A stretch of 64,000 nucleotides of DNA from an uncultured Chloroflexia bacterium (lineage in GTDB: Bacteria > Chloroflexota > Anaerolineae > B4-G1 > SLSP01): NCBI GenBank assembly GCA_963751345.1, contig CAVVUS010000014.1, positions 32,001-96,000 of the forward strand, in the 5' to 3' direction. Both the position numbers and the translations under genes were made by a program. The notes under the pieces are model-generated. The model had not been told where the DNA came from and did not search any database. It saw only the letters and a list, made by a program, of their open reading frames with translations. Below are positions 1-64,000 of this stretch, piece by piece. The number at the start of each line of letters is the position of its first letter. Within the stretch, counting starts at the first letter, position 1.

Positions 1-572
1 ATCACGACGATGCGGGCATCGCCTAACTTCCCGTCCTGAGGGGAGGAGAGAGAGGTCACCGCGTCGGGGCTGACCTCACCGGCGAGATTGAGGCCGTTCA
101 TCTGGGGGCGCTGGAGGACGCGGGCCAGCAGACGCTCCGCGTCGAGGTCGCCGCCATCCGTGGCAATGACACCGCGCATCGCGCCGTAGGTGCGCAGGTG
201 GCGGGTCAGGGCGCGCGTATCGATGCCCTCAATCGCCACAATGCCGGCGTCGGCCAGATAGTCGGTGAAGGAGCGATTGGCCCGGTAGTTGAACGGCGTG
301 CGCACCGCGCGGTGGACCACAAAGCCCGCGACCTGAATCCGGTCGGACTCGACGTCGTCCGGGTTCACACCGTAGATACCGATCTCGGGATAGGTCATCA
401 CCACGATCTGTCCGCGATAGGACGGATCGGTCAGCACCTCCTGGTATCCGGTCATGCCGGTGTTGAAGACCAGCTCGCCGAACGACTCCCCCGCCGCCCC
501 GACCCCGCGGCCCGAAAAGCGCGTGCCGTCCTCGAGGACGAGCAGGGCGCGGGGGGTATTGCCTTCACCCAT
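1..572 (-). CDS. carA: Carbamoyl-phosphate synthase small subunit (3' end outside window)
   Basis: Manual translation from ATG at 572: MGEGNTPRALLVLEDGTRFSG...GELVFNTGMTGYQEVLTDPSYRGQIVVMTYP...GIDTRALTRHLRTYGAMRG. AGAAGGAG RBS upstream. Confidence 0.95.
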   Translation of the reverse strand, partial: MGEGNTPRALLVLEDGTRFSGRGVGAAGESFGELVFNTGMTGYQEVLTDPSYRGQIVVMTYPEIGIYGVNPDDVESDRIQVAGFVVHRAVRTPFNYRANRSFTDYLADAGIVAIEGIDTRALTRHLRTYGAMRGVIATDGGDLDAERLLARVLQRPQMNGLNLAGEVSPDAVTSLSSPQDGKLGDARIVV

Positions 573-598
573 TGGAAATCTCCTTCTAGCTCTTTGCT

Positions 599-1780
599 CT
601 AGGCCGCCAAGACCACGCTGACCTTCTCAATCACCGTCTCGATGTCCGCTTCGCTGATGACCAGAGGCGGCAGGAAGCGCATCACCGTGGCGCCCGCAGG
701 CAGGGCCAACACGCCCTGCTCGGCCAGCGCCGCGAGATAGGCACCCGACCGCTCGCGGAGTTCCACGCCGACCATCAGACCCATCCCCCGCACCTCGCGG
801 ATCACGGAGGCGTCCAAGGCGCGGAAGCCCTCCAGCAGCCGCGCGCCCAGGTTGGCAGCGCGCTCGGGCAGGTGCTCCGCCTCCATCGCGTGGATCGTGG
901 CCAATGCGGCGGCACAGGCCAGCGGGTTGCCGCCGAAGGTGCTGCCATGCACGTGGCCCGGGATCTCGCCGACGCGCTCGCCGATCAACGTCGCGCCCAT
1001 CGGCACCCCACCGGCCATGCTCTTGGCGATGGTCATCAGATCGGGGCGGAGGCCATAGTGCTCGCCGGCAAATAGCTTGCCCGTCCTCCCGAACCCTGTC
1101 TGTACCTCGTCGACAATGAAGAGCGCGCCGTGCTCCCGGCAGAGCGCCTGCGTACCGACGAGGAACTCCTCGCTCCCGGGATTCACGCCACCCTCGCCCT
1201 GCACGACCTCGACGATCACCGCCGCGGTCTGATCATCTACCGCCTTCGCCATACGCTCCAGCCGATCGTAGGGCACGAAGCTGACGTCGGGGACCAGGGG
1301 CTCAAAGGGATCGCGGTACTCCTTGCGCCAGGTCGTCGAGACCGCACCCATCGTGCGACCGTGAAAACCGCGCATCGTGGAGATGATCTTGGTCCGGCCC
1401 GTGCCGAGACGCGCGAACTTGAGTGCGGCCTCTACGGCCTCGGTGCCCGAGTTGCAGAGGAAAACGCGGTCGAGACCCGGCGGCGCAACGCGCACCAGTT
1501 CGGAGAGCAGCTCTGCTCGCATGTCGTTGTAGAAGCCGTTGGGCGCAAGGAAAAGCCGCTCGGCCTGCGCCTTGACGGCGGCGACCACGGCGGGATGGGC
1601 GTGGCCCATATTCGCGGCGCCGTGCCCGCCAATGCAGTCAATGTACTCGGTCCCATCGATGTCCCAGATGCGCGCGCCCTCGCCCCGAACCAACACGATG
1701 GGCTGCTTTCCATAGACGCCGCTCTCGTGCTGGTCTTCCCAGGCGATAAGTTGGTCGCGGTCGGCGTGTGTGTTGTTCAT
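599..1780 (-). CDS. lysJ: [LysW]-aminoadipate/glutamate semialdehyde transaminase (class III PLP aminotransferase)
   Basis: FLCNSGTEAVE, DEVQTGFGRTG, AKSMAGG and HGSTFGGNPLA motifs; located in the lysW cluster. Confidence 0.9.
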   Translation of the reverse strand: MNNTHADRDQLIAWEDQHESGVYGKQPIVLVRGEGARIWDIDGTEYIDCIGGHGAANMGHAHPAVVAAVKAQAERLFLAPNGFYNDMRAELLSELVRVAPPGLDRVFLCNSGTEAVEAALKFARLGTGRTKIISTMRGFHGRTMGAVSTTWRKEYRDPFEPLVPDVSFVPYDRLERMAKAVDDQTAAVIVEVVQGEGGVNPGSEEFLVGTQALCREHGALFIVDEVQTGFGRTGKLFAGEHYGLRPDLMTIAKSMAGGVPMGATLIGERVGEIPGHVHGSTFGGNPLACAAALATIHAMEAEHLPERAANLGARLLEGFRALDASVIREVRGMGLMVGVELRERSGAYLAALAEQGVLALPAGATVMRFLPPLVISEADIETVIEKVSVVLAA

Positions 1781-1814
1781 GTGAGCCTCCTCGCATGAGC
1801 TTGAAGCTGATCCG

Positions 1815-2621
1815 CTACTTGATCACCGTTCCCTGCCCCGACAGCGCCGTCACTACCGGCTTGTCGATGCGCCCGTCGGCCAGAATCACCTGGCCCACGC
1901 CCTCCTGCAGAGCCTCCGTGGCGCCCAGGACCTTGCGCTTCATCCGCCCCTCGGCATACCGGTCGAGGTAGTCCCCGGCCTGGGCCTGGGGGATCTCCTC
2001 GATCAGGCTGCCCTCGTCCTCGACGTCGCGCAGCAGACCGGGCACGTTGGTGAGAATCACCAGGGTCTCGGCACCCAAGGCGGCGGCGATGGCCGCTGCT
2101 GCGCGGTCGCCATCGACGTTCAGCGCCTCGCTCTCATAGCTGATGGCCTGAGGCGCGATCACGGGCACAAATCCGGCCTGCATCACGGCGGTCAGCACGC
2201 CGGCATTCACCTTCTCGATCACGCCGCTGAACTCGTCACGCAGAATCTTGGTCCTGCCGGCCTCGCGGATGCGCAGGAACGACTTGCGCCGTCCTTCCAG
2301 GAGACGCCCGTCGATGCCGGAGAGCCCCACGGCATTGACGCCGAGTTGCTGGAGCCGCTCGACCAGTAGCTTGTTGATCTTGCCGGCGGTCACCATCACG
2401 AAGATCTCCAGCGTCTCCCGATCCGTGTAGCGACTGCTGTGGCCCGAGACCGAGGTGACAAACCGCGGCGGATGTCCGAGCTTCTCGGAGATCACGTTGG
2501 TCTCGTGCGAGCCGCCGTGCACCAGCACCACCTGCTGTCCTTGCTTGACGAGATCGGCGACATCCTGGCAGACCGACTCGGTGTCGACGCCCTCACCGCC
2601 CCCTACTTTGATCACGATCAT
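1815..2621 (-). CDS. lysZ: [LysW]-aminoadipate/glutamate kinase
   Basis: VIKVGG, LVHGGS, SRYTD and NVDGDRAA amino-acid-kinase motifs; GGAGG RBS before ATG 2621. Confidence 0.92.
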   Translation of the reverse strand: MIVIKVGGGEGVDTESVCQDVADLVKQGQQVVLVHGGSHETNVISEKLGHPPRFVTSVSGHSSRYTDRETLEIFVMVTAGKINKLLVERLQQLGVNAVGLSGIDGRLLEGRRKSFLRIREAGRTKILRDEFSGVIEKVNAGVLTAVMQAGFVPVIAPQAISYESEALNVDGDRAAAAIAAALGAETLVILTNVPGLLRDVEDEGSLIEEIPQAQAGDYLDRYAEGRMKRKVLGATEALQEGVGQVILADGRIDKPVVTALSGQGTVIK

Positions 2622-2725
2622 GGTTGCCTCCAAGACGAAGCTCTCAGCTGTCAGCCTTCAGCAGGGAGCCTTATCAACTGTCCCTAGTCCCTGGCGTCAA
2701 GCTCAGTTAAGCTAAAGGTTGTGGT

Positions 2726-2812
2726 TGTCATCCTGAGCCGAGGCGTACGATCTCTGTACTCGGCGAATACTCCTTCACGTCCCCACGCAGCGTGGGCACG
2801 TTCAGGATGACA
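2726..2812. repeat. REP-like intergenic inverted repeat
   Basis: TGTCATCCTGA (2726) ... TCAGGATGACA (2812), with an internal CCCACGC/GCGTGGG hairpin, between lysY and lysZ. Confidence 0.6.
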
Positions 2813-2822
2813 GGTCCTCAAA

Positions 2823-3878
2823 TCAGGCTAATCCCTGGCCATAAATAGGATGTAGTCCCGGGAACTCGAGCCCCAGCTTCTCATTCCAGCCGTACATCAC
2901 GTTCATCGACTGGACGGCGCTGCCCGCGGCGCCCTTCATCAGGTTGTCGATCGCCGAAATGACCACGAGGCGACCGCCCTCGGGATCGGCCGCGAAGCCG
3001 ATGTCACAGTAGTTCGAGCCGGAGAGCAGCTTGGGTTCCGGATAGCGGTGGATGCCGCGGCGCGACCGCACCAACCGCACGAAGGGCTCGTCGTTGTAGT
3101 CCTCGCGGAACATACGCCAGACATCGCGCTCGTCGATAGGTTCCTTGAGCAGGCAGTGACATGTCGCCAGCGCGCCGCGCACGATGCCGACGGAGGTCAC
3201 GCTGAAGTGAAAGTTGGGCTTGGCGGGATCGAGATCCAGCTCCTGGATCATCTCGCCGATGTGCCGGTGGCCGAAGGGCGAATAGGTGCGCACGACGTCG
3301 GCACGCTCGGGGTGATGCGAGGCCGGGCTCGGATGATGTCCGCCCTCCGACGATCCGACCTTGACCTCGACCACGGTCTCGCGCACGATGCCACGCTTGT
3401 AGAGCGGGCGCAGCGCCAGGTTAGTCACGGTGGCGTTGCAGCCCACACCGCTGACGTACTTCGCCCCGGCCATCTCCTCGCGGTGAAACTCGGGCAGGCC
3501 GTAGACGAAGCGCTCCAACCACTCGGGATGGGGGTGCTTGTGCTCGTACCAGCGCTCGTAGTCGGCGGGGTTCTTGAGGCGGAAGTCACCCGAGAGATCC
3601 ACAATACGCTCGGCCATACCGGCATATTTGTCGATCTGCTCCCAGGCTGTCCCGTGAGGCAAGGCCAGAAAGAGCAAGTCGCAGGGGGCGAGTTCGGAGA
3701 GCGGCACGAATTGGAGGGTCGTCTGCCCGCGCAGATTGGGGTGGACGAAGTAGGCGAACTGCCCGGCGTAGGTCTCCGACGTGATCTGGACGACCTCGAC
3801 CTCTGGGTGGAACAACAACAGGCGCAGGAGCTCACCACCCGCATAACCCGAAGCGCCGACAATAGCTGCCTTGATCAT
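2823..3878 (-). CDS. lysY: [LysW]-aminoadipyl/glutamyl-phosphate reductase (ArgC family)
   Basis: [24 protein letters not shown] and [10 protein letters not shown] motifs. Confidence 0.93.
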
Positions 3879-4729
3879 ATCGCTTTCCCCTCCGCCACCT
3901 GAAGCACGTAATCCACAATCTTGGCCGCGATGTCCACGTCGGTCGCGTTGCGAGCGCCGTGGAACTCCGGCGTATGGTTGACCTCGTTGACCAGAAGGTC
4001 ACCGTCAGCATCTTCCAGCAAATCGACGGCGACGATCCCCCCACCCACGGCCTTCGCAGCCCCCACGGACAGATGCGCAATCTCGTCGGTGACCGGGCAG
4101 GGCACAGGCTCACCGCCCAGCGCAGTATTGGTGATCCAGTGCTCGGACTGGCGGTAGATCGCGTAGACGACCTCATCGCCCGCCACCATCACGCGGATAT
4201 CGCGTCCGGGCTTGTCCACGTACTCCTGGATATAGGCCACGCCGTGAAGATAGCCACCCAGGGTGCTCTTGTGCTCCAGCAAGGCCTCGGCGGCGTCACG
4301 ATCATTGACCCGCGCCAGGAGCCTGCCCCACGAGCCGAAAAGCGGCTTGAGCACGACGGGGTAGCCCATGGCCTCGATGGCCGCCAGTCCCGACTCGGGC
4401 GTGAACGCCACGGCCGTCCTGGGAATCGGCAGCCCCGCCTCCTGGAGCGCGGCGCTCGTCAAGAGCTTGTCCCCGCACACTGAGATGGTCTGGTGTGGGC
4501 TGACCGTCGGGATACCCAGACCCTCAAGCCACCGCGAGATGTAGTAGGCATTCGTGTGACTCAAGCAGCGCACCAGGAACGCGTCATAGGCGCCAGGGGA
4601 CGTGCCGTCGAACCGGAACGTCAGCTCGCGGGGATCGAACCGGTCATAGGCCACGCCCCGGTCGTCAAGTGCCGCGGTGATCAGTTTCTCCTCAACCCGC
4701 TTGCGGGAATAGAGCACCCCAATCTTCAT
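3875..4729 (-). CDS. lysX: LysX/ArgX ATP-grasp ligase (RimK family)
   Basis: [33 protein letters not shown] and EVNHTPEF motifs; adjacent to lysW. Confidence 0.92.
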
Positions 4730-4741
4730 GCAGGACCTCCG

Positions 4742-4912
4742 TCACTCGCCCCAGTCTTCCTCGACCTCAGGCGCCATCTCAACCTCAAGCGGGTTCACGG
4801 AGACGACCTCCAATTCGACGCCGCAATCGGGGCACACAATGATCTCGCTCTCCTCGACATCGGGGCTCAAGGTCAGCTCTGCTTCACACTCAGGACAGAA
4901 TACGGTTGCCAT
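4742..4912 (-). CDS. lysW: Amino-group carrier protein LysW (56 aa, absent from ORF track)
   Basis: [56 protein letters not shown]: two CxxC and the diagnostic C-terminal EDWGE. Confidence 0.97.
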
Positions 4913-4966
4913 CAGGAATCTCCCTTCCGATATAGTTTAGTACTGCGTACACGCGCTTTGACATAG

Positions 4967-4998
4967 AAAAAGCCAGTCCCTGTCTGGGACTGGCTTTT
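4967..4998 (-). terminator. Attenuator-type intrinsic terminator in the lysW operon leader
   Basis: Minus strand AAAAGCCAGTCCC-AGACA-GGGACTGGC-TTTTT, about 55 nt upstream of the lysW start. Confidence 0.85.
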
Positions 4999-5021
4999 AC
5001 ACCCTTGTAAGCGATCTCGTG

Positions 5022-5108
5022 CTAGCTACGCACAGAGGCGCCGACCCAGCAGGCCTGGTTCAGCATAGCTCGAGCTCGTCGCTTTAGATCAAAAATGGTT
5101 GTTATCAT
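5022..5108 (-). CDS. Putative leader peptide MITTIFDLKRRARAMLNQACWVGASVRS
   Basis: ATG 5108 to TAG 5022, between the promoter and the terminator; contains AAG CGA CGA GCT CGA. Confidence 0.65.
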   Translation of the reverse strand: MITTIFDLKRRARAMLNQACWVGASVRS

Positions 5109-5123
5109 TTCAACTCGTCGAAG

Positions 5124-5151
5124 AGCATACCATAGCTCTTGTTTTTGTCAA
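5124..5151 (-). promoter_or_regulatory. Sigma70-type promoter of the lysW operon
   Basis: TTGACA-N16-TATGCT with extended -10 TG. Confidence 0.7.
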
Positions 5152-5173
5152 CCCGGCGGGGCGAAAATCGTCA

Positions 5174-5201
5174 TTGACACAGCCATACAGGTCGCTATAA
5201 T
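5174..5201 (+). promoter_or_regulatory. Sigma70-type promoter of the FtsK-like operon
   Basis: Consensus hexamers TTGACA-N16-TATAAT. Confidence 0.8.
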
Positions 5202-5206
5202 GAGGA

Positions 5207-5222
5207 TAGAACATATGTTCTA
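5207..5222. promoter_or_regulatory. LexA (SOS) box
   Basis: Perfect palindrome TAGAACATATGTTCTA (AGAAC-N4-GTTCT) immediately downstream of the -10. Confidence 0.85.
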
Positions 5223-5248
5223 CCTATAGAGTGAACGGGAGGCGAGTT

Positions 5249-6347
5249 ATGTCGCAGCAAGTCAGGCCGTATCTGGAATATCAAGCCGACCGCGTCGAAG
5301 CGGTCCTCGCCGCCCACCGCGCTCCCGGGCGCGTCACCGGCGGGACCGTCGGCCCCCGCCTCATCCGCTTCTTCCTCAACCCCGACCCCGCCACCCGCTT
5401 CTCCGCCATCAAGCGCCTCGCCGACGACCTCGCCCTCGCCATGCGCGTCTCCGCCCTCAACGTCGACCGCGACGAACACGGCGTCGTCCTCTCCTTCGCC
5501 AATCCCGATCCCAAGCCCGTCGAGCTGCTCGCGCTCCTCGACGATGTCCTCCCCATCCCCCCGGCTACCGCCGTCCTCGGCCTCACCGACGCCGGCCTCC
5601 CCCTCCTCGCCCGCCTCTCTGCCCCCGACGTCGCCCACGTCCTCGTCGCCGGCACCACCGGCTCCGGCAAGTCCGTGCTCCTGCGCACTATGGCCACCTC
5701 CCTCTGTCTCACCAACTCCCCCGACCGCCTTGCGCCTGCTGTGCATCGATCCCAAGGGCCGCACCTTCCGCTCGCTCGCTCCTGCTCCCCACCTCGCCCG
5801 TCCCATCATCTCCGATCCCCTCGAGGCCGGCGAGGCACTCCGCTCGCTCCTGCGCACCATGCAGGTCCGCGACCGCCGCGGCGAGCTCCCCGGTGAGGCT
5901 ACCCCGCGCATCGTGGTCTGCATCGACGAGCTTGCCGATCTGATCATGGCCGGCGGCGATCCGGTCGTCGAGACCCTCACCCGCCTCGCCCAACGCGGGC
6001 GCGAGGCCGGCATCCATCTGGTTGCCGCCACCCAGCATCCTGCCGCCGCGATTCTCGGCAGTCTCATGCGCGCCAACTTCCCCCTGCGCCTTATCGGGCG
6101 CGTCGCCTCCGCCCAGGATGCCTTGGTCGCTTGCGGGCGCGGCGGCACCGAGGCGCATCTGCTCCACGGGCGCGGTGACTTCCTCGCGGTCTCCGGTGGC
6201 GATCTGCCGATTCGTTTCCAGGTGGCCAATCTGCGCGAGCGCGATGTCCGCGCGCAAGTGGCGCAGGTGGGCACGCAGGAGAGCGTGTTGGCCCTGCCCG
6301 TGCGTGACGCGTCACGCGTCTCGAAAGGATCCACCCATGCGACGTAG
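5249..6347 (+). CDS. Stand-alone FtsK/SpoIIIE motor-domain ATPase (one frameshift near 5730)
   Basis: FtsK alpha-like VGPRLIRF...LADDLALAM, Walker A HVLVAGTTGSGKS, then IDPK, IDELADL and LAQRGREAGIHLVAATQHP in the next frame; GGGAGG RBS. Confidence 0.88.
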
Positions 6348-6769
6348 ATACGTTGAGGATGAACCAGCGGCGTACGAGCCGCACACGCCGCTGCGCGCCC
6401 GGCTGGCGCGCTTTTTCGGGCTGATGGGTGCGCTCTTCGCCATCACCATGGCCGTGATCGTCACCCAGAAGTTGAGCCACGACTCGCTGGCGCTCTTGAT
6501 CGGGCTCACCTGCGGCGTGCTGGCGATGCTGCCCACGCTGGCTCTGGGGGTCTTCATCTGGCGCCGCGAGGATGCCCGCCGTGCAGCAGCGTGAGCAGGC
6601 CCAGCGCCAGCCCGCGTATCCGGCGACTCCGCCGGTCATCGTGATCTCCCCTCAGGCTTTGCCGGGATACGGCGCCTCAGCACGGCCTTCGGGCAGACCG
6701 AGGCATACAAATCCCTGGGCACCGTCCTCCTCCGGGCGGCAGTTCAAGATCGTGGGCGGCGACGACTGA
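6337..6769 (+). CDS. Small membrane protein (2 TM helices plus Pro-rich tail; frameshift near 6580)
   Basis: ATG overlaps the FtsK-like stop; two hydrophobic helices, then PPVIVISPQ...RQFKIVGGDD in the shifted frame. Confidence 0.65.
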
Positions 6770-6926
6770 ACGTTGAACGTTCCTTCCGCAGCGACGATGC
6801 AATCTCGAGTAGTGCACCATTCTGCCCACTGTCTTCCCGGCAGGCAATCTGCTCGTTTCGGCGTCCTCGCATCCGGTGTACAATCGACGCAGCAGAATCG
6901 ACCCCCTACACCCCAAGGAGCCTGCG

Positions 6927-8316
6927 ATGATGCGACGCACAGAGGTGGACTTCTCAAAGATCCTACGCGACTGGGACGGTTTCGGCGTCAACTACGTCGA
7001 GGCAGCCCAGACGCGCGACTATCAGGTCGATCCCCAGGAGTACGGCGGCTTCAGCATCCTCACGGAGACACAACGCCAGGAGATCATCGACCTGATCTTC
7101 GGCGAGGACGGCCTGAAACCCGGGCCTGGTCAAGATGTTCCTCGATCCGTTCCACCAGGAAGGCGCCGGGCGCTCCGTACGATCACGAGACGACGACGCA
7201 CTGGATGCGCGACCTTCGTGCGCGAGGGGCTGCGGGTCACCCGCGCTCGCGGCGCCGATCTCTCCATCATCACGACGCTCTACGGCCCGCCGGCCTGGGC
7301 GACCAAGCAGAAGTTCATCCGCGGCCGAGATCTGGACCCGGCCCATAAGGCCGACGTCGGCGAGTACCTCGCCGCCTGGGCCCGGTATCTGTTGGACGTC
7401 GAGGGCTTCCCCGTGCGGGTCGTCTGCCTCCACAACGAGGGAGAGGACTGGATGCGCTGGCCCCTGGACGGCAGCACGGCCGACCGGCCAAGCCACGACT
7501 ACAATATGTACTGGCCCCCCGAGCAGGTCGTCGAGTTCCTCAAGCTCCTGCCGCCGATCCTGGAGGCCCAGACCATTTCCGACGTGGGCATCGCGCCCGG
7601 CGAGACGACGAACTGGTATCGTTTCTCCGAGTGGGGCTACGCCGCCGCCATCGCCGAGCGATCCTGAGGCCCTGGAAGCGCTCGGCTTGATCACATCGCA
7701 CGGCTTCAAGGGCGCCGAGCGCGGGCGCTGGTATGGCGATTGGCGGAGCAGGGCATCGATCATCCTCCGCGAGAAAGCGTCCCGAGCTTCACGCGTGGGT
7801 GACCAGCACGAGTTGGAGCAAGATGGACGTCTGGTTCGTAGACGAGATCCGCAACAACATCTACGCCGCCAAGGTCAACGGCATCATCCCCTGGGCTTGC
7901 ATTCAGCGCCCCGGCAAATGGGTGGGCGGCGATCCGAACCCCGGCACGGCCTTCGAGGTCTACGACGACGGCCACTATGAGGTGAAGCCCGGCTACTATT
8001 TCTTCAAGCAGGTGAGCCGTGCCGGCCAGCCGGGTATGGCGGTCGCGCAAGTAGTCTCCAACGACTCCGAGATCGGGCTGATCGCCTTTGCCGGACGCGG
8101 GAGCGGCAACCCCGACGCCTTCGTCATTCTCAACATGGCCGACCACGCCGTGCCGTTGGAGATCGACGTGCGGGGCACCGGCCACGCGACGTTCAGCGTC
8201 GTTCGCACAGGGCCGGACGAGGCCTACGCGGCCCTCGATGACGCTCGACGCTGCGCGAGGGCCACGTGGCCTACGAGGCGCCGGCAGGGTCCGTGACGAC
8301 CTTCACCGGCGCCTGA
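6927..8316 (+). CDS. Glycoside hydrolase, GH30-like (clan GH-A; several frameshifts)
   Basis: WDGFG start, LYGPPAW, LHNEGE acid/base motif, C-terminal beta-sandwich ending SVTTF; AAGGAG RBS. Confidence 0.65.
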
Positions 8317-8317
8317 G

Positions 8318-9088
8318 CTAGCGCGCCGTCCAGCCTCCGTCGACGAGGATGCCGGCCCCGGTGACGAAGCTGGAGGCGTTGCTGGCGAGGAAGAGCGTCA
8401 CGCCGCCGATCTCCTCGATCTCGCCCCACCGGCCCAGCGGGATCTGCGAGACAAACGCCTGATACTTTTCGGGATCGTCGAGGAGCGGGCGGTTCAACTC
8501 GGTGCCAAAGGGACCCGGCAGCAGGGCGTTCACCGTGATCCCAAACGGTGCCCACTCCAGCGCCAACGTCCGCGTGAGCTGCAGCACGGCACCCTTGCTG
8601 GTCGCATAGGGCGTGCGCTCGGGAATCGAGACCAGCGAAAGCATCGACCCGACGTTGATAACGCGCCCGTAGCGCTGCGCCTTCATATGCGGCGCGACCT
8701 CACGACAGAGCAACCAGGGTCCGGTTACGTTGGTGTCCTGCACGCGGCGGAAATCGGCCAGCGACACATCCTCGATGGCACCGCGGATGTTGATGCCCGC
8801 GTTGTTGATCAGCACGTCGATCTTGCCGAACTCCTCGAGAGTATAGGCGACCAGCCCCTGGACCTGCTCGGGCTCGGCGACGTCGGCCGCGTAGCTGCGG
8901 CAAGGTCGACCGTAAGTGTCCTCGATCTCCTCGGCCACCACGCGAACTGCCGCGGGGTCCCTGCTCGTCACGACGACGCTTGCGCCGGCCTCCGCCAGCG
9001 TGAGCGCCATCACCTTTCCCAGACCTCGACTTCCCCCCGTGATAATCGCGACGCGGCCGTCCATTCGAAATTGATCCAAGATCCCCAT
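8318..9088 (-). CDS. SDR family oxidoreductase
   Basis: TGGSRGLG, NNAG and YATSK motifs. Confidence 0.93.
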   Translation of the reverse strand: MGILDQFRMDGRVAIITGGSRGLGKVMALTLAEAGASVVVTSRDPAAVRVVAEEIEDTYGRPCRSYAADVAEPEQVQGLVAYTLEEFGKIDVLINNAGINIRGAIEDVSLADFRRVQDTNVTGPWLLCREVAPHMKAQRYGRVINVGSMLSLVSIPERTPYATSKGAVLQLTRTLALEWAPFGITVNALLPGPFGTELNRPLLDDPEKYQAFVSQIPLGRWGEIEEIGGVTLFLASNASSFVTGAGILVDGGWTAR

Positions 9089-9263
9089 CTTTCCCCCTTA
9101 TTACCTGGTCGGTATGCCATCGAACCTCCGCATTGTCGACGACTCGCCGGTCGCGTCAAGCGAGCGCCGCAGTCAAGCGCGGCTCCTAGGGTTTGCCCGT
9201 GCCATGCCGCATGGTATACTCCAAAGAGATTTGCAGAAACCAGGATGACCCTCAGGAGGAACC

Positions 9264-9512
9264 ATGGTTGACGCCGAACTTCTGGAGATTCTACGTTGCC
9301 CCCACTGTGTGAGCGGGGAGACGCGCCTCAAGGACAAAGAGGATCCAGGTGTGCTGGACCTAGTCCGCGATGACAGCTGGCTCGTCTGCCAGGACTGCGG
9401 GCGGAAGTATCCTATTCGCGAAGATATCCCCGTGATGCTCATCGAGACGGGTGAGAAGTGGATGAGCACTGCCGTCGAAGACCTGCCCGTCCCGCCGCCC
9501 GAAGAGAGCTAA
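9264..9512 (+). CDS. Trm112-family protein
   Basis: LLEILRCPHC...LVCQDCGRKYPIREDIPVML; AGGAGG RBS. Confidence 0.88.
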   Translation: MVDAELLEILRCPHCVSGETRLKDKEDPGVLDLVRDDSWLVCQDCGRKYPIREDIPVMLIETGEKWMSTAVEDLPVPPPEES

Positions 9513-9751
9513 TGTCGCGGACTCGCAGCACTTGGCCGGTCGTTGCCGTCAGTGCAGCGGGTGTACTTTTCATTCTACTGGGCCTGGTGGCACTGGCGCT
9601 GCCCACTTCCCAGGAAGGCGCGCAGGTCTGGCAGCTCGACCCACAGCACGCCGTCACCCTGATGGATGTCGCCGGAGCTTTTGCCCTGGGCCTGGGGATT
9701 ATGCTGACGTGGGTGGGCAGCCGCGTCTGGCACCACATACTGCAGGGCTAG
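9512..9751 (+). CDS. Small two-TM membrane protein
   Basis: TAATG overlap with the previous stop codon; two hydrophobic segments. Confidence 0.6.
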   Translation: MSRTRSTWPVVAVSAAGVLFILLGLVALALPTSQEGAQVWQLDPQHAVTLMDVAGAFALGLGIMLTWVGSRVWHHILQG

Positions 9752-9756
9752 ACGAC

Positions 9757-10218
9757 GTGGGGGCAGATGATCTCCCCCCGACCGGTGGCACCTACGGCCT
9801 TGTATTAGAGCTTGGAGGCGCCTCGCGGCTGCAGATCGGGGCGCTGGGATCGTGGACCTTTCCCGAAGGTACCTACCTCTACGTGGGCAGTGCGTGGGGT
9901 CCCGGCGGTCTGAGGGCGCGGGTCGGGCGCCATCTACGAGGTAGCGCCGCGCTGCGTTGGCACATCGACTATCTGCGCGCCGCGTCCGATCCCGTAGCCG
10001 TCTGGCTCGCGGTGGGGCTGCGGGTTGAGTGTACCTGGGCGCAGGCCCTGGCTGAGGGCCCTGCTGCTGAGATCGTGGTCCCGCGTTTCGGCGCCTCCGA
10101 CTGCAGCTGCCCCAGCCACCTTTTCCGCATTGAGCAAGATACGTCTGCGGCGCTCGCGCTCCCCGGTTCCCCATATCGCCTTTCTGTGAGACCAACGGAC
10201 GGCGACGCTAATCGCTGA
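9757..10218 (+). CDS. GIY-YIG/DUF123 (Uri superfamily) endonuclease
   Basis: GTYGL, YVGSAWGPGGLRARVGRH, WHIDYL and FGASDCSCPSHLF motifs. Confidence 0.88.
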   Translation: MGADDLPPTGGTYGLVLELGGASRLQIGALGSWTFPEGTYLYVGSAWGPGGLRARVGRHLRGSAALRWHIDYLRAASDPVAVWLAVGLRVECTWAQALAEGPAAEIVVPRFGASDCSCPSHLFRIEQDTSAALALPGSPYRLSVRPTDGDANR

Positions 10219-10231
10219 GCGCAAGTTGCGT

Positions 10232-10259
10232 TTGACAACCCACCCCCACATGCTATACT
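10232..10259 (+). promoter_or_regulatory. tRNA promoter
   Basis: TTGACA-N16-TATACT with extended TG, 11 nt before the tRNA. Confidence 0.75.
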
Positions 10260-10270
10260 CCAGCTCACCT

Positions 10271-10344
10271 GGGTCGTTAGCTCAGTCCGGTAGAGCAGGG
10301 GCCTTTTAAGCCCAGGGCCGCAGGTTCGAATCCTGTACGACCCA
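10271..10344 (+). tRNA. tRNA-Lys(UUU), CCA not encoded
   Basis: Acceptor stem GGGTCGT/ACGACCC, D-arm TAGCTCAGTCCGGTAGAGC, anticodon loop CT-TTT-AA, T-loop GGTTCGAATCC. Confidence 0.95.
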
Positions 10345-10352
10345 CTGAAAAT

Positions 10353-10386
10353 CGCACCCCGGCACACAAATGTGTGCCGGGGTGCG
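10353..10386. terminator. Hairpin downstream of tRNA-Lys
   Basis: CGCACCCCGGCACACA-AA-TGTGTGCCGGGGTGCG. Confidence 0.7.
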
Positions 10387-10433
10387 TCGTTGTACGGCGA
10401 AGTCTGAATCCTCCGTGGTTCAGGTATTCCCCC

Positions 10434-12206
10434 CTATCGAAAGATGGGCGCCGGCAACGCGTCGATGCACGAGGCATCCAGCTCTGCCGTAGGGTCGTCG
10501 ATGAACTGAAGCCCGATCTCGAGCCCACACGCATTTGCGCGCATCACGCCATGTCCCAGGCCGGGAAACTCATAGAAGCGGCTGTTGGGCAGTGCCTCGG
10601 CGGTGCTGCGCCCCCACTCGGGCGGCGTGATGGGGTCGAACTGCCCTGCAAAGACCAATGCGGGCACGTCGGACACCACAGCCTGCGCCTCAATCGCATC
10701 GGCGGGCGCCACCTGCCACTCCGCGCATAGATCGAAATGGAACTTGGCGAAGGCGTCGACGTAGTAGTCCACCACCGGGGCAGGTAGGCCTGCAGCCGCT
10801 GCCTGGGCGTGCGCATAGGTGTCAAACGGGATCTCTTCGTGACATTGAATGCAGTAGAAGACCGCCAGGTTGATATCCGGGACGTAGGAGAGGGCCGGGG
10901 CCATCGAGCGCACGAAGTTGAGCTTATCCGTCGTGCGTGTCCTGGATGAGCGTCGGGAGATCGCCAACGGTCTCGCCCGAATAGAGCAAGAGGTAGGCAA
11001 TCTCCATGAAACCGCCTCCGTCGAGCACCACGCTACCGAAATCGTACTTGAATGTCTCCGGCGCCCGGTTGAGCGAGTCCACCACCTCGTAGAACGTCGT
11101 CTCGAGGTCGGGATAGCGCGTGCGGCAATCTGCGTCCGTACGGCAGCTCTCGAAGACCACGTCGAAAGCCCGCACGGCATCGAGCGCGTATTCGCTGTAA
11201 TAGTCGACCTGCGGCGGATAGACGGAGTCGAGAATGATGCTACGCACGCCTTCCGGGAAGTCGCGGATCAGGTCGAGGCCAAAGCGCGTGCCGTAGGAGG
11301 TGCCGTAGTAGTTAGCCTGTTCGTAGCCCAGGGCGACTCGCAGGTCATTGGCGTCGGCTGCATTGACCGCGCTGTTGTACATATTGAGGTCGATACCTTG
11401 TATCAACAGATCGTCCTGACACGCCAGCCAGAAGTCCTTCTGCTGCCGTATAGCGTTCGACCCAGCTCATCGGCTGACCGACCAGGTCGCGCATCAGTTC
11501 CGTGTATCCCGGACACGCCAATGCCGGCTCGGTGAACGTGACGCCGCGCTGATTGTAGAAGATGAAGTCACGATGAGCCAGGACGCCGTCAATGACGGCC
11601 TGATAGTATTCGAACTGCGCGGTCTCAAGTTGGTTGGCGCCCCCGCCTCCCGTCAGATAGATCAGGGGATCGGGTTGAGGGTCGGTGCTCGTGCTCTTGA
11701 GAATGAGGACCGGCAGGTGAACTTGGGGGCCCTCCGGTGTCGACCGGTCCTCCGGGCACGATCAAGGTGCCGCATTCGTAGACATAGCTCTCTGGGATCT
11801 CGATAGGACACGCGGACGGCTCGAAGGTCACCGTGTACCCGCCATCGGTGGTCACGACGCGCGTTGCCGGCGTGGGGATGGGCGTACCGGTAGGGACAGG
11901 CGTAGGTGTGGGTGGCACGGGCGTCGCGGTTGGCGACGCCGTAGGGACAGCTGTGGCCACCTGCACGGGTAAGGTCACCGAAGGCGGCACGCGAGTGGTT
12001 GTATTGGCTGCTGTCAGAGGCACCGGCGCGATCGGCGCCTGTTGGCATGCCATCAGCAAGAGTATCGATAGCAACCAGATCACGAATTTCGCAAACGGGG
12101 CGCAGCGTGAAGCACCCTTACCACGCCAGCAAGAATGTGCTGTCACGACTACCTCCGCGTGTTGTCCAAAACAAGAATTACAATCTTTATGAAATGTCCG
12201 CGCCAT
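10434..12206 (-). CDS. Alpha/beta-hydrolase lipoprotein (TAP-like peptidase; multiple frameshifts, start uncertain)
   Basis: Lipobox LMAC, PT linker, ECGTLIVP, YGTSYGT nucleophile, GQFDPITP and GLGHG, spread over several frames. Confidence 0.78.
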
Positions 12207-12268
12207 TCTAGCCGGAATGCCCCGCTTGTGCTACCATCAAGCTATCCTGATATCGAGGTCCAATCTGA

Positions 12269-13549
12269 ATGCAGCTTTCTGCCGTGATGCGCGGCCTGCG
12301 CGCCAACTCGAGGTGGTTGCGACCAGCGCAGCTCTCGCTTGAGAATCGCAACATCCTCTACTTTACGATTGATACCGCCCTCCAGGGACTGATGATGGGC
12401 GGAGTCTTCAGCTTTATCTCCGTCTTTATCGTCCGGCTGGGCGCCACGGAACTCCAGACCAGCTTGCTCACCTCGCTGCCCGCCATCGTGATGACGCTCG
12501 CCGCCATTCCTTCCGGACAGCTCATTCAGCGCCAGCGCGACCTCGTCCGGTTCACCAACATCGTGCGCGCCTTCCACCGCGGTTCGATTCTGCTGGTCGC
12601 CCTGCTGCCCTTCATGGTGCACACCGCCTTGATCGAGGTCATCATCGTCGTGTGGACGGTGAAGGCGATCTCCAACGCAATGCTCGATCCGTCGTGGACG
12701 GCCGTTATCGCGGAGCTGATCCCGCCTGCGCGCCGGGCCCGGGTCAATGGAATGCGCTGGACGATCATGAGCGTCGTGACAGCGGTCTCCGTGGCAATCT
12801 TCGGGTTTATGCTCGACCAGCTCCCCTTTCCCCTCAATTATCAACTGGTCTTCCTGATCTCGTTCGTAGGCGGGTCGGTCGGCATGATCTACTGGGGCAA
12901 ACTGCGCATGGCCGAGAACGTCCAACTTGATGCGCAGCCCCGGGCATCACGGACTATCGGCCAGCAGCTCCTGGGGTACTGGCGAAGCCTCCGGGTACCG
13001 GCCTTTGTCCGCTATGAGATCACAACGAGTGTTCTTCGCTTGGGGATGAATATGCCGATAGCGCTCTACAGCATCTACTGGATCCGACGCCTCAACGCCT
13101 CCGATCTCTGGATCGGCTGGCAGTCCACGACCAATCAGATTGCCACCATCGTCGGCTACACGTTCTGGGGTAGGATCATCAGCCGAAAGGGTCACTTTCG
13201 CTCTTTGTTGATCTGTACCGCGGGCGTGGGGCTGTATCCGGTGCTGACGGCCATGGTGCCAAGCCAGACGTGGCTCCCTATCATCTCCCTCGTCCAGGGG
13301 TTTTTCATCACCGGGGTGAACCTGGCGTTCTTCGACACCCTGTTAGCCGTCTGTCCATCGGAGCGGCGGCCCACCTACATCGCCGTGAACACGACGCTCG
13401 CCAGCCTGATGATCTTCGTCGCGCCCCTGCTTGGCTCCGCACTGGCAAGCTGGATCGATATCCGGGGCGTCTTCTACACCGCCGCGGTGATCCACGTCGC
13501 CGCGGTCCTGGCGTTCTGGATCTTCAGAGTCGCCGACGAACCGGCCTAG
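12269..13549 (+). CDS. MFS transporter
   Basis: 426 aa with about 12 hydrophobic helices. Confidence 0.85.
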   Translation: MQLSAVMRGLRANSRWLRPAQLSLENRNILYFTIDTALQGLMMGGVFSFISVFIVRLGATELQTSLLTSLPAIVMTLAAIPSGQLIQRQRDLVRFTNIVRAFHRGSILLVALLPFMVHTALIEVIIVVWTVKAISNAMLDPSWTAVIAELIPPARRARVNGMRWTIMSVVTAVSVAIFGFMLDQLPFPLNYQLVFLISFVGGSVGMIYWGKLRMAENVQLDAQPRASRTIGQQLLGYWRSLRVPAFVRYEITTSVLRLGMNMPIALYSIYWIRRLNASDLWIGWQSTTNQIATIVGYTFWGRIISRKGHFRSLLICTAGVGLYPVLTAMVPSQTWLPIISLVQGFFITGVNLAFFDTLLAVCPSERRPTYIAVNTTLASLMIFVAPLLGSALASWIDIRGVFYTAAVIHVAAVLAFWIFRVADEPA

Positions 13550-13660
13550 GGCAATCGAGGAGCGCTCTGGCTTCCGAGAGATCGCGGGTATCGAAGCCTT
13601 CCGTGAACCAACCGTAGAGCTCGGCTAGATGCTCGCGTGCCTCGGGGTGCTCCCATACAC
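13546..13660 (-). pseudogene. C-terminal remnant of an adenylate-cyclase/AAA-ATPase/TPR protein
   Basis: EAREHLAELYGWFTEGFDTRDLSEARALLD is the typical C-terminus of these STAND proteins; no body upstream. Confidence 0.65.
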
Positions 13661-13988
13661 ATCCAGGTGGAACAGTGCGGGGCGATGATGGTATGGACTG
13701 CGTCAAAGATAAACTGGCGGGCTTTGAGGAAGACTATGATGAGGTCCTCCCCACGGTGCCATAACCGTTGGCAACTCGGGCGCAGTTCGCGCCTATCCAC
13801 GAGTCCTGAGGGCCACTCAGGACTCTTTTCTTGCACCGAAGCAGCAGTACTGCTTCCTTGCCGGGTTGGCGGAGCCCTGTACAATTCCGAGAGGCGGGCA
13901 TAAGGCAGGTCCTCGACTGATGGGCTCACTGCCGGCGTCACGCCATGCTATAGTGCGCCCGAACTAACTCTCAACCGGAGCTACGTCT

Positions 13989-14726
13989 ATGTCAGAAAGC
14001 CTGCGCATGTGGGTCGAGATCTCGTTCAACATCGCCTACCTTGTTGGTGTTTTCGTCCTCATCGTTGCCATGATCCGGCGGCAGCCCACGGTAGCCACCG
14101 AAGATCAACCTTTGACGCGACGATTCATCTGGGCATTTGTGCTACTGGCATCAGGTGACGTCGGGCACGTCGGACTCCGTGTACTCGCCTATGCAATGGG
14201 CGATCTAGGAACCCAGGTCAATCTCTTCGGGCGGTCCGTCGGCCTCGTCGGGCTGGGTGCGCTGTCAACTGCAACCACGGTGACGTTCTTCTATGTCCTG
14301 ATGCTGACAGTCTGGCGCCAACGGTTCGATAAGCCCTACGGCTGGTTCGGCACCCTTTTGTTCGTCGCAGTAGCGGTCCGTCTTGTCATCATGACCTTTC
14401 CCCAGAACGCATGGAACCAGGTCGTGCCGCCGTGGGGATGGTCGATCGCCAGGAACGCCCCCCTGGTCGTCCAGGGCTTGGGGGTTGCCTACCTGGTCCT
14501 CCGTGATGCGAGACAACAACACGATCGTACGTTCGCCAAGATCGGATGGATGATCATCGCCTCCTACGCCTTCTACACTCCGGTGATTCTCTTCGTTCAG
14601 CGCGTGCCCATAGTCGGCATGCTGATGATCCCAAAGACACTGGCTTACATCGCCATTGCCGTGATCGGATATCAGGACTTGTTTCCAGCTCAGGCAGCCA
14701 CGCTCACGGCGGAGCCTGTGGCATAA
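13989..14726 (+). CDS. Hypothetical multi-TM membrane protein
   Basis: 245 aa hydrophobic protein with LASGDVGHVG and MLMIPKT motifs. Confidence 0.75.
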   Translation: MSESLRMWVEISFNIAYLVGVFVLIVAMIRRQPTVATEDQPLTRRFIWAFVLLASGDVGHVGLRVLAYAMGDLGTQVNLFGRSVGLVGLGALSTATTVTFFYVLMLTVWRQRFDKPYGWFGTLLFVAVAVRLVIMTFPQNAWNQVVPPWGWSIARNAPLVVQGLGVAYLVLRDARQQHDRTFAKIGWMIIASYAFYTPVILFVQRVPIVGMLMIPKTLAYIAIAVIGYQDLFPAQAATLTAEPVA

Positions 14727-14737
14727 CGCGGGGTGCT

Positions 14738-15946
14738 ATGAAACGACGGTATATTGTCCTGTTCCTCTTTGTCTTCATCGATGTGCTCGGATTCAGCCTC
14801 ATCCTGCCCCTCCTGCCGTACTACGCCCGGACGTTTGGCGCGACCCCCACTGTGATTGGATTCCTGATCTCGTCCAACGCCCTGACCCAACTCATGACCG
14901 CTCCTATCCTTGGGCGGCTCTCGGATCGCTATGGGCGCCGCCCGCTGCTCATCGTGTGCATCATCGGCACAGCAGTCAGCTTCCTTCTGCTTGGCGCAGC
15001 GAATTCGCTCTTGGTGCTCTTCATCAGCCGTCTCGTCGATGGTCTCCTCGGCGGGAACACCTCTCTGGCCCAGGCCTACGTGTCCGACATCAGCGAGGGC
15101 AAAGACCGCGCCAATGCCATGGGCCTGATCGGTGCTGCCTTTGGCCTCGGGTTCATCTTCGGGCCTGCGATGGGCGGCATCCTCAGCCGGGGCGGTAACT
15201 ATGCGCTACCCGCCTTTGTGAGCGCGGGACTGGCGATTGTGAATCTGATCTCGGTCCTGATCTGGCTGCCGGAGTCACTGACGCCGGAGCGGCGTGCGGC
15301 GCTGCGCGATCACCCCCAGCACCGGACGACCGTCAAGTCGCTCATGGCCTCCTTCAGACGCCGGTACGTCGGCCCCCTGCTGACGATGAGACTCTTTTAC
15401 GGCTTGGCGTTCACGATGTTCGAGACGGTCTTCTCCCTCTATGCCATCGCCCGGTTGGACCTGAATGCACAGAGCACGAGCTACGTCCTCGCCTACGTCG
15501 GCGTCTTGGTTGTGCTGATACAGGGCGGCGGCATCCGCCTGTTGACCAAGAGGGTGAGCGAGACCGCACTTACCTTCTGGGGTTTCGTCCTTATGGCTAT
15601 CTCGTTGCTGGCCTGGGCGCTCGCCCCCAGTCTGTGGGTGCTTCTGATCGTGCTCGTCCCGCTTTCGTTTGCCTCGGGCGTGCTCAACGCCGTGCTCAGC
15701 AGCTTGCTCAGCGAGGTCGTGCCACAGGAGGAGGTGGGCGGCACACTGGGCCTTTCTTCTTCATTGGGTAGTTTTGCCAGGATCATCTCGCCTTCGTTGG
15801 GCGGATGGCTGATCGACGTCCTGGGGGCATGGGCCCCGGGCGTGCTCGGCTCCGCCATTGTGGCCGGTGTGACGCTCTATGCACGACCTCACCTGGCCAC
15901 CATCCGGGATGAAGCCGGTATCTCCGGCGATAAGCCGGCGCCGTAG
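14738..15946 (+). CDS. MFS drug:H+ antiporter (TetA-like DHA1)
   Basis: GRLSDRYGRRP motif A and GAAFGLGFIFGPAMGG motif C. Confidence 0.9.
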   Translation: MKRRYIVLFLFVFIDVLGFSLILPLLPYYARTFGATPTVIGFLISSNALTQLMTAPILGRLSDRYGRRPLLIVCIIGTAVSFLLLGAANSLLVLFISRLVDGLLGGNTSLAQAYVSDISEGKDRANAMGLIGAAFGLGFIFGPAMGGILSRGGNYALPAFVSAGLAIVNLISVLIWLPESLTPERRAALRDHPQHRTTVKSLMASFRRRYVGPLLTMRLFYGLAFTMFETVFSLYAIARLDLNAQSTSYVLAYVGVLVVLIQGGGIRLLTKRVSETALTFWGFVLMAISLLAWALAPSLWVLLIVLVPLSFASGVLNAVLSSLLSEVVPQEEVGGTLGLSSSLGSFARIISPSLGGWLIDVLGAWAPGVLGSAIVAGVTLYARPHLATIRDEAGISGDKPAP

Positions 15947-16005
15947 GAGCGCGATCATCCTGGTATCTCGCTATTCACCGTAGCTTACAGTTCGGAGGGC
16001 CACAT

Positions 16006-17394
16006 ATGACAGACACATCACTGGAATCAAGCCTCACTTACGCTCACGAGCACACCGATGCCTTCATCGAGCAGTACAAAGATCTGCTGTGTATCCCGTC
16101 CATCGGCACAGACCCGGCGTATCGCGCGGATGTGCAGCGTGCGGCAGAATGGATTGCCGGCGAGATGGCACGCCTGGGCATCGAGCACTGCCAGGTGTTG
16201 GCGACGGACGGGCAGCCCGCGGTCTATGGCGATTGGCTGCACGCCGGCGACGATGCACCGACGGCGCTCCTCTACGCCCACTACGACGTCCAGCCTGTCG
16301 ACCCGCTCGACCTATGGGTCGCGCCTCCCTTTGAGCCGGATATCCGAGAGGGGAAGCTCTACGCCCGAGGCGTCATCGATGACAAAGCCGGGGTCTTCCT
16401 GCACCTCAAGGCCTTCGAATCGGTTATGGCTGCCGTAGGCAGCCTGCCGGTTAATGTGAAGTTCATCTTCGAGGGCGAGGAGGAAAGCGGCTCTCCCACG
16501 ATGGAGCCTTTCATCAAGGCGCACAAGGATCTGCTTACGGCAGATGTCGCCGTGATCTCAGATGGCGGGTCATCCGACGAAAGCCCGTCGATGATGGCAT
16601 CGGTCCGCGGCATCGTGACGGCTGAGGTCAAGATCCACGGGCCTAAACGGGATCTGCACTCCGGCAGCTTTGGGGGCGTCGTCCACAACCCCACGCACAT
16701 GGTAGGGAAGATCATCGCGGCCCTACACGATGACGAGGGGCGCATTCAGATCCCTGGTTTCTACGACGACGTGGTACCCGTCTCCGCAGCGCAGCAGGCC
16801 CTGATTGAGGCCAATGAGCCGCGTGCGATAGAGCGTGCGAAGGAGGAGACCGGCCTCGAGACCTTCTGGGGTGTGCCGGGGTACTCATACCTGGAGCGCG
16901 CCACGGCACAGCCCACCTGCGACGTCAATGGCATCTACGGCGGCTACCAGGGCATCGGCGCAAAGACCGTGTTGCCGGCTGAAGCCGGTTTCAAGGTGAG
17001 CATGCGCCTCGTCAACAACCAGAGCCCAATCGACATCGCGGAGAAGTTCGCGACCTTCGTCAACAGCTTCGCCTGCGATACGCTGAAGCTCGAAGTGAAG
17101 ATCCTCTCGAGCTCGTGGCCCGCGGAGACCCTTGTCAGCGGCCCGATCGCACAGGCCGTCATCGATGCCTATGCCGACACGTGGGGCCGGGCACCGCGGA
17201 TGGAACGCGCAGGTGGGTCAGTACCGATCATCGGTATGCTGCAACACGTCCTGGACATCCCGGTGACCAGTATGGGGCTCGGTCACGGCAGCAACGGGCA
17301 TTCGCCGAATGAGTACTTCGACCTGGCATACTTTGGCACCAATGTCGATACGGCGATCCACTTCCTGTACAACCTGGCGAAGGTAGGCCGCTAA
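16006..17394 (+). CDS. M20 family dipeptidase
   Basis: AHYDVQP, ARGVIDDK, EGEEE, DLHSG and HSPNE motifs. Confidence 0.9.
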   Translation: MTDTSLESSLTYAHEHTDAFIEQYKDLLCIPSIGTDPAYRADVQRAAEWIAGEMARLGIEHCQVLATDGQPAVYGDWLHAGDDAPTALLYAHYDVQPVDPLDLWVAPPFEPDIREGKLYARGVIDDKAGVFLHLKAFESVMAAVGSLPVNVKFIFEGEEESGSPTMEPFIKAHKDLLTADVAVISDGGSSDESPSMMASVRGIVTAEVKIHGPKRDLHSGSFGGVVHNPTHMVGKIIAALHDDEGRIQIPGFYDDVVPVSAAQQALIEANEPRAIERAKEETGLETFWGVPGYSYLERATAQPTCDVNGIYGGYQGIGAKTVLPAEAGFKVSMRLVNNQSPIDIAEKFATFVNSFACDTLKLEVKILSSSWPAETLVSGPIAQAVIDAYADTWGRAPRMERAGGSVPIIGMLQHVLDIPVTSMGLGHGSNGHSPNEYFDLAYFGTNVDTAIHFLYNLAKVGR

Positions 17395-18011
17395 GAAGCG
17401 ATCGGGGCAAGTTCGCTGTTAATCACCGCAGCAACCATCGGGGCGATGCGCGCGAAGTCGGCATCGCCCCGCACGATCAGATCCGCGTGGACGCGCGAGG
17501 GCTCGACGTAGCGCTGGTGGCCGACCTTCGCCGATTCGAGGTAGTAGGCAGCGATGGATCTAGGGCCCTGATTCGAGATTGGGTCCCCGTGATGTTCTAT
17601 GTTGCGGATCAGACGGCGCAGCGCGCGGGTATCGGCGTCCAGCTCGACGAAGAGACGTAGGTCAAGCCGCTCGCGAATCTCATCCGAGTGCAGGACCATC
17701 AGCCCCTCGACGATCAGAACGTCCGGCGCATCTTCCGCTTGGGAGATGGCATCGAGATCCTCGGCCACCTGGTGGAGGTCAATCGAGTCAGGCCGGTTGT
17801 AGTCGGGCGATCTCTGACCATTGAAAGAGAGCACAAGGGTCGGCATCTCGGGAGAGCCCGGCTTGAAGTAGCTGTCGGTGTGGATGACACGAAGGGTCAT
17901 CGCGGGGCGGAGATCGGTCAGGGCCTGGCACAGTGCGGCAGTAAGCGCGCTCTTCCCGGACGCGGAGCCACCCGCGATGCCGACGATCAGGCTTTTGCCA
18001 TGAGTGTGCAT
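17391..18011 (-). CDS. udk: Uridine kinase family protein
   Basis: GIAGGSASGKS, IVEGL, RRLIRN and YVEPSR motifs. Confidence 0.75.
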   Translation of the reverse strand: MHTHGKSLIVGIAGGSASGKSALTAALCQALTDLRPAMTLRVIHTDSYFKPGSPEMPTLVLSFNGQRSPDYNRPDSIDLHQVAEDLDAISQAEDAPDVLIVEGLMVLHSDEIRERLDLRLFVELDADTRALRRLIRNIEHHGDPISNQGPRSIAAYYLESAKVGHQRYVEPSRVHADLIVRGDADFARIAPMVAAVINSELAPIAS

Positions 18012-18041
18012 TAAATGTCCTTTGCGCAGTGATGTTCTCGT

Positions 18042-19367
18042 CTAGGGTGCGGCATCGTACTCGGCGAGGATGGCGGTCGCCCCGGCGACGTTGCCGGATA
18101 GAAGCGCGTCAACAGCCTGGTCCAACCGTGCATTGACCTCCACGTCGCCGGCGTACTGCCGGCGTGCATCGAGCAATTGCAGGGGAAGTGACAGGTCTAA
18201 GGCGTCATACGGAAAGACCTGGTCGTCGGTCACCCGACGGGTCTCCTGCACCATCTCCAGGTAGCGATAGCCGAACTCCACCGTCGGCTCGATGATCGTG
18301 CCCTCGCCGTAGTCGTTCCACGTGATCAACTGGATCACGTCGGGGTGCTGGCCTAGCGCCATCTCGAGCGTCGCACGGAACGTCTCGCCGTCGCGCGGGT
18401 CCAGATAGCCGTAGGAATCCCCCACACCCGCTTCCTTGTAGATATCCTCGAAGCCCGGGAACGCACCGCCCACCACGTAGTCCCTACGTTCGGCCTTCAG
18501 GTAGAAACTCGAAAGATACTGGTCCAATCGTTCCTCGGTCAACACACCGTTCGTGCCGGCCCACATCGGGGGCCACGGGAAACTCGACGTCGCCGCGGCC
18601 TCGGTGTGGCCATCGAGCGTGACAAAGGCGGGCTGGACGTCCAGCACGGAGAACAACGTCTCCCAGTCGGAGGCCTTGGTGAAATACTGGGGCCCGAAGG
18701 TGAGCAACACCGGCTGCCCGCCGGCCTTCAGGTAGGTCTCATCGCCGAACCAGGTGTCCTGGAGGTAGCGCATGACCTCCTGCCCGTGGGCGAGCGCGTC
18801 CTCGGCCCGCAGGTAGCCGCCGTCGATCATGTGCCCGATGGTCTGGTCCTCGTAGCAGATGGCGAACCGCAGTCCGGCTTTCTTGATGGCCTCAAAGAGC
18901 CTCTGCGTGCTCTCGTTGATGGCGCCGTAATCGTAAACGTCCTTCATCCCATACCAGTCCACGATGACGCCATCGATGCCGCTCACCTTCATCAGCAATG
19001 TCTGGTACTCCAGAATTGCAGGATCGCTTGAGTCATAGGGGCCTGTCAGCGGCGTATAGTGGGAGGCGATCTCGGGCCGGCCCGAGGCATCCACCTGCGT
19101 GGGGTCGAAATGGTTCATCGTCCAGTGCCACCCCCAGACGCCGCTGACGTCGGGCGTTTGGTACCACGGCATGGTGTGCGCCATCAGCAGTGGGCGCTGG
19201 GGCACCGGGGTCTGAGTCGGCGGTGTGGCAGGCGTCGGCGAAACCGCCGGGACCGGCGTCGCCGGTGCGGCGGTCGCGTTACCGGGTGTCACCGGCAGGC
19301 TATGGCATCCTGCGATCACCGAGCCCATGGTGAGAAGGCAGAGCCCTCGAAACAGCCCCTGTAGCAT
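18042..19367 (-). CDS. GH99/GH71-like glycoside hydrolase lipoprotein
   Basis: AAGGAGG RBS, lipobox IAGC, HTMPWY, GPYDS, GIDGVIVDWY and ITWNDYGEGT motifs. Confidence 0.8.
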   Translation of the reverse strand: MLQGLFRGLCLLTMGSVIAGCHSLPVTPGNATAAPATPVPAVSPTPATPPTQTPVPQRPLLMAHTMPWYQTPDVSGVWGWHWTMNHFDPTQVDASGRPEIASHYTPLTGPYDSSDPAILEYQTLLMKVSGIDGVIVDWYGMKDVYDYGAINESTQRLFEAIKKAGLRFAICYEDQTIGHMIDGGYLRAEDALAHGQEVMRYLQDTWFGDETYLKAGGQPVLLTFGPQYFTKASDWETLFSVLDVQPAFVTLDGHTEAAATSSFPWPPMWAGTNGVLTEERLDQYLSSFYLKAERRDYVVGGAFPGFEDIYKEAGVGDSYGYLDPRDGETFRATLEMALGQHPDVIQLITWNDYGEGTIIEPTVEFGYRYLEMVQETRRVTDDQVFPYDALDLSLPLQLLDARRQYAGDVEVNARLDQAVDALLSGNVAGATAILAEYDAAP

Positions 19368-19551
19368 CGCCGGCCTCCTTGAAATAGCCCTTCCCTCGTG
19401 CCACATTTGACGCGCCACATCGTCAAGATATCATCGCCATGAATGCCTGGAAGACGAATAGAGCCGGATTCTACGTTGGTTCTATACTCAACACAAATGA
19501 CGCTAAGCCTTGCGAAGGTTCAACGAAAGCCCTACGCAAAAGAGGAGATCT

Positions 19552-21703
19552 ATGCCAGAGCAAATCAACTCACCCATCGTCCTTGAGAACGACTCACTGC
19601 GGCTGACCTTCGACCGCGCGACCGGCGCCCTGACCGGTCTGACCGCCATCGAGACCGGGTGGACGCTGCTCGACCGCCCGCACCTGGGCCTGTCGTTTCG
19701 CCTGCTGGTGCCGCTGCGACGATCGGATGAGGATCTACTCACCGGTCGCCGCGACAACGCCGTCCTGGGCGAAAAACAGACGGTCACGTCCGTCCGAGTC
19801 GCCGAGGATGACCAGAGCGTCACCTTCGTGTGGGACGGTGTGACGTCGGAGCTTGGCGGGCCGATGGACATCAAGCTTACCCTGCAGGTCACACTCTCCG
19901 CACGGCAGGCCATCTTCGCCATGACCGTCGAAAACCATTCCGAGCACATCGTCGAGAACGTCTACTGCCCCTACCTGGGCGACGTGGCGCACCCCGAGGG
20001 CGCGGCGTGGTTCAAGACGTTCATCTACCAATACGCTACGGCGAACGAGTGGTCGCTGTGGCCGACCTTCCAGAACATGCGCGGTTATTTTGGCGTCGAC
20101 TTCCCCACCCAGGTCGCCCAGTGGAGCCCGGGCGTCGGCGCCCCGATGTCACCCTACATCCTGCTGCGCGACGAGGATCAAGGGCTCTACGTCGGCGTGG
20201 CCGAGCCCAGTGCCGAGCTCGTCGCCTGGCACGCCGAGCTGCGGCCCGGCTACGGCAGCTCCATCGACGCCCGCGTATCGGGGGGACAGGTGCCGAATAC
20301 ACGTACGATTTCGGGAAAGGATATCGCCACGCGGTTCGCGGCCGTCCACATTCCCTATATCATGCCGGGCGAGACCCGTGCGCTCACGCCGGTGGCGCTG
20401 GAGGCCTATCAAGGCGGCTGGCAGCAGGGCGTGGACGTCTACAAGCGGTGGCGCAACACGTGGATGACAACCCCCGAGCTGCCCGCGTGGGCCCGCGACC
20501 CGCACGCCTGGCAGCAGATTCACATCAACTCGCCCGAGGACGAGCTGCGCCTCCCGTTCCGCGATCTCATCAAGGTCGGCGAGGAGTGCGCTCGCCACGG
20601 CGTCAAGGCGATCCAGCTCACAGGGTGGACGATCGGGGGCCAGGATCAGGGCAACCCGTCGCACGATCCCGACCCGCGCCTGGGCACCTTCGAGGAACTC
20701 CGCGACGCCATCGCCAAGGTCCAGGCAATGGGCGTCAAGGTGATCCTCTTTGCCAAATTCACCTGGGCCGATCGGGCGACCAAGCGCTTCCGCACCGAGT
20801 TGGTCAAGCACGCGATCAAGGACCCCTACGGCGACTATCAGATGCACCCCGGCTACGAGTACCAGACGATGACCCAGCTCCTCGGGATCAACACGAAGCG
20901 CCTGATCCCGATGTGTTTCCTGAGCGAGAACTATCTGCAGGTCTGCGAGGAGGAGTTCCAGAAGACGCTCGACCTGGGCGCCGATGGCATCCTCTTCGAC
21001 GAATGCCTCCACCACGGCCCGGCGCTGCTCTGCTTCGACGAGAGCCACGGCCACCGCTACGGCGCGCCGGTCTATGCCAACGACCGGCTGCTGATCCAGC
21101 GCTTTGCCGAGATGGCCCATCGCCAGAACCCCGACTTCCTCTTCGCCGCGGAGGCCGCCTACGACTGGGAGTTCGAGGCCTACCACGCCTCTTACCACCG
21201 CAGCGAGAGCAAGCGCCACATCCCGCTGAGCCGCTATATGCTGCCCGACGTCCCGTTGATCACGGCGGTGACCGGCTTCGACGACCGGAATATGGTCAAC
21301 CAGTGCCTGCTCTACCGCTACGCCATCAGCTACGAGCCCTACAACTTCAAGGGTCACCTCGACGACTACCCGCTGACGATGGCCTACGGCGAGCAGATGG
21401 ACGCCCTGCGCACGGAGCTGCGCGGCTATTTCTGGGACGGCGAGTTCCGCCACGAGGTTGGCGCGACCGTCACCGCCGAAGGCGAAGCCGCACCACCCGT
21501 ACGCAGTCTTCATCAACCGCGAGAACGGCAAGCCCGGCGTGGCCGTCGCCAACTACGACGAGGAGGAAACCATCACGGTCCGCGTCTCGGCGGACGACGG
21601 GTCCCCGCTGACTCGCTACCGGCTCGTGGACGACCCGGTGTGGCAGTCGACGAAGGACGGCGTCGTCCTGCCCCCCTGCTCGGCGGCGGTGGTCATTGCG
21701 TAG
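19552..21703 (+). CDS. DUF6259-like / TIM-barrel glycoside hydrolase (frameshift near 21490)
   Basis: N-terminal beta-sandwich, GWTIGGQD, PDPRLGT and GADGILFDE; the C-terminus continues in ORF 21458..21703. Confidence 0.6.
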
Positions 21704-22772
21704 GCTCTGACCCCGCCGCCTCGCGTTCGAGGATGGCCCGCTTGCGGTCGAGGCCCCAGCGGTACCCGCCAAGGCCGCCGTCACTGCGCACCACGCGGTG
21801 GCACGGGATGGCGACCGCAATGTGGTTCGCGGCGCACGCTTGCGCCACGGCGCGCGCTGCCTTCGGGCTGCCGATCCGCGTGGCGATCTCAGAGTAGCTA
21901 GCCGTCGCGCCCGCAGGGATCTCCTGCAGCGCGGCCCAGACCCGCCGCTGGAAGGCCGTGCCCTGGATGTCCAGCGGCAACGATTGCCCACGGTCGGGTG
22001 CTTCCAGCATCGCGATGACCTCGTTCACCATCGTGTCGAGGTCCGGGTCGTCCGTCCGCAGCTCGGCCTCGGGAAAAGCGGCGCGCATCCGCGCATCCAG
22101 CGCCCCGGGCGAACCTCCAAGGTCGATGCGGCAGATGCCCTGATCTGTCGCCGCCACCAGCACAAACCCAAGGTAACATGGTGCAACCGCATATCGAATC
22201 ACGATACCCTCCCCTCCATTCCGGTATTCCGACGGCTTCATCCCCAGCGCTGGGGCATCTGTCGCATAAAAGCGGCTCGCGGACTCGTACCCGGCGTCGT
22301 AGATGGCGTCGGTAACCGAGGCCTCATCCTGCAGACCGGTTCGCACCCGGTCCAGCCGTTTCTCCATCGCGTACTGCTTGGGCGAGACCCCAACGATCTC
22401 TTTGAAGAGCCGCTGAAAGTGGTAGGGACTGTATCCGGTGAGCTCGGCCAGCTCGCGCAGCGAGGGCGCATGGTCCGCGCTCTCGATGAGGCGGCAGGCC
22501 TCCAGCACGGCGTCTCGTCCGGGATCGGCGGGCGCCCCGGTCTCGCGAGGCGTGCAGCGTCTGCAGGGGCGGAGGCCCGCCGCCTCGGCCATCTGCCACG
22601 TGTCAAAGAAGCGCACGTTCTCGCGGTTGGGCAGGCGCGAGGCACACCCCGGCCGGCAGTAGATCCCGGTCGTCACGACGCCGTAGACGAAGTCGCCGCG
22701 GGCACTCTCATCACGCCGGACAACTGCCGCCCAACGACGCGACACTTTCACTTGATTCTCAGCTCTTGCCAT
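21693..22772 (-). CRISPR. CDS: bifunctional Ada regulator/O6-methylguanine-DNA methyltransferase (see duplicate CDS entry)
   Basis: Type label entered in error; not a CRISPR array. Use the following CDS entry. Confidence 0.
21693..22772 (-). CDS. ada: Bifunctional Ada regulator/O6-methylguanine-DNA methyltransferase
   Basis: TTGIYCRPGC, RPCRRC, AraC HTH and IPCHRV active site. Confidence 0.96.
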   Translation of the reverse strand: MARAENQVKVSRRWAAVVRRDESARGDFVYGVVTTGIYCRPGCASRLPNRENVRFFDTWQMAEAAGLRPCRRCTPRETGAPADPGRDAVLEACRLIESADHAPSLRELAELTGYSPYHFQRLFKEIVGVSPKQYAMEKRLDRVRTGLQDEASVTDAIYDAGYESASRFYATDAPALGMKPSEYRNGGEGIVIRYAVAPCYLGFVLVAATDQGICRIDLGGSPGALDARMRAAFPEAELRTDDPDLDTMVNEVIAMLEAPDRGQSLPLDIQGTAFQRRVWAALQEIPAGATASYSEIATRIGSPKAARAVAQACAANHIAVAIPCHRVVRSDGGLGGYRWGLDRKRAILEREAAGSEPTQ

Positions 22773-22819
22773 CGTCTCTCTCCAGAAACGCTACCCTCTG
22801 TACTAACGTTACAGTCCTC

Positions 22820-22868
22820 AGTATACCGATGGGGCAGACGAAAGCTATGCGTTTCTTGCGGCGCAATT
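22820..22868 (-). promoter_or_regulatory. ada promoter with Ada box
   Basis: Minus strand AAT-TGCGCC-GCAA (A box-N6-B box, 22868-22856) and -10 TATACT (22825-22820). Confidence 0.7.
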
Positions 22869-22885
22869 ATAGGCAGCGGTCGCAA

Positions 22886-22925
22886 CAGACAGCCCCGGCA
22901 CGCGTACGCGTGCCGGGGCTGTCTG
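22886..22925. terminator. 40-bp perfect palindrome downstream of the heliorhodopsin gene
   Basis: CAGACAGCCCCGGCACGCGT|ACGCGTGCCGGGGCTGTCTG. Confidence 0.65.
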
Positions 22926-22944
22926 CAACCTACACCGGGAAGAC

Positions 22945-23725
22945 TCACACCGGCGCCAGCGTGCCGGCGAAGATCAGCCAGGCCAATACTGTCTTCGCGA
23001 CCAAGCTCAAGATGATGTACACACGTTCGCCGAAGAGATAGTTCCCCCAGCGTCCCACCTTCTTGTACTGGAGGACCATATTGACCGCGAAGGCGTTGAA
23101 GAAGACGAAGATCGTGGGGATAATCGTATACACGAAGGCCGGTGGCTTCGCATCCCCGGAGGAGAGCGCGCTCAGGAAGTACATTACGATGACGACCCAG
23201 GGGATGATCCCAGCGATGCTCCCGTAGACGAACGCCGTCCAATCCGTGCGCTTGGTCGTCTGATTGTGGAGCTCCATCATGATCCCGAAGAGGTTCATCA
23301 TCGCGTTGAGGCCGAACATCAGGATCATGCTGCCAAGATCCCAGATGCCTGTGAGCATGCCAATCAACACGATCATCAAGCGATGAACTGAGTGCATACT
23401 CGTAGAATCGAATGGGATTCATACCCCGCTTCAGGTTAGCGACATACCGTCGGTATCCCACTGTGGATAGGTAGAAGTGCGCCACCGCCGAGATCAGCAG
23501 GAATACGGCGACCGCCGGCCCGAAGCGCAGCTCGTAGATGAGCTTCGGATCAGGTACCAGTGAGAACGACTCCCTATCAAACCGCAGGAAGTTGGTGAAG
23601 ATCGGGTAAGTCGTGTCATTACTGAGCACGATCATGAGAATCCCCTGCACCAGGTGCAGGAAGCCCATTACAACGTTGAACCTTCGCAACCCAGTAAATG
23701 TCTTATCGGCAGTTTTATCGTTCAT
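22945..23725 (-). CDS. heR: Heliorhodopsin (one frameshift near 23380)
   Basis: LRRFN...FLHLVQG, SAVAHF, NPIRFYEYALSSS(L)MI and GERVYIILSLVAKTVLAWLIF with the retinal-binding Lys. Confidence 0.92.
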
Positions 23726-23763
23726 TGCTAGTCCTCGCCCTTCTCTTGTCGTGAATGAACCCA

Positions 23764-23792
23764 AGTATAGCACAATGGAGCATGTTTGTCAA
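23764..23792 (-). promoter_or_regulatory. Heliorhodopsin promoter
   Basis: TTGACA-N17-TATACT on the minus strand. Confidence 0.75.
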
Positions 23793-23876
23793 TATATTGA
23801 ACATATTTATTGGTCAATATGTTAATCAATAGCCTTTGAGGCAGATAGGGCGCGATGCCACAATCGCGCAGTTTGG

Positions 23877-23934
23877 TTGACAACGGCCTGGATATCCAAT
23901 ACAATGAGACCAGTTACTTGGATATCCAAGTAAC
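23877..23934 (+). promoter_or_regulatory. MarR operon promoter with palindromic operator
   Basis: TTGACA-N17-TACAAT; perfect 22-bp palindrome GTTACTTGGATATCCAAGTAAC (23913-23934); a second TGGATATCCA in the spacer. Confidence 0.8.
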
Positions 23935-23962
23935 ATCCACCCATGTTTCCGTCGGAGGGACC

Positions 23963-24433
23963 ATGAATCGGGGCAATCCGCGCCCGGCAGATAACTCGGC
24001 ACATCTGATCAGTACCGCCCGGCGAGCCATCAACCAGTTCTTGGTTACGTCAATGGCGGCCTACGGGCTCGAGGGGTTAGCTCCATCGCATGGAGATATC
24101 ATCGCGACACTCCTCCAAGGAGACCCTATGACGATGAGTGAGCTTGCCGAGCGTATCCACCGCGACCGATCCACGGTCACGACCCTCGTCCATAAGCTGG
24201 TCGATCGTGGCTATGTGGCATTTGGGGATAACCCTGAGGACGCGAGATCCAAACTCGTCCATCTGACTGAGGCCGGACGGAACTTGAGTACGGTATTTGC
24301 GTGCATCTCACAGGAGCTCGCAGAGGTCACGTGGCGCGGTATTGGTGATGAGCATCGCCAGGTCTGCCGGGAGGCGCTCAAGCAGATCATCGGCAATTTC
24401 ACGGAATCAGTCGAACCTGGAGAGGAGCCTTGA
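23963..24433 (+). CDS. MarR family transcriptional regulator
   Basis: SELAERIHRDRSTVTTLVHKLVDRGYV...DARSKLVHLTEAG; GGAGG RBS. Confidence 0.92.
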   Translation: MNRGNPRPADNSAHLISTARRAINQFLVTSMAAYGLEGLAPSHGDIIATLLQGDPMTMSELAERIHRDRSTVTTLVHKLVDRGYVAFGDNPEDARSKLVHLTEAGRNLSTVFACISQELAEVTWRGIGDEHRQVCREALKQIIGNFTESVEPGEEP

Positions 24434-24434
24434 G

Positions 24435-25238
24435 ATGAAGAACGTTGTGTCCCTGGTGATGGTATTGCTTCTGGTGGTCACCGGCGTGCTCGGCTGCAAA
24501 CCAGCCCCAAAGGATGAGCTTGTCGTGGGCATGGAGCTGGCTTATCCACCCTTTGAGACCACGGATGAGCAAGGCAATCCCGATGGCATCAGTGTACAGA
24601 TGGCTTACGCCCTGGGCGAATACCTCAACCGCCCCGTGCGCATCGAGAATATGGCGTGGGCCGGCCTGATTCCATCCCTCACAACCGGCAAGATCGACAT
24701 CATCCTTTCGTCGATGACGATCACTGAAGAACGGGCAAAGACTGTGGCGTTCTCGGACCCCTATGCCAAGTCGCAGCTCTCCCTGTTGGTGAACAACGAC
24801 TCACCCGTCCAGGTCTTCGATGATCTCGCGGCACCCGGTCGCATGTTGGCAGTCAAGAAAGGAACCACGGGCCACATTTTCGCACTCGAACACCTACCCG
24901 AAGCAAACATCGTGGTCTTCGATAAGGAAAGCGCCGCTGTCCTTGAGGTGGCTCAGGGTCGGGCCGACGCCTTCATCTACGATGCACTGACCGTCTACCG
25001 CAACGCGCAGGATCACGCCACAACGCACGCCGTCTTCACGCCCTTCCAGGAGGACTACGAGTACTGGGGAATGGCGCTGCGCCAGGAGGACACCGAGCTC
25101 TTGCAGCAGGTCAACGCCTTTATCGCAGACTATCAGGCCAGGGGCGAAATCAACAAGCTGGCCGACACCTATCTGGGCGAGATCAAGCAAGTTTTTGATG
25201 CTCAGGGCCTTTCCTTCTTCTTCGACATCGGCGATTAG
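24435..25238 (+). CDS. Polar amino-acid ABC substrate-binding lipoprotein
   Basis: Lipobox VLGC, AYPPFE, MTITEER and KKGTTG motifs. Confidence 0.92.
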   Translation: MKNVVSLVMVLLLVVTGVLGCKPAPKDELVVGMELAYPPFETTDEQGNPDGISVQMAYALGEYLNRPVRIENMAWAGLIPSLTTGKIDIILSSMTITEERAKTVAFSDPYAKSQLSLLVNNDSPVQVFDDLAAPGRMLAVKKGTTGHIFALEHLPEANIVVFDKESAAVLEVAQGRADAFIYDALTVYRNAQDHATTHAVFTPFQEDYEYWGMALRQEDTELLQQVNAFIADYQARGEINKLADTYLGEIKQVFDAQGLSFFFDIGD

Positions 25239-25279
25239 GCAGTGCCATTGGTCGTGAAGTGCACAAAGAGGGAGATGCC

Positions 25280-26062
25280 ATGTCTGCCATCTTCGTAGCC
25301 AACGCGGACAACCCACGAACGAGCTCTCTGGCACGTTGGGTGAACATCCTGCTGGTGGGTGGCTTTATCGTCGCCATCGCGTGGGCCTCCCTCGCCAGCC
25401 TCAACTACACGTTCGACTGGAGTGTGATCTGGCGGTTCCGCGCGAAGTTCATTCGCGGGTACGAGATGACGCTCTTTATCTCCTTCTTTGCCCTCTTCCT
25501 GGCCCTGCTGATCGGCGCGGTTGGCGCACTGGCGCTGGAGGGCCAGGTGCTTTTCTTCAGGTACCTTGCCCGCGCTTACGTGGAGGGCATTCGCGGTACG
25601 CCCTTTCTGGTCCAGATCAACTTCTTCTACTTCATCATCGCCACGGCGCTGGGGATGAACAGCAAGATTCTGCTGGGGATCGTCATTCAGTCCATCTTCA
25701 CCGGTGCCTATGTGACCGAGATCATCCGCGGGGGCATTCAGAGCATCCCGCAATCTCAGTGGGTCACGGCACGCGCGCTGTCGTTCTCACGATGGCAAAC
25801 CTACCGCTTCATCGTCTTTCCCCAGGTCCTGCGACGCATCCTGCCGTCGCTGGCAGGTCAGCTTTCGTCCCTGGTCAAGGACTCGTCGCTGCTTTCGGTG
25901 ATCGCCGTGAGCGAATTCACCATGAACGTGATGGAAGTGGATGCTCTGACCTTCAGGACCTTCGAGAACCTGACCTTCCTGGCCTTTGGGTACCTCGCCA
26001 TCACGATCCCTATCTCGCTGCTCTCAAAGCAACTGGAGAAGAAGTTCTTCTATGCGTCTTGA
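25280..26062 (+). CDS. Amino-acid ABC permease
   Basis: RGTPFLVQ, EIIRGGIQSIP and KDSSL motifs. Confidence 0.92.
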   Translation: MSAIFVANADNPRTSSLARWVNILLVGGFIVAIAWASLASLNYTFDWSVIWRFRAKFIRGYEMTLFISFFALFLALLIGAVGALALEGQVLFFRYLARAYVEGIRGTPFLVQINFFYFIIATALGMNSKILLGIVIQSIFTGAYVTEIIRGGIQSIPQSQWVTARALSFSRWQTYRFIVFPQVLRRILPSLAGQLSSLVKDSSLLSVIAVSEFTMNVMEVDALTFRTFENLTFLAFGYLAITIPISLLSKQLEKKFFYAS

Positions 26063-26781
26063 TATCGAGGACCTGGTCATGACCTATGATGGCCAAGACG
26101 CGCTGAATGGGCTATCGATATCCCTCAAAGATATCCATTCGCTCGTGGTCATCGGCCCTTCCGGCGGTGGGAAATCCACGCTGTTACGCGTTCTGGCGGG
26201 ACTGGAGAGGCCTAACAGAGGGAAAGTGATCGTCAACGGCACACCGCTCGTCTTCGAGGAGAAGTGGCTGCGCGGCTACCGCAAACAAACGGGGGTTGTC
26301 TTCCAGGCCTACAACCTCTTCCCGCACTGGACCTCGCTGCAGAACATCACCGTGCCGCTGGTAAAAGTCCACCGGCATGGGATTCGATGCAGCGGAAAAG
26401 CTGGCATTGGAACTGATGACGCAGTTCGGACTGGCAGACCACGCGCACAAGACGCCGGCGCAGCTCTCGGGCGGACAACAGCAGCGCATCGCCATCGCTC
26501 GGGCCCTCGCCATTCAGCCGGCGATCCTGCTGCTCGATGAACCAACCAGCGCCCTCGACCCTCAACTCACCCACGAAGTATTGGACATGATCCTGGCTCT
26601 CAAGGAACAACGTCGCGATCTGATCTTGGTGACCCACGAGATGGCATTCGCCCGGATCGCTGCCGACTACGTGCTTTACATCGACGGGGGCAGGTTGGTG
26701 GAGCACGGATCGGCTGACGTCCTTTTCACGAATCCCCAGACCCCGGAACTGAATGCGTTCCTCGAGCACATCCTGTCCTGA
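26052..26781 (+). CDS. Amino-acid ABC ATP-binding protein (frameshift near 26375)
   Basis: [17 protein letters not shown] and DEPTSALD motifs. Confidence 0.9.
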
Positions 26782-26816
26782 TTCCGTTGCGGGACTTCGG
26801 ACAATCGATGCTGGGT

Positions 26817-26845
26817 TTGACATTTTCCAGAGTCACCTTTATACT
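26817..26845 (+). promoter_or_regulatory. Promoter of the ABC exporter operon
   Basis: TTGACA-N17-TATACT. Confidence 0.75.
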
Positions 26846-26873
26846 GTGCATAGTTCTGGAGGTATCCGATACG

Positions 26874-26903
26874 ATGGTGAGCGACAACAACTCCCTGCAC
26901 TAA
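26874..26903 (+). CDS. Putative leader uORF MVSDNNSLH
   Basis: GGAGG RBS just after the predicted TSS; ATG...TAA. Confidence 0.5.
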   Translation: MVSDNNSLH

Positions 26904-27065
26904 TACCCAACCTGTAGGATCTCGCGCGGGTTGCCCCGCGCCCGGTTTCTCCTACGATTGGGTAACGCCAGTACGGTGCGTGCCTACCGGTGGCGCTGAT
27001 GGTGTTATGGGAGCACGTTGTCGCAGTGCGTCTCTAGGGGCTCGCCCCTACCCGTATCAACATTG

Positions 27066-27105
27066 AGGCCGTGGACGTCTGTGACGTCCGCGGCCTTTTC
27101 TTTTT
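27066..27105 (+). terminator. Leader terminator (attenuator) before the ABC exporters
   Basis: AGGCCGTGGACGTC-TGT-GACGTCCGCGGCCT followed by TTTCTTTTT, 25 nt before ATG 27130. Confidence 0.8.
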
Positions 27106-27129
27106 GCCCGGACACACAAAGGACCATCG

Positions 27130-28969
27130 ATGAAACTACCGATCAAGCGTTACTGGGCCCTGTTGCGAACCTATCTGCGCCCGCAGCAGCGTCGCCTGAT
27201 CCTGCTCGCCGTGCTGCTGGCCCTCAAGATCGCCTCGCGTCTGGTGAACCCACAGATCATGCGCTCCTTCCTCGATCAGGCGATGACAGGCACCGGCACG
27301 CCGGTGCTGCTCCGGGAGGCTGGGCTCTTCTTCGCAATTGCCGCGGTCACCCAGGTGCTCACGGTCGTCAGTGTCTCCGTCGGTGAGACGGTCGCGTGGA
27401 CCGCTACCAACGCGCTGCGCCTAGATCTGCTGCGCCACTGCCTCGGCCTGGATATGACGTTCCACAAAGCGCATCGGCCCGGCGAACTCACCGAACGCAT
27501 TGATACCGACGTCGACGCACTCTCCAACTTCTTCTCACGATTCGTTGTCAACGTCATCGGAAACGGCGTGCTGGCGATCGGCATCCTGGCGCTTATCTTC
27601 GGGCAGGGCTGGCAGTACGGTGCGACCTTCACGATCTATGCCGCCATCGGCCTGCTCGTCCTGATGCGGCTCCGGAACTTCGCCACGCCCTTCTGGACCC
27701 GGCTTCACGAGATTCAGGCGCAGTTCTACGGGTTCCTCGGCGAGCAATTCTCAGGGACCGAGGACGTCCGCGCCAATGGCGCACAGGGCTACGTGATGCG
27801 CCGATTCTACGAGTACCTGCGGCAATGGCTGCCGATCAACCGCAATGCCAGTCTGGCCGGATACTCCGGTTGGATGACCAACGCAGCCCTTGTGGCTGCG
27901 GGTGAGGTGCTGGCCTATGCGCTACCGGGCTACTACTTCTTCCGTGGGCAACTCACCATCGGCCAGGCCTATTTGATCGGTGACTACATGGGCCTGCTCT
28001 TCGGACAGATCGCCGAGCTCCGCTGGCAGATCACGGATCTGCAGCACGCCGAAGCCGGGATCAACCGCATCCACGCGCTTTTCGGCCTCCGTTCCGCCCT
28101 ACCGGACGGTACGGGCGGGCCACTGCCCCAAGGTGCACTCTCCATTGCCTTCAGGGATGTCTCATTTGCTTACGCCGATACGTTGGGAGCTCGCCGCTCG
28201 GCGGATGCCCACCGACGACGATGGCGCGGACCCAGTCGAGGCACCTGCCCAAAAGGCCGCCCCACCGACTTCAGACGATCGCGTTCTGCATCACCTCGAT
28301 TTTGACCTTGCTCCGGGACGCGTCCTGGGGCTGCTGGGGCGCACGGGCAGCGGAAAGACCACGCTAGCGCGGCTTCTGCTGCGGCTCTACGACCCCACCG
28401 AGGGAGAGGTCCACGTGGGCGGGCTGCCGCTTACGGAGGCCTCACGGCGCGACGTCCGGCGGCGAATCGCGCTGGTGACACAGGAGGTGCAGCTCTTCCA
28501 GTCCAGCGTGCGCGACAATCTGACCCTATTCAACCCGGCGATATCGGATACGGCGATCGAGGACGTGCTCGGGCGGCTGGGGCTTGGTGAGTGGCTGGCG
28601 ATGCTGCCCGAGGGGTTGGACACGGAGCTCGGCAGTGACGGCGGCGGGCTCTCCGCCGGGCAGGCACAACTACTGGCCTTCGCCCGCGTCTTCCTGGCAG
28701 CCCCCGACCTGGTGATCCTCGACGAAGCATCGTCCCGGCTGGACCCGGCAACGGAGCAACTCATCGAGCATGCCGTGGATCTCCTGTTGGCCGGGCGCAC
28801 CGGCGTCGTGATCGCACACCGGCTCAACACAGTGCAGCGAGCGGACGAGATCCTGATCCTGGAGGACGGGCATATTCGCGAGCACGGCGAGCGGGCGCAC
28901 CTGGCTGCCGATCCCGACTCACACTTCTATCATCTCCTGCAGACGGGTCTGCAGGACGTGCTGGCGTAG
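27130..28969 (+). CDS. ABC exporter half-transporter (frameshift near 28190)
   Basis: TMD plus GRTGSGKT, LSAGQ and DEASS. Confidence 0.88.
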
Positions 28970-28981
28970 AGAGGACCGGAA

Positions 28982-30856
28982 ATGACTGCCATTACACAGA
29001 AGTCACAGTTCGGCCGCGCAGCCAAGGCCCCATCGAAGGCCGCCCTGAGCACAGGGCAGATGGTGTGGCGCCTGATCGCCTACAGACCCTGGTGGTCCGC
29101 CGGCTTCCTGGCCATCTGGATTGTGATCCACATCATGGAGTTGACGCCGCGCATCGGGACGAAACTCTTCTTCGACACGCTGACCGGCGACAAGCCTTTT
29201 CGCTTTGGGATCACGGGCATCGTCGTCTACACCCTCGTCACGCGGGGCTTCCACATCCTCACGATCGGAACCGGCGCCATCGTGAGCGCCCGTCAGAAAT
29301 TCGGTGTCGGTTCCCTGTTACGCCGGAATCTGCTCGCACACATCCTCAACCGGCCCGGCGCGCGGGCGGTGCCCGGCGCGCCCGGCGAGGCGCTCAACAC
29401 CATCCGCGACGACGTGGGCGAGATCGAGTCCACCATGGGCTGGCTCGCCGACCAGATCGCGATCTTCACGTACACGGCAGTGACGCTCGGTCTGATGATC
29501 AGCATCAACGCCAGAATCGCCCTCCTCTCCCTGCTCCCGCTGGCGGTCGTCATCCTGATCTCGCGGGCGATGGCGACCCACGCGGAGCGCTACCGGCAGG
29601 CCAGCCGGGCTGCCACATCACGCGTCAGTGGCGCGCTGACCGAGATCCTGAGCGCTGTGCAAGCGATCAAGGTGGCCGGGGCGGAGCCCCACGCAGCATC
29701 ATACGTCGACGCTCTGGGCAAGCAGCGCCAGTACGCCATGGTACGAGATCGCTCGCTCAATCAGATGCTCTACTCGATGTGCGAAGAAGCGGGTGCGCTC
29801 AGCACGGGCTTCATCCTGATGTTGGTCGCAGGCGCCATCCGAGACAACTCGTTCACGATCGGCGACTTCGCTTTCTTTGTCACCTGCCTGGATAGCTTCA
29901 CGATGCTCATCGTCGAGGCCGGTGGCTTCACCACGCGCCTCAAGCAGGCGGGGGTCGCGTTCCGGCGCCTGATGGAGTTGATGGAGAATACGAACACTGA
30001 CAGCGCAGAAGACAAGGGCGGGAGCCAGAAGGAGGCCGGCGAATCGCTCGTGGCTCACCGGCCGATCTATCTGCGAAGCAACCTGCCCGCGATATCGAAG
30101 CCGGAGCCGGCTGTCGGGAGACCGTCTTGACTCGCTGGCCGTGCAGGGCCTGGCCTATCACTATCCGACTAACGGGACCGGATCTCCCTTTCGCATCAAG
30201 GATATCGGCTTCTCGCTACGCAGAGGTGACTTCGTCGTGATCACCGGACGCATCGGATCGGGCAAGACCACGCTGCTGCGGGCACTACTGGGACTTCTGC
30301 CGGCGCACGAGGGCACGGTCCTGTGGAATGGCACGCCGGTGCTGGACCGGGCCGCGTTCTTCACGCCGCCGCACAGCGCCTACACCGCCCAGATCCCCAC
30401 CTCTTCAGTGACACCTTGCGCGACAACATTCTGATGGGGCTGCCGGAGGATCGCGTGGACCTGGCGCGTGCGCTCCACCTCGCGGCGCTGGACCCTGACG
30501 TGGAGCGCATGCCCAACGGGTTGGAGACCGTCATCGGGCCCAAGGGCGTTCGGCTCTCCGGCGGGCAGCGCCAGCGTACCGCTGCCGCGCGCATGTTCGT
30601 GCGTGAGCCGGAGCTCCTCGTCTTCGACGACCTCTCCAGCGCATTGGATGTCGAGACGGAGCGGACGCTGTGGGAGAACGTCTTTGCGCGGACCGGCAGC
30701 CAGGGCGACGCCACCTGCCTGGTCGTCTCGCACCGCCGACCGGCGCTGCAGCGCGCCGATCAGATTGTGGTGCTCAAAGACGGGCGGATCGAGGCCAAGG
30801 GCACGCTCGACGAGCTCATGGCGACGAGCGAGGAAATGCGCCAGATCTGGGGATAA
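28982..30856 (+). CDS. ABC exporter half-transporter (frameshifts near 30125 and 30395)
   Basis: TMD plus [13 protein letters not shown] and the degenerate Walker B DDLSS. Confidence 0.88.
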
Positions 30857-30906
30857 TCTACCACTGCGAGCTCCAATTCTGCTAACATGCAGGATACGGG
30901 AGGGCA

Positions 30907-32832
30907 ATGGCTATGGAGGATTACGCGGATCAACCTCGGATAGAGCAATCAGCTTTGTCCGACCAAAGAGAAACCAAAGTCTCGTTCAAGGAGGTCAACT
31001 GGCGCCGTCTGCTCGGCTACCTGAAGCCCTACCGTGGACGGATGGGCCTGGCGGTGCTGTCGTTGGTGCTCTCGACCGGGTTCGGCCTGGCCTTCCCGGC
31101 CATCATCGTCCGACTGCTCGATTCGGTGACGAAGTCGCAGAGCCTCAGCTCGCTGAACATGCTGGCCGGCTTGCTGATTGCCATCTTCCTGGCCCAGGCA
31201 GCCTTCAGCTTCGTGCAGTCGTACCTGTTGGCGTACGTCGGCGGGCATATCGTCTACGACCTGCGCACGTCGCTCTATGCCCGCCTGCAGCAGCTCTCGC
31301 TCGACTTCTATGCTCTGCGGCGTGTGGGAGACCTGGTCTCGCGCCTCTCCAGCGACGTCACCCAAATGCGCACGATGTTGACCAACAACTTGACCATGAT
31401 GCTGAGTCAGACGCTGACGTTGGTCGGCTCAGTCACGATCCTGCTCACGATGAACGCGCGCTTTACGATCTTCATCCTGGCACTGGTGCCGGTGTTGCTA
31501 GGGGTGGCCTTCGTCTTCGGCAACCGCATTCGCAAGAGCAGCACACACGTCCAGGATCAGTTGGCGGCCTCGACGGTGGTCGCCGAAGAGGGCCTGCAGG
31601 GCATTCGCATTGTGAAGAGCTTCGGCCGGGAAGATTACGAGACCGGGCGCTATCACGACGCGATGGACAAGACGTTCCGTGCTTCCCTGCAGATGGCGGT
31701 CTACAACTCCCTCTTCGCCTCCGTTATGATGTTCCTGGGCTTCGGCTCCATCGCGGCGATTATGTGGTACGGGGGACACGAGGTGATCGCGGGCCGCCTG
31801 ACCTTGGCCATGATCACTGGCTTCCTGATGTACGGCGTCTCCGTCGCCGGGAGCCTGGGTGGGTTGGGCGGTCTGTACGGGCAACTCAGTGCGGCCCTCG
31901 GTGGCGTGCAGCGCGTTTTCGAGATCCTGGACAGCGAGCCCTCGGTGCGCGACGCACCGGACGCAGCGGTTCTCCAAGCCAGCCAAGGGCGCCTTACGTT
32001 CCACAACGTCTCGTTCAGCTATGAGCGCGACGTGCCCGTCATCCGCGACGTCTCGTTCGAGATCCAGCCGGGGGAGATCATGGCGCTGGTAGGGCCGAGC
32101 GGGGCGGGCAAGAGCACGATCTTCAACCTGATCCCGCGCTTCTACGACCCGACCGAGGGCAGCATCCAACTCGACGGGCACGATCTGCGCTCGATCACCC
32201 AGCAGAGCCTGCGGGAGCAACTGGCGATTGTCCCCCAGGAGACGCTGCTGTTCGGCGGCACGATCCGCGAGAACATCCTCTATGGGCGGCTGGACGCCGG
32301 CGAGGACGAGATGATTGCGGCGGCTCAAGCTGCCAACGCCCACGAGTTCATCCTGGGGTTTCCCGACGGGTACGAGACGATCGTCGGCGAGCGCGGCACG
32401 AAGCTGAGCGGCGGCCAGCGGCAGCGCATCGCCATCGCGCGCGCCATCCTAAAGGACCCACGGATCTTGCTGCTGGACGAGGCCACCAGTTCGCTGGACA
32501 ACGAATCGGAGGGGCTGGTGCAGGAAGCGCTCGACCGCCTGATGCAGGGCAGGACGACGGTGATCATCGCTCACCGGCTGAGCACGATCAAAGTCGCCCA
32601 CCGCATCGCCGTGCTGGAGGCCGGACAGATCACCGAACTGGGCACGCACGAGGAACTGATGGAACGCAACGGCACGTACGCCCGCCTCTACGCCATGCAG
32701 TTCCGCGATCCGGAAGAGGAGCTGGCGGCGTTACAGACTGCCATGGCTGCCTATCAAGCCAACAAGGAGACGCTAATCGAGAAGAGGCCGAGCCTCCTTA
32801 GCGTCCTGAGAAGTGCTGCCGGCCCGGACTAG
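30907..32832 (+). CDS. ABC exporter half-transporter (MsbA/Sav1866-like)
   Basis: TMD plus [16 protein letters not shown] and DEATS. Confidence 0.93.
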   Translation: MAMEDYADQPRIEQSALSDQRETKVSFKEVNWRRLLGYLKPYRGRMGLAVLSLVLSTGFGLAFPAIIVRLLDSVTKSQSLSSLNMLAGLLIAIFLAQAAFSFVQSYLLAYVGGHIVYDLRTSLYARLQQLSLDFYALRRVGDLVSRLSSDVTQMRTMLTNNLTMMLSQTLTLVGSVTILLTMNARFTIFILALVPVLLGVAFVFGNRIRKSSTHVQDQLAASTVVAEEGLQGIRIVKSFGREDYETGRYHDAMDKTFRASLQMAVYNSLFASVMMFLGFGSIAAIMWYGGHEVIAGRLTLAMITGFLMYGVSVAGSLGGLGGLYGQLSAALGGVQRVFEILDSEPSVRDAPDAAVLQASQGRLTFHNVSFSYERDVPVIRDVSFEIQPGEIMALVGPSGAGKSTIFNLIPRFYDPTEGSIQLDGHDLRSITQQSLREQLAIVPQETLLFGGTIRENILYGRLDAGEDEMIAAAQAANAHEFILGFPDGYETIVGERGTKLSGGQRQRIAIARAILKDPRILLLDEATSSLDNESEGLVQEALDRLMQGRTTVIIAHRLSTIKVAHRIAVLEAGQITELGTHEELMERNGTYARLYAMQFRDPEEELAALQTAMAAYQANKETLIEKRPSLLSVLRSAAGPD

Positions 32833-32912
32833 ATCCGTGGCACCCGATTGACAGATCGACCAACCGGCATACGCTATGTCCGGTATCACTTAGCGATAGG
32901 GAGGTAAGAACG

Positions 32913-33305
32913 ATGACCGGGTATGTAGGACCTATTGAGAAGCTGACGGTGGAAAACAACTACTTCCGGCAGGTGCTCTTCACGGGCGAGCACATGCAGC
33001 TTGTGCTGATGTGCCTGCAAGGCGGCGAGGAGATCGGCAACGAGGTGCACGAGACCGTCGACCAGTTCTTCCGCATTGAGGAAGGCAAAGCCAAGTTCGT
33101 CTTCAATAATGAGGAGGAGCACGTGGTCGGCGACGGAGATGCGGTGATCGTGCCGGCGGGCACGTGGCACAACGTCATCAATGTATCTCCAACCGACAAG
33201 CTCAAGCTCTACACCGTTTACACACCCCCCAACCATCCCGATGGGACGGTGCACAAGACAAAGGCCGAGGCGGACGCTGCGGAGGCCGCCGAGCACCACC
33301 ACTAG
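32913..33305 (+). CDS. Cupin domain protein
   Basis: EIGNEVH, DQFFRIEEG, VPAGTWHN and YTPPNH motifs. Confidence 0.92.
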   Translation: MTGYVGPIEKLTVENNYFRQVLFTGEHMQLVLMCLQGGEEIGNEVHETVDQFFRIEEGKAKFVFNNEEEHVVGDGDAVIVPAGTWHNVINVSPTDKLKLYTVYTPPNHPDGTVHKTKAEADAAEAAEHHH

Positions 33306-33346
33306 CCCGCCATTCACACGACACCCGGTTGGTTCGGGGCCGCCGT

Positions 33347-33416
33347 ATCTGATCTTCCGGGAAGCTCATAGGCTCGTATCTGCGCTGATAGAGCTTCACG
33401 CAGCTTCCCGGAAGAT
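33347..33416. repeat. Dispersed stem-loop repeat, copy 1
   Basis: ATCTGATCTTCCGGGAAGCT...AGCTTCCCGGAAGAT; same ends as 50633-50700. Confidence 0.75.
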
Positions 33417-33438
33417 ACTGCCACAAGCAGGAGCGTCT

Positions 33439-34659
33439 ATGGCAAAACCGAAGGTCAAGGTCGGCGTCGTAGGTTGTGGCGTGGTCGCTACGGCCTACTA
33501 TCTCCCCTACCTGATGCGGATGGAGACGGTGGACCTGGTCGCCGTCTGCGACCGCTACGAGATGCGCACCGCGGCGAGCGCGCGCCTCTTCGGCGCGAAG
33601 GAGCAGTATCTCGACTACTACGAGATGATCGACCAGGCCGACATCGACGCCGTGTTTATCCTCACCGCGCCCGGCACGCACGTGCCGTTCACGATGGAGG
33701 CCGTCGAGGCCGGAAAGCACGTGCTGATCCAGAAGCCGATGGCGACCAATATGGACGACGCGCGGATGATCGCCGCCGCCATTCGCAAGGCAGGCGTGAA
33801 GGCGATCATCGAGCCGAGCTCCAGCACCTCGCTCGACCCGGACACCGCGCTGGTGCGCGATCTCGTCAAAAAGGGCGTGCTGGGCGACATCCTCTGGTTC
33901 TCGCTCGGCGCGACCGGTCCTACGACCTACGGCCCTTCGCTGGGCAGCAACCCCTACGGTCAGGACGCCTTCTACGCCAAGGACAGCGGCGGCTTTCTCT
34001 TCGACCTGCCCTATGCCCCTACGCAGATCGTCTCGGCGCTGGGCGCCTGCAAGAGCGTCTACGCCAAGGCCCACATCGCGGTCAAAGATGCCACGATCGT
34101 GCCGGAGGAGAAGTACGACGAGTTCCTCGCAGGCGCCACCGACCCCGACCACGCTAACTATTGGGACGTCGTGGTCGACCTGCCCCGCACCCAGCACGTC
34201 CGGATGGAGGCGGTCGATCAGGCCTATTCGCTCTACGAGATGGCCGACGGCAGCGTGGGCACGTGCCACGTGGGGCGGATCTACCATCCCGTCCTGCCCG
34301 GCACCGGGGGCGGCGCGCTCCAGGTCTTCGGTACCGACGGCAACCTGCTCTTCGGCGCGGGCTACACCGCGTCGATCATCTCCGAGCACAAGGACCTGCT
34401 GCCGCACGTCGACGCCGACGGATGGTTCCACATCCCGGTCCGCGGCGACCGGAGCAAGGCCAAGTGGCCCCAGCCGACGCCGGGCGCTTTCAACTACTAC
34501 CACCAATCCTCACAGCACCTGATCGACTGCATCCTGGAGGATCGCGAGCCGATCGTGAACGTCGATTGGGGCCTGCATATCACCGAGATGATGGCGGGGG
34601 CATTGGAATCGTCACGGACCGGCGAGCGGTACGATATGACGACGACGGTGAACGTGTAG
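33439..34659 (+). CDS. Gfo/Idh/MocA oxidoreductase
   Basis: GVVGCG and AGKHVLIQKP motifs. Confidence 0.9.
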   Translation: MAKPKVKVGVVGCGVVATAYYLPYLMRMETVDLVAVCDRYEMRTAASARLFGAKEQYLDYYEMIDQADIDAVFILTAPGTHVPFTMEAVEAGKHVLIQKPMATNMDDARMIAAAIRKAGVKAIIEPSSSTSLDPDTALVRDLVKKGVLGDILWFSLGATGPTTYGPSLGSNPYGQDAFYAKDSGGFLFDLPYAPTQIVSALGACKSVYAKAHIAVKDATIVPEEKYDEFLAGATDPDHANYWDVVVDLPRTQHVRMEAVDQAYSLYEMADGSVGTCHVGRIYHPVLPGTGGGALQVFGTDGNLLFGAGYTASIISEHKDLLPHVDADGWFHIPVRGDRSKAKWPQPTPGAFNYYHQSSQHLIDCILEDREPIVNVDWGLHITEMMAGALESSRTGERYDMTTTVNV

Positions 34660-34727
34660 GGAAAGGTAACAAGGGATAAGGAAATAGGGGACAAGGTAAG
34701 TGGACATTCCTTATCCCTTGTTGCCTT
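34659..34727. repeat. Degenerate 8-mer repeats forming a hairpin between convergent genes
   Basis: AAGGTAACAAGGGATAAGGAA ... TTCCTTATCCCTTGTTGCCTT. Confidence 0.6.
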
Positions 34728-34776
34728 AGCGCCTCATCGCCGAGCAGCCCGCGGCCTAACTTCGCAGACTGACCGC

Positions 34777-37700
34777 CTAGACCGGGTGGCTTGTGCTTGT
34801 GCCCAGCTCGTAAAGTGCAAGGATCTCGCGGTTAGCCACAACATTCGTCAGGTAGGAGTCTCGCGTCGCCTCATCCGTGATCGTTGCTGCGCGCCTCTGC
34901 AGGAAACGGTAGCTGGCCCGTAGGATCTTGGGCGCTCGCGGGTCGCCCACGGCCTCCAATACCCGAACGCTGGTCAGATACACCTGCGTCGGCTCCAAAG
35001 CGCCATCGATCGCACCATCCAACAACTGGTCGATCATAGGCTCTATGTACGAGAGAGCCTCTGCCGGTGCTTCCCTGGCCATAGCGACCGCAGCCAGACT
35101 TTCGCGCACATCCAGAGCCAAGTTAGGTCTCTGAATGAGGCGCACCTCCGGATCCTCGACCACGCCGAGTGCGTTTTGGTAAGCAGCCTGTGCTGCCTCT
35201 AGCTCCGCGAGTTCCAAATGGGCACGCCCTCTTTCAAGCCGAGCCCTCAACTCGCATGAATGGCTTCAATCCCTCCTGAAGCTCGCCGGGGATGTCCAAG
35301 GCCGTGAGTACCTTTTGTCCGTAGGCACGCGCCCCATCGGGTTTGCCCTCCAGACAGCTGATGAGAGCAAGGCCGGCCCAAGCTTGTAGTCGAGGGTATG
35401 CGTCATACATCTCGGGATTTGCGGCGGTGACTGTGGTGATGGTCTCCTGATACGCCGAGCGGGCGGCAGCATATAGGCCCAGATCCGTCAGTAACTCTCC
35501 CTGAGCCGCAAGGGCAAAAGCGACACCGAGGGGAGCGCGCACCTCCCTCAGCAATGCCGCAGCCGACTTAAGAGCGGCCTCGGCCTCTGCATAGCGCCCG
35601 AGGGCAGCGTATATCCAACCGAGCGTGTGGAGTCCATCGCCCTCATCATATCGGGTCCCACATCTCTCTCAAGCTTAAGGCCTCGATCGACAAGCCCCAG
35701 AGCGCGCTCATAGTTTCCGGCATGCAAGCTTTGAAGGGCTAGCACATTGAGAATGTTAGCTTCTCCAGCGAGATCACCTGCCGCGCGACACACGTTCAGG
35801 CCCTGCTCCAGCACTGCCACCGCCTGTGTATGTCGGCCTGCAAGCAACAATTGAAGTCCATATTCGCGCAGCGCTAGGCCCTCAATATACTGAGCGCCGG
35901 CCGCGTGCGCGATGCCAGCCGCGCGCTCGTACCTCTCCAACTCGTCGTATGACTGGTACGAGTCGACCTGACCTCGCGCAATCACGACCGTGTCCTGAAC
36001 CTTACCAGGCCCCCCTACGGCTCTGTACAGGTCATCGATCGCATCACCGGTCTGCCCCAACCTGAGATGTCGACGCGCTCTCTGCAGTGCCACCTCTGCC
36101 TGTCGGGGCAAGGAGCCCAGCGCTTCCGCGATTCCCTGGAGAAGATCCAAATCGTGTCCTGCTGCATCGCGGTCGCCCAACAGATCATAGGCGCGCTCCC
36201 GGCTCAGGAGCAGATCATAGCGCGAAGCCAGATCTCCTTCAGGCAGGAGTTGGAGTGCGCGGGTGAAGTGCCCGATGGCCTCCACATTGGCGTATTGCGA
36301 AGCCGCTTGCTCACCGGCTCGCTTTAGATAGTGCACTGCCCATTCCAGGTTCCCCATGCTCCCAATGGTAGGCGAGCAGGCTCAACTGCGCCGAGATCTG
36401 TTCAGGGTAGAGCCGCTCCATGCCTCCGCAACCCGACGGTGCAACGCTCGTCGTTTACGCCGCAAAAGGCTCCCGTAGGCCGCCTCCAGCGTCAGTTGGT
36501 GCTCAAAGACGAACATCCGGTCAGGTGGCTGATCTACCGTGGGGCCAGACGCTCCGGAATACTCGCGGACCAGTTGCTCACGCACCAGCCGAAGCAGGGC
36601 CTCGTCCAGCGATCCATCTTCCGACCGGAGATCCTCTCCTGACACGATGTCGAGGAGCAGGCGATGACTGAAAATGCGCCCAGCCACCGCAGCTAAGTGC
36701 AGCACCTGTTTTGCCGCCAGCGGGAGCCGATCAATGCGCGCTATCAGCACGCTCTCGAGGGTCGGCGGCAGCTCATTCGCCTCCGTCTCCCGATCGACAA
36801 GCGAACGCACGAGCTCCGCGGTGAAGAAGGGATTACCCTCGGCGCGCTGCTGCAATCGCGTCACCAGATCCTCGTCGGCCTCGCGAGCCCCGGCAGCTTC
36901 CGACAGAAAGCGCCGGACCAGCTCCCCGCTGTCGGCCGGCGGCAATGGCGCAGCGCGGATCCGTGTGACGATGGCCGTAATCACGGCAGCAAGGTCTCGC
37001 GACTCGCCAGGATCCGTGGTCTCGCAGGGGCCGCATCGCTAGGATCAGCAACACCGGGATCCGGTCCCCCAATTCCAGCACGGACTCCAGCAACGCCATC
37101 GACGCCCCGTCGGCCCAGTGAAGATCCTCCAGAACGAACACCAACGAAGCATGTCGCGCGCCACGTATAAGGAGTCGGTCACCGCCTTGAACATGGCGGT
37201 CTGCAGAAGCCCCGCTCTAACTAGCCGGTTGCGAGCGGTCGAGGTCTCGGGTCCACGGGCAACGAAAGCCGACGCGTCAGGTAGGGAGAGATCGCATCGA
37301 GCCTGCTCGGGGCAAAGCTTCCGGAAGTCGCGCCTCCAGCTCTGCACGACGCCGTCAGGGTGCAGGCATCATCCAGGTCGAGCAGTCTCCGCAGCAGCCC
37401 CTGCCAGCCGTAGTACGCCTCATTTCGGTGTATGACAACCATCGTCCCTCTACCCATCGAAGAGGGGGTCCGCTGCCGGATGTCACTAATCGCTTTCGTG
37501 AATCGGGTCCATCGTCAACAGCAGGACGGTGGTCGATCGCCCCCGCCTTGGCCTCAGCCACCAGCCGCGACTTGCCAATCCCGGCGTCCCCGATCAGCGT
37601 CACGATGCCCCCGATCCCACCCCGAACCCGGCTGACCGCCGCGTTCAGGGCTTGCAGCTCTGCGTCCCTGCCGATCATGGGCACCCGCAGCCCTTGGATA

Positions 37701-39253
37701 TCGTGCTCCGCAGCTGCCACCACACGGGCCGTCGGACGGTACAGTCGCAGGGCATCTCGTCCCCCCACCAAAACCTCGCCCAGCCAGCCCCACGCGAACT
37801 GTCCGCTCACGCGGCGATAGGTCGCCTCCGTGACCCATACTGACCCGGGAGGCACTCGCTCGCGTACTTCACGCAGCTGCTGCAGCGCCACCGCGTGCAC
37901 CGCCACGCCACCGAGCTCCTTGGCCAGGATCACCGCTTCCCCGGTCGTCACACCTACCTCATAGGCCAGCCAGGCGGTCTCGACCCCCGGCACCGTACGT
38001 TCTGCGACCGCCTCGAGAGCATCAGCGATCTCCAGCGCCGCCAGCACCGCCCGCTCTGCATCGTCCTCGTGGGCAATCTCCGCCCCAAAAACCGCCACGA
38101 GTCCCGCCTCCCCCGTCTGCACGATCGTTCCGCCATACCGCGCCGCCGCTGCCCGCGCGAGCTCGAGGATCTCGTGCAACGTCTCGGCCTGCATCTCCAG
38201 GTCGACACCTGCAGCCTCGTTCCCGATGCCACCTGTTTCGACCGACAGGAAGGTCACCGTGCGGCGCTCCCCTCCCGGTAGGGGGCCTGCCCTAGTTGTC
38301 GACCCTTCGATGCGCCCTGACGACGGTTCGGAAGGCAGACGCGCGGCACCGGGAGAAGGTTCCCCCGGGACGACGGGCTGATCTGAGATGACGGCTTGGC
38401 TGAGGGTGCTCGAAGGTTCCCGCCGGGGAGGCCGCACTGCGACAGGTCCCACCTCTACAGGCGCCGGCGGGCTGACGTCTCCGCGACGGATGTGCTCGTA
38501 GAGCTCCCGCGTCGCCGCCTCCGGCTCGATCCCCAACTCCGCGTCCAGGATCTCCACACATCGCTCGTACTGCGCCAACGCCGCCGCCCGCTGCCCACTC
38601 GACACCAGTGCCCGCATCGCCTGCTGGTGCGCACTCTCCCGCCACGGCTCCAACTCGATCTGCCGCCGCGCGCACTCAAGGCTCTCCCTGTGGGCTCCCC
38701 GCTGTTCGTGGACCTCGCTTAGCTCCCCCAACGCATCCAGTACCTGCACGTGGAATGACTCTCTCTGCGTCACCATCCACCCCTCGAACTCTGCCGAGGG
38801 ATACGAGAACCCCGCCATAAAGTCCCCCCGGTAGAGTTCCGTAGCCGCCCGCAGATGCGCCACACAAACGGAGCATACCTTGTCTCCTGGATGATCGTGC
38901 GCCTGGACTGTTCTGAGGTGCTCATTGAAAGCATGAACGTCCACCCAGACATCGCTGTCTGCGTTCAACTGCAGCTCACTGCGGGAGATCAACAGGTACG
39001 GGGGATCGGCTTCGCGGTCGCCGATCGCGCTGCGCAGGCGAAAGAGGGCAGCCCGCAGGTTCCGCAGCGCCTCAGTATCGGGCCACTCAGGCCACAGCAG
39101 CCCCGCCAGCACCTCCCGCGGCGTGGCGTGCTCCGCGGTGACGGCCAAATAGGCCACCAGCGCCCGCGCGGCATCCACCTCGAAGCCCACCGCCGCTTCG
39201 CCGCTGTGGGTAACCTGCATCGACCCCAACAATCCAACGTTCAGTGTGCCCAT
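34777..39253 (-). CDS. SARP(wHTH-BTAD)-cyclase-like-AAA/STAND ATPase-TPR regulator, copy 1 (about 5 frameshifts)
   Basis: LAGLLWPE, ELYRGDF, LEPWRESAH (BTAD); AHEDDAERAV; GRDAEL, GDAGIGKSRL; LEDLHWAD; GNPFF; FEHQL; C-terminal TPRs. Confidence 0.85.
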
Positions 39254-39352
39254 CCCGCCTCATCTCCCAGCCCGCCGGGGATGTACCACTCAGTACGACA
39301 ATCCCCTTCATTCTACCGCGAATGGGGGAGGAAATGAAGAAGACGTGCGATC

Positions 39353-39418
39353 AGACGCCCTCGTAACGCTCCCATCACGCTGAACTGACGCCCATTCGTC
39401 GATCGTGACACGCCCCGG
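39353..39418 (+). promoter_or_regulatory. Six phased 11-bp direct repeats (putative SARP operator)
   Basis: ACGC at 39355, 39366, 39377, 39388 and 39410, and TCGA at 39399. Confidence 0.6.
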
Positions 39419-39457
39419 CGCTTGACTACAAGCAACTCCACAGGAGGGGAGAAAGCG

Positions 39458-40363
39458 GTGAACAGGCGCCGATGGTTTGTCGTCTTCGCAGCGGTAGTTT
39501 TGGTCGGTTGGTCCGGGTTCGCCTTACCTAGAGACATTGCCTCAAGTCGAGCAGATTCAGCTCGTCTAGAGGCACATTCCGCTAGTCAGGAGATGGCCGA
39601 TCACGAGGCGCTGACGCAGCGAGCGCTGTATCTGATCGGCTCGCCGCGGAACCGGCGGTATGGCTTCTTGGCGGGATGGTCGTCAGGGCAGCTCGCACGG
39701 CTCATCACCTGGTTGGAGCTGGGGGTCAGGATCGATGGACCCTGGAAATCGGAAGAGCTGATGCTGGTCCTCGGTGTGCTGGATGACTTTGGCGCCACCT
39801 TTGGCAAAACGCGCTTTGCAGAGATCGCGAGGGCCGCCATTGCAGCCAGGTCTGACAACAGGGACGAGAACCTGTGGCTGGTGAAAGAGAGGGGAGAAGC
39901 CATTTCAGTCGCAGCATGGTATCCGACGGCAGGCCGCGTGCGTGTCAACGATAGGCTATTTGACAACGAGGTGCTGGCCGCTTCCTACCGGTGGCCCTTC
40001 CTGACAGGTCCCTATGTACAATCCGCCGTCAACATAGACATCCGGCGTGTGATCGTCGGCCACGAGTTCGGCCATCTGGTGATCGACGGGCTGCGCGTCG
40101 AAGCCGCTACCGCCGGCTACCAGGGTCTCTCGCCCGAAGATCTGTATGCGTCCACGGTGGACCCTGCACAGTGGCCCCACGGGCTCGCACCCACCAACGA
40201 GAATCTGGCAACGGAGATCGCGGTCTGGGCACTGGGGATCAAGCGTACCCCGGAGGTCCAGTCCTTCCGAGACGCCTTCCTCAACCGCACGATCGAGAGC
40301 GCCGCATGGCCCGCGGCAACCGCTGCCCTATTCGCGCAGGTATCGGCACATGGGGGACGATAA
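39458..40363 (+). CDS. Secreted HExxH (zincin-like) protein, copy 1
   Basis: Signal peptide; HEFGH and downstream NENLATE. Confidence 0.7.
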   Translation: MNRRRWFVVFAAVVLVGWSGFALPRDIASSRADSARLEAHSASQEMADHEALTQRALYLIGSPRNRRYGFLAGWSSGQLARLITWLELGVRIDGPWKSEELMLVLGVLDDFGATFGKTRFAEIARAAIAARSDNRDENLWLVKERGEAISVAAWYPTAGRVRVNDRLFDNEVLAASYRWPFLTGPYVQSAVNIDIRRVIVGHEFGHLVIDGLRVEAATAGYQGLSPEDLYASTVDPAQWPHGLAPTNENLATEIAVWALGIKRTPEVQSFRDAFLNRTIESAAWPAATAALFAQVSAHGGR

Positions 40364-40455
40364 GAGCGGATAGCACACCCTGATCAACGTCTGGCTGGAC
40401 GCCGCCGCAAACCGCAACAGGCCTAAGAGGTAACCCTTGCGGTCGGCGGCGTCCT

Positions 40456-43400
40456 TCAGCTCGCAGAAGGGGGTGGACAAGTCCGCCATAGCGCCGCAAT
40501 CTCACGGTTGGCCGCGACGTTCTCGAGGTAGGAACGTCGCAGCAACTCATCATCGACGGCAGCAGCCCGGCCCGACAAAAGACGGTACCCTTCGGCCAGC
40601 ATTCCCCACGCTCGCGGGTCGCCGGCGGCCTCAAGCACCTGATAACAGGTCAGATAGATGCGCACCGGCTCTGCGGTGCCATCGACGCCGCCGTGCTCTA
40701 GATAGGCGAGAATCTGCTCGACCTGCGCGAGCGCGGCGCTTAGCCTGCCCTGGTGCATATACAGCCGGGCCAGCGCAGCCTGGACCTCGGCAGGCATACC
40801 GCGCGGGCCGGCTTTCTGCACCACACCGAGTGCGGTGTCGTATGCTTGCCGCGCACCCCTATCATCCCCGAGGTCGACGAGCGCGTGGCCCATCACCATA
40901 TGAGCCACGGCCCGATTGTAGGGCAGCCACCCGTATTCGGCGTAATGCCCGGTTTCCAGAACAAAGTCGATGGCGCGTTGTGCATAAGTCTGCGCATCCC
41001 GCAGGAGGCCCTCGTGCACCAGTATCAGGGCCGCACGTCCCAAACCCCAAGCCCGCGGGATCAGCCCTCGGCGCTGCGTGGGAAAGGCCAATGCCGCCTG
41101 GAGTTCACGCCAAGCCCGCAAGTAGTCTCCCAGTTCGTCAAAGATGATACCCCTGCAGGCAAGACAACTGGCTTCGGTGACACGGTCGCCTACGCTTTGA
41201 CAGAGAGGCTGCTGCGGCAGCGAGATGCGCCAGTGCCTCGCTGTACCTACCCAGACAAGTCTCGTGGTAGCCTAAAACATAGAGCGTGCTGCCCTGGGCT
41301 TGTTGGTCACCCACCTCGCGCAGAATCGGCAGCGCCGCCAGTCCGCCGGCCCGGCCGCTGGCGAAGTCACCGAAGAAGCCAGAGACACCGGCAAGCTGCC
41401 TGAGCGCTCGCCCTTCACCACTCCGATCCCCGGCTGCGCGGTAGAGTTCGAGGGCCTGTCGCAGCAGGTCACGCCCTTCGGGCCGCAGTTCGCGACTAAG
41501 GTCGACCCCCATCGCGATGAGAATCTCGGCCTCCAAGCGCTGTGGGCCCGAGGTCCTGACAATGGTCAGGGCCCGCTCAAGGTAGTCCAGCACCTGCGTA
41601 TCGGCGGCTCCCGGATCTGCCAATGCCTGACCAATGCGGAAGTACGCCGACCCCTCAAGGGTCAGGTCGTTGCTGGCACGAGCCATCTCGATCGCCCTGC
41701 GCGCCAAGGAAAGCGCTACCTCCGCATCGTGGACGGAGACGGCTTGTTCAGCACGGCGGATCAAGCACTTCGGCCATCTTGTGGGTATCCTGCGCGCGAT
41801 CTGCGAGCGCGGTCAGGCTTTCAAGATCCTTGGTCTGGGCTCTGCGGTCGCCTATCAGATTGTAGACACGTTCGCGCGCCAGCAACAAAGCGTAACGCGT
41901 CTCGTCATCGTCATTCGGCACGAGGGATAGAGCGCGAGAGAAGAATAGGAGTGCCTCGTCATTCGCATATTGCGAAGCGGCTTGCCTGCCTGCTCGCTGG
42001 AGGTAATCCACAGCTCGTGTCAGGTCTCCTGCCTGTTCCCAGTGGTAGGCCAGCAGGCCTAACTGCGCCTCCGTCTGCTCCGGATAGAGCCGTTCTTGGG
42101 CCTCCGCAACGCGCCGGTGCAGCACTCGCCGCTTACGCTGCAGCAGGCTCCGATAAGCCGCTTCCAGCGTGAGCTGATGCTCGAAGATGAACTCCCGGTC
42201 CGGGGGGCGGTCTGCAATAAGGTCCGGGCCGCCGGCATGCTCCCGGATCAACTGCGCACGCAGCAACTCAAGTAATGCGCCATTCAGCAACCCTTCCCTG
42301 AATCCAGGCTCCTCCCCTGAGACAATGTCCAGCAGCAGGTCATAGCTGAAGATGCGTCCCATGACAGCCGCCAGTTGCAGCACGCGCCGCGCTTCCAACG
42401 GCAGACGATCAATGCGGGCCGTCAACACCCCCTCGATCGTCGCCGGCGGTCTTTCTATCATTGCACCTTCGTCGACAAGAGATCGCACGATCTCTGCCGC
42501 GAAGAAGGGATTGCCTTCTGCACGCTGCTGCACTTGCCTCACCAGGTTCACATCGACCCCACTGCCTCTGCCGCCTGCCTGCAAGTAAGAGCGGACCAAC
42601 GCCTCACTCTCTGTCGGCTGCAAAGGACCCAATGACAGATCGGTGTGGCGATGACCGTACTCTCGCATGGCTGTCTCGCGCACGTGCCAGGATCCGTGGG
42701 TTCGCGCCGGGCGCATCGCGATGATAACCAACATTGGCACTTGATCGGTCAACGCCAGCACATGTTCAAGCAACGCCAGCGAAGCGCCATCTGCCCAGTG
42801 GAGATCATCAAGGACAGCCACAAGGGGGACACGCCGTGCCACGGAGGTTAGTAGGGTCGTGACAGCCTGGAAAATCGCGTTCCGGAGCATCCCCGTCGGC
42901 ACCAATCTATCAAGACTGTCCGCAGTCTCCGCATCCTCGGGCAGCGCCAGGAGACGCCTCAGGTAGGGCGTAATCTCGTCGGCCCGATCCGGACAGTGCG
43001 CACGCACCTCCTCTTCCAACGCTTCACACGTTGCGAGCGTGCAGGATTCCGATAGACCGAGCAACCTTCGTAGTAGCTCCTGCCACCCATAGTAGGCCGT
43101 GCCTTCAGTGTACGAAAGCCACTGCCCCTCCACCCACCTTAAGGCCGAGGTACGATCAGATGCCTCCGAGGACGTCTCCGCTCTATGCGCATTGTCGCTG
43201 GCGTCGTCACCGATGGCCCTTGATCTGGCTTCTGCTATCAGGCGTGACTTCCCGATGCCGGCCTCTCCCACGACGGTCACGACCCCACCAATCCCTGCCT
43301 GGAGGCGAACGATAGCGGCGGTCAGCGCCACCAATTCCGCCCCCCGTCCGACCAACGGCACGCGCAGTCCGCCGACCGCGTGTTCCGCAGGTGTCGGCAC

Positions 43401-44931
43401 TGCCGCCACCGGACTGTACAGCCGCACCACAGTGTCACGTTTGGTGTCCGCGACCTCACCCAGCCGTGTCCACGCAAACTGCTCAGCCACATGCCGGTAG
43501 GTAACCTCCCCTACCCACACCGTACCGGGGAGTATCTGTTCCCGAATGTCACGCAATTGATCGATCACCGTCGCGTGAGCTGCCACGCCGCCGTGTGCCC
43601 GGGCCAGGATGATGGCCTCGCCCGTGTTGACGCCTACAGCTGAGGGCCCGACCACGGACCTCGCCCTGCATCGAATCCAGTGTCTCGTCCGCGGTGACTG
43701 CTCGCATGATGCTCAGCGCCGCCAACACGGCACGTCTGGCATCATCCTCGTGCGCAACATCCGCCCCAAAGGCAGCCACGAATCCGGCGTCATACGTTTG
43801 TACGATCGTGCCGCCATAGTGCATCACCGCTCCTCGCGCACCTTCGAGGACCTCGTGCAATGTCTCAGCCCACATTTCGAGATCCGCACCCGCTACCGGC
43901 CTCTCTATGCCGCTGGTTTCAGCCAACAGGAAGGTCACGGTACGGCGTTCGCCTCCTGAGAGCAATCCGCTCCTTGTGCCATCCTCTTCGATACGCTGTG
44001 GGGGAGCCCCAGATCGTGACAGTACGGGACCAGGCGGACGCTGTCCGGGGATGATCGACCGATCTGACATAGCAGCTTGGTCCACGGTGCTCCAAGCCTG
44101 ATCCGTCGGGCCCTGGGCCAAGGGCGCTGACTCTGGACTCAAAGGCGAGCCCAGTTCGCCACGGCGGATCTGCGCATAGAGATCCCTCGTCGCTGCCTCC
44201 GGCTCGATCCCCAGCTCCTCCTCCAAGATCCGCACGCAGCTCTCGTACTGCGCCATGGCCGTGGCGCGTTGCCCACCAAGTGCCAACGCGCGCATCGTCT
44301 GCCGGTGCGCGCTCTCCCGCCACGGCTCCAACTCAATCTGCCGCCGCGCATAGGCCAGGCTCTCCCGGTAGCCTCCCCGCTGCTCGTGATGCGTGGCCAG
44401 TTGCCCTAACGCGTCCAACACCCGCACGTGGAGCGATTCCCGCTGCGTCACCATCCACCCCTCAAACGCCGCCGAAGGATACGAGAACCCCGCCATGAAA
44501 TCACCACGGTACAACTCCGCCGCCACCGTCAGGCGCTCCACACACGCTGTGTCCAACTCTGTCCCTGTAGGGGCATGCCGGCCAACCCAGCGGAGGTGCT
44601 CGTCGAAGGTGTGGAGATCCACCGAAATGTCGCTGCCCACATCCAACTGCAGGTCACCTCGGGAGATCAACAAGTAAGGAGGATCGGCATTGCGGTCGCT
44701 GATGGCGTTCCGCAATCTGTAGAGGGTAGTGCGCAGGTTCCGAAGGGCATCGGCATCCGGCCATTCCGGCCAGAGCAGACCGGCCAAGACCTCACGCGGC
44801 ACAGGGCGTTCCGCGTTGGCAGCCAAGTAGGCCAGCAGAGCCCGCGCAGCCTCTGCCTCGAAATCGATTGCGGGCTCTCCGTCGCGTGAGATCCGCATCG
44901 ACCCCAGCAACTCGATGGTCAGTGTTCCCAT
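40456..44931 (-). CDS. SARP-cyclase-like-STAND-TPR regulator, copy 2 (about 3 frameshifts)
   Basis: Paralog of 34777..39253: BTAD, GEAGIGKSRL, LDDLHWAD, GNPFF, TPRs, C-terminal RSYLENVAANREI. Confidence 0.85.
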
Positions 44932-45124
44932 CCCACTCCTATCCCCCGCCCACAAGGGATGGATGCCACAGGACAATCTCTACTCATCATTTTACCCCGG
45001 AACGACGGGAAACGAAGGAACTTTGCACTCGCAAGGGTCGTGACGACCTCGTCGCACTTATGTGTCGTTTTCGATGCGCCTCTGCGCTTCAGTAAGCACA
45101 GCAAGAGAGAACGGAGAGGCGCAT

Positions 45125-46039
45125 ATGGACGGAAAAGGACGGCGATGGATCCTTGTACGGATCACAATGATATTGATGTGCTTGCCCGTGCTGTTCATGC
45201 CCGGACGTACGGCACAGGTTGACGCGATGGGCGTTACCACGACGGTGAAAACCGGCACGCCTATGACGACGGAAGAACACAATGCCCTCACCCGACGAGC
45301 CTTGAATCTGGTTGGATGGCCCCGGAACCTGCACTATGGCTTCCTCGCCACGTGGCCTTCCGATCGACTGGACCGCCTGGTGAAATGGATGGAGCTGGGA
45401 TTTCGCATCGATGGGCCCTGGCAATCGGATGAGCTGAACCTTGTGCTCGACGTCATGGGCGATTTTAGCGCCATCTATGGCGAATCCCGATTTGCAGAGA
45501 TTGTCAGGGCTGCTGTCCTGGCCGGCTCAGGTGGCACGCGTCAGGACCTGTGGCTGGTTAAGGACAACGGTCAAGCGATCTCCGTCGCCGCCTGGTATCC
45601 GACAGCGGGCCGCATAAGCATTTGGAACGGGTTATTCGACGATGGGGTTTTGGCCGCTCACTATCACTGGGACTTTCTGACAGGTCCCTACGTTCATACT
45701 GACAACGAAATCGATCTTACGCGCGTCATCGTCGGCCACGAATTCGGCCACATCGTGATCCACGGGCTCCAGGCAGAAGCGGAAGCTGCCGGGTATCACC
45801 GCGCCTCGCTCGAGCACATCTACAGCCACTTCGCGGACCCCTCACTGCGACCCCATGGATATGGGAGCACCCAGGAGAGTCTGGCGACGGAGATTGCCGT
45901 CTGGGCACTGGGTATCGGCCGTCCTCCCGAGGTAACGAAGTTCCGGAACGCTTTCCTCCGCCCCACGGTCGAGGGTTCATCGTGGGTCGAGGAAGCTATG
46001 CCCCTCCTCGCGCAGGCCTCGGCCCACGGCGCGCGATGA
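45125..46039 (+). CDS. Secreted HExxH (zincin-like) protein, copy 2
   Basis: Signal peptide; HEFGH and QESLATE; paralog of 39458..40363. Confidence 0.7.
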   Translation: MDGKGRRWILVRITMILMCLPVLFMPGRTAQVDAMGVTTTVKTGTPMTTEEHNALTRRALNLVGWPRNLHYGFLATWPSDRLDRLVKWMELGFRIDGPWQSDELNLVLDVMGDFSAIYGESRFAEIVRAAVLAGSGGTRQDLWLVKDNGQAISVAAWYPTAGRISIWNGLFDDGVLAAHYHWDFLTGPYVHTDNEIDLTRVIVGHEFGHIVIHGLQAEAEAAGYHRASLEHIYSHFADPSLRPHGYGSTQESLATEIAVWALGIGRPPEVTKFRNAFLRPTVEGSSWVEEAMPLLAQASAHGAR

Positions 46040-46056
46040 CCCCCTAACGTGCAGAA

Positions 46057-46088
46057 CACCCTCGACGGCCCGGTGGCCGTCGAGGGTG
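46057..46088. terminator. Hairpin after HExxH gene copy 2
   Basis: CACCCTCGACGGCC-CGGT-GGCCGTCGAGGGTG. Confidence 0.6.
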
Positions 46089-46234
46089 CGCGCGTAGCTT
46101 CGAATGCCCCTCGCGCTTCGCACAAGGACAGGTATGATAGGGCCGTAACGGCGCCCGAGCCGGAGCGCTATGTAAGACACCGGTCGAGAGTCCCTTCATA
46201 GAACCTTGACCCGTTATGTCCCAGAGGTCGTCAA

Positions 46235-46390
46235 ATGCGACGGTTCCGCTCCACAGTCGCTTGTTTGGTCGTATGCGCGGCAATAGCGTTGCTTCCTCCC
46301 GCAACAAACGCCACCCTGACCCACGCGGCTGACGGGTTGTGGGACGACGCGTGGCCCTACCGCAGTCCTGTGACCGTGAGCGGCAGCTAG
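46235..46390 (+). pseudogene. 51-aa signal-peptide ORF, probable truncated secreted protein
   Basis: GAGG RBS; MRRFRSTVACLVVCAAIALLPPATNATLTHAADGLWDDAWPYRSPVTVSGS*. Confidence 0.45.
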
Positions 46391-46430
46391 GAATCCACCA
46401 AGACCCTATCGCAAGCAAAGGAGAAAGAGT

Positions 46431-46976
46431 GTGACTGTAAATGAAGCCCAACGAGAGATGCGTTCCGTATTCCAGGGCGGCTACATCGGCCAGGCAGTAT
46501 CAGGAATTCTATGGCTGATCTCCGCTGCACTGGGCACGTGGGTGAGTACGAGGCTGGGCATCATGTCGTTGTTCATAGGCGGTATGTTGATCTATCCGCT
46601 GACACAGCTCACCCTCAAGTTGGCGGGGCGTCCGGCCTCGCTAAGCTCAGGGAATCCCCTGCAACAGCTAGCGCAACAGGTGGCCTTTATCGTTCCCTTG
46701 TGCATCCCCGTGATTGCTGCTGCAACGCTGTACAACGTGAACTGGTATTATCCGGCGTTCATGGTCATCGTCGGAGCGCACTACCTTCCGTTCGTGTTTC
46801 TCTACGGTATGTGGCACTATGCCCTTCTGACCGCCCTGCTCATCGGCGGGGGTGTTGCCATCGGGTATACAATGCCTGATAGCTTCGCCGTGGGGGGATG
46901 GGTCACGGGCGGCCTGCTGGTGGCATTCGCTGTGGTTGTGTCAAGAGTATGGTCCCGTACCACAGAAGCGAGGTGA
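46431..46976 (+). CDS. Membrane protein (DUF7010-like)
   Basis: NPLQQLA and IVGAHYLPFVFLY motifs; about 6 TM helices; AAGGAG RBS. Confidence 0.75.
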   Translation: MTVNEAQREMRSVFQGGYIGQAVSGILWLISAALGTWVSTRLGIMSLFIGGMLIYPLTQLTLKLAGRPASLSSGNPLQQLAQQVAFIVPLCIPVIAAATLYNVNWYYPAFMVIVGAHYLPFVFLYGMWHYALLTALLIGGGVAIGYTMPDSFAVGGWVTGGLLVAFAVVVSRVWSRTTEAR

Positions 46977-46977
46977 G

Positions 46978-48129
46978 ATGATCAGAGAAGAAGGGCTGAG
47001 CATTGCAGTCGTGGGGCTGGGCTTCGGGGCGGAGTTCGTCCCGATCTACCTCGACCATCCGGACGTGCGCTCAGTATCGATCTGTGACACGAATCCGGGT
47101 CGGCTAAGCAGGACCGCTGGTATGTTCCCCGTGGACCAGTGCTTCGAGGATCTGGATGAGGTACTTGAGAGCGACAGCATCGATGCGGTTCACCTTGTGA
47201 CCGGCATCCCTGATCATGCCTCACAGGCTATCGCCGTACTCAAGGCCGGCAAACACTGCGCTTGCACGGTCCCGATGGCGACGAGCATCGAAGACCTCAG
47301 GGCGATCATCGCGGCCCAGCGCGAAGCCGAACGGAACTACATGATGATGGAGACGGCGGTCTACACGCGCCAGTTCCTCTATGCGAAAGGGTTGCGGGAT
47401 CGAGGTGAGTTCGGCCGCATCCAGTTCCTCCGTGGCGCGCACTATCAGGATATGGAGCGTTGGCCTCCCTATTGGGCCGGGCTTCCGCCAATGTGGTACG
47501 CCACGCACGCGGTAGCTCCCCTCCTTGCGCTCGCAGAGACGAGAGCCGCCAAGGTCCACTGCTTTGGCTCCGGACAGATGCGTGAGGAACTACGTGCACA
47601 GTACGGCAACCCCTATCCAGTCGAGACTGCCATCTTCCAGCTCGAGAGCCCGGGTCTGTCCGCGGAGGTCACCCGCACGCTCTTTCACTGCGCAAGGCAC
47701 TATATGGAGAGCTTCACCGTCTACGGTGAGAACGCCTGCTATGAGTGGCAAATGGAAGACGAGCATCCGCTCCTGATGCGGATGAGCCCGCTGGTTCCAG
47801 GCGAAACACGGCGCCAGGAGCCTGTGACCCGACCCGAGCCGCCGGACCGCGCGGATCTGCTTCCCCCCTCTATCGCCCGCTACACGCAACGCTTCGTCTA
47901 CGGGAAGGACGCGCATCACCTATCGTTCGAGCAAGGGGGTGGCCACCACGGATCGCATCCGCACCTGGTGCACGAGTTCGTCCGCAGCATCGTCGAAGGA
48001 CGGTCGCCCAAAATCGATGCCGTCACTGCCGCTAACTGGACGGCTGCCGGTATCTGCGCGCATGCGTCGGCGATGGCTGGGGGCTGTGAGATACTCGTCC
48101 CGGATTTCTCTGATGGACCGCCCCGGTGA
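46978..48129 (+). CDS. Gfo/Idh/MocA oxidoreductase
   Basis: VVGLGFG, AGKHCACTVP and GGGHHGSHPHL motifs. Confidence 0.88.
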   Translation: MIREEGLSIAVVGLGFGAEFVPIYLDHPDVRSVSICDTNPGRLSRTAGMFPVDQCFEDLDEVLESDSIDAVHLVTGIPDHASQAIAVLKAGKHCACTVPMATSIEDLRAIIAAQREAERNYMMMETAVYTRQFLYAKGLRDRGEFGRIQFLRGAHYQDMERWPPYWAGLPPMWYATHAVAPLLALAETRAAKVHCFGSGQMREELRAQYGNPYPVETAIFQLESPGLSAEVTRTLFHCARHYMESFTVYGENACYEWQMEDEHPLLMRMSPLVPGETRRQEPVTRPEPPDRADLLPPSIARYTQRFVYGKDAHHLSFEQGGGHHGSHPHLVHEFVRSIVEGRSPKIDAVTAANWTAAGICAHASAMAGGCEILVPDFSDGPPR

Positions 48130-48345
48130 GTGCGCAGGAACGCGTGACGTTGACAATTTCCGCGACAGCCGTGACAATCGGTGCAGTGACCAACACAGCC
48201 ATCTTCTCCGGCACTGAGGTGCTGACCGAGACTGCGCATCTGTTGATCTATGGGTCGCAGACGTATCTGCCCCTCGTGCTCAAGAGATGACGAAATTGGT
48301 TTCCAAGGCAGCTATGGATCATCCCAAACCCGGAGGTATTGCGAA

Positions 48346-49785
48346 ATGACAGAGCTGGAGATCACTCGAGGACCGTTTGAGCCCACCTGGGAATCACTGC
48401 GGCAGTTCACGTGTCCGGACTGGTTTCGAGACGCGAAGTTCGGCATCTGGTCACATTGGGGACCGCAAGCCGTACCGATGTATGGGGACTGGTATGCCCG
48501 CAACATGTACATGGAGGGCTCTCCCCAATACCGGTATCACTGGCGGAAATACGGGCATCAATCGGTCTTCGGATACAAAGATGTCGTCAAGCTGTGGAAA
48601 GCAGAGGCTTTCGATCCGGAAGCCCTGATGGATCTGTTCGTAGATGCCGGCGCCAAGTATTTCGTCGCCCAGGCAGCGCACCACGACAACTTTCACAACT
48701 GGAACTCGACGCACCATCGCTGGAACTCGGTCAAGGTTGGCCCGGGCAAGGACATCGTCGGCCTTTGGAGAGATGCAGCCCGCAGCCGTGGCCTGCGCTT
48801 CGGACTCTCCGAGCACATCGGCGCCAGCTTTCACTGGAACCGTCCCAGCAAGGACGCAGACAAGACCGGCCCCTATGCGGGCGTTCCTTACGACGGTAAC
48901 GATCCAGCCTACGAGGACCTGTACATTCCGAACCGCGACGCCAAGAACCTGAGAGACGGGGGCGAATGGTACACCGATAATCCGTGGTGGCACGAACGGT
49001 GGTACACGTACGTCAAGGAGGTCATCGACCTCTATCAGCCGGATCTGCTCTACTCAGATGGCGGCGTGCCCTTCGGCGACTACGGGTTGTCGATCATTGC
49101 GCATCTCTACAACTCGAGCGCCCTCCAGCACGGTCAAAACGAAGCGGTCTACAACCAGAAAGACAGAAAGCCCGAGGTATTCTCCGTGGGCGTGTTGGAC
49201 CTGGAGCGCAGCAACCAGCCGGACATCCGGCCCTTCGTCTGGCAGACCGATACCAGCGTCGGCGATTGGTTCTACAACGTGCGGGATGTCTACAAGACGC
49301 CCAAACAGGTCGTCGAGACCTTGGTCGACATCGTGAGCAAGAACGGCAATGTCCTGCTGAACTTCCCCCAACGACCGGATGGCACGCTGGACGACGAGTG
49401 CATGTACATCCTCACGTCATTGGCGCGCTGGATCAAGGTGAATGGCGAAGGCATCTACGGCACGCGTCCCTGGAAGATGTCCAGCGAGGGGCCGTCAAGC
49501 GTCGTGATCGAGGGATTCAGAGAGGATGCCGTCAACTGGGGCGTGGAGGACTTCCGGTTCACGGCCAAGGGCGACACCGTCTACGCCTTCATGATGAAGT
49601 GGGCCGAAGGCGGCAGGACCGTCATCCGCAGCCTGGCCAAGGGCAGCATGCCGCAGATAACCTCAGTCACCCTGCTGGGCACGGGGCCGGTGGCCTTCGA
49701 GCAGACCGTGAGAGGGGTCGCTATCGACCTCCCGATGGAGAAGCCGTGTGACTACACCCAGTGCTTCCGCGTCACGTTCGCCTAG
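48346..49785 (+). CDS. Alpha-L-fucosidase (GH29)
   Basis: FEPTWESL, AKFGIWSHWG, AHHDNF, LYSD and VSKNGNVLLN motifs. Confidence 0.92.
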   Translation: MTELEITRGPFEPTWESLRQFTCPDWFRDAKFGIWSHWGPQAVPMYGDWYARNMYMEGSPQYRYHWRKYGHQSVFGYKDVVKLWKAEAFDPEALMDLFVDAGAKYFVAQAAHHDNFHNWNSTHHRWNSVKVGPGKDIVGLWRDAARSRGLRFGLSEHIGASFHWNRPSKDADKTGPYAGVPYDGNDPAYEDLYIPNRDAKNLRDGGEWYTDNPWWHERWYTYVKEVIDLYQPDLLYSDGGVPFGDYGLSIIAHLYNSSALQHGQNEAVYNQKDRKPEVFSVGVLDLERSNQPDIRPFVWQTDTSVGDWFYNVRDVYKTPKQVVETLVDIVSKNGNVLLNFPQRPDGTLDDECMYILTSLARWIKVNGEGIYGTRPWKMSSEGPSSVVIEGFREDAVNWGVEDFRFTAKGDTVYAFMMKWAEGGRTVIRSLAKGSMPQITSVTLLGTGPVAFEQTVRGVAIDLPMEKPCDYTQCFRVTFA

Positions 49786-49824
49786 GACACGCAGGGGCAA
49801 TCCGGCACAGATAAGGTGGGAAGT

Positions 49825-50622
49825 ATGACCTATGCTGCAGCCAACAAGGAGGCCTGGGAAGAGGCCTTCGAGAAGCACCAACAGGGATATAAGATCGATC
49901 CTGCCGACAGGCTCCTGGAGCACGAAGGCACCTTTCTCGACGAGCCGGTGATCGAGGCCTTGAAGCGGATCGGGGTCGCGGGCAAGGTCGCGGGACAGTT
50001 CTGCTGCAACAACGGGCGCGAGCTGCTCTCCGTCGTCAAGATGGGAGCCCGAAACGGCATCGGCTTCGACATCGCCGAGAACTTCATCGAGGAGGGCCGC
50101 AGGATCGCCGCCAAGGCCGGGCTCAATGCGACCTTCTACGCCACGGATATCGCCAACATTCCGGCGACGCTCGACGGTATCGTCGATGTGGCCCTCATCA
50201 CGGCGGGAGCGTTGACGTGGTTCGAGGATCTCACGGCGTTCTTTCACAAGGTCGCCCAGGTCCTGGTGCCGGGTGGCGTCGTACTGATCCACGAGATCCA
50301 TCCCTACACCAACATGCTCGCGATGCAGGGAGAGCCGCCGTTTGATGCGGCGCACCCGGACAAAGTCGCGTACAGCTACTTCCGGACCGAGCCTTGGGTG
50401 GAGACGGACGGCGTGGACTACGTGGGCGGGACCACCTATCTCTCCAAACCCCTCTACAGCTTCTCCCACACGGTCGCCAACATCATCAGTGCCGTCGCCC
50501 GGAACGGCATGGTGATCGAGGAGATGCACGAGTACCCGACGGATATCTCGGCGAGTTTCGGCCATCTTGACGACCGTGGGGTACCGCTTTCCTTCCTGCT
50601 TCAGGCTCGAAAGGGAGCGTGA
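49825..50622 (+). CDS. Class I SAM-dependent methyltransferase
   Basis: QFCCNNGRE, GFDIAE and LVPGG motifs. Confidence 0.85.
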   Translation: MTYAAANKEAWEEAFEKHQQGYKIDPADRLLEHEGTFLDEPVIEALKRIGVAGKVAGQFCCNNGRELLSVVKMGARNGIGFDIAENFIEEGRRIAAKAGLNATFYATDIANIPATLDGIVDVALITAGALTWFEDLTAFFHKVAQVLVPGGVVLIHEIHPYTNMLAMQGEPPFDAAHPDKVAYSYFRTEPWVETDGVDYVGGTTYLSKPLYSFSHTVANIISAVARNGMVIEEMHEYPTDISASFGHLDDRGVPLSFLLQARKGA

Positions 50623-50632
50623 GGCGAGCGAC

Positions 50633-50700
50633 ATCTGATCTTCCGGGAAGCTAAGAGGCCGGTCTCATCCGGAGACTTGCCTCCAAGCTTCCCGGAAGAT
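50633..50700. repeat. Dispersed stem-loop repeat, copy 2
   Basis: ATCTGATCTTCCGGGAAGCT...AGCTTCCCGGAAGAT. Confidence 0.75.
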
Positions 50701-50726
50701 TTTCGGCGGGAAGCTCCGCGTAACCG

Positions 50727-51941
50727 CTACGGTCGCGCCCCCAGCGTGAGCGGCAGCGTCAACGTCTGACCGTCGCGCAGCACCGTGAGCTCGAGCGTTT
50801 GGCCTACCTCCGTATGGAGGACGAGGTAGGTGTTCAGATCCGAGAAGCCGTTGATCGGCTGCCCATCGATCGCGATAATCAGGTCGCCTCCCTGACCCGT
50901 CTGGAGATCCGCACCCACCAGGCCCGCCTGATCCGCCGGGCTGCCGGGCGTCACGGAGATAACGTACGCTCCCCGGGTCTGGGAGATGCCGTACAGGTCC
51001 AGCTCCGACAGAGATATCTCGCCGTCGAAGCTGACACCCATGTAGGAATAGGTCACCTTACCCTCTGATATCAAACTGGGTGCCACGCGCTTCACGACAT
51101 CCACCGGGATGGAGAAGCCCACACCCGAGTTGGTCCCCGTCGTGGTCGCAATGGCAGCATTGACGCCGATCACCTCACCCTGCAGGTTGAGCAGCGGCCC
51201 GCCGGAGTTGCCGGGGTTGATCGGCGCATCGGTCTGGATCACCTGAGGTAGGGAGTAAGTGCTGCCGGTCGTCGTCGTTCGTTGGGACGGCAGGCTTCGA
51301 TCCAACCCGCTGATGATCCCAAACGACATCGAGCCCTGCTCGCCGAAGGGATTGCCGATCGCGACGGCCAATTGGCCCACCGCGACCGGATCGTTCGCCA
51401 GGGGAATCGGTGCGACGCCGTCAGGCAGGCTCTCGACCCGGAGCACTGCCAGATCGCTGTCGGGGTCAGTGCCGACCAACTCGCCACTCTCGCGGTCACC
51501 GTTCGAGAATACAATCTCATAGCTATCGCCGGCCTCGACGACGTGATTATTGGTCACGATGTAGCCGGCACCACTGCCATCCGGTTCACCATAGACGAAG
51601 CCACTGCCACTCCCTCCCGAGGCAGCGAACCCGGTCCCAGAAGTCACGACGATGTACACGACCGAGGGATTGGCCTCGCGGTAGACGGCCATCAACGTAT
51701 CCTGAAGTGATATCGCGGATGCTTGCACGACCTCGGCGGCGACGGTAGGGGCAGGCGACTGAATCACCGGTGCTGTGTCGTCCCGCTTGCCCAGCGTCGA
51801 CTCCAGTGTCTTGGCCGTCGGAGTCACAGCGGTCCCCGTACCGGCAGCGCCCAGGGGAACGGATATCGGTCCACAGGCCGCCAACACCACGAGCATTGCC
51901 ACGATGGTGGCCGTCAGTCTCTTCACACGCGTTGCACGCAT
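50727..51941 (-). CDS. htrA: HtrA/DegP-like serine protease lipoprotein with PDZ domain
   Basis: TNNHVV, DLAV and TDAPINPGNSGGPL motifs; lipobox LAAC. Confidence 0.92.
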   Translation of the reverse strand: MRATRVKRLTATIVAMLVVLAACGPISVPLGAAGTGTAVTPTAKTLESTLGKRDDTAPVIQSPAPTVAAEVVQASAISLQDTLMAVYREANPSVVYIVVTSGTGFAASGGSGSGFVYGEPDGSGAGYIVTNNHVVEAGDSYEIVFSNGDRESGELVGTDPDSDLAVLRVESLPDGVAPIPLANDPVAVGQLAVAIGNPFGEQGSMSFGIISGLDRSLPSQRTTTTGSTYSLPQVIQTDAPINPGNSGGPLLNLQGEVIGVNAAIATTTGTNSGVGFSIPVDVVKRVAPSLISEGKVTYSYMGVSFDGEISLSELDLYGISQTRGAYVISVTPGSPADQAGLVGADLQTGQGGDLIIAIDGQPINGFSDLNTYLVLHTEVGQTLELTVLRDGQTLTLPLTLGARP

Positions 51942-52050
51942 CACATTTCCTTCCCAGCTAAGCTCTTTTGTCGCCTTGTGTCTATCCGCTGATGCCCACC
52001 ATCGCACCACCGGATGGCTGCATTCCACTAGTATAGACTACGGGGCACGG

Positions 52051-52089
52051 CTGCAAATTACCTTTGACGCTACTGAGAGGACACTGAGA
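52051..52089 (-). promoter_or_regulatory. TCTCAG direct repeats upstream of htrA
   Basis: CTGAGA at 52073 and 52084; degenerate CTGCAA at 52051 (in 11-bp phase). Confidence 0.65.
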
Positions 52090-52116
52090 GTAGGACGCTC
52101 GGCCCAGACAAGGAGT

Positions 52117-52150
52117 GGCCCTGTGTGCCGGGCGGTTGGCACACAGGGCC
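52117..52150. terminator. Hairpin downstream of the 52217 gene
   Basis: GGCCCTGTGTGCC...GGCACACAGGGCC. Confidence 0.6.
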
Positions 52151-52216
52151 GCTGCGAGGAGGAGAACAGAAGACTAGCCAGATCTCCCCAACTGATATCA
52201 AAGCCTTATGTAGAGA

Positions 52217-53232
52217 CTAGAGCGAGTCGCCTCCCCGAACCACCCGGCCCGGCATACGGAATCCAGTATCTGAGCCGGTGCCATTGTCTGTCGTGCCACC
52301 GCGAGGACCACGGAAGTCACCACGACCTCCGAACCCACCTCTCCCACCGGGCATATGCATGAACGGGCCCCCGGGCATCATGCCAAAGTCCAGCCGGTTC
52401 TGCATACTATCCGCCTGGTCCTGGGTGATCACGCCATCGGCAACCGCCTGGGCCAACGCGCCGTTGTAGGCCTCGACCAAGTTGGCGCGCACGGTTGCGG
52501 CATCGAGGCCGTTATCCGCCATCAAGCTTGAAAGCGTAGCACCTTGCGCGTAAGCTGCTTTTAGGTCCTCGACGCTCATACCCAGCGCCTTGGCGAGCAG
52601 CGTATCGCGGTCCAGGTAGCTCATCAGATTCTTCTGGGCGAGCATCCGGTCCGCCTGATCCTGCGTGATGATGCCCTCCGCCACGGCCTGGTCAAGTGCA
52701 TCCTGATTCGCCTGGTCGCGCGCTGCCTGCAACTGCACTGTCGTCACACCGAGGGCATCGGCCAACAGCGCCTCCTCGTCGATCTTGCCGTTCGCCACAC
52801 CCTGGGGGCCACGGCCAAAGGGAAGGAATCCGAACCTGTGCCGGGCAAGTCCACCCCAGACTAGCATGTTGTCAGCCTGTTCTTGCGTGATCAGGCCCTC
52901 ATCGACCGCTTGCGCGATCGCGGCAGTCCGAGCGCCCTCATAGGCCGTCTGTAGATCTTCAACTGGATGCCCAGCGCATTCGCCAGCAACTGCGTGTAGT
53001 CAATGGATCCTTCGAAGCTCGGACCTCCCCAACGACCGCCATGAGCCAGATAGCCATCACCCAGCAGGCCGGGTGTCGTCGACGCCTGTGTCATCGTCTC
53101 AAGATCACTCGACGTGAGTTTGGCCGCATTGACCAAGCCGGTCGTTCCAAACATCACCCCACCCGCAACAGCCAAGGCCACAACGGCCCCGATCAGGACC
53201 AGTCCCAGTTTCTTATTTCGATTTCTTAGCAT
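52217..53232 (-). CDS. Secreted helical-repeat protein (LA.ALG...EEL / ITQ.QAD repeats; frameshift near 52960)
   Basis: N-terminal TM/signal, repeated helical units and a Gly-rich tail across ORFs 52891..53271 and 52217..52867. Confidence 0.7.
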
Positions 53233-53434
53233 AGGTATAGTTTGACCTCCCACGACATTCCTTATTTCCAATTCAGGCCAACCAGGGTAAGTGCCCCGGT
53301 TGGCCTGAACGTCTCATCCAGTGCCATCCTCAAGTATGTGTTTGTCTATGCGGCACCTCCTTTGATGTTAAGCATCACAAGTCTAGTGTTCGCGCCGTTC
53401 CGTGTCCGGAACAATCTCAAGATACCAGACAAAG

Positions 53435-53462
53435 CTGAGAAAATCGTAAGAGGATGCTGAGA
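53435..53462 (-). promoter_or_regulatory. TCTCAG direct repeats
   Basis: CTGAGA 53435, GTAAGA 53446, CTGAGA 53457. Confidence 0.65.
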
Positions 53463-53508
53463 GTTCGCCAAGGGCAGCGCTTTCAGCGCTTCAGAGGGCA
53501 GTTGACGT

Positions 53509-53540
53509 CAAAAGCCCCGACCGCGCGATCGGGGCTTTTG
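53509..53540. terminator. Intrinsic terminator of the MacAB-like operon
   Basis: CAAAAGCCCCGA...TCGGGGCTTTTG. Confidence 0.75.
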
Positions 53541-53623
53541 TACACAGCGAGCCAAAGCAAGGAGTTATATCGGGCTCGCCGATTATTGTATCAGGTTGAC
53601 GCTCAAGCGACCTTAACCGCCGA

Positions 53624-55397
53624 TCACTTGAAGTCGCCCTCAGCCTGCGTGTACAACTGGTAGGTAACGTAGGTGTCCTTCGGGATCATTGCGGTAAACG
53701 CGACAGAAGCGCCGGGTGCGATGCTCTGCACGTAGTAATCCGAGCCTATGCTCGTGATCTGACCATTGGCATCGAGTAACGCAGCGTCGACGACGACGTT
53801 CTTGATCGGGTAGGTATTGGGATTTACCACTGTCCCATTGATGCGTACGTTATCCCCCTGGTCGACCAGCGTGGAACTCGCCACCTGAGCAGGGGCCGGC
53901 GTGCGCCAGTTAGCGACTACTGCATCGGCATGGACCATGAAGGAGCCCATGTCCTGGGCTGCAATCTCCGCGGTGAAGGGACACGCCTCACCAGGGGACA
54001 ACAACATGCAATTAAAGACGGCGTCCATGGCCCCGTGCCAGATCCACTCCCCATACCTACGCCGAGGAAAGGGGTTGAAGGATCCGCGGAATCCACTTGA
54101 GTCGAAGAAGGTCACGTGAACCGTATTCACCGCGTAGACCTGATCCCCGTTGTTCCGCAGCAGCCCGGAGATCTTGTAGATCGTGCTTCCATCCAGAAGC
54201 GGATTCGGGGTTGCCCGGTTCAGACTGATCTCAACGGAGAAGGGCGGCCCGGGATTTGTATCCGGGACTTGCGTAAGGGCCGATGCAACACCGGACGTCA
54301 CGGCGGCGGGCTCGGGGGTCGGACCGGCCGCGGCTGTTTCGGCTGCAGGCTGAGAAACTGGGACAACGGATGCGGCAGCCGCAGCCTCAGCGGCAGTGGC
54401 AGATTCCGCTACTGTCACGGTCGACTCAGGTACGCTATTCCCAGTCTGGGCCGGTGTCTCGGCCACAAGCGTTGCCTCAGGCGTCGGTGAGGGGATTGCA
54501 GGCTCGGGCGTTACCGTGGGCGCGACGGTTGGCTCAGGCGTGGGAGTGGGCTGCGCTACCGGCTCTGATCCATCCTGGGTCGGGCTTGGCCCGGCCCCGT
54601 CACCCGCAGGCGCCCCACCCGATTGCTCGGCCCGGCCAAACGGTGCCCCCCCCGCCGGCGTTTGGCCGCTGCGAACCGAGAGAAGCATGACAACGGCACG
54701 TACCACGCTATTGGATGCAAAGGCCGCGGTCCCGGATCCTGTGGTGCCGGTTCTGCCCTGCCCGCCGAACTGTGCGGCCAGCGTGGCACGCTCCTCGGGT
54801 GTCATGTTCTGGAACCGCTGCCGCCCCGTCGATTGGTCTCCACCGGTCGCGGCGCTGGCACCGCCCGGCGTGAAGCCGCCGCGACTCTACCGCCGCCCGG
54901 CAGCGCACCAGTCGCTCCACCGCTGCCGGCAGCCACCCCTCCAGCGTAGTCCCCGTGATCGGGCCGCCAGCTCCGAAGCCACCCGTCAGGGCCTGGCTCG
55001 GCGTCCAGGCCTGCTCATCAGCCTGGGTCAGTGCCATCGCAGCTATCGCCGAGACCTGCGTCGCGGTCATCGTATCCTCGATCTGCTGCACCAACCCCGT
55101 GCGCTCGGCCTCGGTCTCCGCCGCCGTACCTGACAGCGCCTCCCACAGTGGCAGCAACTGCGCCGCCTGGGCCTCTGTCACAGCGTTTTCGGTACCCTCC
55201 AGCTTGAGGGTACCCAGGGCAAGCTGGCTCGTAACGTCCAGCGCGTTGGGATACGTCGTGTCGAGCGCTCCCCCATACGTGGTGGCCCCGCTCGTCGGTG
55301 CCACGGTGGTCTTGGCGCCACACCCCATCGTCAAGCCAAGAGCCAAGGCAATGACTAGAGCAACGACCTTAGGTGTTCGTCTACCTATCAGACTCAT
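53624..55397 (-). CDS. Lipoprotein with C-terminal FxLYD-like Ig domains (frameshifted near 54830-54920)
   Basis: Lipobox TMGC, QLALGTLKLE, PT linker, and GLLRN...VTFFD / GTVVN...ALLD repeats. Confidence 0.7.
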
Positions 55398-55407
55398 AGT
55401 GCCTCCA

Positions 55408-56631
55408 CTACTCATGTCGCAGGGCCACGATCGGATCCAGTTGCGCCGCCTGGGTCGCCGGATAGTAGCCGAAGAATATGCCCACAGCCGCTGCAGCACC
55501 GAAGCTAAGGGGGACCGACGCCACGACGATCTGCGTGCGCATGGTCCCCAGTGCGTTAAAGAGGATTGAGCCGCCCACGCCGATGATGATACCGGCCAGC
55601 CCACCCAGCAGGCTTAAGACAAACGCCTCAAGCAGGAACTGCAGCCGCACGTCACGCGGGCGGGCGCCAAGCGCTTGCCGCAGGCCGATCTCGCGTGTGC
55701 GCTCGCTCACACTCACGAGCATAATGTTCATGATCCCGATGCCGCCCACGACCAACGAGATCGCCGCGACCCAGCCCAGAAGGTTGCGAAACGTGGCCGT
55801 GGTCGAGGCCTGCGCGTTGATGATGCTATCCTGCGTCGTGAGCTGAACCCCGGCGCGTCCGCGGTCGTCCCCAGGATCCTTCAGCAGGACCGTGTCCAGC
55901 TCCGACATGACCAGGGTCATGTCCTTCCTGCTGTCAGCAGACACATAGACGACATTCAGGCGGTCCGACCCGAACCGTGCATAGCTGAACTTCTTGAACA
56001 CCAGCGTAATCGGGACATAGACCCGGCTGTCGTAGTCGGTGTTGCCCACCACGCCTTTGGACGACATCACACCCACGACGATGCACTGGGCCGTCCCGAT
56101 CTTCACTTTCTGTCCAATGGCGCTCTGCGCATCGCCGAAGAACTCGGTGGCGACGTCGTAACCAAGCACCGCCACCTTGGCAGCGTAGGCATTGTCGCTG
56201 TCGAGGATGAAACGCCCTACCGCCACAGGGTACTCACGTACAGCCGTGAATCCTGGCGTCGTACCGACGATCGAGACGTCGGTCAGCGTGTCGTTCGCCG
56301 TCGCCACAGTCTGGCTCGTGTTCTGCTCGGCAGAGACGCCCAGGATGTTCGTCATGTTCGCCTCGATCTGGGCGAGGTCATTGTAGGTGAGGGTGGCCGG
56401 CATAGCGCCGCGAGCGAACCCTCCCCGACTGAATGACGGCATGATCAGGATCAGGTTGGCGCCTAATGCGTTGATCTGGTCAGCAATCTCAGCTTCAGCG
56501 CCGGCACTGACAGCGAGCATCACGATCACGGCAGCGACACCGATGATGACACCCAACGTAGTCAGCAGCGAGCGGGCCTTGTTCATCATCAAGCCCTCCC
56601 AGGCCACCTTCAGCGTCTTCCAGAAGCTCAT
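55408..56631 (-). CDS. MacB-like ABC permease
   Basis: RSLLTTLGVIIGV, GGIGIMNIMLVSVSERTREIG and LDPIVALRHE motifs. Confidence 0.92.
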   Translation of the reverse strand: MSFWKTLKVAWEGLMMNKARSLLTTLGVIIGVAAVIVMLAVSAGAEAEIADQINALGANLILIMPSFSRGGFARGAMPATLTYNDLAQIEANMTNILGVSAEQNTSQTVATANDTLTDVSIVGTTPGFTAVREYPVAVGRFILDSDNAYAAKVAVLGYDVATEFFGDAQSAIGQKVKIGTAQCIVVGVMSSKGVVGNTDYDSRVYVPITLVFKKFSYARFGSDRLNVVYVSADSRKDMTLVMSELDTVLLKDPGDDRGRAGVQLTTQDSIINAQASTTATFRNLLGWVAAISLVVGGIGIMNIMLVSVSERTREIGLRQALGARPRDVRLQFLLEAFVLSLLGGLAGIIIGVGGSILFNALGTMRTQIVVASVPLSFGAAAAVGIFFGYYPATQAAQLDPIVALRHE

Positions 56632-57455
56632 ACTGTCCCTCCGTTGCGACCATTGTGCAGCTCTGCAATACCGCTGGCATGGGTCTGATCCGAAACGACC
56701 AGGCCGTCGATCAGGTAGATCACACGATCGGCGTGCTCCGCGATGTCCAGAGCATGCGTGACCATCACCAGGGTGACGCCTTCGGCATGCAGCTGCTCGA
56801 GCAGGTCCATGAGCTCGTCGCTCGTACGCGTATCGAGGTTGCCCGTGGGCTCGTCGGCCAAGATGATCGAGGGATGGGTGATCAGCGCCCGCGCAATCGC
56901 CACGCGCTGCTGTTGGCCGCCCGACAACTCCTTGGGGAGATGGTTGATTCGGTCGCCCAACCCTACGGCCTCCAGCGAGGCCACCGCGCGGTCGTGCGCC
57001 TCTTGATCGCTCACCCCCGGGCTCTCCTGGTACAACAGCGGAAGCATCACGTTGCGTACCGCCGATAGGCGATCGAGCAAATTGTAGGCCTGAAAGACAA
57101 ACCCGATCTTCCGGTTGCGTACGCTCGCCAGCCGATCCTTACTCAGATGACTCACATTCGCGCCGTCGAGGATGTAGGTACCCCCACTGGGCCTGTCCAG
57201 GCAACCCAGGATGTTCATCAGCGTGGACTTCCCCGACCCCGACGGGCCCATCACAGCCACAAACTCCCCGTCTCGCACCTGAATGTCGACCCCACGCAGC
57301 GCGTGCACGGCAATGCTTCCCAAGCCATAGACTTTGGTGAGCTGTTCAGTCCTGATGAGCTCGCGTGGCCCCTGAGCTTTGTCAATTGAGTCGAGCTCGT
57401 GGACAACCGAGTTGGGCTCGCCGACGCTCTGAGATGGCTCTTTGCGTCGCGCCAT
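56628..57455 (-). CDS. MacB/LolD-like ABC ATP-binding protein
   Basis: [18 protein letters not shown] and ADEPTGNLD motifs. Confidence 0.93.
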
Positions 57456-57456
57456 A

Positions 57457-59115
57457 TTACGGCCTCCCACCCTGGAATCCGCCGCCATCAATCGGTCCCA
57501 CGAAGACGCCGCCACCACCGGGAAACGCCTGGTTGCCGGTCTGCGTCGACTGTGTGGTGGTCGAGCTCGAAGAGCTGCCCAGGCTAACCGCCTCACCTGC
57601 GGACAGGCCAGACGTGATCTCGGTATTCACGTAGTCCGATAGTCCAATCTCTACCTGTCGCATCTCGAGCGTGCCATCAGACTTCACCACGAACACCACG
57701 TGTTGGCCATTCCCCATACTGCGGATTGCTTCCACCGGTACGAGAACCACATTGTCAGCCTCGCCTGCGATGATGCTGATGTCGGCGTTCATATCGCCCA
57801 ACAGGGTCACATCCTGCGTACTCGTCAACGTAGCCCATGCCTGGACCGCCGGTGTGTTGCTCACCGTTACCAGTTGCGGGTCCACCTGATAGATCTGCCC
57901 GGAAAAGGTGAGATCGGGCAGCGCACTGAAAACGATGCTGACAGGGTTCCCGATTACGACACTGCTCATATCCGTCTCGTCAGCCCAGAACTCCACAACA
58001 GGGGCATCGAGATCAGCTAGCGAAATGGCCGTACCGCTTGCGGTCTCACCGGCTTTGAAGTTGACCGTCACGACGGTCCCGGAGAACGGCGCAACGATGA
58101 CCATGCCATCAGCCGCATCCTGGGCAGCGGCGGCGGTCAGCTTGGCCTGTTCGAGTGTTAGCTCGGCTCTGTTCTGCGCCACCGCCTGATCGCCGTCGCC
58201 CAGTTCGAGCTTCGCCTGCTGCAGCGCGAGCTCGGCCGACTTGACCGCGGCCTGTGCTGCCGCGATCTCATCCGCAGTGGGCGCTTCCTCAAGATTGGTC
58301 ACGGCGGCCTTGGCGCTCAAGACTTGGGCCCAAGTGCTCTGCACGTCGGCGCCCGAAGTGTCTACCATTGCCAGGTCGTAGTCAGCCTGCGCGATTTCAA
58401 GGTTCTGCTGTGCCCTGACAAGCGAGGCCGCTGCGGACTGCCGAGTCGTTTCAATGTCACGCTCCCAGTCCCGCTCCGGGTTCATCGCATCGGCATAAGA
58501 TTGCTGTGCACTATCAAGCGCTGAAATGGCCTGATCCAGACTGATACGAACAGAGGCATTCTGCTCGTCGACCATGCCTGCTTTCTTCGAGGCACTCTGG
58601 TAGGAGACCTGAGCGTTTGCGAGGGTCGCTTTCGCGGTTGCCAGCTCGGCAGAATCAGGGCTCCAGTTGACGAGCGCATCAAGTGCCTTTTGGGCCGTCG
58701 CGAGATCAACTTCTGCCTGTGCGACGCCGAGTTCAGCCTGCCCCTGCGCCAGATCGAGGGCGATCTGGGCATCAATCACAGCTTGCTGATCCTCGGCAAG
58801 CGTCTGCCGTGCCGCCGTATCGTCGGCACGAGCGAGTACATCCCCCTCTTGCACATGATCTCCGACTTTGACCAGCACCTCCTTTACCACGGCACTGGCA
58901 CTGAATGCCAGATCAGCCGTCTGCGAGGGGACCAGGGTTCCCGATCCTGTCGTTGTGATCGATATGTTTCCGATCGTCGCCGTCGCTGTGCGCACGGTCG
59001 CACCGGCATCTGCAGTCTGCTTTGGCATCAGCCAGAGCCGGTAGGCACCATATCCGCCACCGCCGAGGACGACGACTGCAACAATCGCAATCCAGAATGC
59101 CTTCTTACGCAGCAT
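57457..59115 (-). CDS. MacA-like membrane fusion (periplasmic adaptor) protein
   Basis: N-terminal TM, VKVGDHVQEGD lipoyl half, long coiled coil, APFSGTV. Confidence 0.88.
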   Translation of the reverse strand: MLRKKAFWIAIVAVVVLGGGGYGAYRLWLMPKQTADAGATVRTATATIGNISITTTGSGTLVPSQTADLAFSASAVVKEVLVKVGDHVQEGDVLARADDTAARQTLAEDQQAVIDAQIALDLAQGQAELGVAQAEVDLATAQKALDALVNWSPDSAELATAKATLANAQVSYQSASKKAGMVDEQNASVRISLDQAISALDSAQQSYADAMNPERDWERDIETTRQSAAASLVRAQQNLEIAQADYDLAMVDTSGADVQSTWAQVLSAKAAVTNLEEAPTADEIAAAQAAVKSAELALQQAKLELGDGDQAVAQNRAELTLEQAKLTAAAAQDAADGMVIVAPFSGTVVTVNFKAGETASGTAISLADLDAPVVEFWADETDMSSVVIGNPVSIVFSALPDLTFSGQIYQVDPQLVTVSNTPAVQAWATLTSTQDVTLLGDMNADISIIAGEADNVVLVPVEAIRSMGNGQHVVFVVKSDGTLEMRQVEIGLSDYVNTEITSGLSAGEAVSLGSSSSSTTTQSTQTGNQAFPGGGGVFVGPIDGGGFQGGRP

Positions 59116-59167
59116 GTACTCTCCTCCTAATCGAGCAATACCACAGGGAGCATTGTTACGGGAAATG

Positions 59168-59290
59168 ACAATAGCCCCCTGGTCTGAGAAGTCTCGATGA
59201 ATAGGCTGAGAAATGGCTGAGCGTCCGAGCCCATCCTCTTAGATAACTCTCAGGATCCTCCCAGCCTCCTCTCAGAGAGCACGGTATAAT
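59168..59290. promoter_or_regulatory. Divergent promoters with TCTCAG boxes (MprA-type)
   Basis: Plus strand TCTTAG/TCTCAG/TCCCAG/TCTCAG at 59237/59248/59259/59270, then TATAAT at 59285. Opposite-orientation boxes (CTGAGA/CTGAGA/CTGAGC) at 59184/59206/59217. Confidence 0.8.
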
Positions 59291-59340
59291 GAAAGTTGGC
59301 GTCACTCTATGTGTGTACCAAAGGCCGGAGGCAGTCACGT

Positions 59341-60018
59341 ATGGCGAAGGTGTTAGTGGTCGACGACGACGAAAGACTACTCAAGATGTTGCAGCGTACC
59401 CTCTCGTATGAAGGCTTCGACGTCATCACAGCCGGCGATGGGCTCGAGGCTTTGGCGCGGCTGGGCGAGCTGCCCCCCGACGTGATCATCCTGGATTGGA
59501 TGATGCCCCGGCTTGATGGCGTGGGTGTCCTCGAGGTCCTTAACATGGAGCACAATCAGACGCCGGTGCTGATGTTGACGGCACGTGACGCGGTCCAGTA
59601 CCGTGTGGAAGGATTGGAGCGAGGAGCAGACGACTATCTGGTCAAGCCGTTTGAGCCCATCGAGTTGATCGCCCGGGTCCGTGCGCTTCTGCGCCGTGTC
59701 GGCCAGGATACGCAGACCACATTGGTGTTCGACGACCTCAGTCTGGACCCATCGAGCCGCGAAGTCAGCCGGGGAACGCGCAAGTTCGAGTTGACGCCCA
59801 CTGAGTTTGATCTCCTGCATCTCTTCATGCGCCATCCACATCAGGTATTGGAGCGTGGGCAGATTCTGTCGCAGGTCTGGGGCTATAACTTCGCCGGCGA
59901 CGACAACATCATCGAAGTCTATGTCGGCTACCTCAGGAAGAAGACCGAAGCCGAGGGCGAATCACGGTTGATCCAGACCGTCCGCGGCATCGGATATGTG
60001 CTTCGGGAGCAGATTTAG
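59341..60018 (+). CDS. OmpR-family response regulator (MprA-like)
   Basis: VVDDD, LDWMMP, LTAR, KPF, EVYVGYLRKK and QTVRGIGY motifs. Confidence 0.95.
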   Translation: MAKVLVVDDDERLLKMLQRTLSYEGFDVITAGDGLEALARLGELPPDVIILDWMMPRLDGVGVLEVLNMEHNQTPVLMLTARDAVQYRVEGLERGADDYLVKPFEPIELIARVRALLRRVGQDTQTTLVFDDLSLDPSSREVSRGTRKFELTPTEFDLLHLFMRHPHQVLERGQILSQVWGYNFAGDDNIIEVYVGYLRKKTEAEGESRLIQTVRGIGYVLREQI

Positions 60019-61538
60019 TGTCTATACGGCTTCGCTTAACCTTACTCTATAGTGCGATCCTCGCACTTACCTTGATTGCGTTCAGCACGGTGTTGTACGC
60101 GACGCAAGCGCGGTACACCCTGAACATCGTGAAACGTGATCTGGATTCCAATGCCAGGCAAGTAATGCTGGCGTGGACTCGCTTCCAGACAGCTTGGGAT
60201 GCACGCGGTATGCCGCCCCGGCAGGCACCGGTCTCTCCGGACGTCTCCTATGGCGAGCAGGCTCAACAGGCTCTTCAGCCACTCGTGAGGGGTGAGCTCG
60301 CCCGTGATTCGGTTCACCTTCTCGATGCTGGAGGAGAGGCACTGGCCCTATCGATGAACGATCAGAGCCCGACGCTGCCCATCAGTCAGGAAGGATTGAC
60401 AAAGCTTCAAGCCGGCAGCGCGTGGATGGAGATCAGCCAGGGGGAGGATTCGCGATGGCTGATCTTCAACCTCCCCGTCGTCACCTCGATGACACCGCAT
60501 GCGGACGGCAGTGTCACGCCGAACGTCATCGGGATTGTGCAGCTCGCCCGCTCCCTCGCGGATCGGGACCGTTCGCTGCACTCGATGGGCATCACCCTGG
60601 TCGTAGGGAGTCTCACCACGACCGTGCTGGCCTTTGGCGCGGGGTGGGTGCTCGCCGGAACGACACTCAAGCCCATCCAAAAGATCACGGAGACGGCCCA
60701 GGAGATCGGCCAGTCGCAGGATTTCTCATCCAGGGTCGAGCACGACGGGCCGAACGATGAGTTAGGGCGGCTGGCGACGACCATCAATAGTATGCTGGCC
60801 CGGCTGGAGGGCTCATATCAACAGCTCGCCCACGCGCTGGAGGTCCAGCGCGACTTCGTTGCGGACGTCTCCCACGAGCTCAGGACGCCCCTAACCACGG
60901 TCCGTGGCAATCTCGCGCTTATGAGACATGACCCGCCCCTGCCCGCGGATGAACAGGTGGAAATCCTGGACGATCTTATCGCCGAAAGTGCCCGACTGAG
61001 CCGTCTGGTCAGCGATCTTCTGACGTTGGCCCGCGCCGACGCCGGTCACCGGCTGCCGGTGGCGCCGGTTGAGGTCGAAGGCATCGTGGATGACGTATGC
61101 CGGCAGGCCAATCTGCTCGCACCTGACCGCGAGGTCACCTGCGATTTCGGGGCGCCATCACCAAGCATCGCGAACGAGGACGCCCTGAGACAGGTGCTCC
61201 TTATCCTTACGGACAACGCGATCAAACACGGCGAGGGTCCCATCCGAATCGCCACACGAGAGAACGACCATCATATCCGTATCAGCGTACAGGACAGCGG
61301 GCCCGGCATGCCCGAGGACCTACAAGCACGGGTCTTCGACCGCTTCTATCGCGGGGACGCTTCACGCTCGACGCCAGGCTTTGGCCTGGGACTCTCGATT
61401 GCCCGCAGCTTGACAGAGGCCCAGGAAGGCACGATTTCAATGGAGAGCCAGGCAGGGGTAGGAACCACCTTCATCGTGGAGCTTCCGCAGGCGGAAGGTA
61501 ACGTGACGAGTGAGGATCTGGTATTGCCGGATGACTGA
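60018..61538 (+). CDS. Sensor histidine kinase (HAMP, HisKA, HATPase)
   Basis: Two TM helices; DVSHELRTPL, NAIKH, DSGPG and GFGLGL motifs. Confidence 0.95.
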   Translation: MSIRLRLTLLYSAILALTLIAFSTVLYATQARYTLNIVKRDLDSNARQVMLAWTRFQTAWDARGMPPRQAPVSPDVSYGEQAQQALQPLVRGELARDSVHLLDAGGEALALSMNDQSPTLPISQEGLTKLQAGSAWMEISQGEDSRWLIFNLPVVTSMTPHADGSVTPNVIGIVQLARSLADRDRSLHSMGITLVVGSLTTTVLAFGAGWVLAGTTLKPIQKITETAQEIGQSQDFSSRVEHDGPNDELGRLATTINSMLARLEGSYQQLAHALEVQRDFVADVSHELRTPLTTVRGNLALMRHDPPLPADEQVEILDDLIAESARLSRLVSDLLTLARADAGHRLPVAPVEVEGIVDDVCRQANLLAPDREVTCDFGAPSPSIANEDALRQVLLILTDNAIKHGEGPIRIATRENDHHIRISVQDSGPGMPEDLQARVFDRFYRGDASRSTPGFGLGLSIARSLTEAQEGTISMESQAGVGTTFIVELPQAEGNVTSEDLVLPDD

Positions 61539-61544
61539 CGAAAA

Positions 61545-61579
61545 GAAACGAGTGACCGGAAGCTGATCACTCGTTTCTC
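61545..61579. terminator. Hairpin between the convergent kinase and RNAP-like genes
   Basis: AGAAACGAGTGA...TCACTCGTTTCT. Confidence 0.65.
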
Positions 61580-61595
61580 GTTTCCGATCGACACG

Positions 61596-64000
61596 TCAAT
61601 TGTCGTGGATTGGCACCCCCACCAGCATCCGGCTCTCCACGTCGACCAGCGGATCGACCTCACCGGCTGCCGCGGCCCGGGCGAAGACGAGGCCGGGGTA
61701 TTTTGCCCTCAACGCCCGCGTCAGCACGCTGAAGCTCTTGGTCACATTTCGCTCGCGGAAGGTCGCGCCCATCTGCTCCCACTGAGTCAAGATACCGGCC
61801 AGCCCCCGTCGCGCACCCGCGACGCAGGCGAACAACTCCTCAGGCGTCAACCCCTCGCTGTAGCCATGCCGCACGATGACAACACGGCCATGCTCGTCGA
61901 CCACGGGGCCGCGCCCCGCCACGAGCCACGCCATCTGCTCCAGTCCTGCGCCGCGCGCCTTGATCATCAGGATCTGCGGCCCAAGGTCGGCGGCCGTGGT
62001 GTCCGTCATGGCAGCTAACGCTTCTTGAACGGCCTCTCCATACATCTGCCACAACGCCGAATCCGTTGAGTCGGGCCGAGAGGGGAGCGGTGTGGTCTCC
62101 CCGACGAAGGGGCTCAGGGACGCGCCAGAGACTTTGACCGTCTCGAACCCACGCTGCATCAGTCGCTCGACAGCCAGCATCGCCGCACCCACGCTCTCCT
62201 CCCCCGCTCCCCTTGGAAGCAGCTTGGAGAGTGCGTCGGTCACGGTGGCAGCCGTGACAAAACCGCCGGAAGTGTTGACCGGCTGCCCGACGATCTCCGA
62301 GATCTCCGCCAGCCCCGCCGGATCGAGGCTCAGCTTCGCCAGCCCCCAGAGCGCATCCAGCGCGGGCACCAACGAGGCAAGCAGCCCGGGATCGCGCATC
62401 AGATGGCCGGCGACGGAGAGTCGCTCCCCGGCTTCCTGCTGGGCCGCTTCCGTGATAGGCAGGAAGACGGCGGCCTGGTCGCCGTCGAAGTCGGCATCCA
62501 ACCACCTGCACAGTGCAGGATGGAGGTGAAGCGCGTCATCCGGAACCCGGACGGGATGGAACGCCAGGAGTGCGGTGGGTGTCAGGGTCGGCGCGCGGTT
62601 GATGTAGACCCACGAGTGGGCCATCACGGCGTCAAGCACCTGCGAGGCGCGCTCGCTCCTGGCTGGGACGGCCTTCCCGTCGCCGGTCTCCCGTACGACG
62701 AGGGGACCAAAAAGCGCCCACGCCATCTCCTCGGGCATGCCGATCTGTTCCAGCGTCAGCTCGGCGGCGGGCGCCAGCACCGTGCGGGCACTGAAGAGCT
62801 CGCGGGCGCCGAGCCGTAACTGGACCGGCGTGAGGAGCGCGTCGAAGAGGGCACGGACGTGGCGTTCGAGCTGCGCGGTCGCGTCATCTACCAAGGTCTT
62901 GGGCGTCTGTGCGGCGAGCATACGCCTCACCCTGTCGTTGGCCTCGACCACCGCGCGATAGAGCCGCGGGAGCTCGTCCGACGCCTCCCACCAGCCTCCG
63001 GGCGGGAAGAGTACCTCCCTGAGGCCACCAACACGTTCCCTCTCGCCCGGATCGCCGATCTCGGTCAGGCGACGCTCGGGCAGCCACGGATGGGGGACCG
63101 GTCGCGCCAGCTTCAGAGCATCCTCCTGTGGCGGCGCGAAACGGAACGCCAGGCCGTTCTCCCCCAGCTCTGCCTCGATCCCCGCGACCCGAAGCCGGTC
63201 GGCCAGCTCCGCCAACAGTGGGGTCGGCGGAGGGGCCTGGGCCACAGGACCGGCGGCCAGCCGCTCTGCCAGCGTGCCGGCATCCTGCCCGCCCACTGCC
63301 GGGTGTTCAGATTCTCGCGGATGATCTCAAAGGCGCCCAGATCCCGCAGCATGAAGGTCTCCATCTCGCCCGTGCGCTGGCCCCATCGCTCTCCCGTCAG
63401 GACCAAGCGTCACGCAGCTTGTCCTTGGCGAGATGGTACAACCGCCCCCAGTAGACCCAGCCGACGGTGCTCGGCGCGTCGAGCGGCGGGCCATCCTTGC
63501 CCTGCGTGAGCGTCACCATGCCCGACTCGGGCAATCCGGCAGCGACCAGGCGCGCGCGAAGCTCATCCGCCGAAGGCGCACCAAAGGGCGGTACGATCGC
63601 CGGGTTCGCCTCGGCCTTCGCGACGCTGCCCAGGACCGCCTCGCGGATCTGTCCGAAGTTCATCCGCCGGTGCAGGTTGGCGAAGTTGAAGACCAGGTCG
63701 ACCGGCGTGCCATCGGGAAGATGCGGCATCCGGTCGTCGGGCAGGATCTGGCCGACCACCCCCTTCGTCCCGTGGCGATTGCTCATCTTGTCGCCGATCC
63801 GGAGCGCATAGGGGGTGTCGAACCGCCGCGCGCACGACTCGCTGACGACGATGGCATCCTCGTACGTCCCCGGCCCCCAGGAGACAAAGGCCGTGAGCAG
63901 GTTGCGACCGGCCCAGAAGTCCGGCGACAGCAGGGCGTCCGGCTCGTTGCCGGTCTGAACCCACGCGGGCTCCGGCATCTGCTGCACGATCCACTGCCTC
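61596..64000 (-). CDS. Miniaturised, divergent RNA polymerase beta-beta' fusion-like protein (5' part outside window; frameshifts near 63400 and 63300)
   Basis: beta motifs [52 protein letters not shown]; beta' motifs LYRAVV, NRAPTL, DADFDGDQ (DADFDGD at 62478-62498), EGLT...GARRGL. Confidence 0.85.

Follow-up and report, generated by a model that had tools for sequence, protein, structure and literature searches.

On the strength of its sequence and of the predicted structure of a homolog, we give roughly even weight to reading the locus described here as an autonomous two-gene module, made up of an ECF sigma factor gene and a gene for a single-chain RNA polymerase. The window, a 64,000-nucleotide stretch of one contig (C14) from an uncultured Chloroflexia bacterium, ends inside the polymerase gene (C14:93596-96745, minus strand, about 1,054 codons overall), which encodes a beta-beta' fusion. 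What is new is a conserved cognate ECF sigma gene, with its promoter, upstream of this mini-polymerase. The fold and active site of the enzyme are real and selected, as judged from profile alignments, residue conservation and a structural model of the homolog.

The features of the gene are listed in Table 1. A preliminary description of the window had quoted a series of beta and beta' motifs, every one of which was located on the minus strand, and the matches are real, the Pfam domains RNA_pol_Rpb2_6 and RNA_pol_Rpb1_2 being found far beyond chance; those to Rpb1_1 and Rpb2_7 are weak and under their cut-offs. The fusion it had seen inside one uninterrupted ORF was also recovered, with beta'-like sequence running on from the C-terminal tail of beta. 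The pairing of KLARPVPHPWL with ELASPTAHIWF at this junction returned in the profile alignment but is not significant alone (E 0.15). The roughly 800 codons said to carry the motifs do so in three frames rather than one. Nor does the gene start within the window: its 5' end lies beyond the window end, at an ATG at C14:96745 (= L001 5745). Relative to intact homologs, the assembly copy is interrupted by three single-base gaps, at which the tblastn pieces switch frame. In the beta-like barrel piece, EDAIVVSE stands only 14 residues ahead of the first of the two 12-residue motifs. The 57-nt gap between the mini-polymerase gene and a convergent kinase gene was scanned for a terminator and none was found. 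That description had overlooked how far the gene extends along its strand, where its frame is broken and that the trigger loop is lost; its chief omission was the conserved sigma gene and promoter upstream.

Table 1. Features of the mini-polymerase gene and its upstream neighbour; positions are those of the window unless prefixed C14 or L001.
Feature	Position	Strand	Basis or remark
19-residue beta-like motif	63943-63999	minus	sequence match
24-residue beta-like motif	63838-63909	minus	sequence match
12-residue beta-like motif	63760-63795	minus	sequence match
RMNFGQ	63649-63666	minus	sequence match
Second 12-residue beta-like motif	63418-63453	minus	sequence match
GQRTGEME	63359-63382	minus	sequence match; counterpart of beta GQRFGEME
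PTPLLAELADRLRVAGIEAEL	63165-63227	minus	sequence match
KLARPVPHPWL	63081-63113	minus	sequence match
INRAPTL	62583-62603	minus	sequence match
DADFDGDQ, catalytic	62475-62498	minus	sequence match
Uninterrupted ORF, 566 aa including stop codon: beta C-terminal tail and beta'-like half	61596..63296	minus	Rpb1_2 3.7e-20
Clamp helices	62832-62963	minus	profile alignment; secondary structure from homolog model
Bridge-helix region	61758-61850	minus	profile alignment; homolog model
C-terminal motif resembling beta' residues 1321-1354	61611-61685	minus	alignment
Frame break 3, single-base gap against intact homologs	63285..63298	minus	between ...NLNTR and DAGTLAERL...
32-residue piece in third frame, Rpb2_7-like start and GQRFGEME-type motif	63299..63394	minus	Rpb2_7 E 0.0078, below cut-off
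Frame break 2, single-base gap against intact homologs	63395..63414	minus	between ...HLAKDKL and GERWGQ...
Beta-like catalytic barrel without flap insert, leaving the window	63415..64000	minus	Rpb2_6 2.5e-40
Further frame break beyond the window	barrel piece to C14:96377; break near L001 5377-5386; then to ATG C14:96745	minus	tblastn pieces
ECF-type sigma factor gene, about 206 aa	L001 5745-6362, outside the window	minus	overlaps mini-polymerase start by ATGA

An intact homolog, P0001, stands in for the structure of the window gene product, with which it shares 66-77% identity over most of the length. The AlphaFold2 model of P0001, a check proposed in the preliminary description, is very confident (pLDDT 94.6, pTM 0.93), and Foldseek places it closest to the beta and beta' chains of bacterial RNAP (E 1e-23 to 1e-18). 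The family profile aligns to E. coli beta residues 474-580, 652-707, 790-822, 1054-1147 and 1177-1341, and to beta' residues 266-515 (1.4e-43), 587-640 and 703-795. Model and profile alignment together indicate that both double-psi beta-barrels, including the residues that bind metal and substrate, the fork, the clamp helices, the F-loop and the bridge helix are kept, and that the beta lobe, flap, rudder, most of switch 2, the rim helices and the entire trigger-loop/jaw block are lost. The beta part is a trimmed version of the whole subunit, with a weakly aligning N-terminal segment, and not just its C-terminal half as first proposed; the statement that nearly all of the beta' core was present proved too generous, as E. 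coli beta' 806-1320 (trigger loop, jaw) and the rudder have no counterpart, and in the profile alignment beta 148-473 and 823-1053 are absent as well. In the P0001 model the chain terminates about 48 residues past the bridge helix and has about 10 residues at the usual flap insertion point. The mini-polymerase amounts to about 38% of E. coli beta plus beta' (1,056 versus 2,749 residues).

Conservation was counted over 180 full-length family members. The Asp triad is present in 176, 178 and 177 of them, and the equivalents of K1065, H1237 and R678 in 171, 163 and 178, respectively; R323 occurs in all 180 and H324 in 173. Overall, the triad and the beta-side Lys, Arg and His residues are retained in 157-180 of the 180 members. 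The catalytic residues are also found in the window copy, where the motifs are intact, and they are near-invariant across the family. The dN/dS ratio, also put forward earlier as a check, is 0.21-0.27 and not near 1, indicating purifying selection.

The mini-polymerase is a second, non-housekeeping copy, as the preliminary description had suspected: the canonical rpoB lies on contig C10 (about 143.9-147.8 kb) and the canonical rpoC on contig C11 (about 452 kb), the latter as a 1,472-aa open frame. Its suggested derivation from bacterial RpoBC also agrees with the family profile, which matches the bacterial subunits with E-values of 7e-87 (beta) and 7e-56 (beta'). Intact homologs share the compact architecture, which rules out an assembly collapse. 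The best 120 of 430 hits (E <= 0.001) are 993-1,067 aa long and all 120 carry Rpb2_6 and Rpb1_2; at E <= 1e-30 there are 177 cluster representatives. These homologs are named "hypothetical protein" only, and the cluster member listing yielded no other names. No dedicated Pfam, NCBIfam or PADLOC model for the family was found. No description of the family, or of a sigma-linked mini beta-beta', was found in the literature searched, which included PMC2919709, PMC5467207, PMC7826278, PMC8999054 and PMC8195603.

Within its genus the module is present in 5 of 22 genomes, compared with none of 19 from sister genera, and two samples of the phylum, of 401 and 301 genomes, contained it in 3 and 4 genomes, respectively. 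The module is therefore rare, patchy and dispensable, which counts against reading it as an autonomous transcription module. In this genome the gene is surrounded by ordinary metabolic genes. A phage or plasmid origin was considered and rejected: at >=80% query coverage there were no matches among 72,556 plasmid records or 50,697 phage records, PHROGs returned only full-size beta and beta' families, and in IMG/VR the related genes encode beta (about 900 aa) and beta' (about 1,000 aa) separately, at 20-39% identity. A defence system was likewise set aside, as the polymerase has no PADLOC hit and that of the sigma factor is at chance level only.

The gene directly upstream is, from its domain content, a bona fide ECF (group IV) sigma factor. 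It matches Sigma70_r2 (PF04542, 2.2e-16) and r4_2 (PF08281, 5.3e-13), has no domains beyond sigma-2 and sigma-4, and scores 108.5 bits with TIGR02937 against a cut-off of 42.9. A sigma gene occupies this position, on the same strand, in 14 of the 15 loci with upstream DNA to examine. Anaerolineae, Chloroflexia, Dictyobacter and Planctomycetota are all represented, and the spacing ranges from a 4-nt overlap to a gap of about 81 nt. ECF operons normally carry an anti-sigma gene directly downstream of the sigma gene. In 10 loci no anti-sigma gene is conserved beside the sigma gene and the mini-polymerase is its sole conserved neighbour; an all-against-all ORF comparison of 10 loci gave no third conserved gene (such as a trigger-loop or alpha-like supplier) outside close kin. 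ECF271, which PMC8999054 lists with a Chloroflexi member and without a known mechanism, is a possible lead.

The sequence GAAC...CGGTGTC, with a GAAC-type -35 and a GTC-type -10 element, stands just ahead of the sigma start in all 13 assessable loci, and we infer that this promoter is recognised by the sigma factor itself. The strict form of the motif has one site in this genome, the operon itself; its reversed control has none. With a looser form there were 13 sites versus 8 in the control, which is no enrichment, and a third form gave 4 sites versus 0, i.e. three besides the operon. Among relatives, a looser version marks only the own operon in G019 and G002 and three sites including the operon in G015; in G178 and G241 a one-base difference in the -35 element leaves no site. 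No regulon is visible from these scans of this genome and its relatives, and this too counts against an autonomous module.

If the locus is such a module, the sigma factor would recognise TGAACYTT-N11-12-CGGTGTC before its own gene, and the host core polymerase carrying this sigma would start expression of the operon. With this sigma bound at its clamp helices, the mini-polymerase would then carry out templated RNA synthesis by the ordinary two-metal mechanism, with no trigger loop to serve catalysis or proofreading and with none of the flap, lobe and jaw surfaces. The latter surfaces normally support pausing, termination and control by factors. The clamp helices are the main sigma-docking site of a normal beta', and in the P0001 model they form a helical hairpin (H589-612 and H617-638) aligned to beta' 266-309. 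Conservation of at least 90% in this region is limited to P616, L619 and L627, which counts against sigma docking, and the family consensus departs from E. coli at beta' R275, R293, E295 and Q300, which we take to be sigma-contact positions. In the normal holoenzyme sigma region 4 is anchored by the flap; here the flap is deleted, and this also speaks against sigma and polymerase working together. A predicted complex of the sigma factor with a truncated mini-polymerase (residues 440-1056) had a score of 0.01 (mark 0.32) and counts neither way. Loss of the trigger loop has a precedent in YonO, a one-chain enzyme of about 100 kDa with no homology to the trigger loop, which PMC5467207 describes as an efficient DNA-dependent RNA polymerase.

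A fuller version of this proposal, which we hold only tentatively and as somewhat improbable, is that the pair forms a portable, self-contained transcription system. Here the ECF sigma would programme a beta-beta' chain of about 1,050 residues needing no alpha, omega, trigger loop, flap, lobe or jaw, in a circuit that amplifies itself from its own promoter. If so, the cellular RNA polymerase lineage would have no smaller sigma-dependent member, and the enzyme would show what a minimal working core is.

An alternative that we consider rather unlikely is that the sigma factor serves the host core only and that the mini-polymerase is its regulated output, acting without sigma and on special templates, namely single-stranded DNA, RNA or primed hybrids, in primer-making, RNA-copying or tailing, as two-barrel enzymes of the QDE-1 kind do. 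Loss of the flap, lobe, jaw, rudder and trigger loop fits this, as most surfaces for handling downstream duplex, separating the hybrid and anchoring sigma region 4 are missing; the sigma factor keeps the standard ECF core-binding regions, as expected for use with the host core, and a promoter motif unique to the operon means that there is no promoter-defined regulon. However, the clamp-helix hairpin is kept in the model with no obvious role besides docking of a factor, the operon linkage across phyla (14/15 loci) is tighter than is usual for a regulator and its target, and the loci have no conserved defence or replication partner genes nearby and no PADLOC hit.

The autonomous module must also be weighed against decay of the gene in this genome. 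The copy here might be a dead relic with real frameshifts, whatever the family does elsewhere, but we consider this rather unlikely. Three single-base gaps in 3.2 kb exceed the roughly 0.9 expected from 20 frame changes in 71 kb (Poisson P(>=3) about 0.06), and no long homopolymer is present at any of the three. The patchy distribution of the gene inside the genus points the same way, as do damaged copies elsewhere: that of Dictyobacter kobayashii has in-frame stops, and one Planctomycetota copy is N-terminally truncated with its sigma absent. Against this, the pieces between the breaks are 66-88% identical to an intact homolog and free of stop codons, and the catalytic motifs are all intact. 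The assembly itself is error-prone in appearance: the essential canonical rpoB is also frameshifted, being split into 723 and 624 aa, 13 of 54 ORFs are broken relative to relatives, some with 3-4 frame changes each, and the nearby GH92 gene is likewise split. Because the canonical rpoB and these other ORFs are broken too, the three frame breaks are probably single-base assembly errors, which is the practical point for this genome. The copy of the genus is fragmented in the few-contig assembly G002 as well, and intact in the many-contig assemblies G009, G015 and G019.

Finally, the mini-polymerase could in principle be a decoy core that sequesters the sigma factor on its clamp helices as negative feedback, given its place at the usual anti-sigma position directly downstream of an autoregulated ECF sigma gene, the absence of a conserved anti-sigma gene from the loci and the kept clamp helices, but this is very improbable, as a decoy would have no need of the active site that is so widely retained under a dN/dS of about 0.2, and a loop of sigma and decoy with no other promoter target would lack an output.

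If the autonomous module is active, the family would show how little of the beta/beta' core suffices for templated RNA synthesis, and would tell whether sigma-directed initiation works without a flap and a trigger loop. With one gene, one sigma factor and a confident fold, it is a tractable system for studying the two-barrel mechanism and the evolution of compact polymerases such as YonO, the yeast plasmid Orf6 and phage enzymes, and it is a candidate small orthogonal polymerase, programmable by sigma, for engineering. For annotation, hundreds of "hypothetical protein" entries could be given a name and the upstream ECF group would gain a defined partner.

Like canonical RpoB and RpoC, the mini-polymerase has the two barrels, catalytic residues, fork, clamp helices, F-loop and bridge helix, together with the sequence homology to solved bacterial chains given above. 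It differs in being one chain of about 1,050 aa rather than two totalling about 2,750, in lacking the lobe, flap, rudder, rim helices, trigger loop and jaw, and in being non-essential, patchy, not the sole copy and accompanied by its own sigma gene. P0001 falls far under the NCBIfam equivalog cut-offs for rpoB (TIGR02013, 171.6 versus 801.15 bits) and rpoC (TIGR02386, 119.1 versus 963.5). The order of beta then beta' is that of the full-length fusions of the Helicobacter and Wolbachia type; a beta::beta' fusion is listed for Helicobacteria in PMC2919709. Those fusions, in contrast, are the housekeeping enzyme and span about 2,840-2,890 model positions, and P0001 stays well below their models NF011417 and NF007172 (175.4 versus 4,632 and 164.6 versus 5,372 bits).

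Among reduced enzymes, Orf6 of the yeast killer plasmid pGKL2 is an Rpb2::Rpb1 fusion of 982 aa from which about half of the coding sequence is deleted, and it resembles the mini-polymerase in fusion order and size, a likeness drawn from its description in PMC2919709. Orf6, unlike the mini-polymerase, is of eukaryote type, resides on a cytoplasmic linear plasmid and has no sigma factor. YonO, from the Bacillus subtilis prophage SPbeta, is similar as a single chain of the two-barrel superfamily without trigger-loop homology, according to PMC5467207. It is prophage-borne and shares few active-site residues with multisubunit enzymes, whereas the mini-polymerase is plainly derived from beta/beta', chromosomal, sigma-linked and, at >=80% query coverage, not found in the phage and plasmid records searched. 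The non-virion enzymes of AR9 and phiKZ and the tail-tape-fused enzyme of P23-45 are also two-barrel polymerases far from the cellular core, and are described as lacking alpha, but they are phage-encoded and much more divergent. In AR9, specificity comes from a sigma-like subunit. A phage "minor tail protein" aligned to the mini-polymerase model over 1,159 columns with a TM of 0.39.

The mini-polymerase is a single-chain two-barrel protein that descends from bacterial beta/beta'; it is conserved, under selection and confidently folded, and its active site is intact. The RNA polymerase motifs quoted in the preliminary description were all found, in the order stated, on the minus strand in the last 2.4 kb of the window. 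Pfam recognised Rpb2_6 (2.5e-40, 63397-63999) and Rpb1_2 (3.7e-20, in the 566-aa ORF at 61596-63296); matches to Rpb1_1 and Rpb2_7 were weak. The reported beta-beta' fusion is real within one frame, since the start of ORF 61596-63296 corresponds to the beta C-terminus and beta'-like sequence follows. The gene is longer than the roughly 800 codons noted in the window: it extends past the window end and, over its four pieces, comprises about 1,054 codons. Its extent was determined by three-frame translation and tblastn with an intact homolog, P0001, over L001 (C14:91001-108000), which includes the retrieved upstream flank; the window itself is C14:32001-96000, and subtracting 59000 from a window position gives its L001 position.

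Pieces of the mini-polymerase gene and the adjoining sigma gene
Feature	P0001 residues	L001 position	Strand	Method
Mini-polymerase gene, piece 1	1-121	5745-5383	minus	tblastn
Mini-polymerase gene, piece 2	123-443	5377-4415	minus	tblastn
Mini-polymerase gene, piece 3	450-481	4394-4299	minus	tblastn
Mini-polymerase gene, piece 4	487-1054	4284-2608	minus	tblastn
ECF sigma gene		5745-6362	minus	

Each junction between the pieces requires one additional base, and none lies at a long homopolymer. Canonical rpoB in the genome under study (G000) is broken as well, its 723-aa and 624-aa parts lying in two overlapping frames (C10:143861-147767). The break rate was estimated with many-contig assemblies from the same genus (G019, G015). 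Of 115 stop-to-stop ORFs taken there, each 250 aa or longer, 54 had a best G000 match of 55% identity or more and were kept; antisense shadows of real genes may be among them. Thirteen of the 54 are broken in G000, and the 71 kb compared contain 20 frame changes. The three breaks in 3.2 kb of the mini-polymerase exceed the assembly mean of about 0.9, but other sampled ORFs have 3-4 frame changes each and the pieces are stop-free and 66-88% identical to P0001. On these grounds, assembly error is the probable cause, and decay of the G000 copy is rather unlikely. A neighbouring GH92 gene is split into overlapping ORFs (L001 8041-9426 and 9389-10369; C14:99041-101369) matching Pfam profile positions 1-193 and 188-464, likely another single-base assembly error. 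In the cultured isolate Dictyobacter kobayashii Uno11 (NZ_BIFS01000001.1; L015 ~9980-10060), a short garbled stretch just before the NRAPTL region has in-frame stops within the match (two TGA, one TAA), reflecting either a disrupted gene or paired compensating sequencing errors.

The active-centre residues had been described as all retained, which is mostly the case in the 180 full-length members compared. Of these, 176, 178 and 177 have the respective aspartates of the triad; the other counts are 157-180 for the GDKxxNRHGxKG residues and 163, 178 and 158 for the equivalents of H1237, R678 and R425, respectively; D814 is kept in 158 and E813 in only 119. Pairwise dN/dS was 0.21-0.27, in agreement with selection, the ratio being rough because dS is 1.2-1.4. 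P0001 was modelled in AlphaFold2 using 121 family members, with high confidence (pLDDT 94.6, pTM 0.93). The best structural matches of the model were bacterial beta and beta' chains; viral matches were weaker and mostly to separate subunits.

Alignment of the family profile with the E. coli subunits showed retention of beta 119-147 (weak), 474-580, 652-707, 790-822, 1054-1147 and 1177-1341, and of beta' 76-128 (weak), 266-515 (1.4e-43), 587-640, 703-795 and 1321-1354 (weak). The regions carry their usual E. coli names, with coordinates from this alignment. Together with the secondary structure of the P0001 model, the profile places both barrels, the fork with a shortened fork loop, the clamp-helix hairpin (H589-612 and H617-638), the F-loop and a 33-residue bridge helix (H976-1008) among the retained parts. 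Profile and model reveal nothing that corresponds to the beta lobe, the flap (about 10 residues join the beta barrel halves), the rudder, most of switch 2, the rim helices, or the trigger loop, SI3 region and jaw (from the bridge helix to the last 35 beta' residues).

A separate canonical rpoBC is present, with full-size rpoB on C10 and rpoC on C11 (1,472-aa open frame). Genes resembling ribosomal protein S7 and EF-G, not rpoC, come after rpoB, and the two genes are on different contigs in the listed relatives too. When the 566-aa ORF was searched against longer proteins (8,000 candidates scored), 430 matched at E <= 0.001. The best 120 of these share the compact architecture, being 993-1,067 aa with Rpb2_6 and Rpb1_2, and are named only "hypothetical protein" or by lists of Pfam domain names. 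Among cluster representatives, which were searched exhaustively, 177 matched at E <= 1e-30. No NCBIfam model covers the family, and those for rpoB, rpoC and the fusion score far under their cut-offs; PADLOC gave no match, and PHROGs matches were only to full-size beta and beta' families. Other protein atlas clusters join Rpb2_6 and Rpb1_2 in one protein of ~1,220-1,790 aa, which suggests, as a lead, further fused families of intermediate size. Two IMG/VR phage contigs (L047 5419-11111, L050 5284-11196) have adjoining compact beta-like (~900 aa) and beta'-like (~1,000 aa) genes, 22-24% identical to the mini-polymerase family.

A dedicated ECF sigma factor gene and an ECF-type promoter are genetically linked to the mini-polymerase. 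The sigma gene lies directly upstream, its stop codon overlapping the polymerase ATG as ATGA, and encodes a protein that has sigma-2 and sigma-4 domains and passes TIGR02937. Of 15 distinct loci that include upstream DNA (L011 has none and is outside this count), 14 have a homologous gene in this position; they span Anaerolineae, Chloroflexia, Dictyobacter and Planctomycetota. The one exception is a planctomycetal copy of 877 aa (G545:C115; L127 118-2751), which starts at the equivalent of residue ~150. Ten aligned sigmas have an acidic linker followed by VPAWMVD..LGPE between sigma-2 and sigma-4. Such a sequence would not be expected in an ECF linker, and it may adapt the sigma to the mini-polymerase. 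Among the loci compared, no other neighbour gene is conserved outside close relatives, and the surrounding G000 genes are ordinary (sulfatase, GH92, DinB and PIG-L families). On the plus strand (window 59296-61538), response-regulator-like (240 aa) and histidine-kinase-like (506 aa) ORFs, recognised from translations, converge on the polymerase gene across a 57-nt gap; similar ORFs adjoin the gene in the closest relative (L012).

All 13 assessable loci have a conserved DNA element, TGAACYTT-N11-12-CGGTGTC, ~10-40 nt from the sigma start region, which resembles an ECF promoter. It had at first been taken for conserved residues ahead of the sigma start. In the 5.4-Mb G000 genome the strict form is present once, at this operon; in relatives, a looser form is confined to the operon in G019 and G002 and is present at three places in G015. 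The sigma therefore appears to regulate its own operon, and no wider regulon is visible. Looser TGAACYT-N13-15-GGTGTC has three more G000 sites (C4:32336(-), C11:356632(+), C27:101567(-)) and none in the reversed control.

The sigma would drive the operon from this promoter, and the mini-polymerase would engage the sigma via the retained clamp helices. This reading is weakened by the loss of the flap, the usual anchor of sigma region 4, by the poor conservation of the clamp-helix surface and by the lack of any visible target besides the operon. A sigma-independent polymerase on special templates is a rather unlikely alternative given the conserved pairing, and a sigma decoy in which catalysis is irrelevant is highly improbable for a protein with this active site. 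The mini-polymerase would perform templated RNA synthesis without trigger-loop help, for which YonO, described in PMC5467207 as efficient without a trigger loop, is a precedent.

YonO is among the nearest known enzymes by architecture, as is yeast plasmid Orf6, which has the same fusion order in 982 aa (compared by its description in PMC2919709). Canonical RpoB and RpoC are nearest by sequence, and of the features tested for membership the mini-polymerase shares the active site alone; by logic, the module is nearest to phage two-barrel enzymes that have specificity factors of their own. In no compared system does a chromosomal, single-chain enzyme of this size that derives from bacterial beta/beta' also have a dedicated ECF sigma. 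Literature searches found no published description of a sigma-linked mini beta-beta' family. The mini-polymerase is relevant to what the minimal core of cellular RNA polymerase is, and it can be tested directly.

The family was found in 5 of 22 genomes of the genus (G000 included), 0 of 19 from sister genera of the order, 3 of 401 from the phylum of the window (G000 included) and 4 of 301 from that of a Phycisphaeraceae carrier (that carrier included), with two candidates per genome scored in the 401- and 301-genome samples. The module is therefore dispensable, and it is rare and scattered over several phyla. This distribution fits horizontal spread, although mobility genes were not seen; homolog source names also include Ktedonobacteraceae, Hydrogenedentes and Poribacteria.
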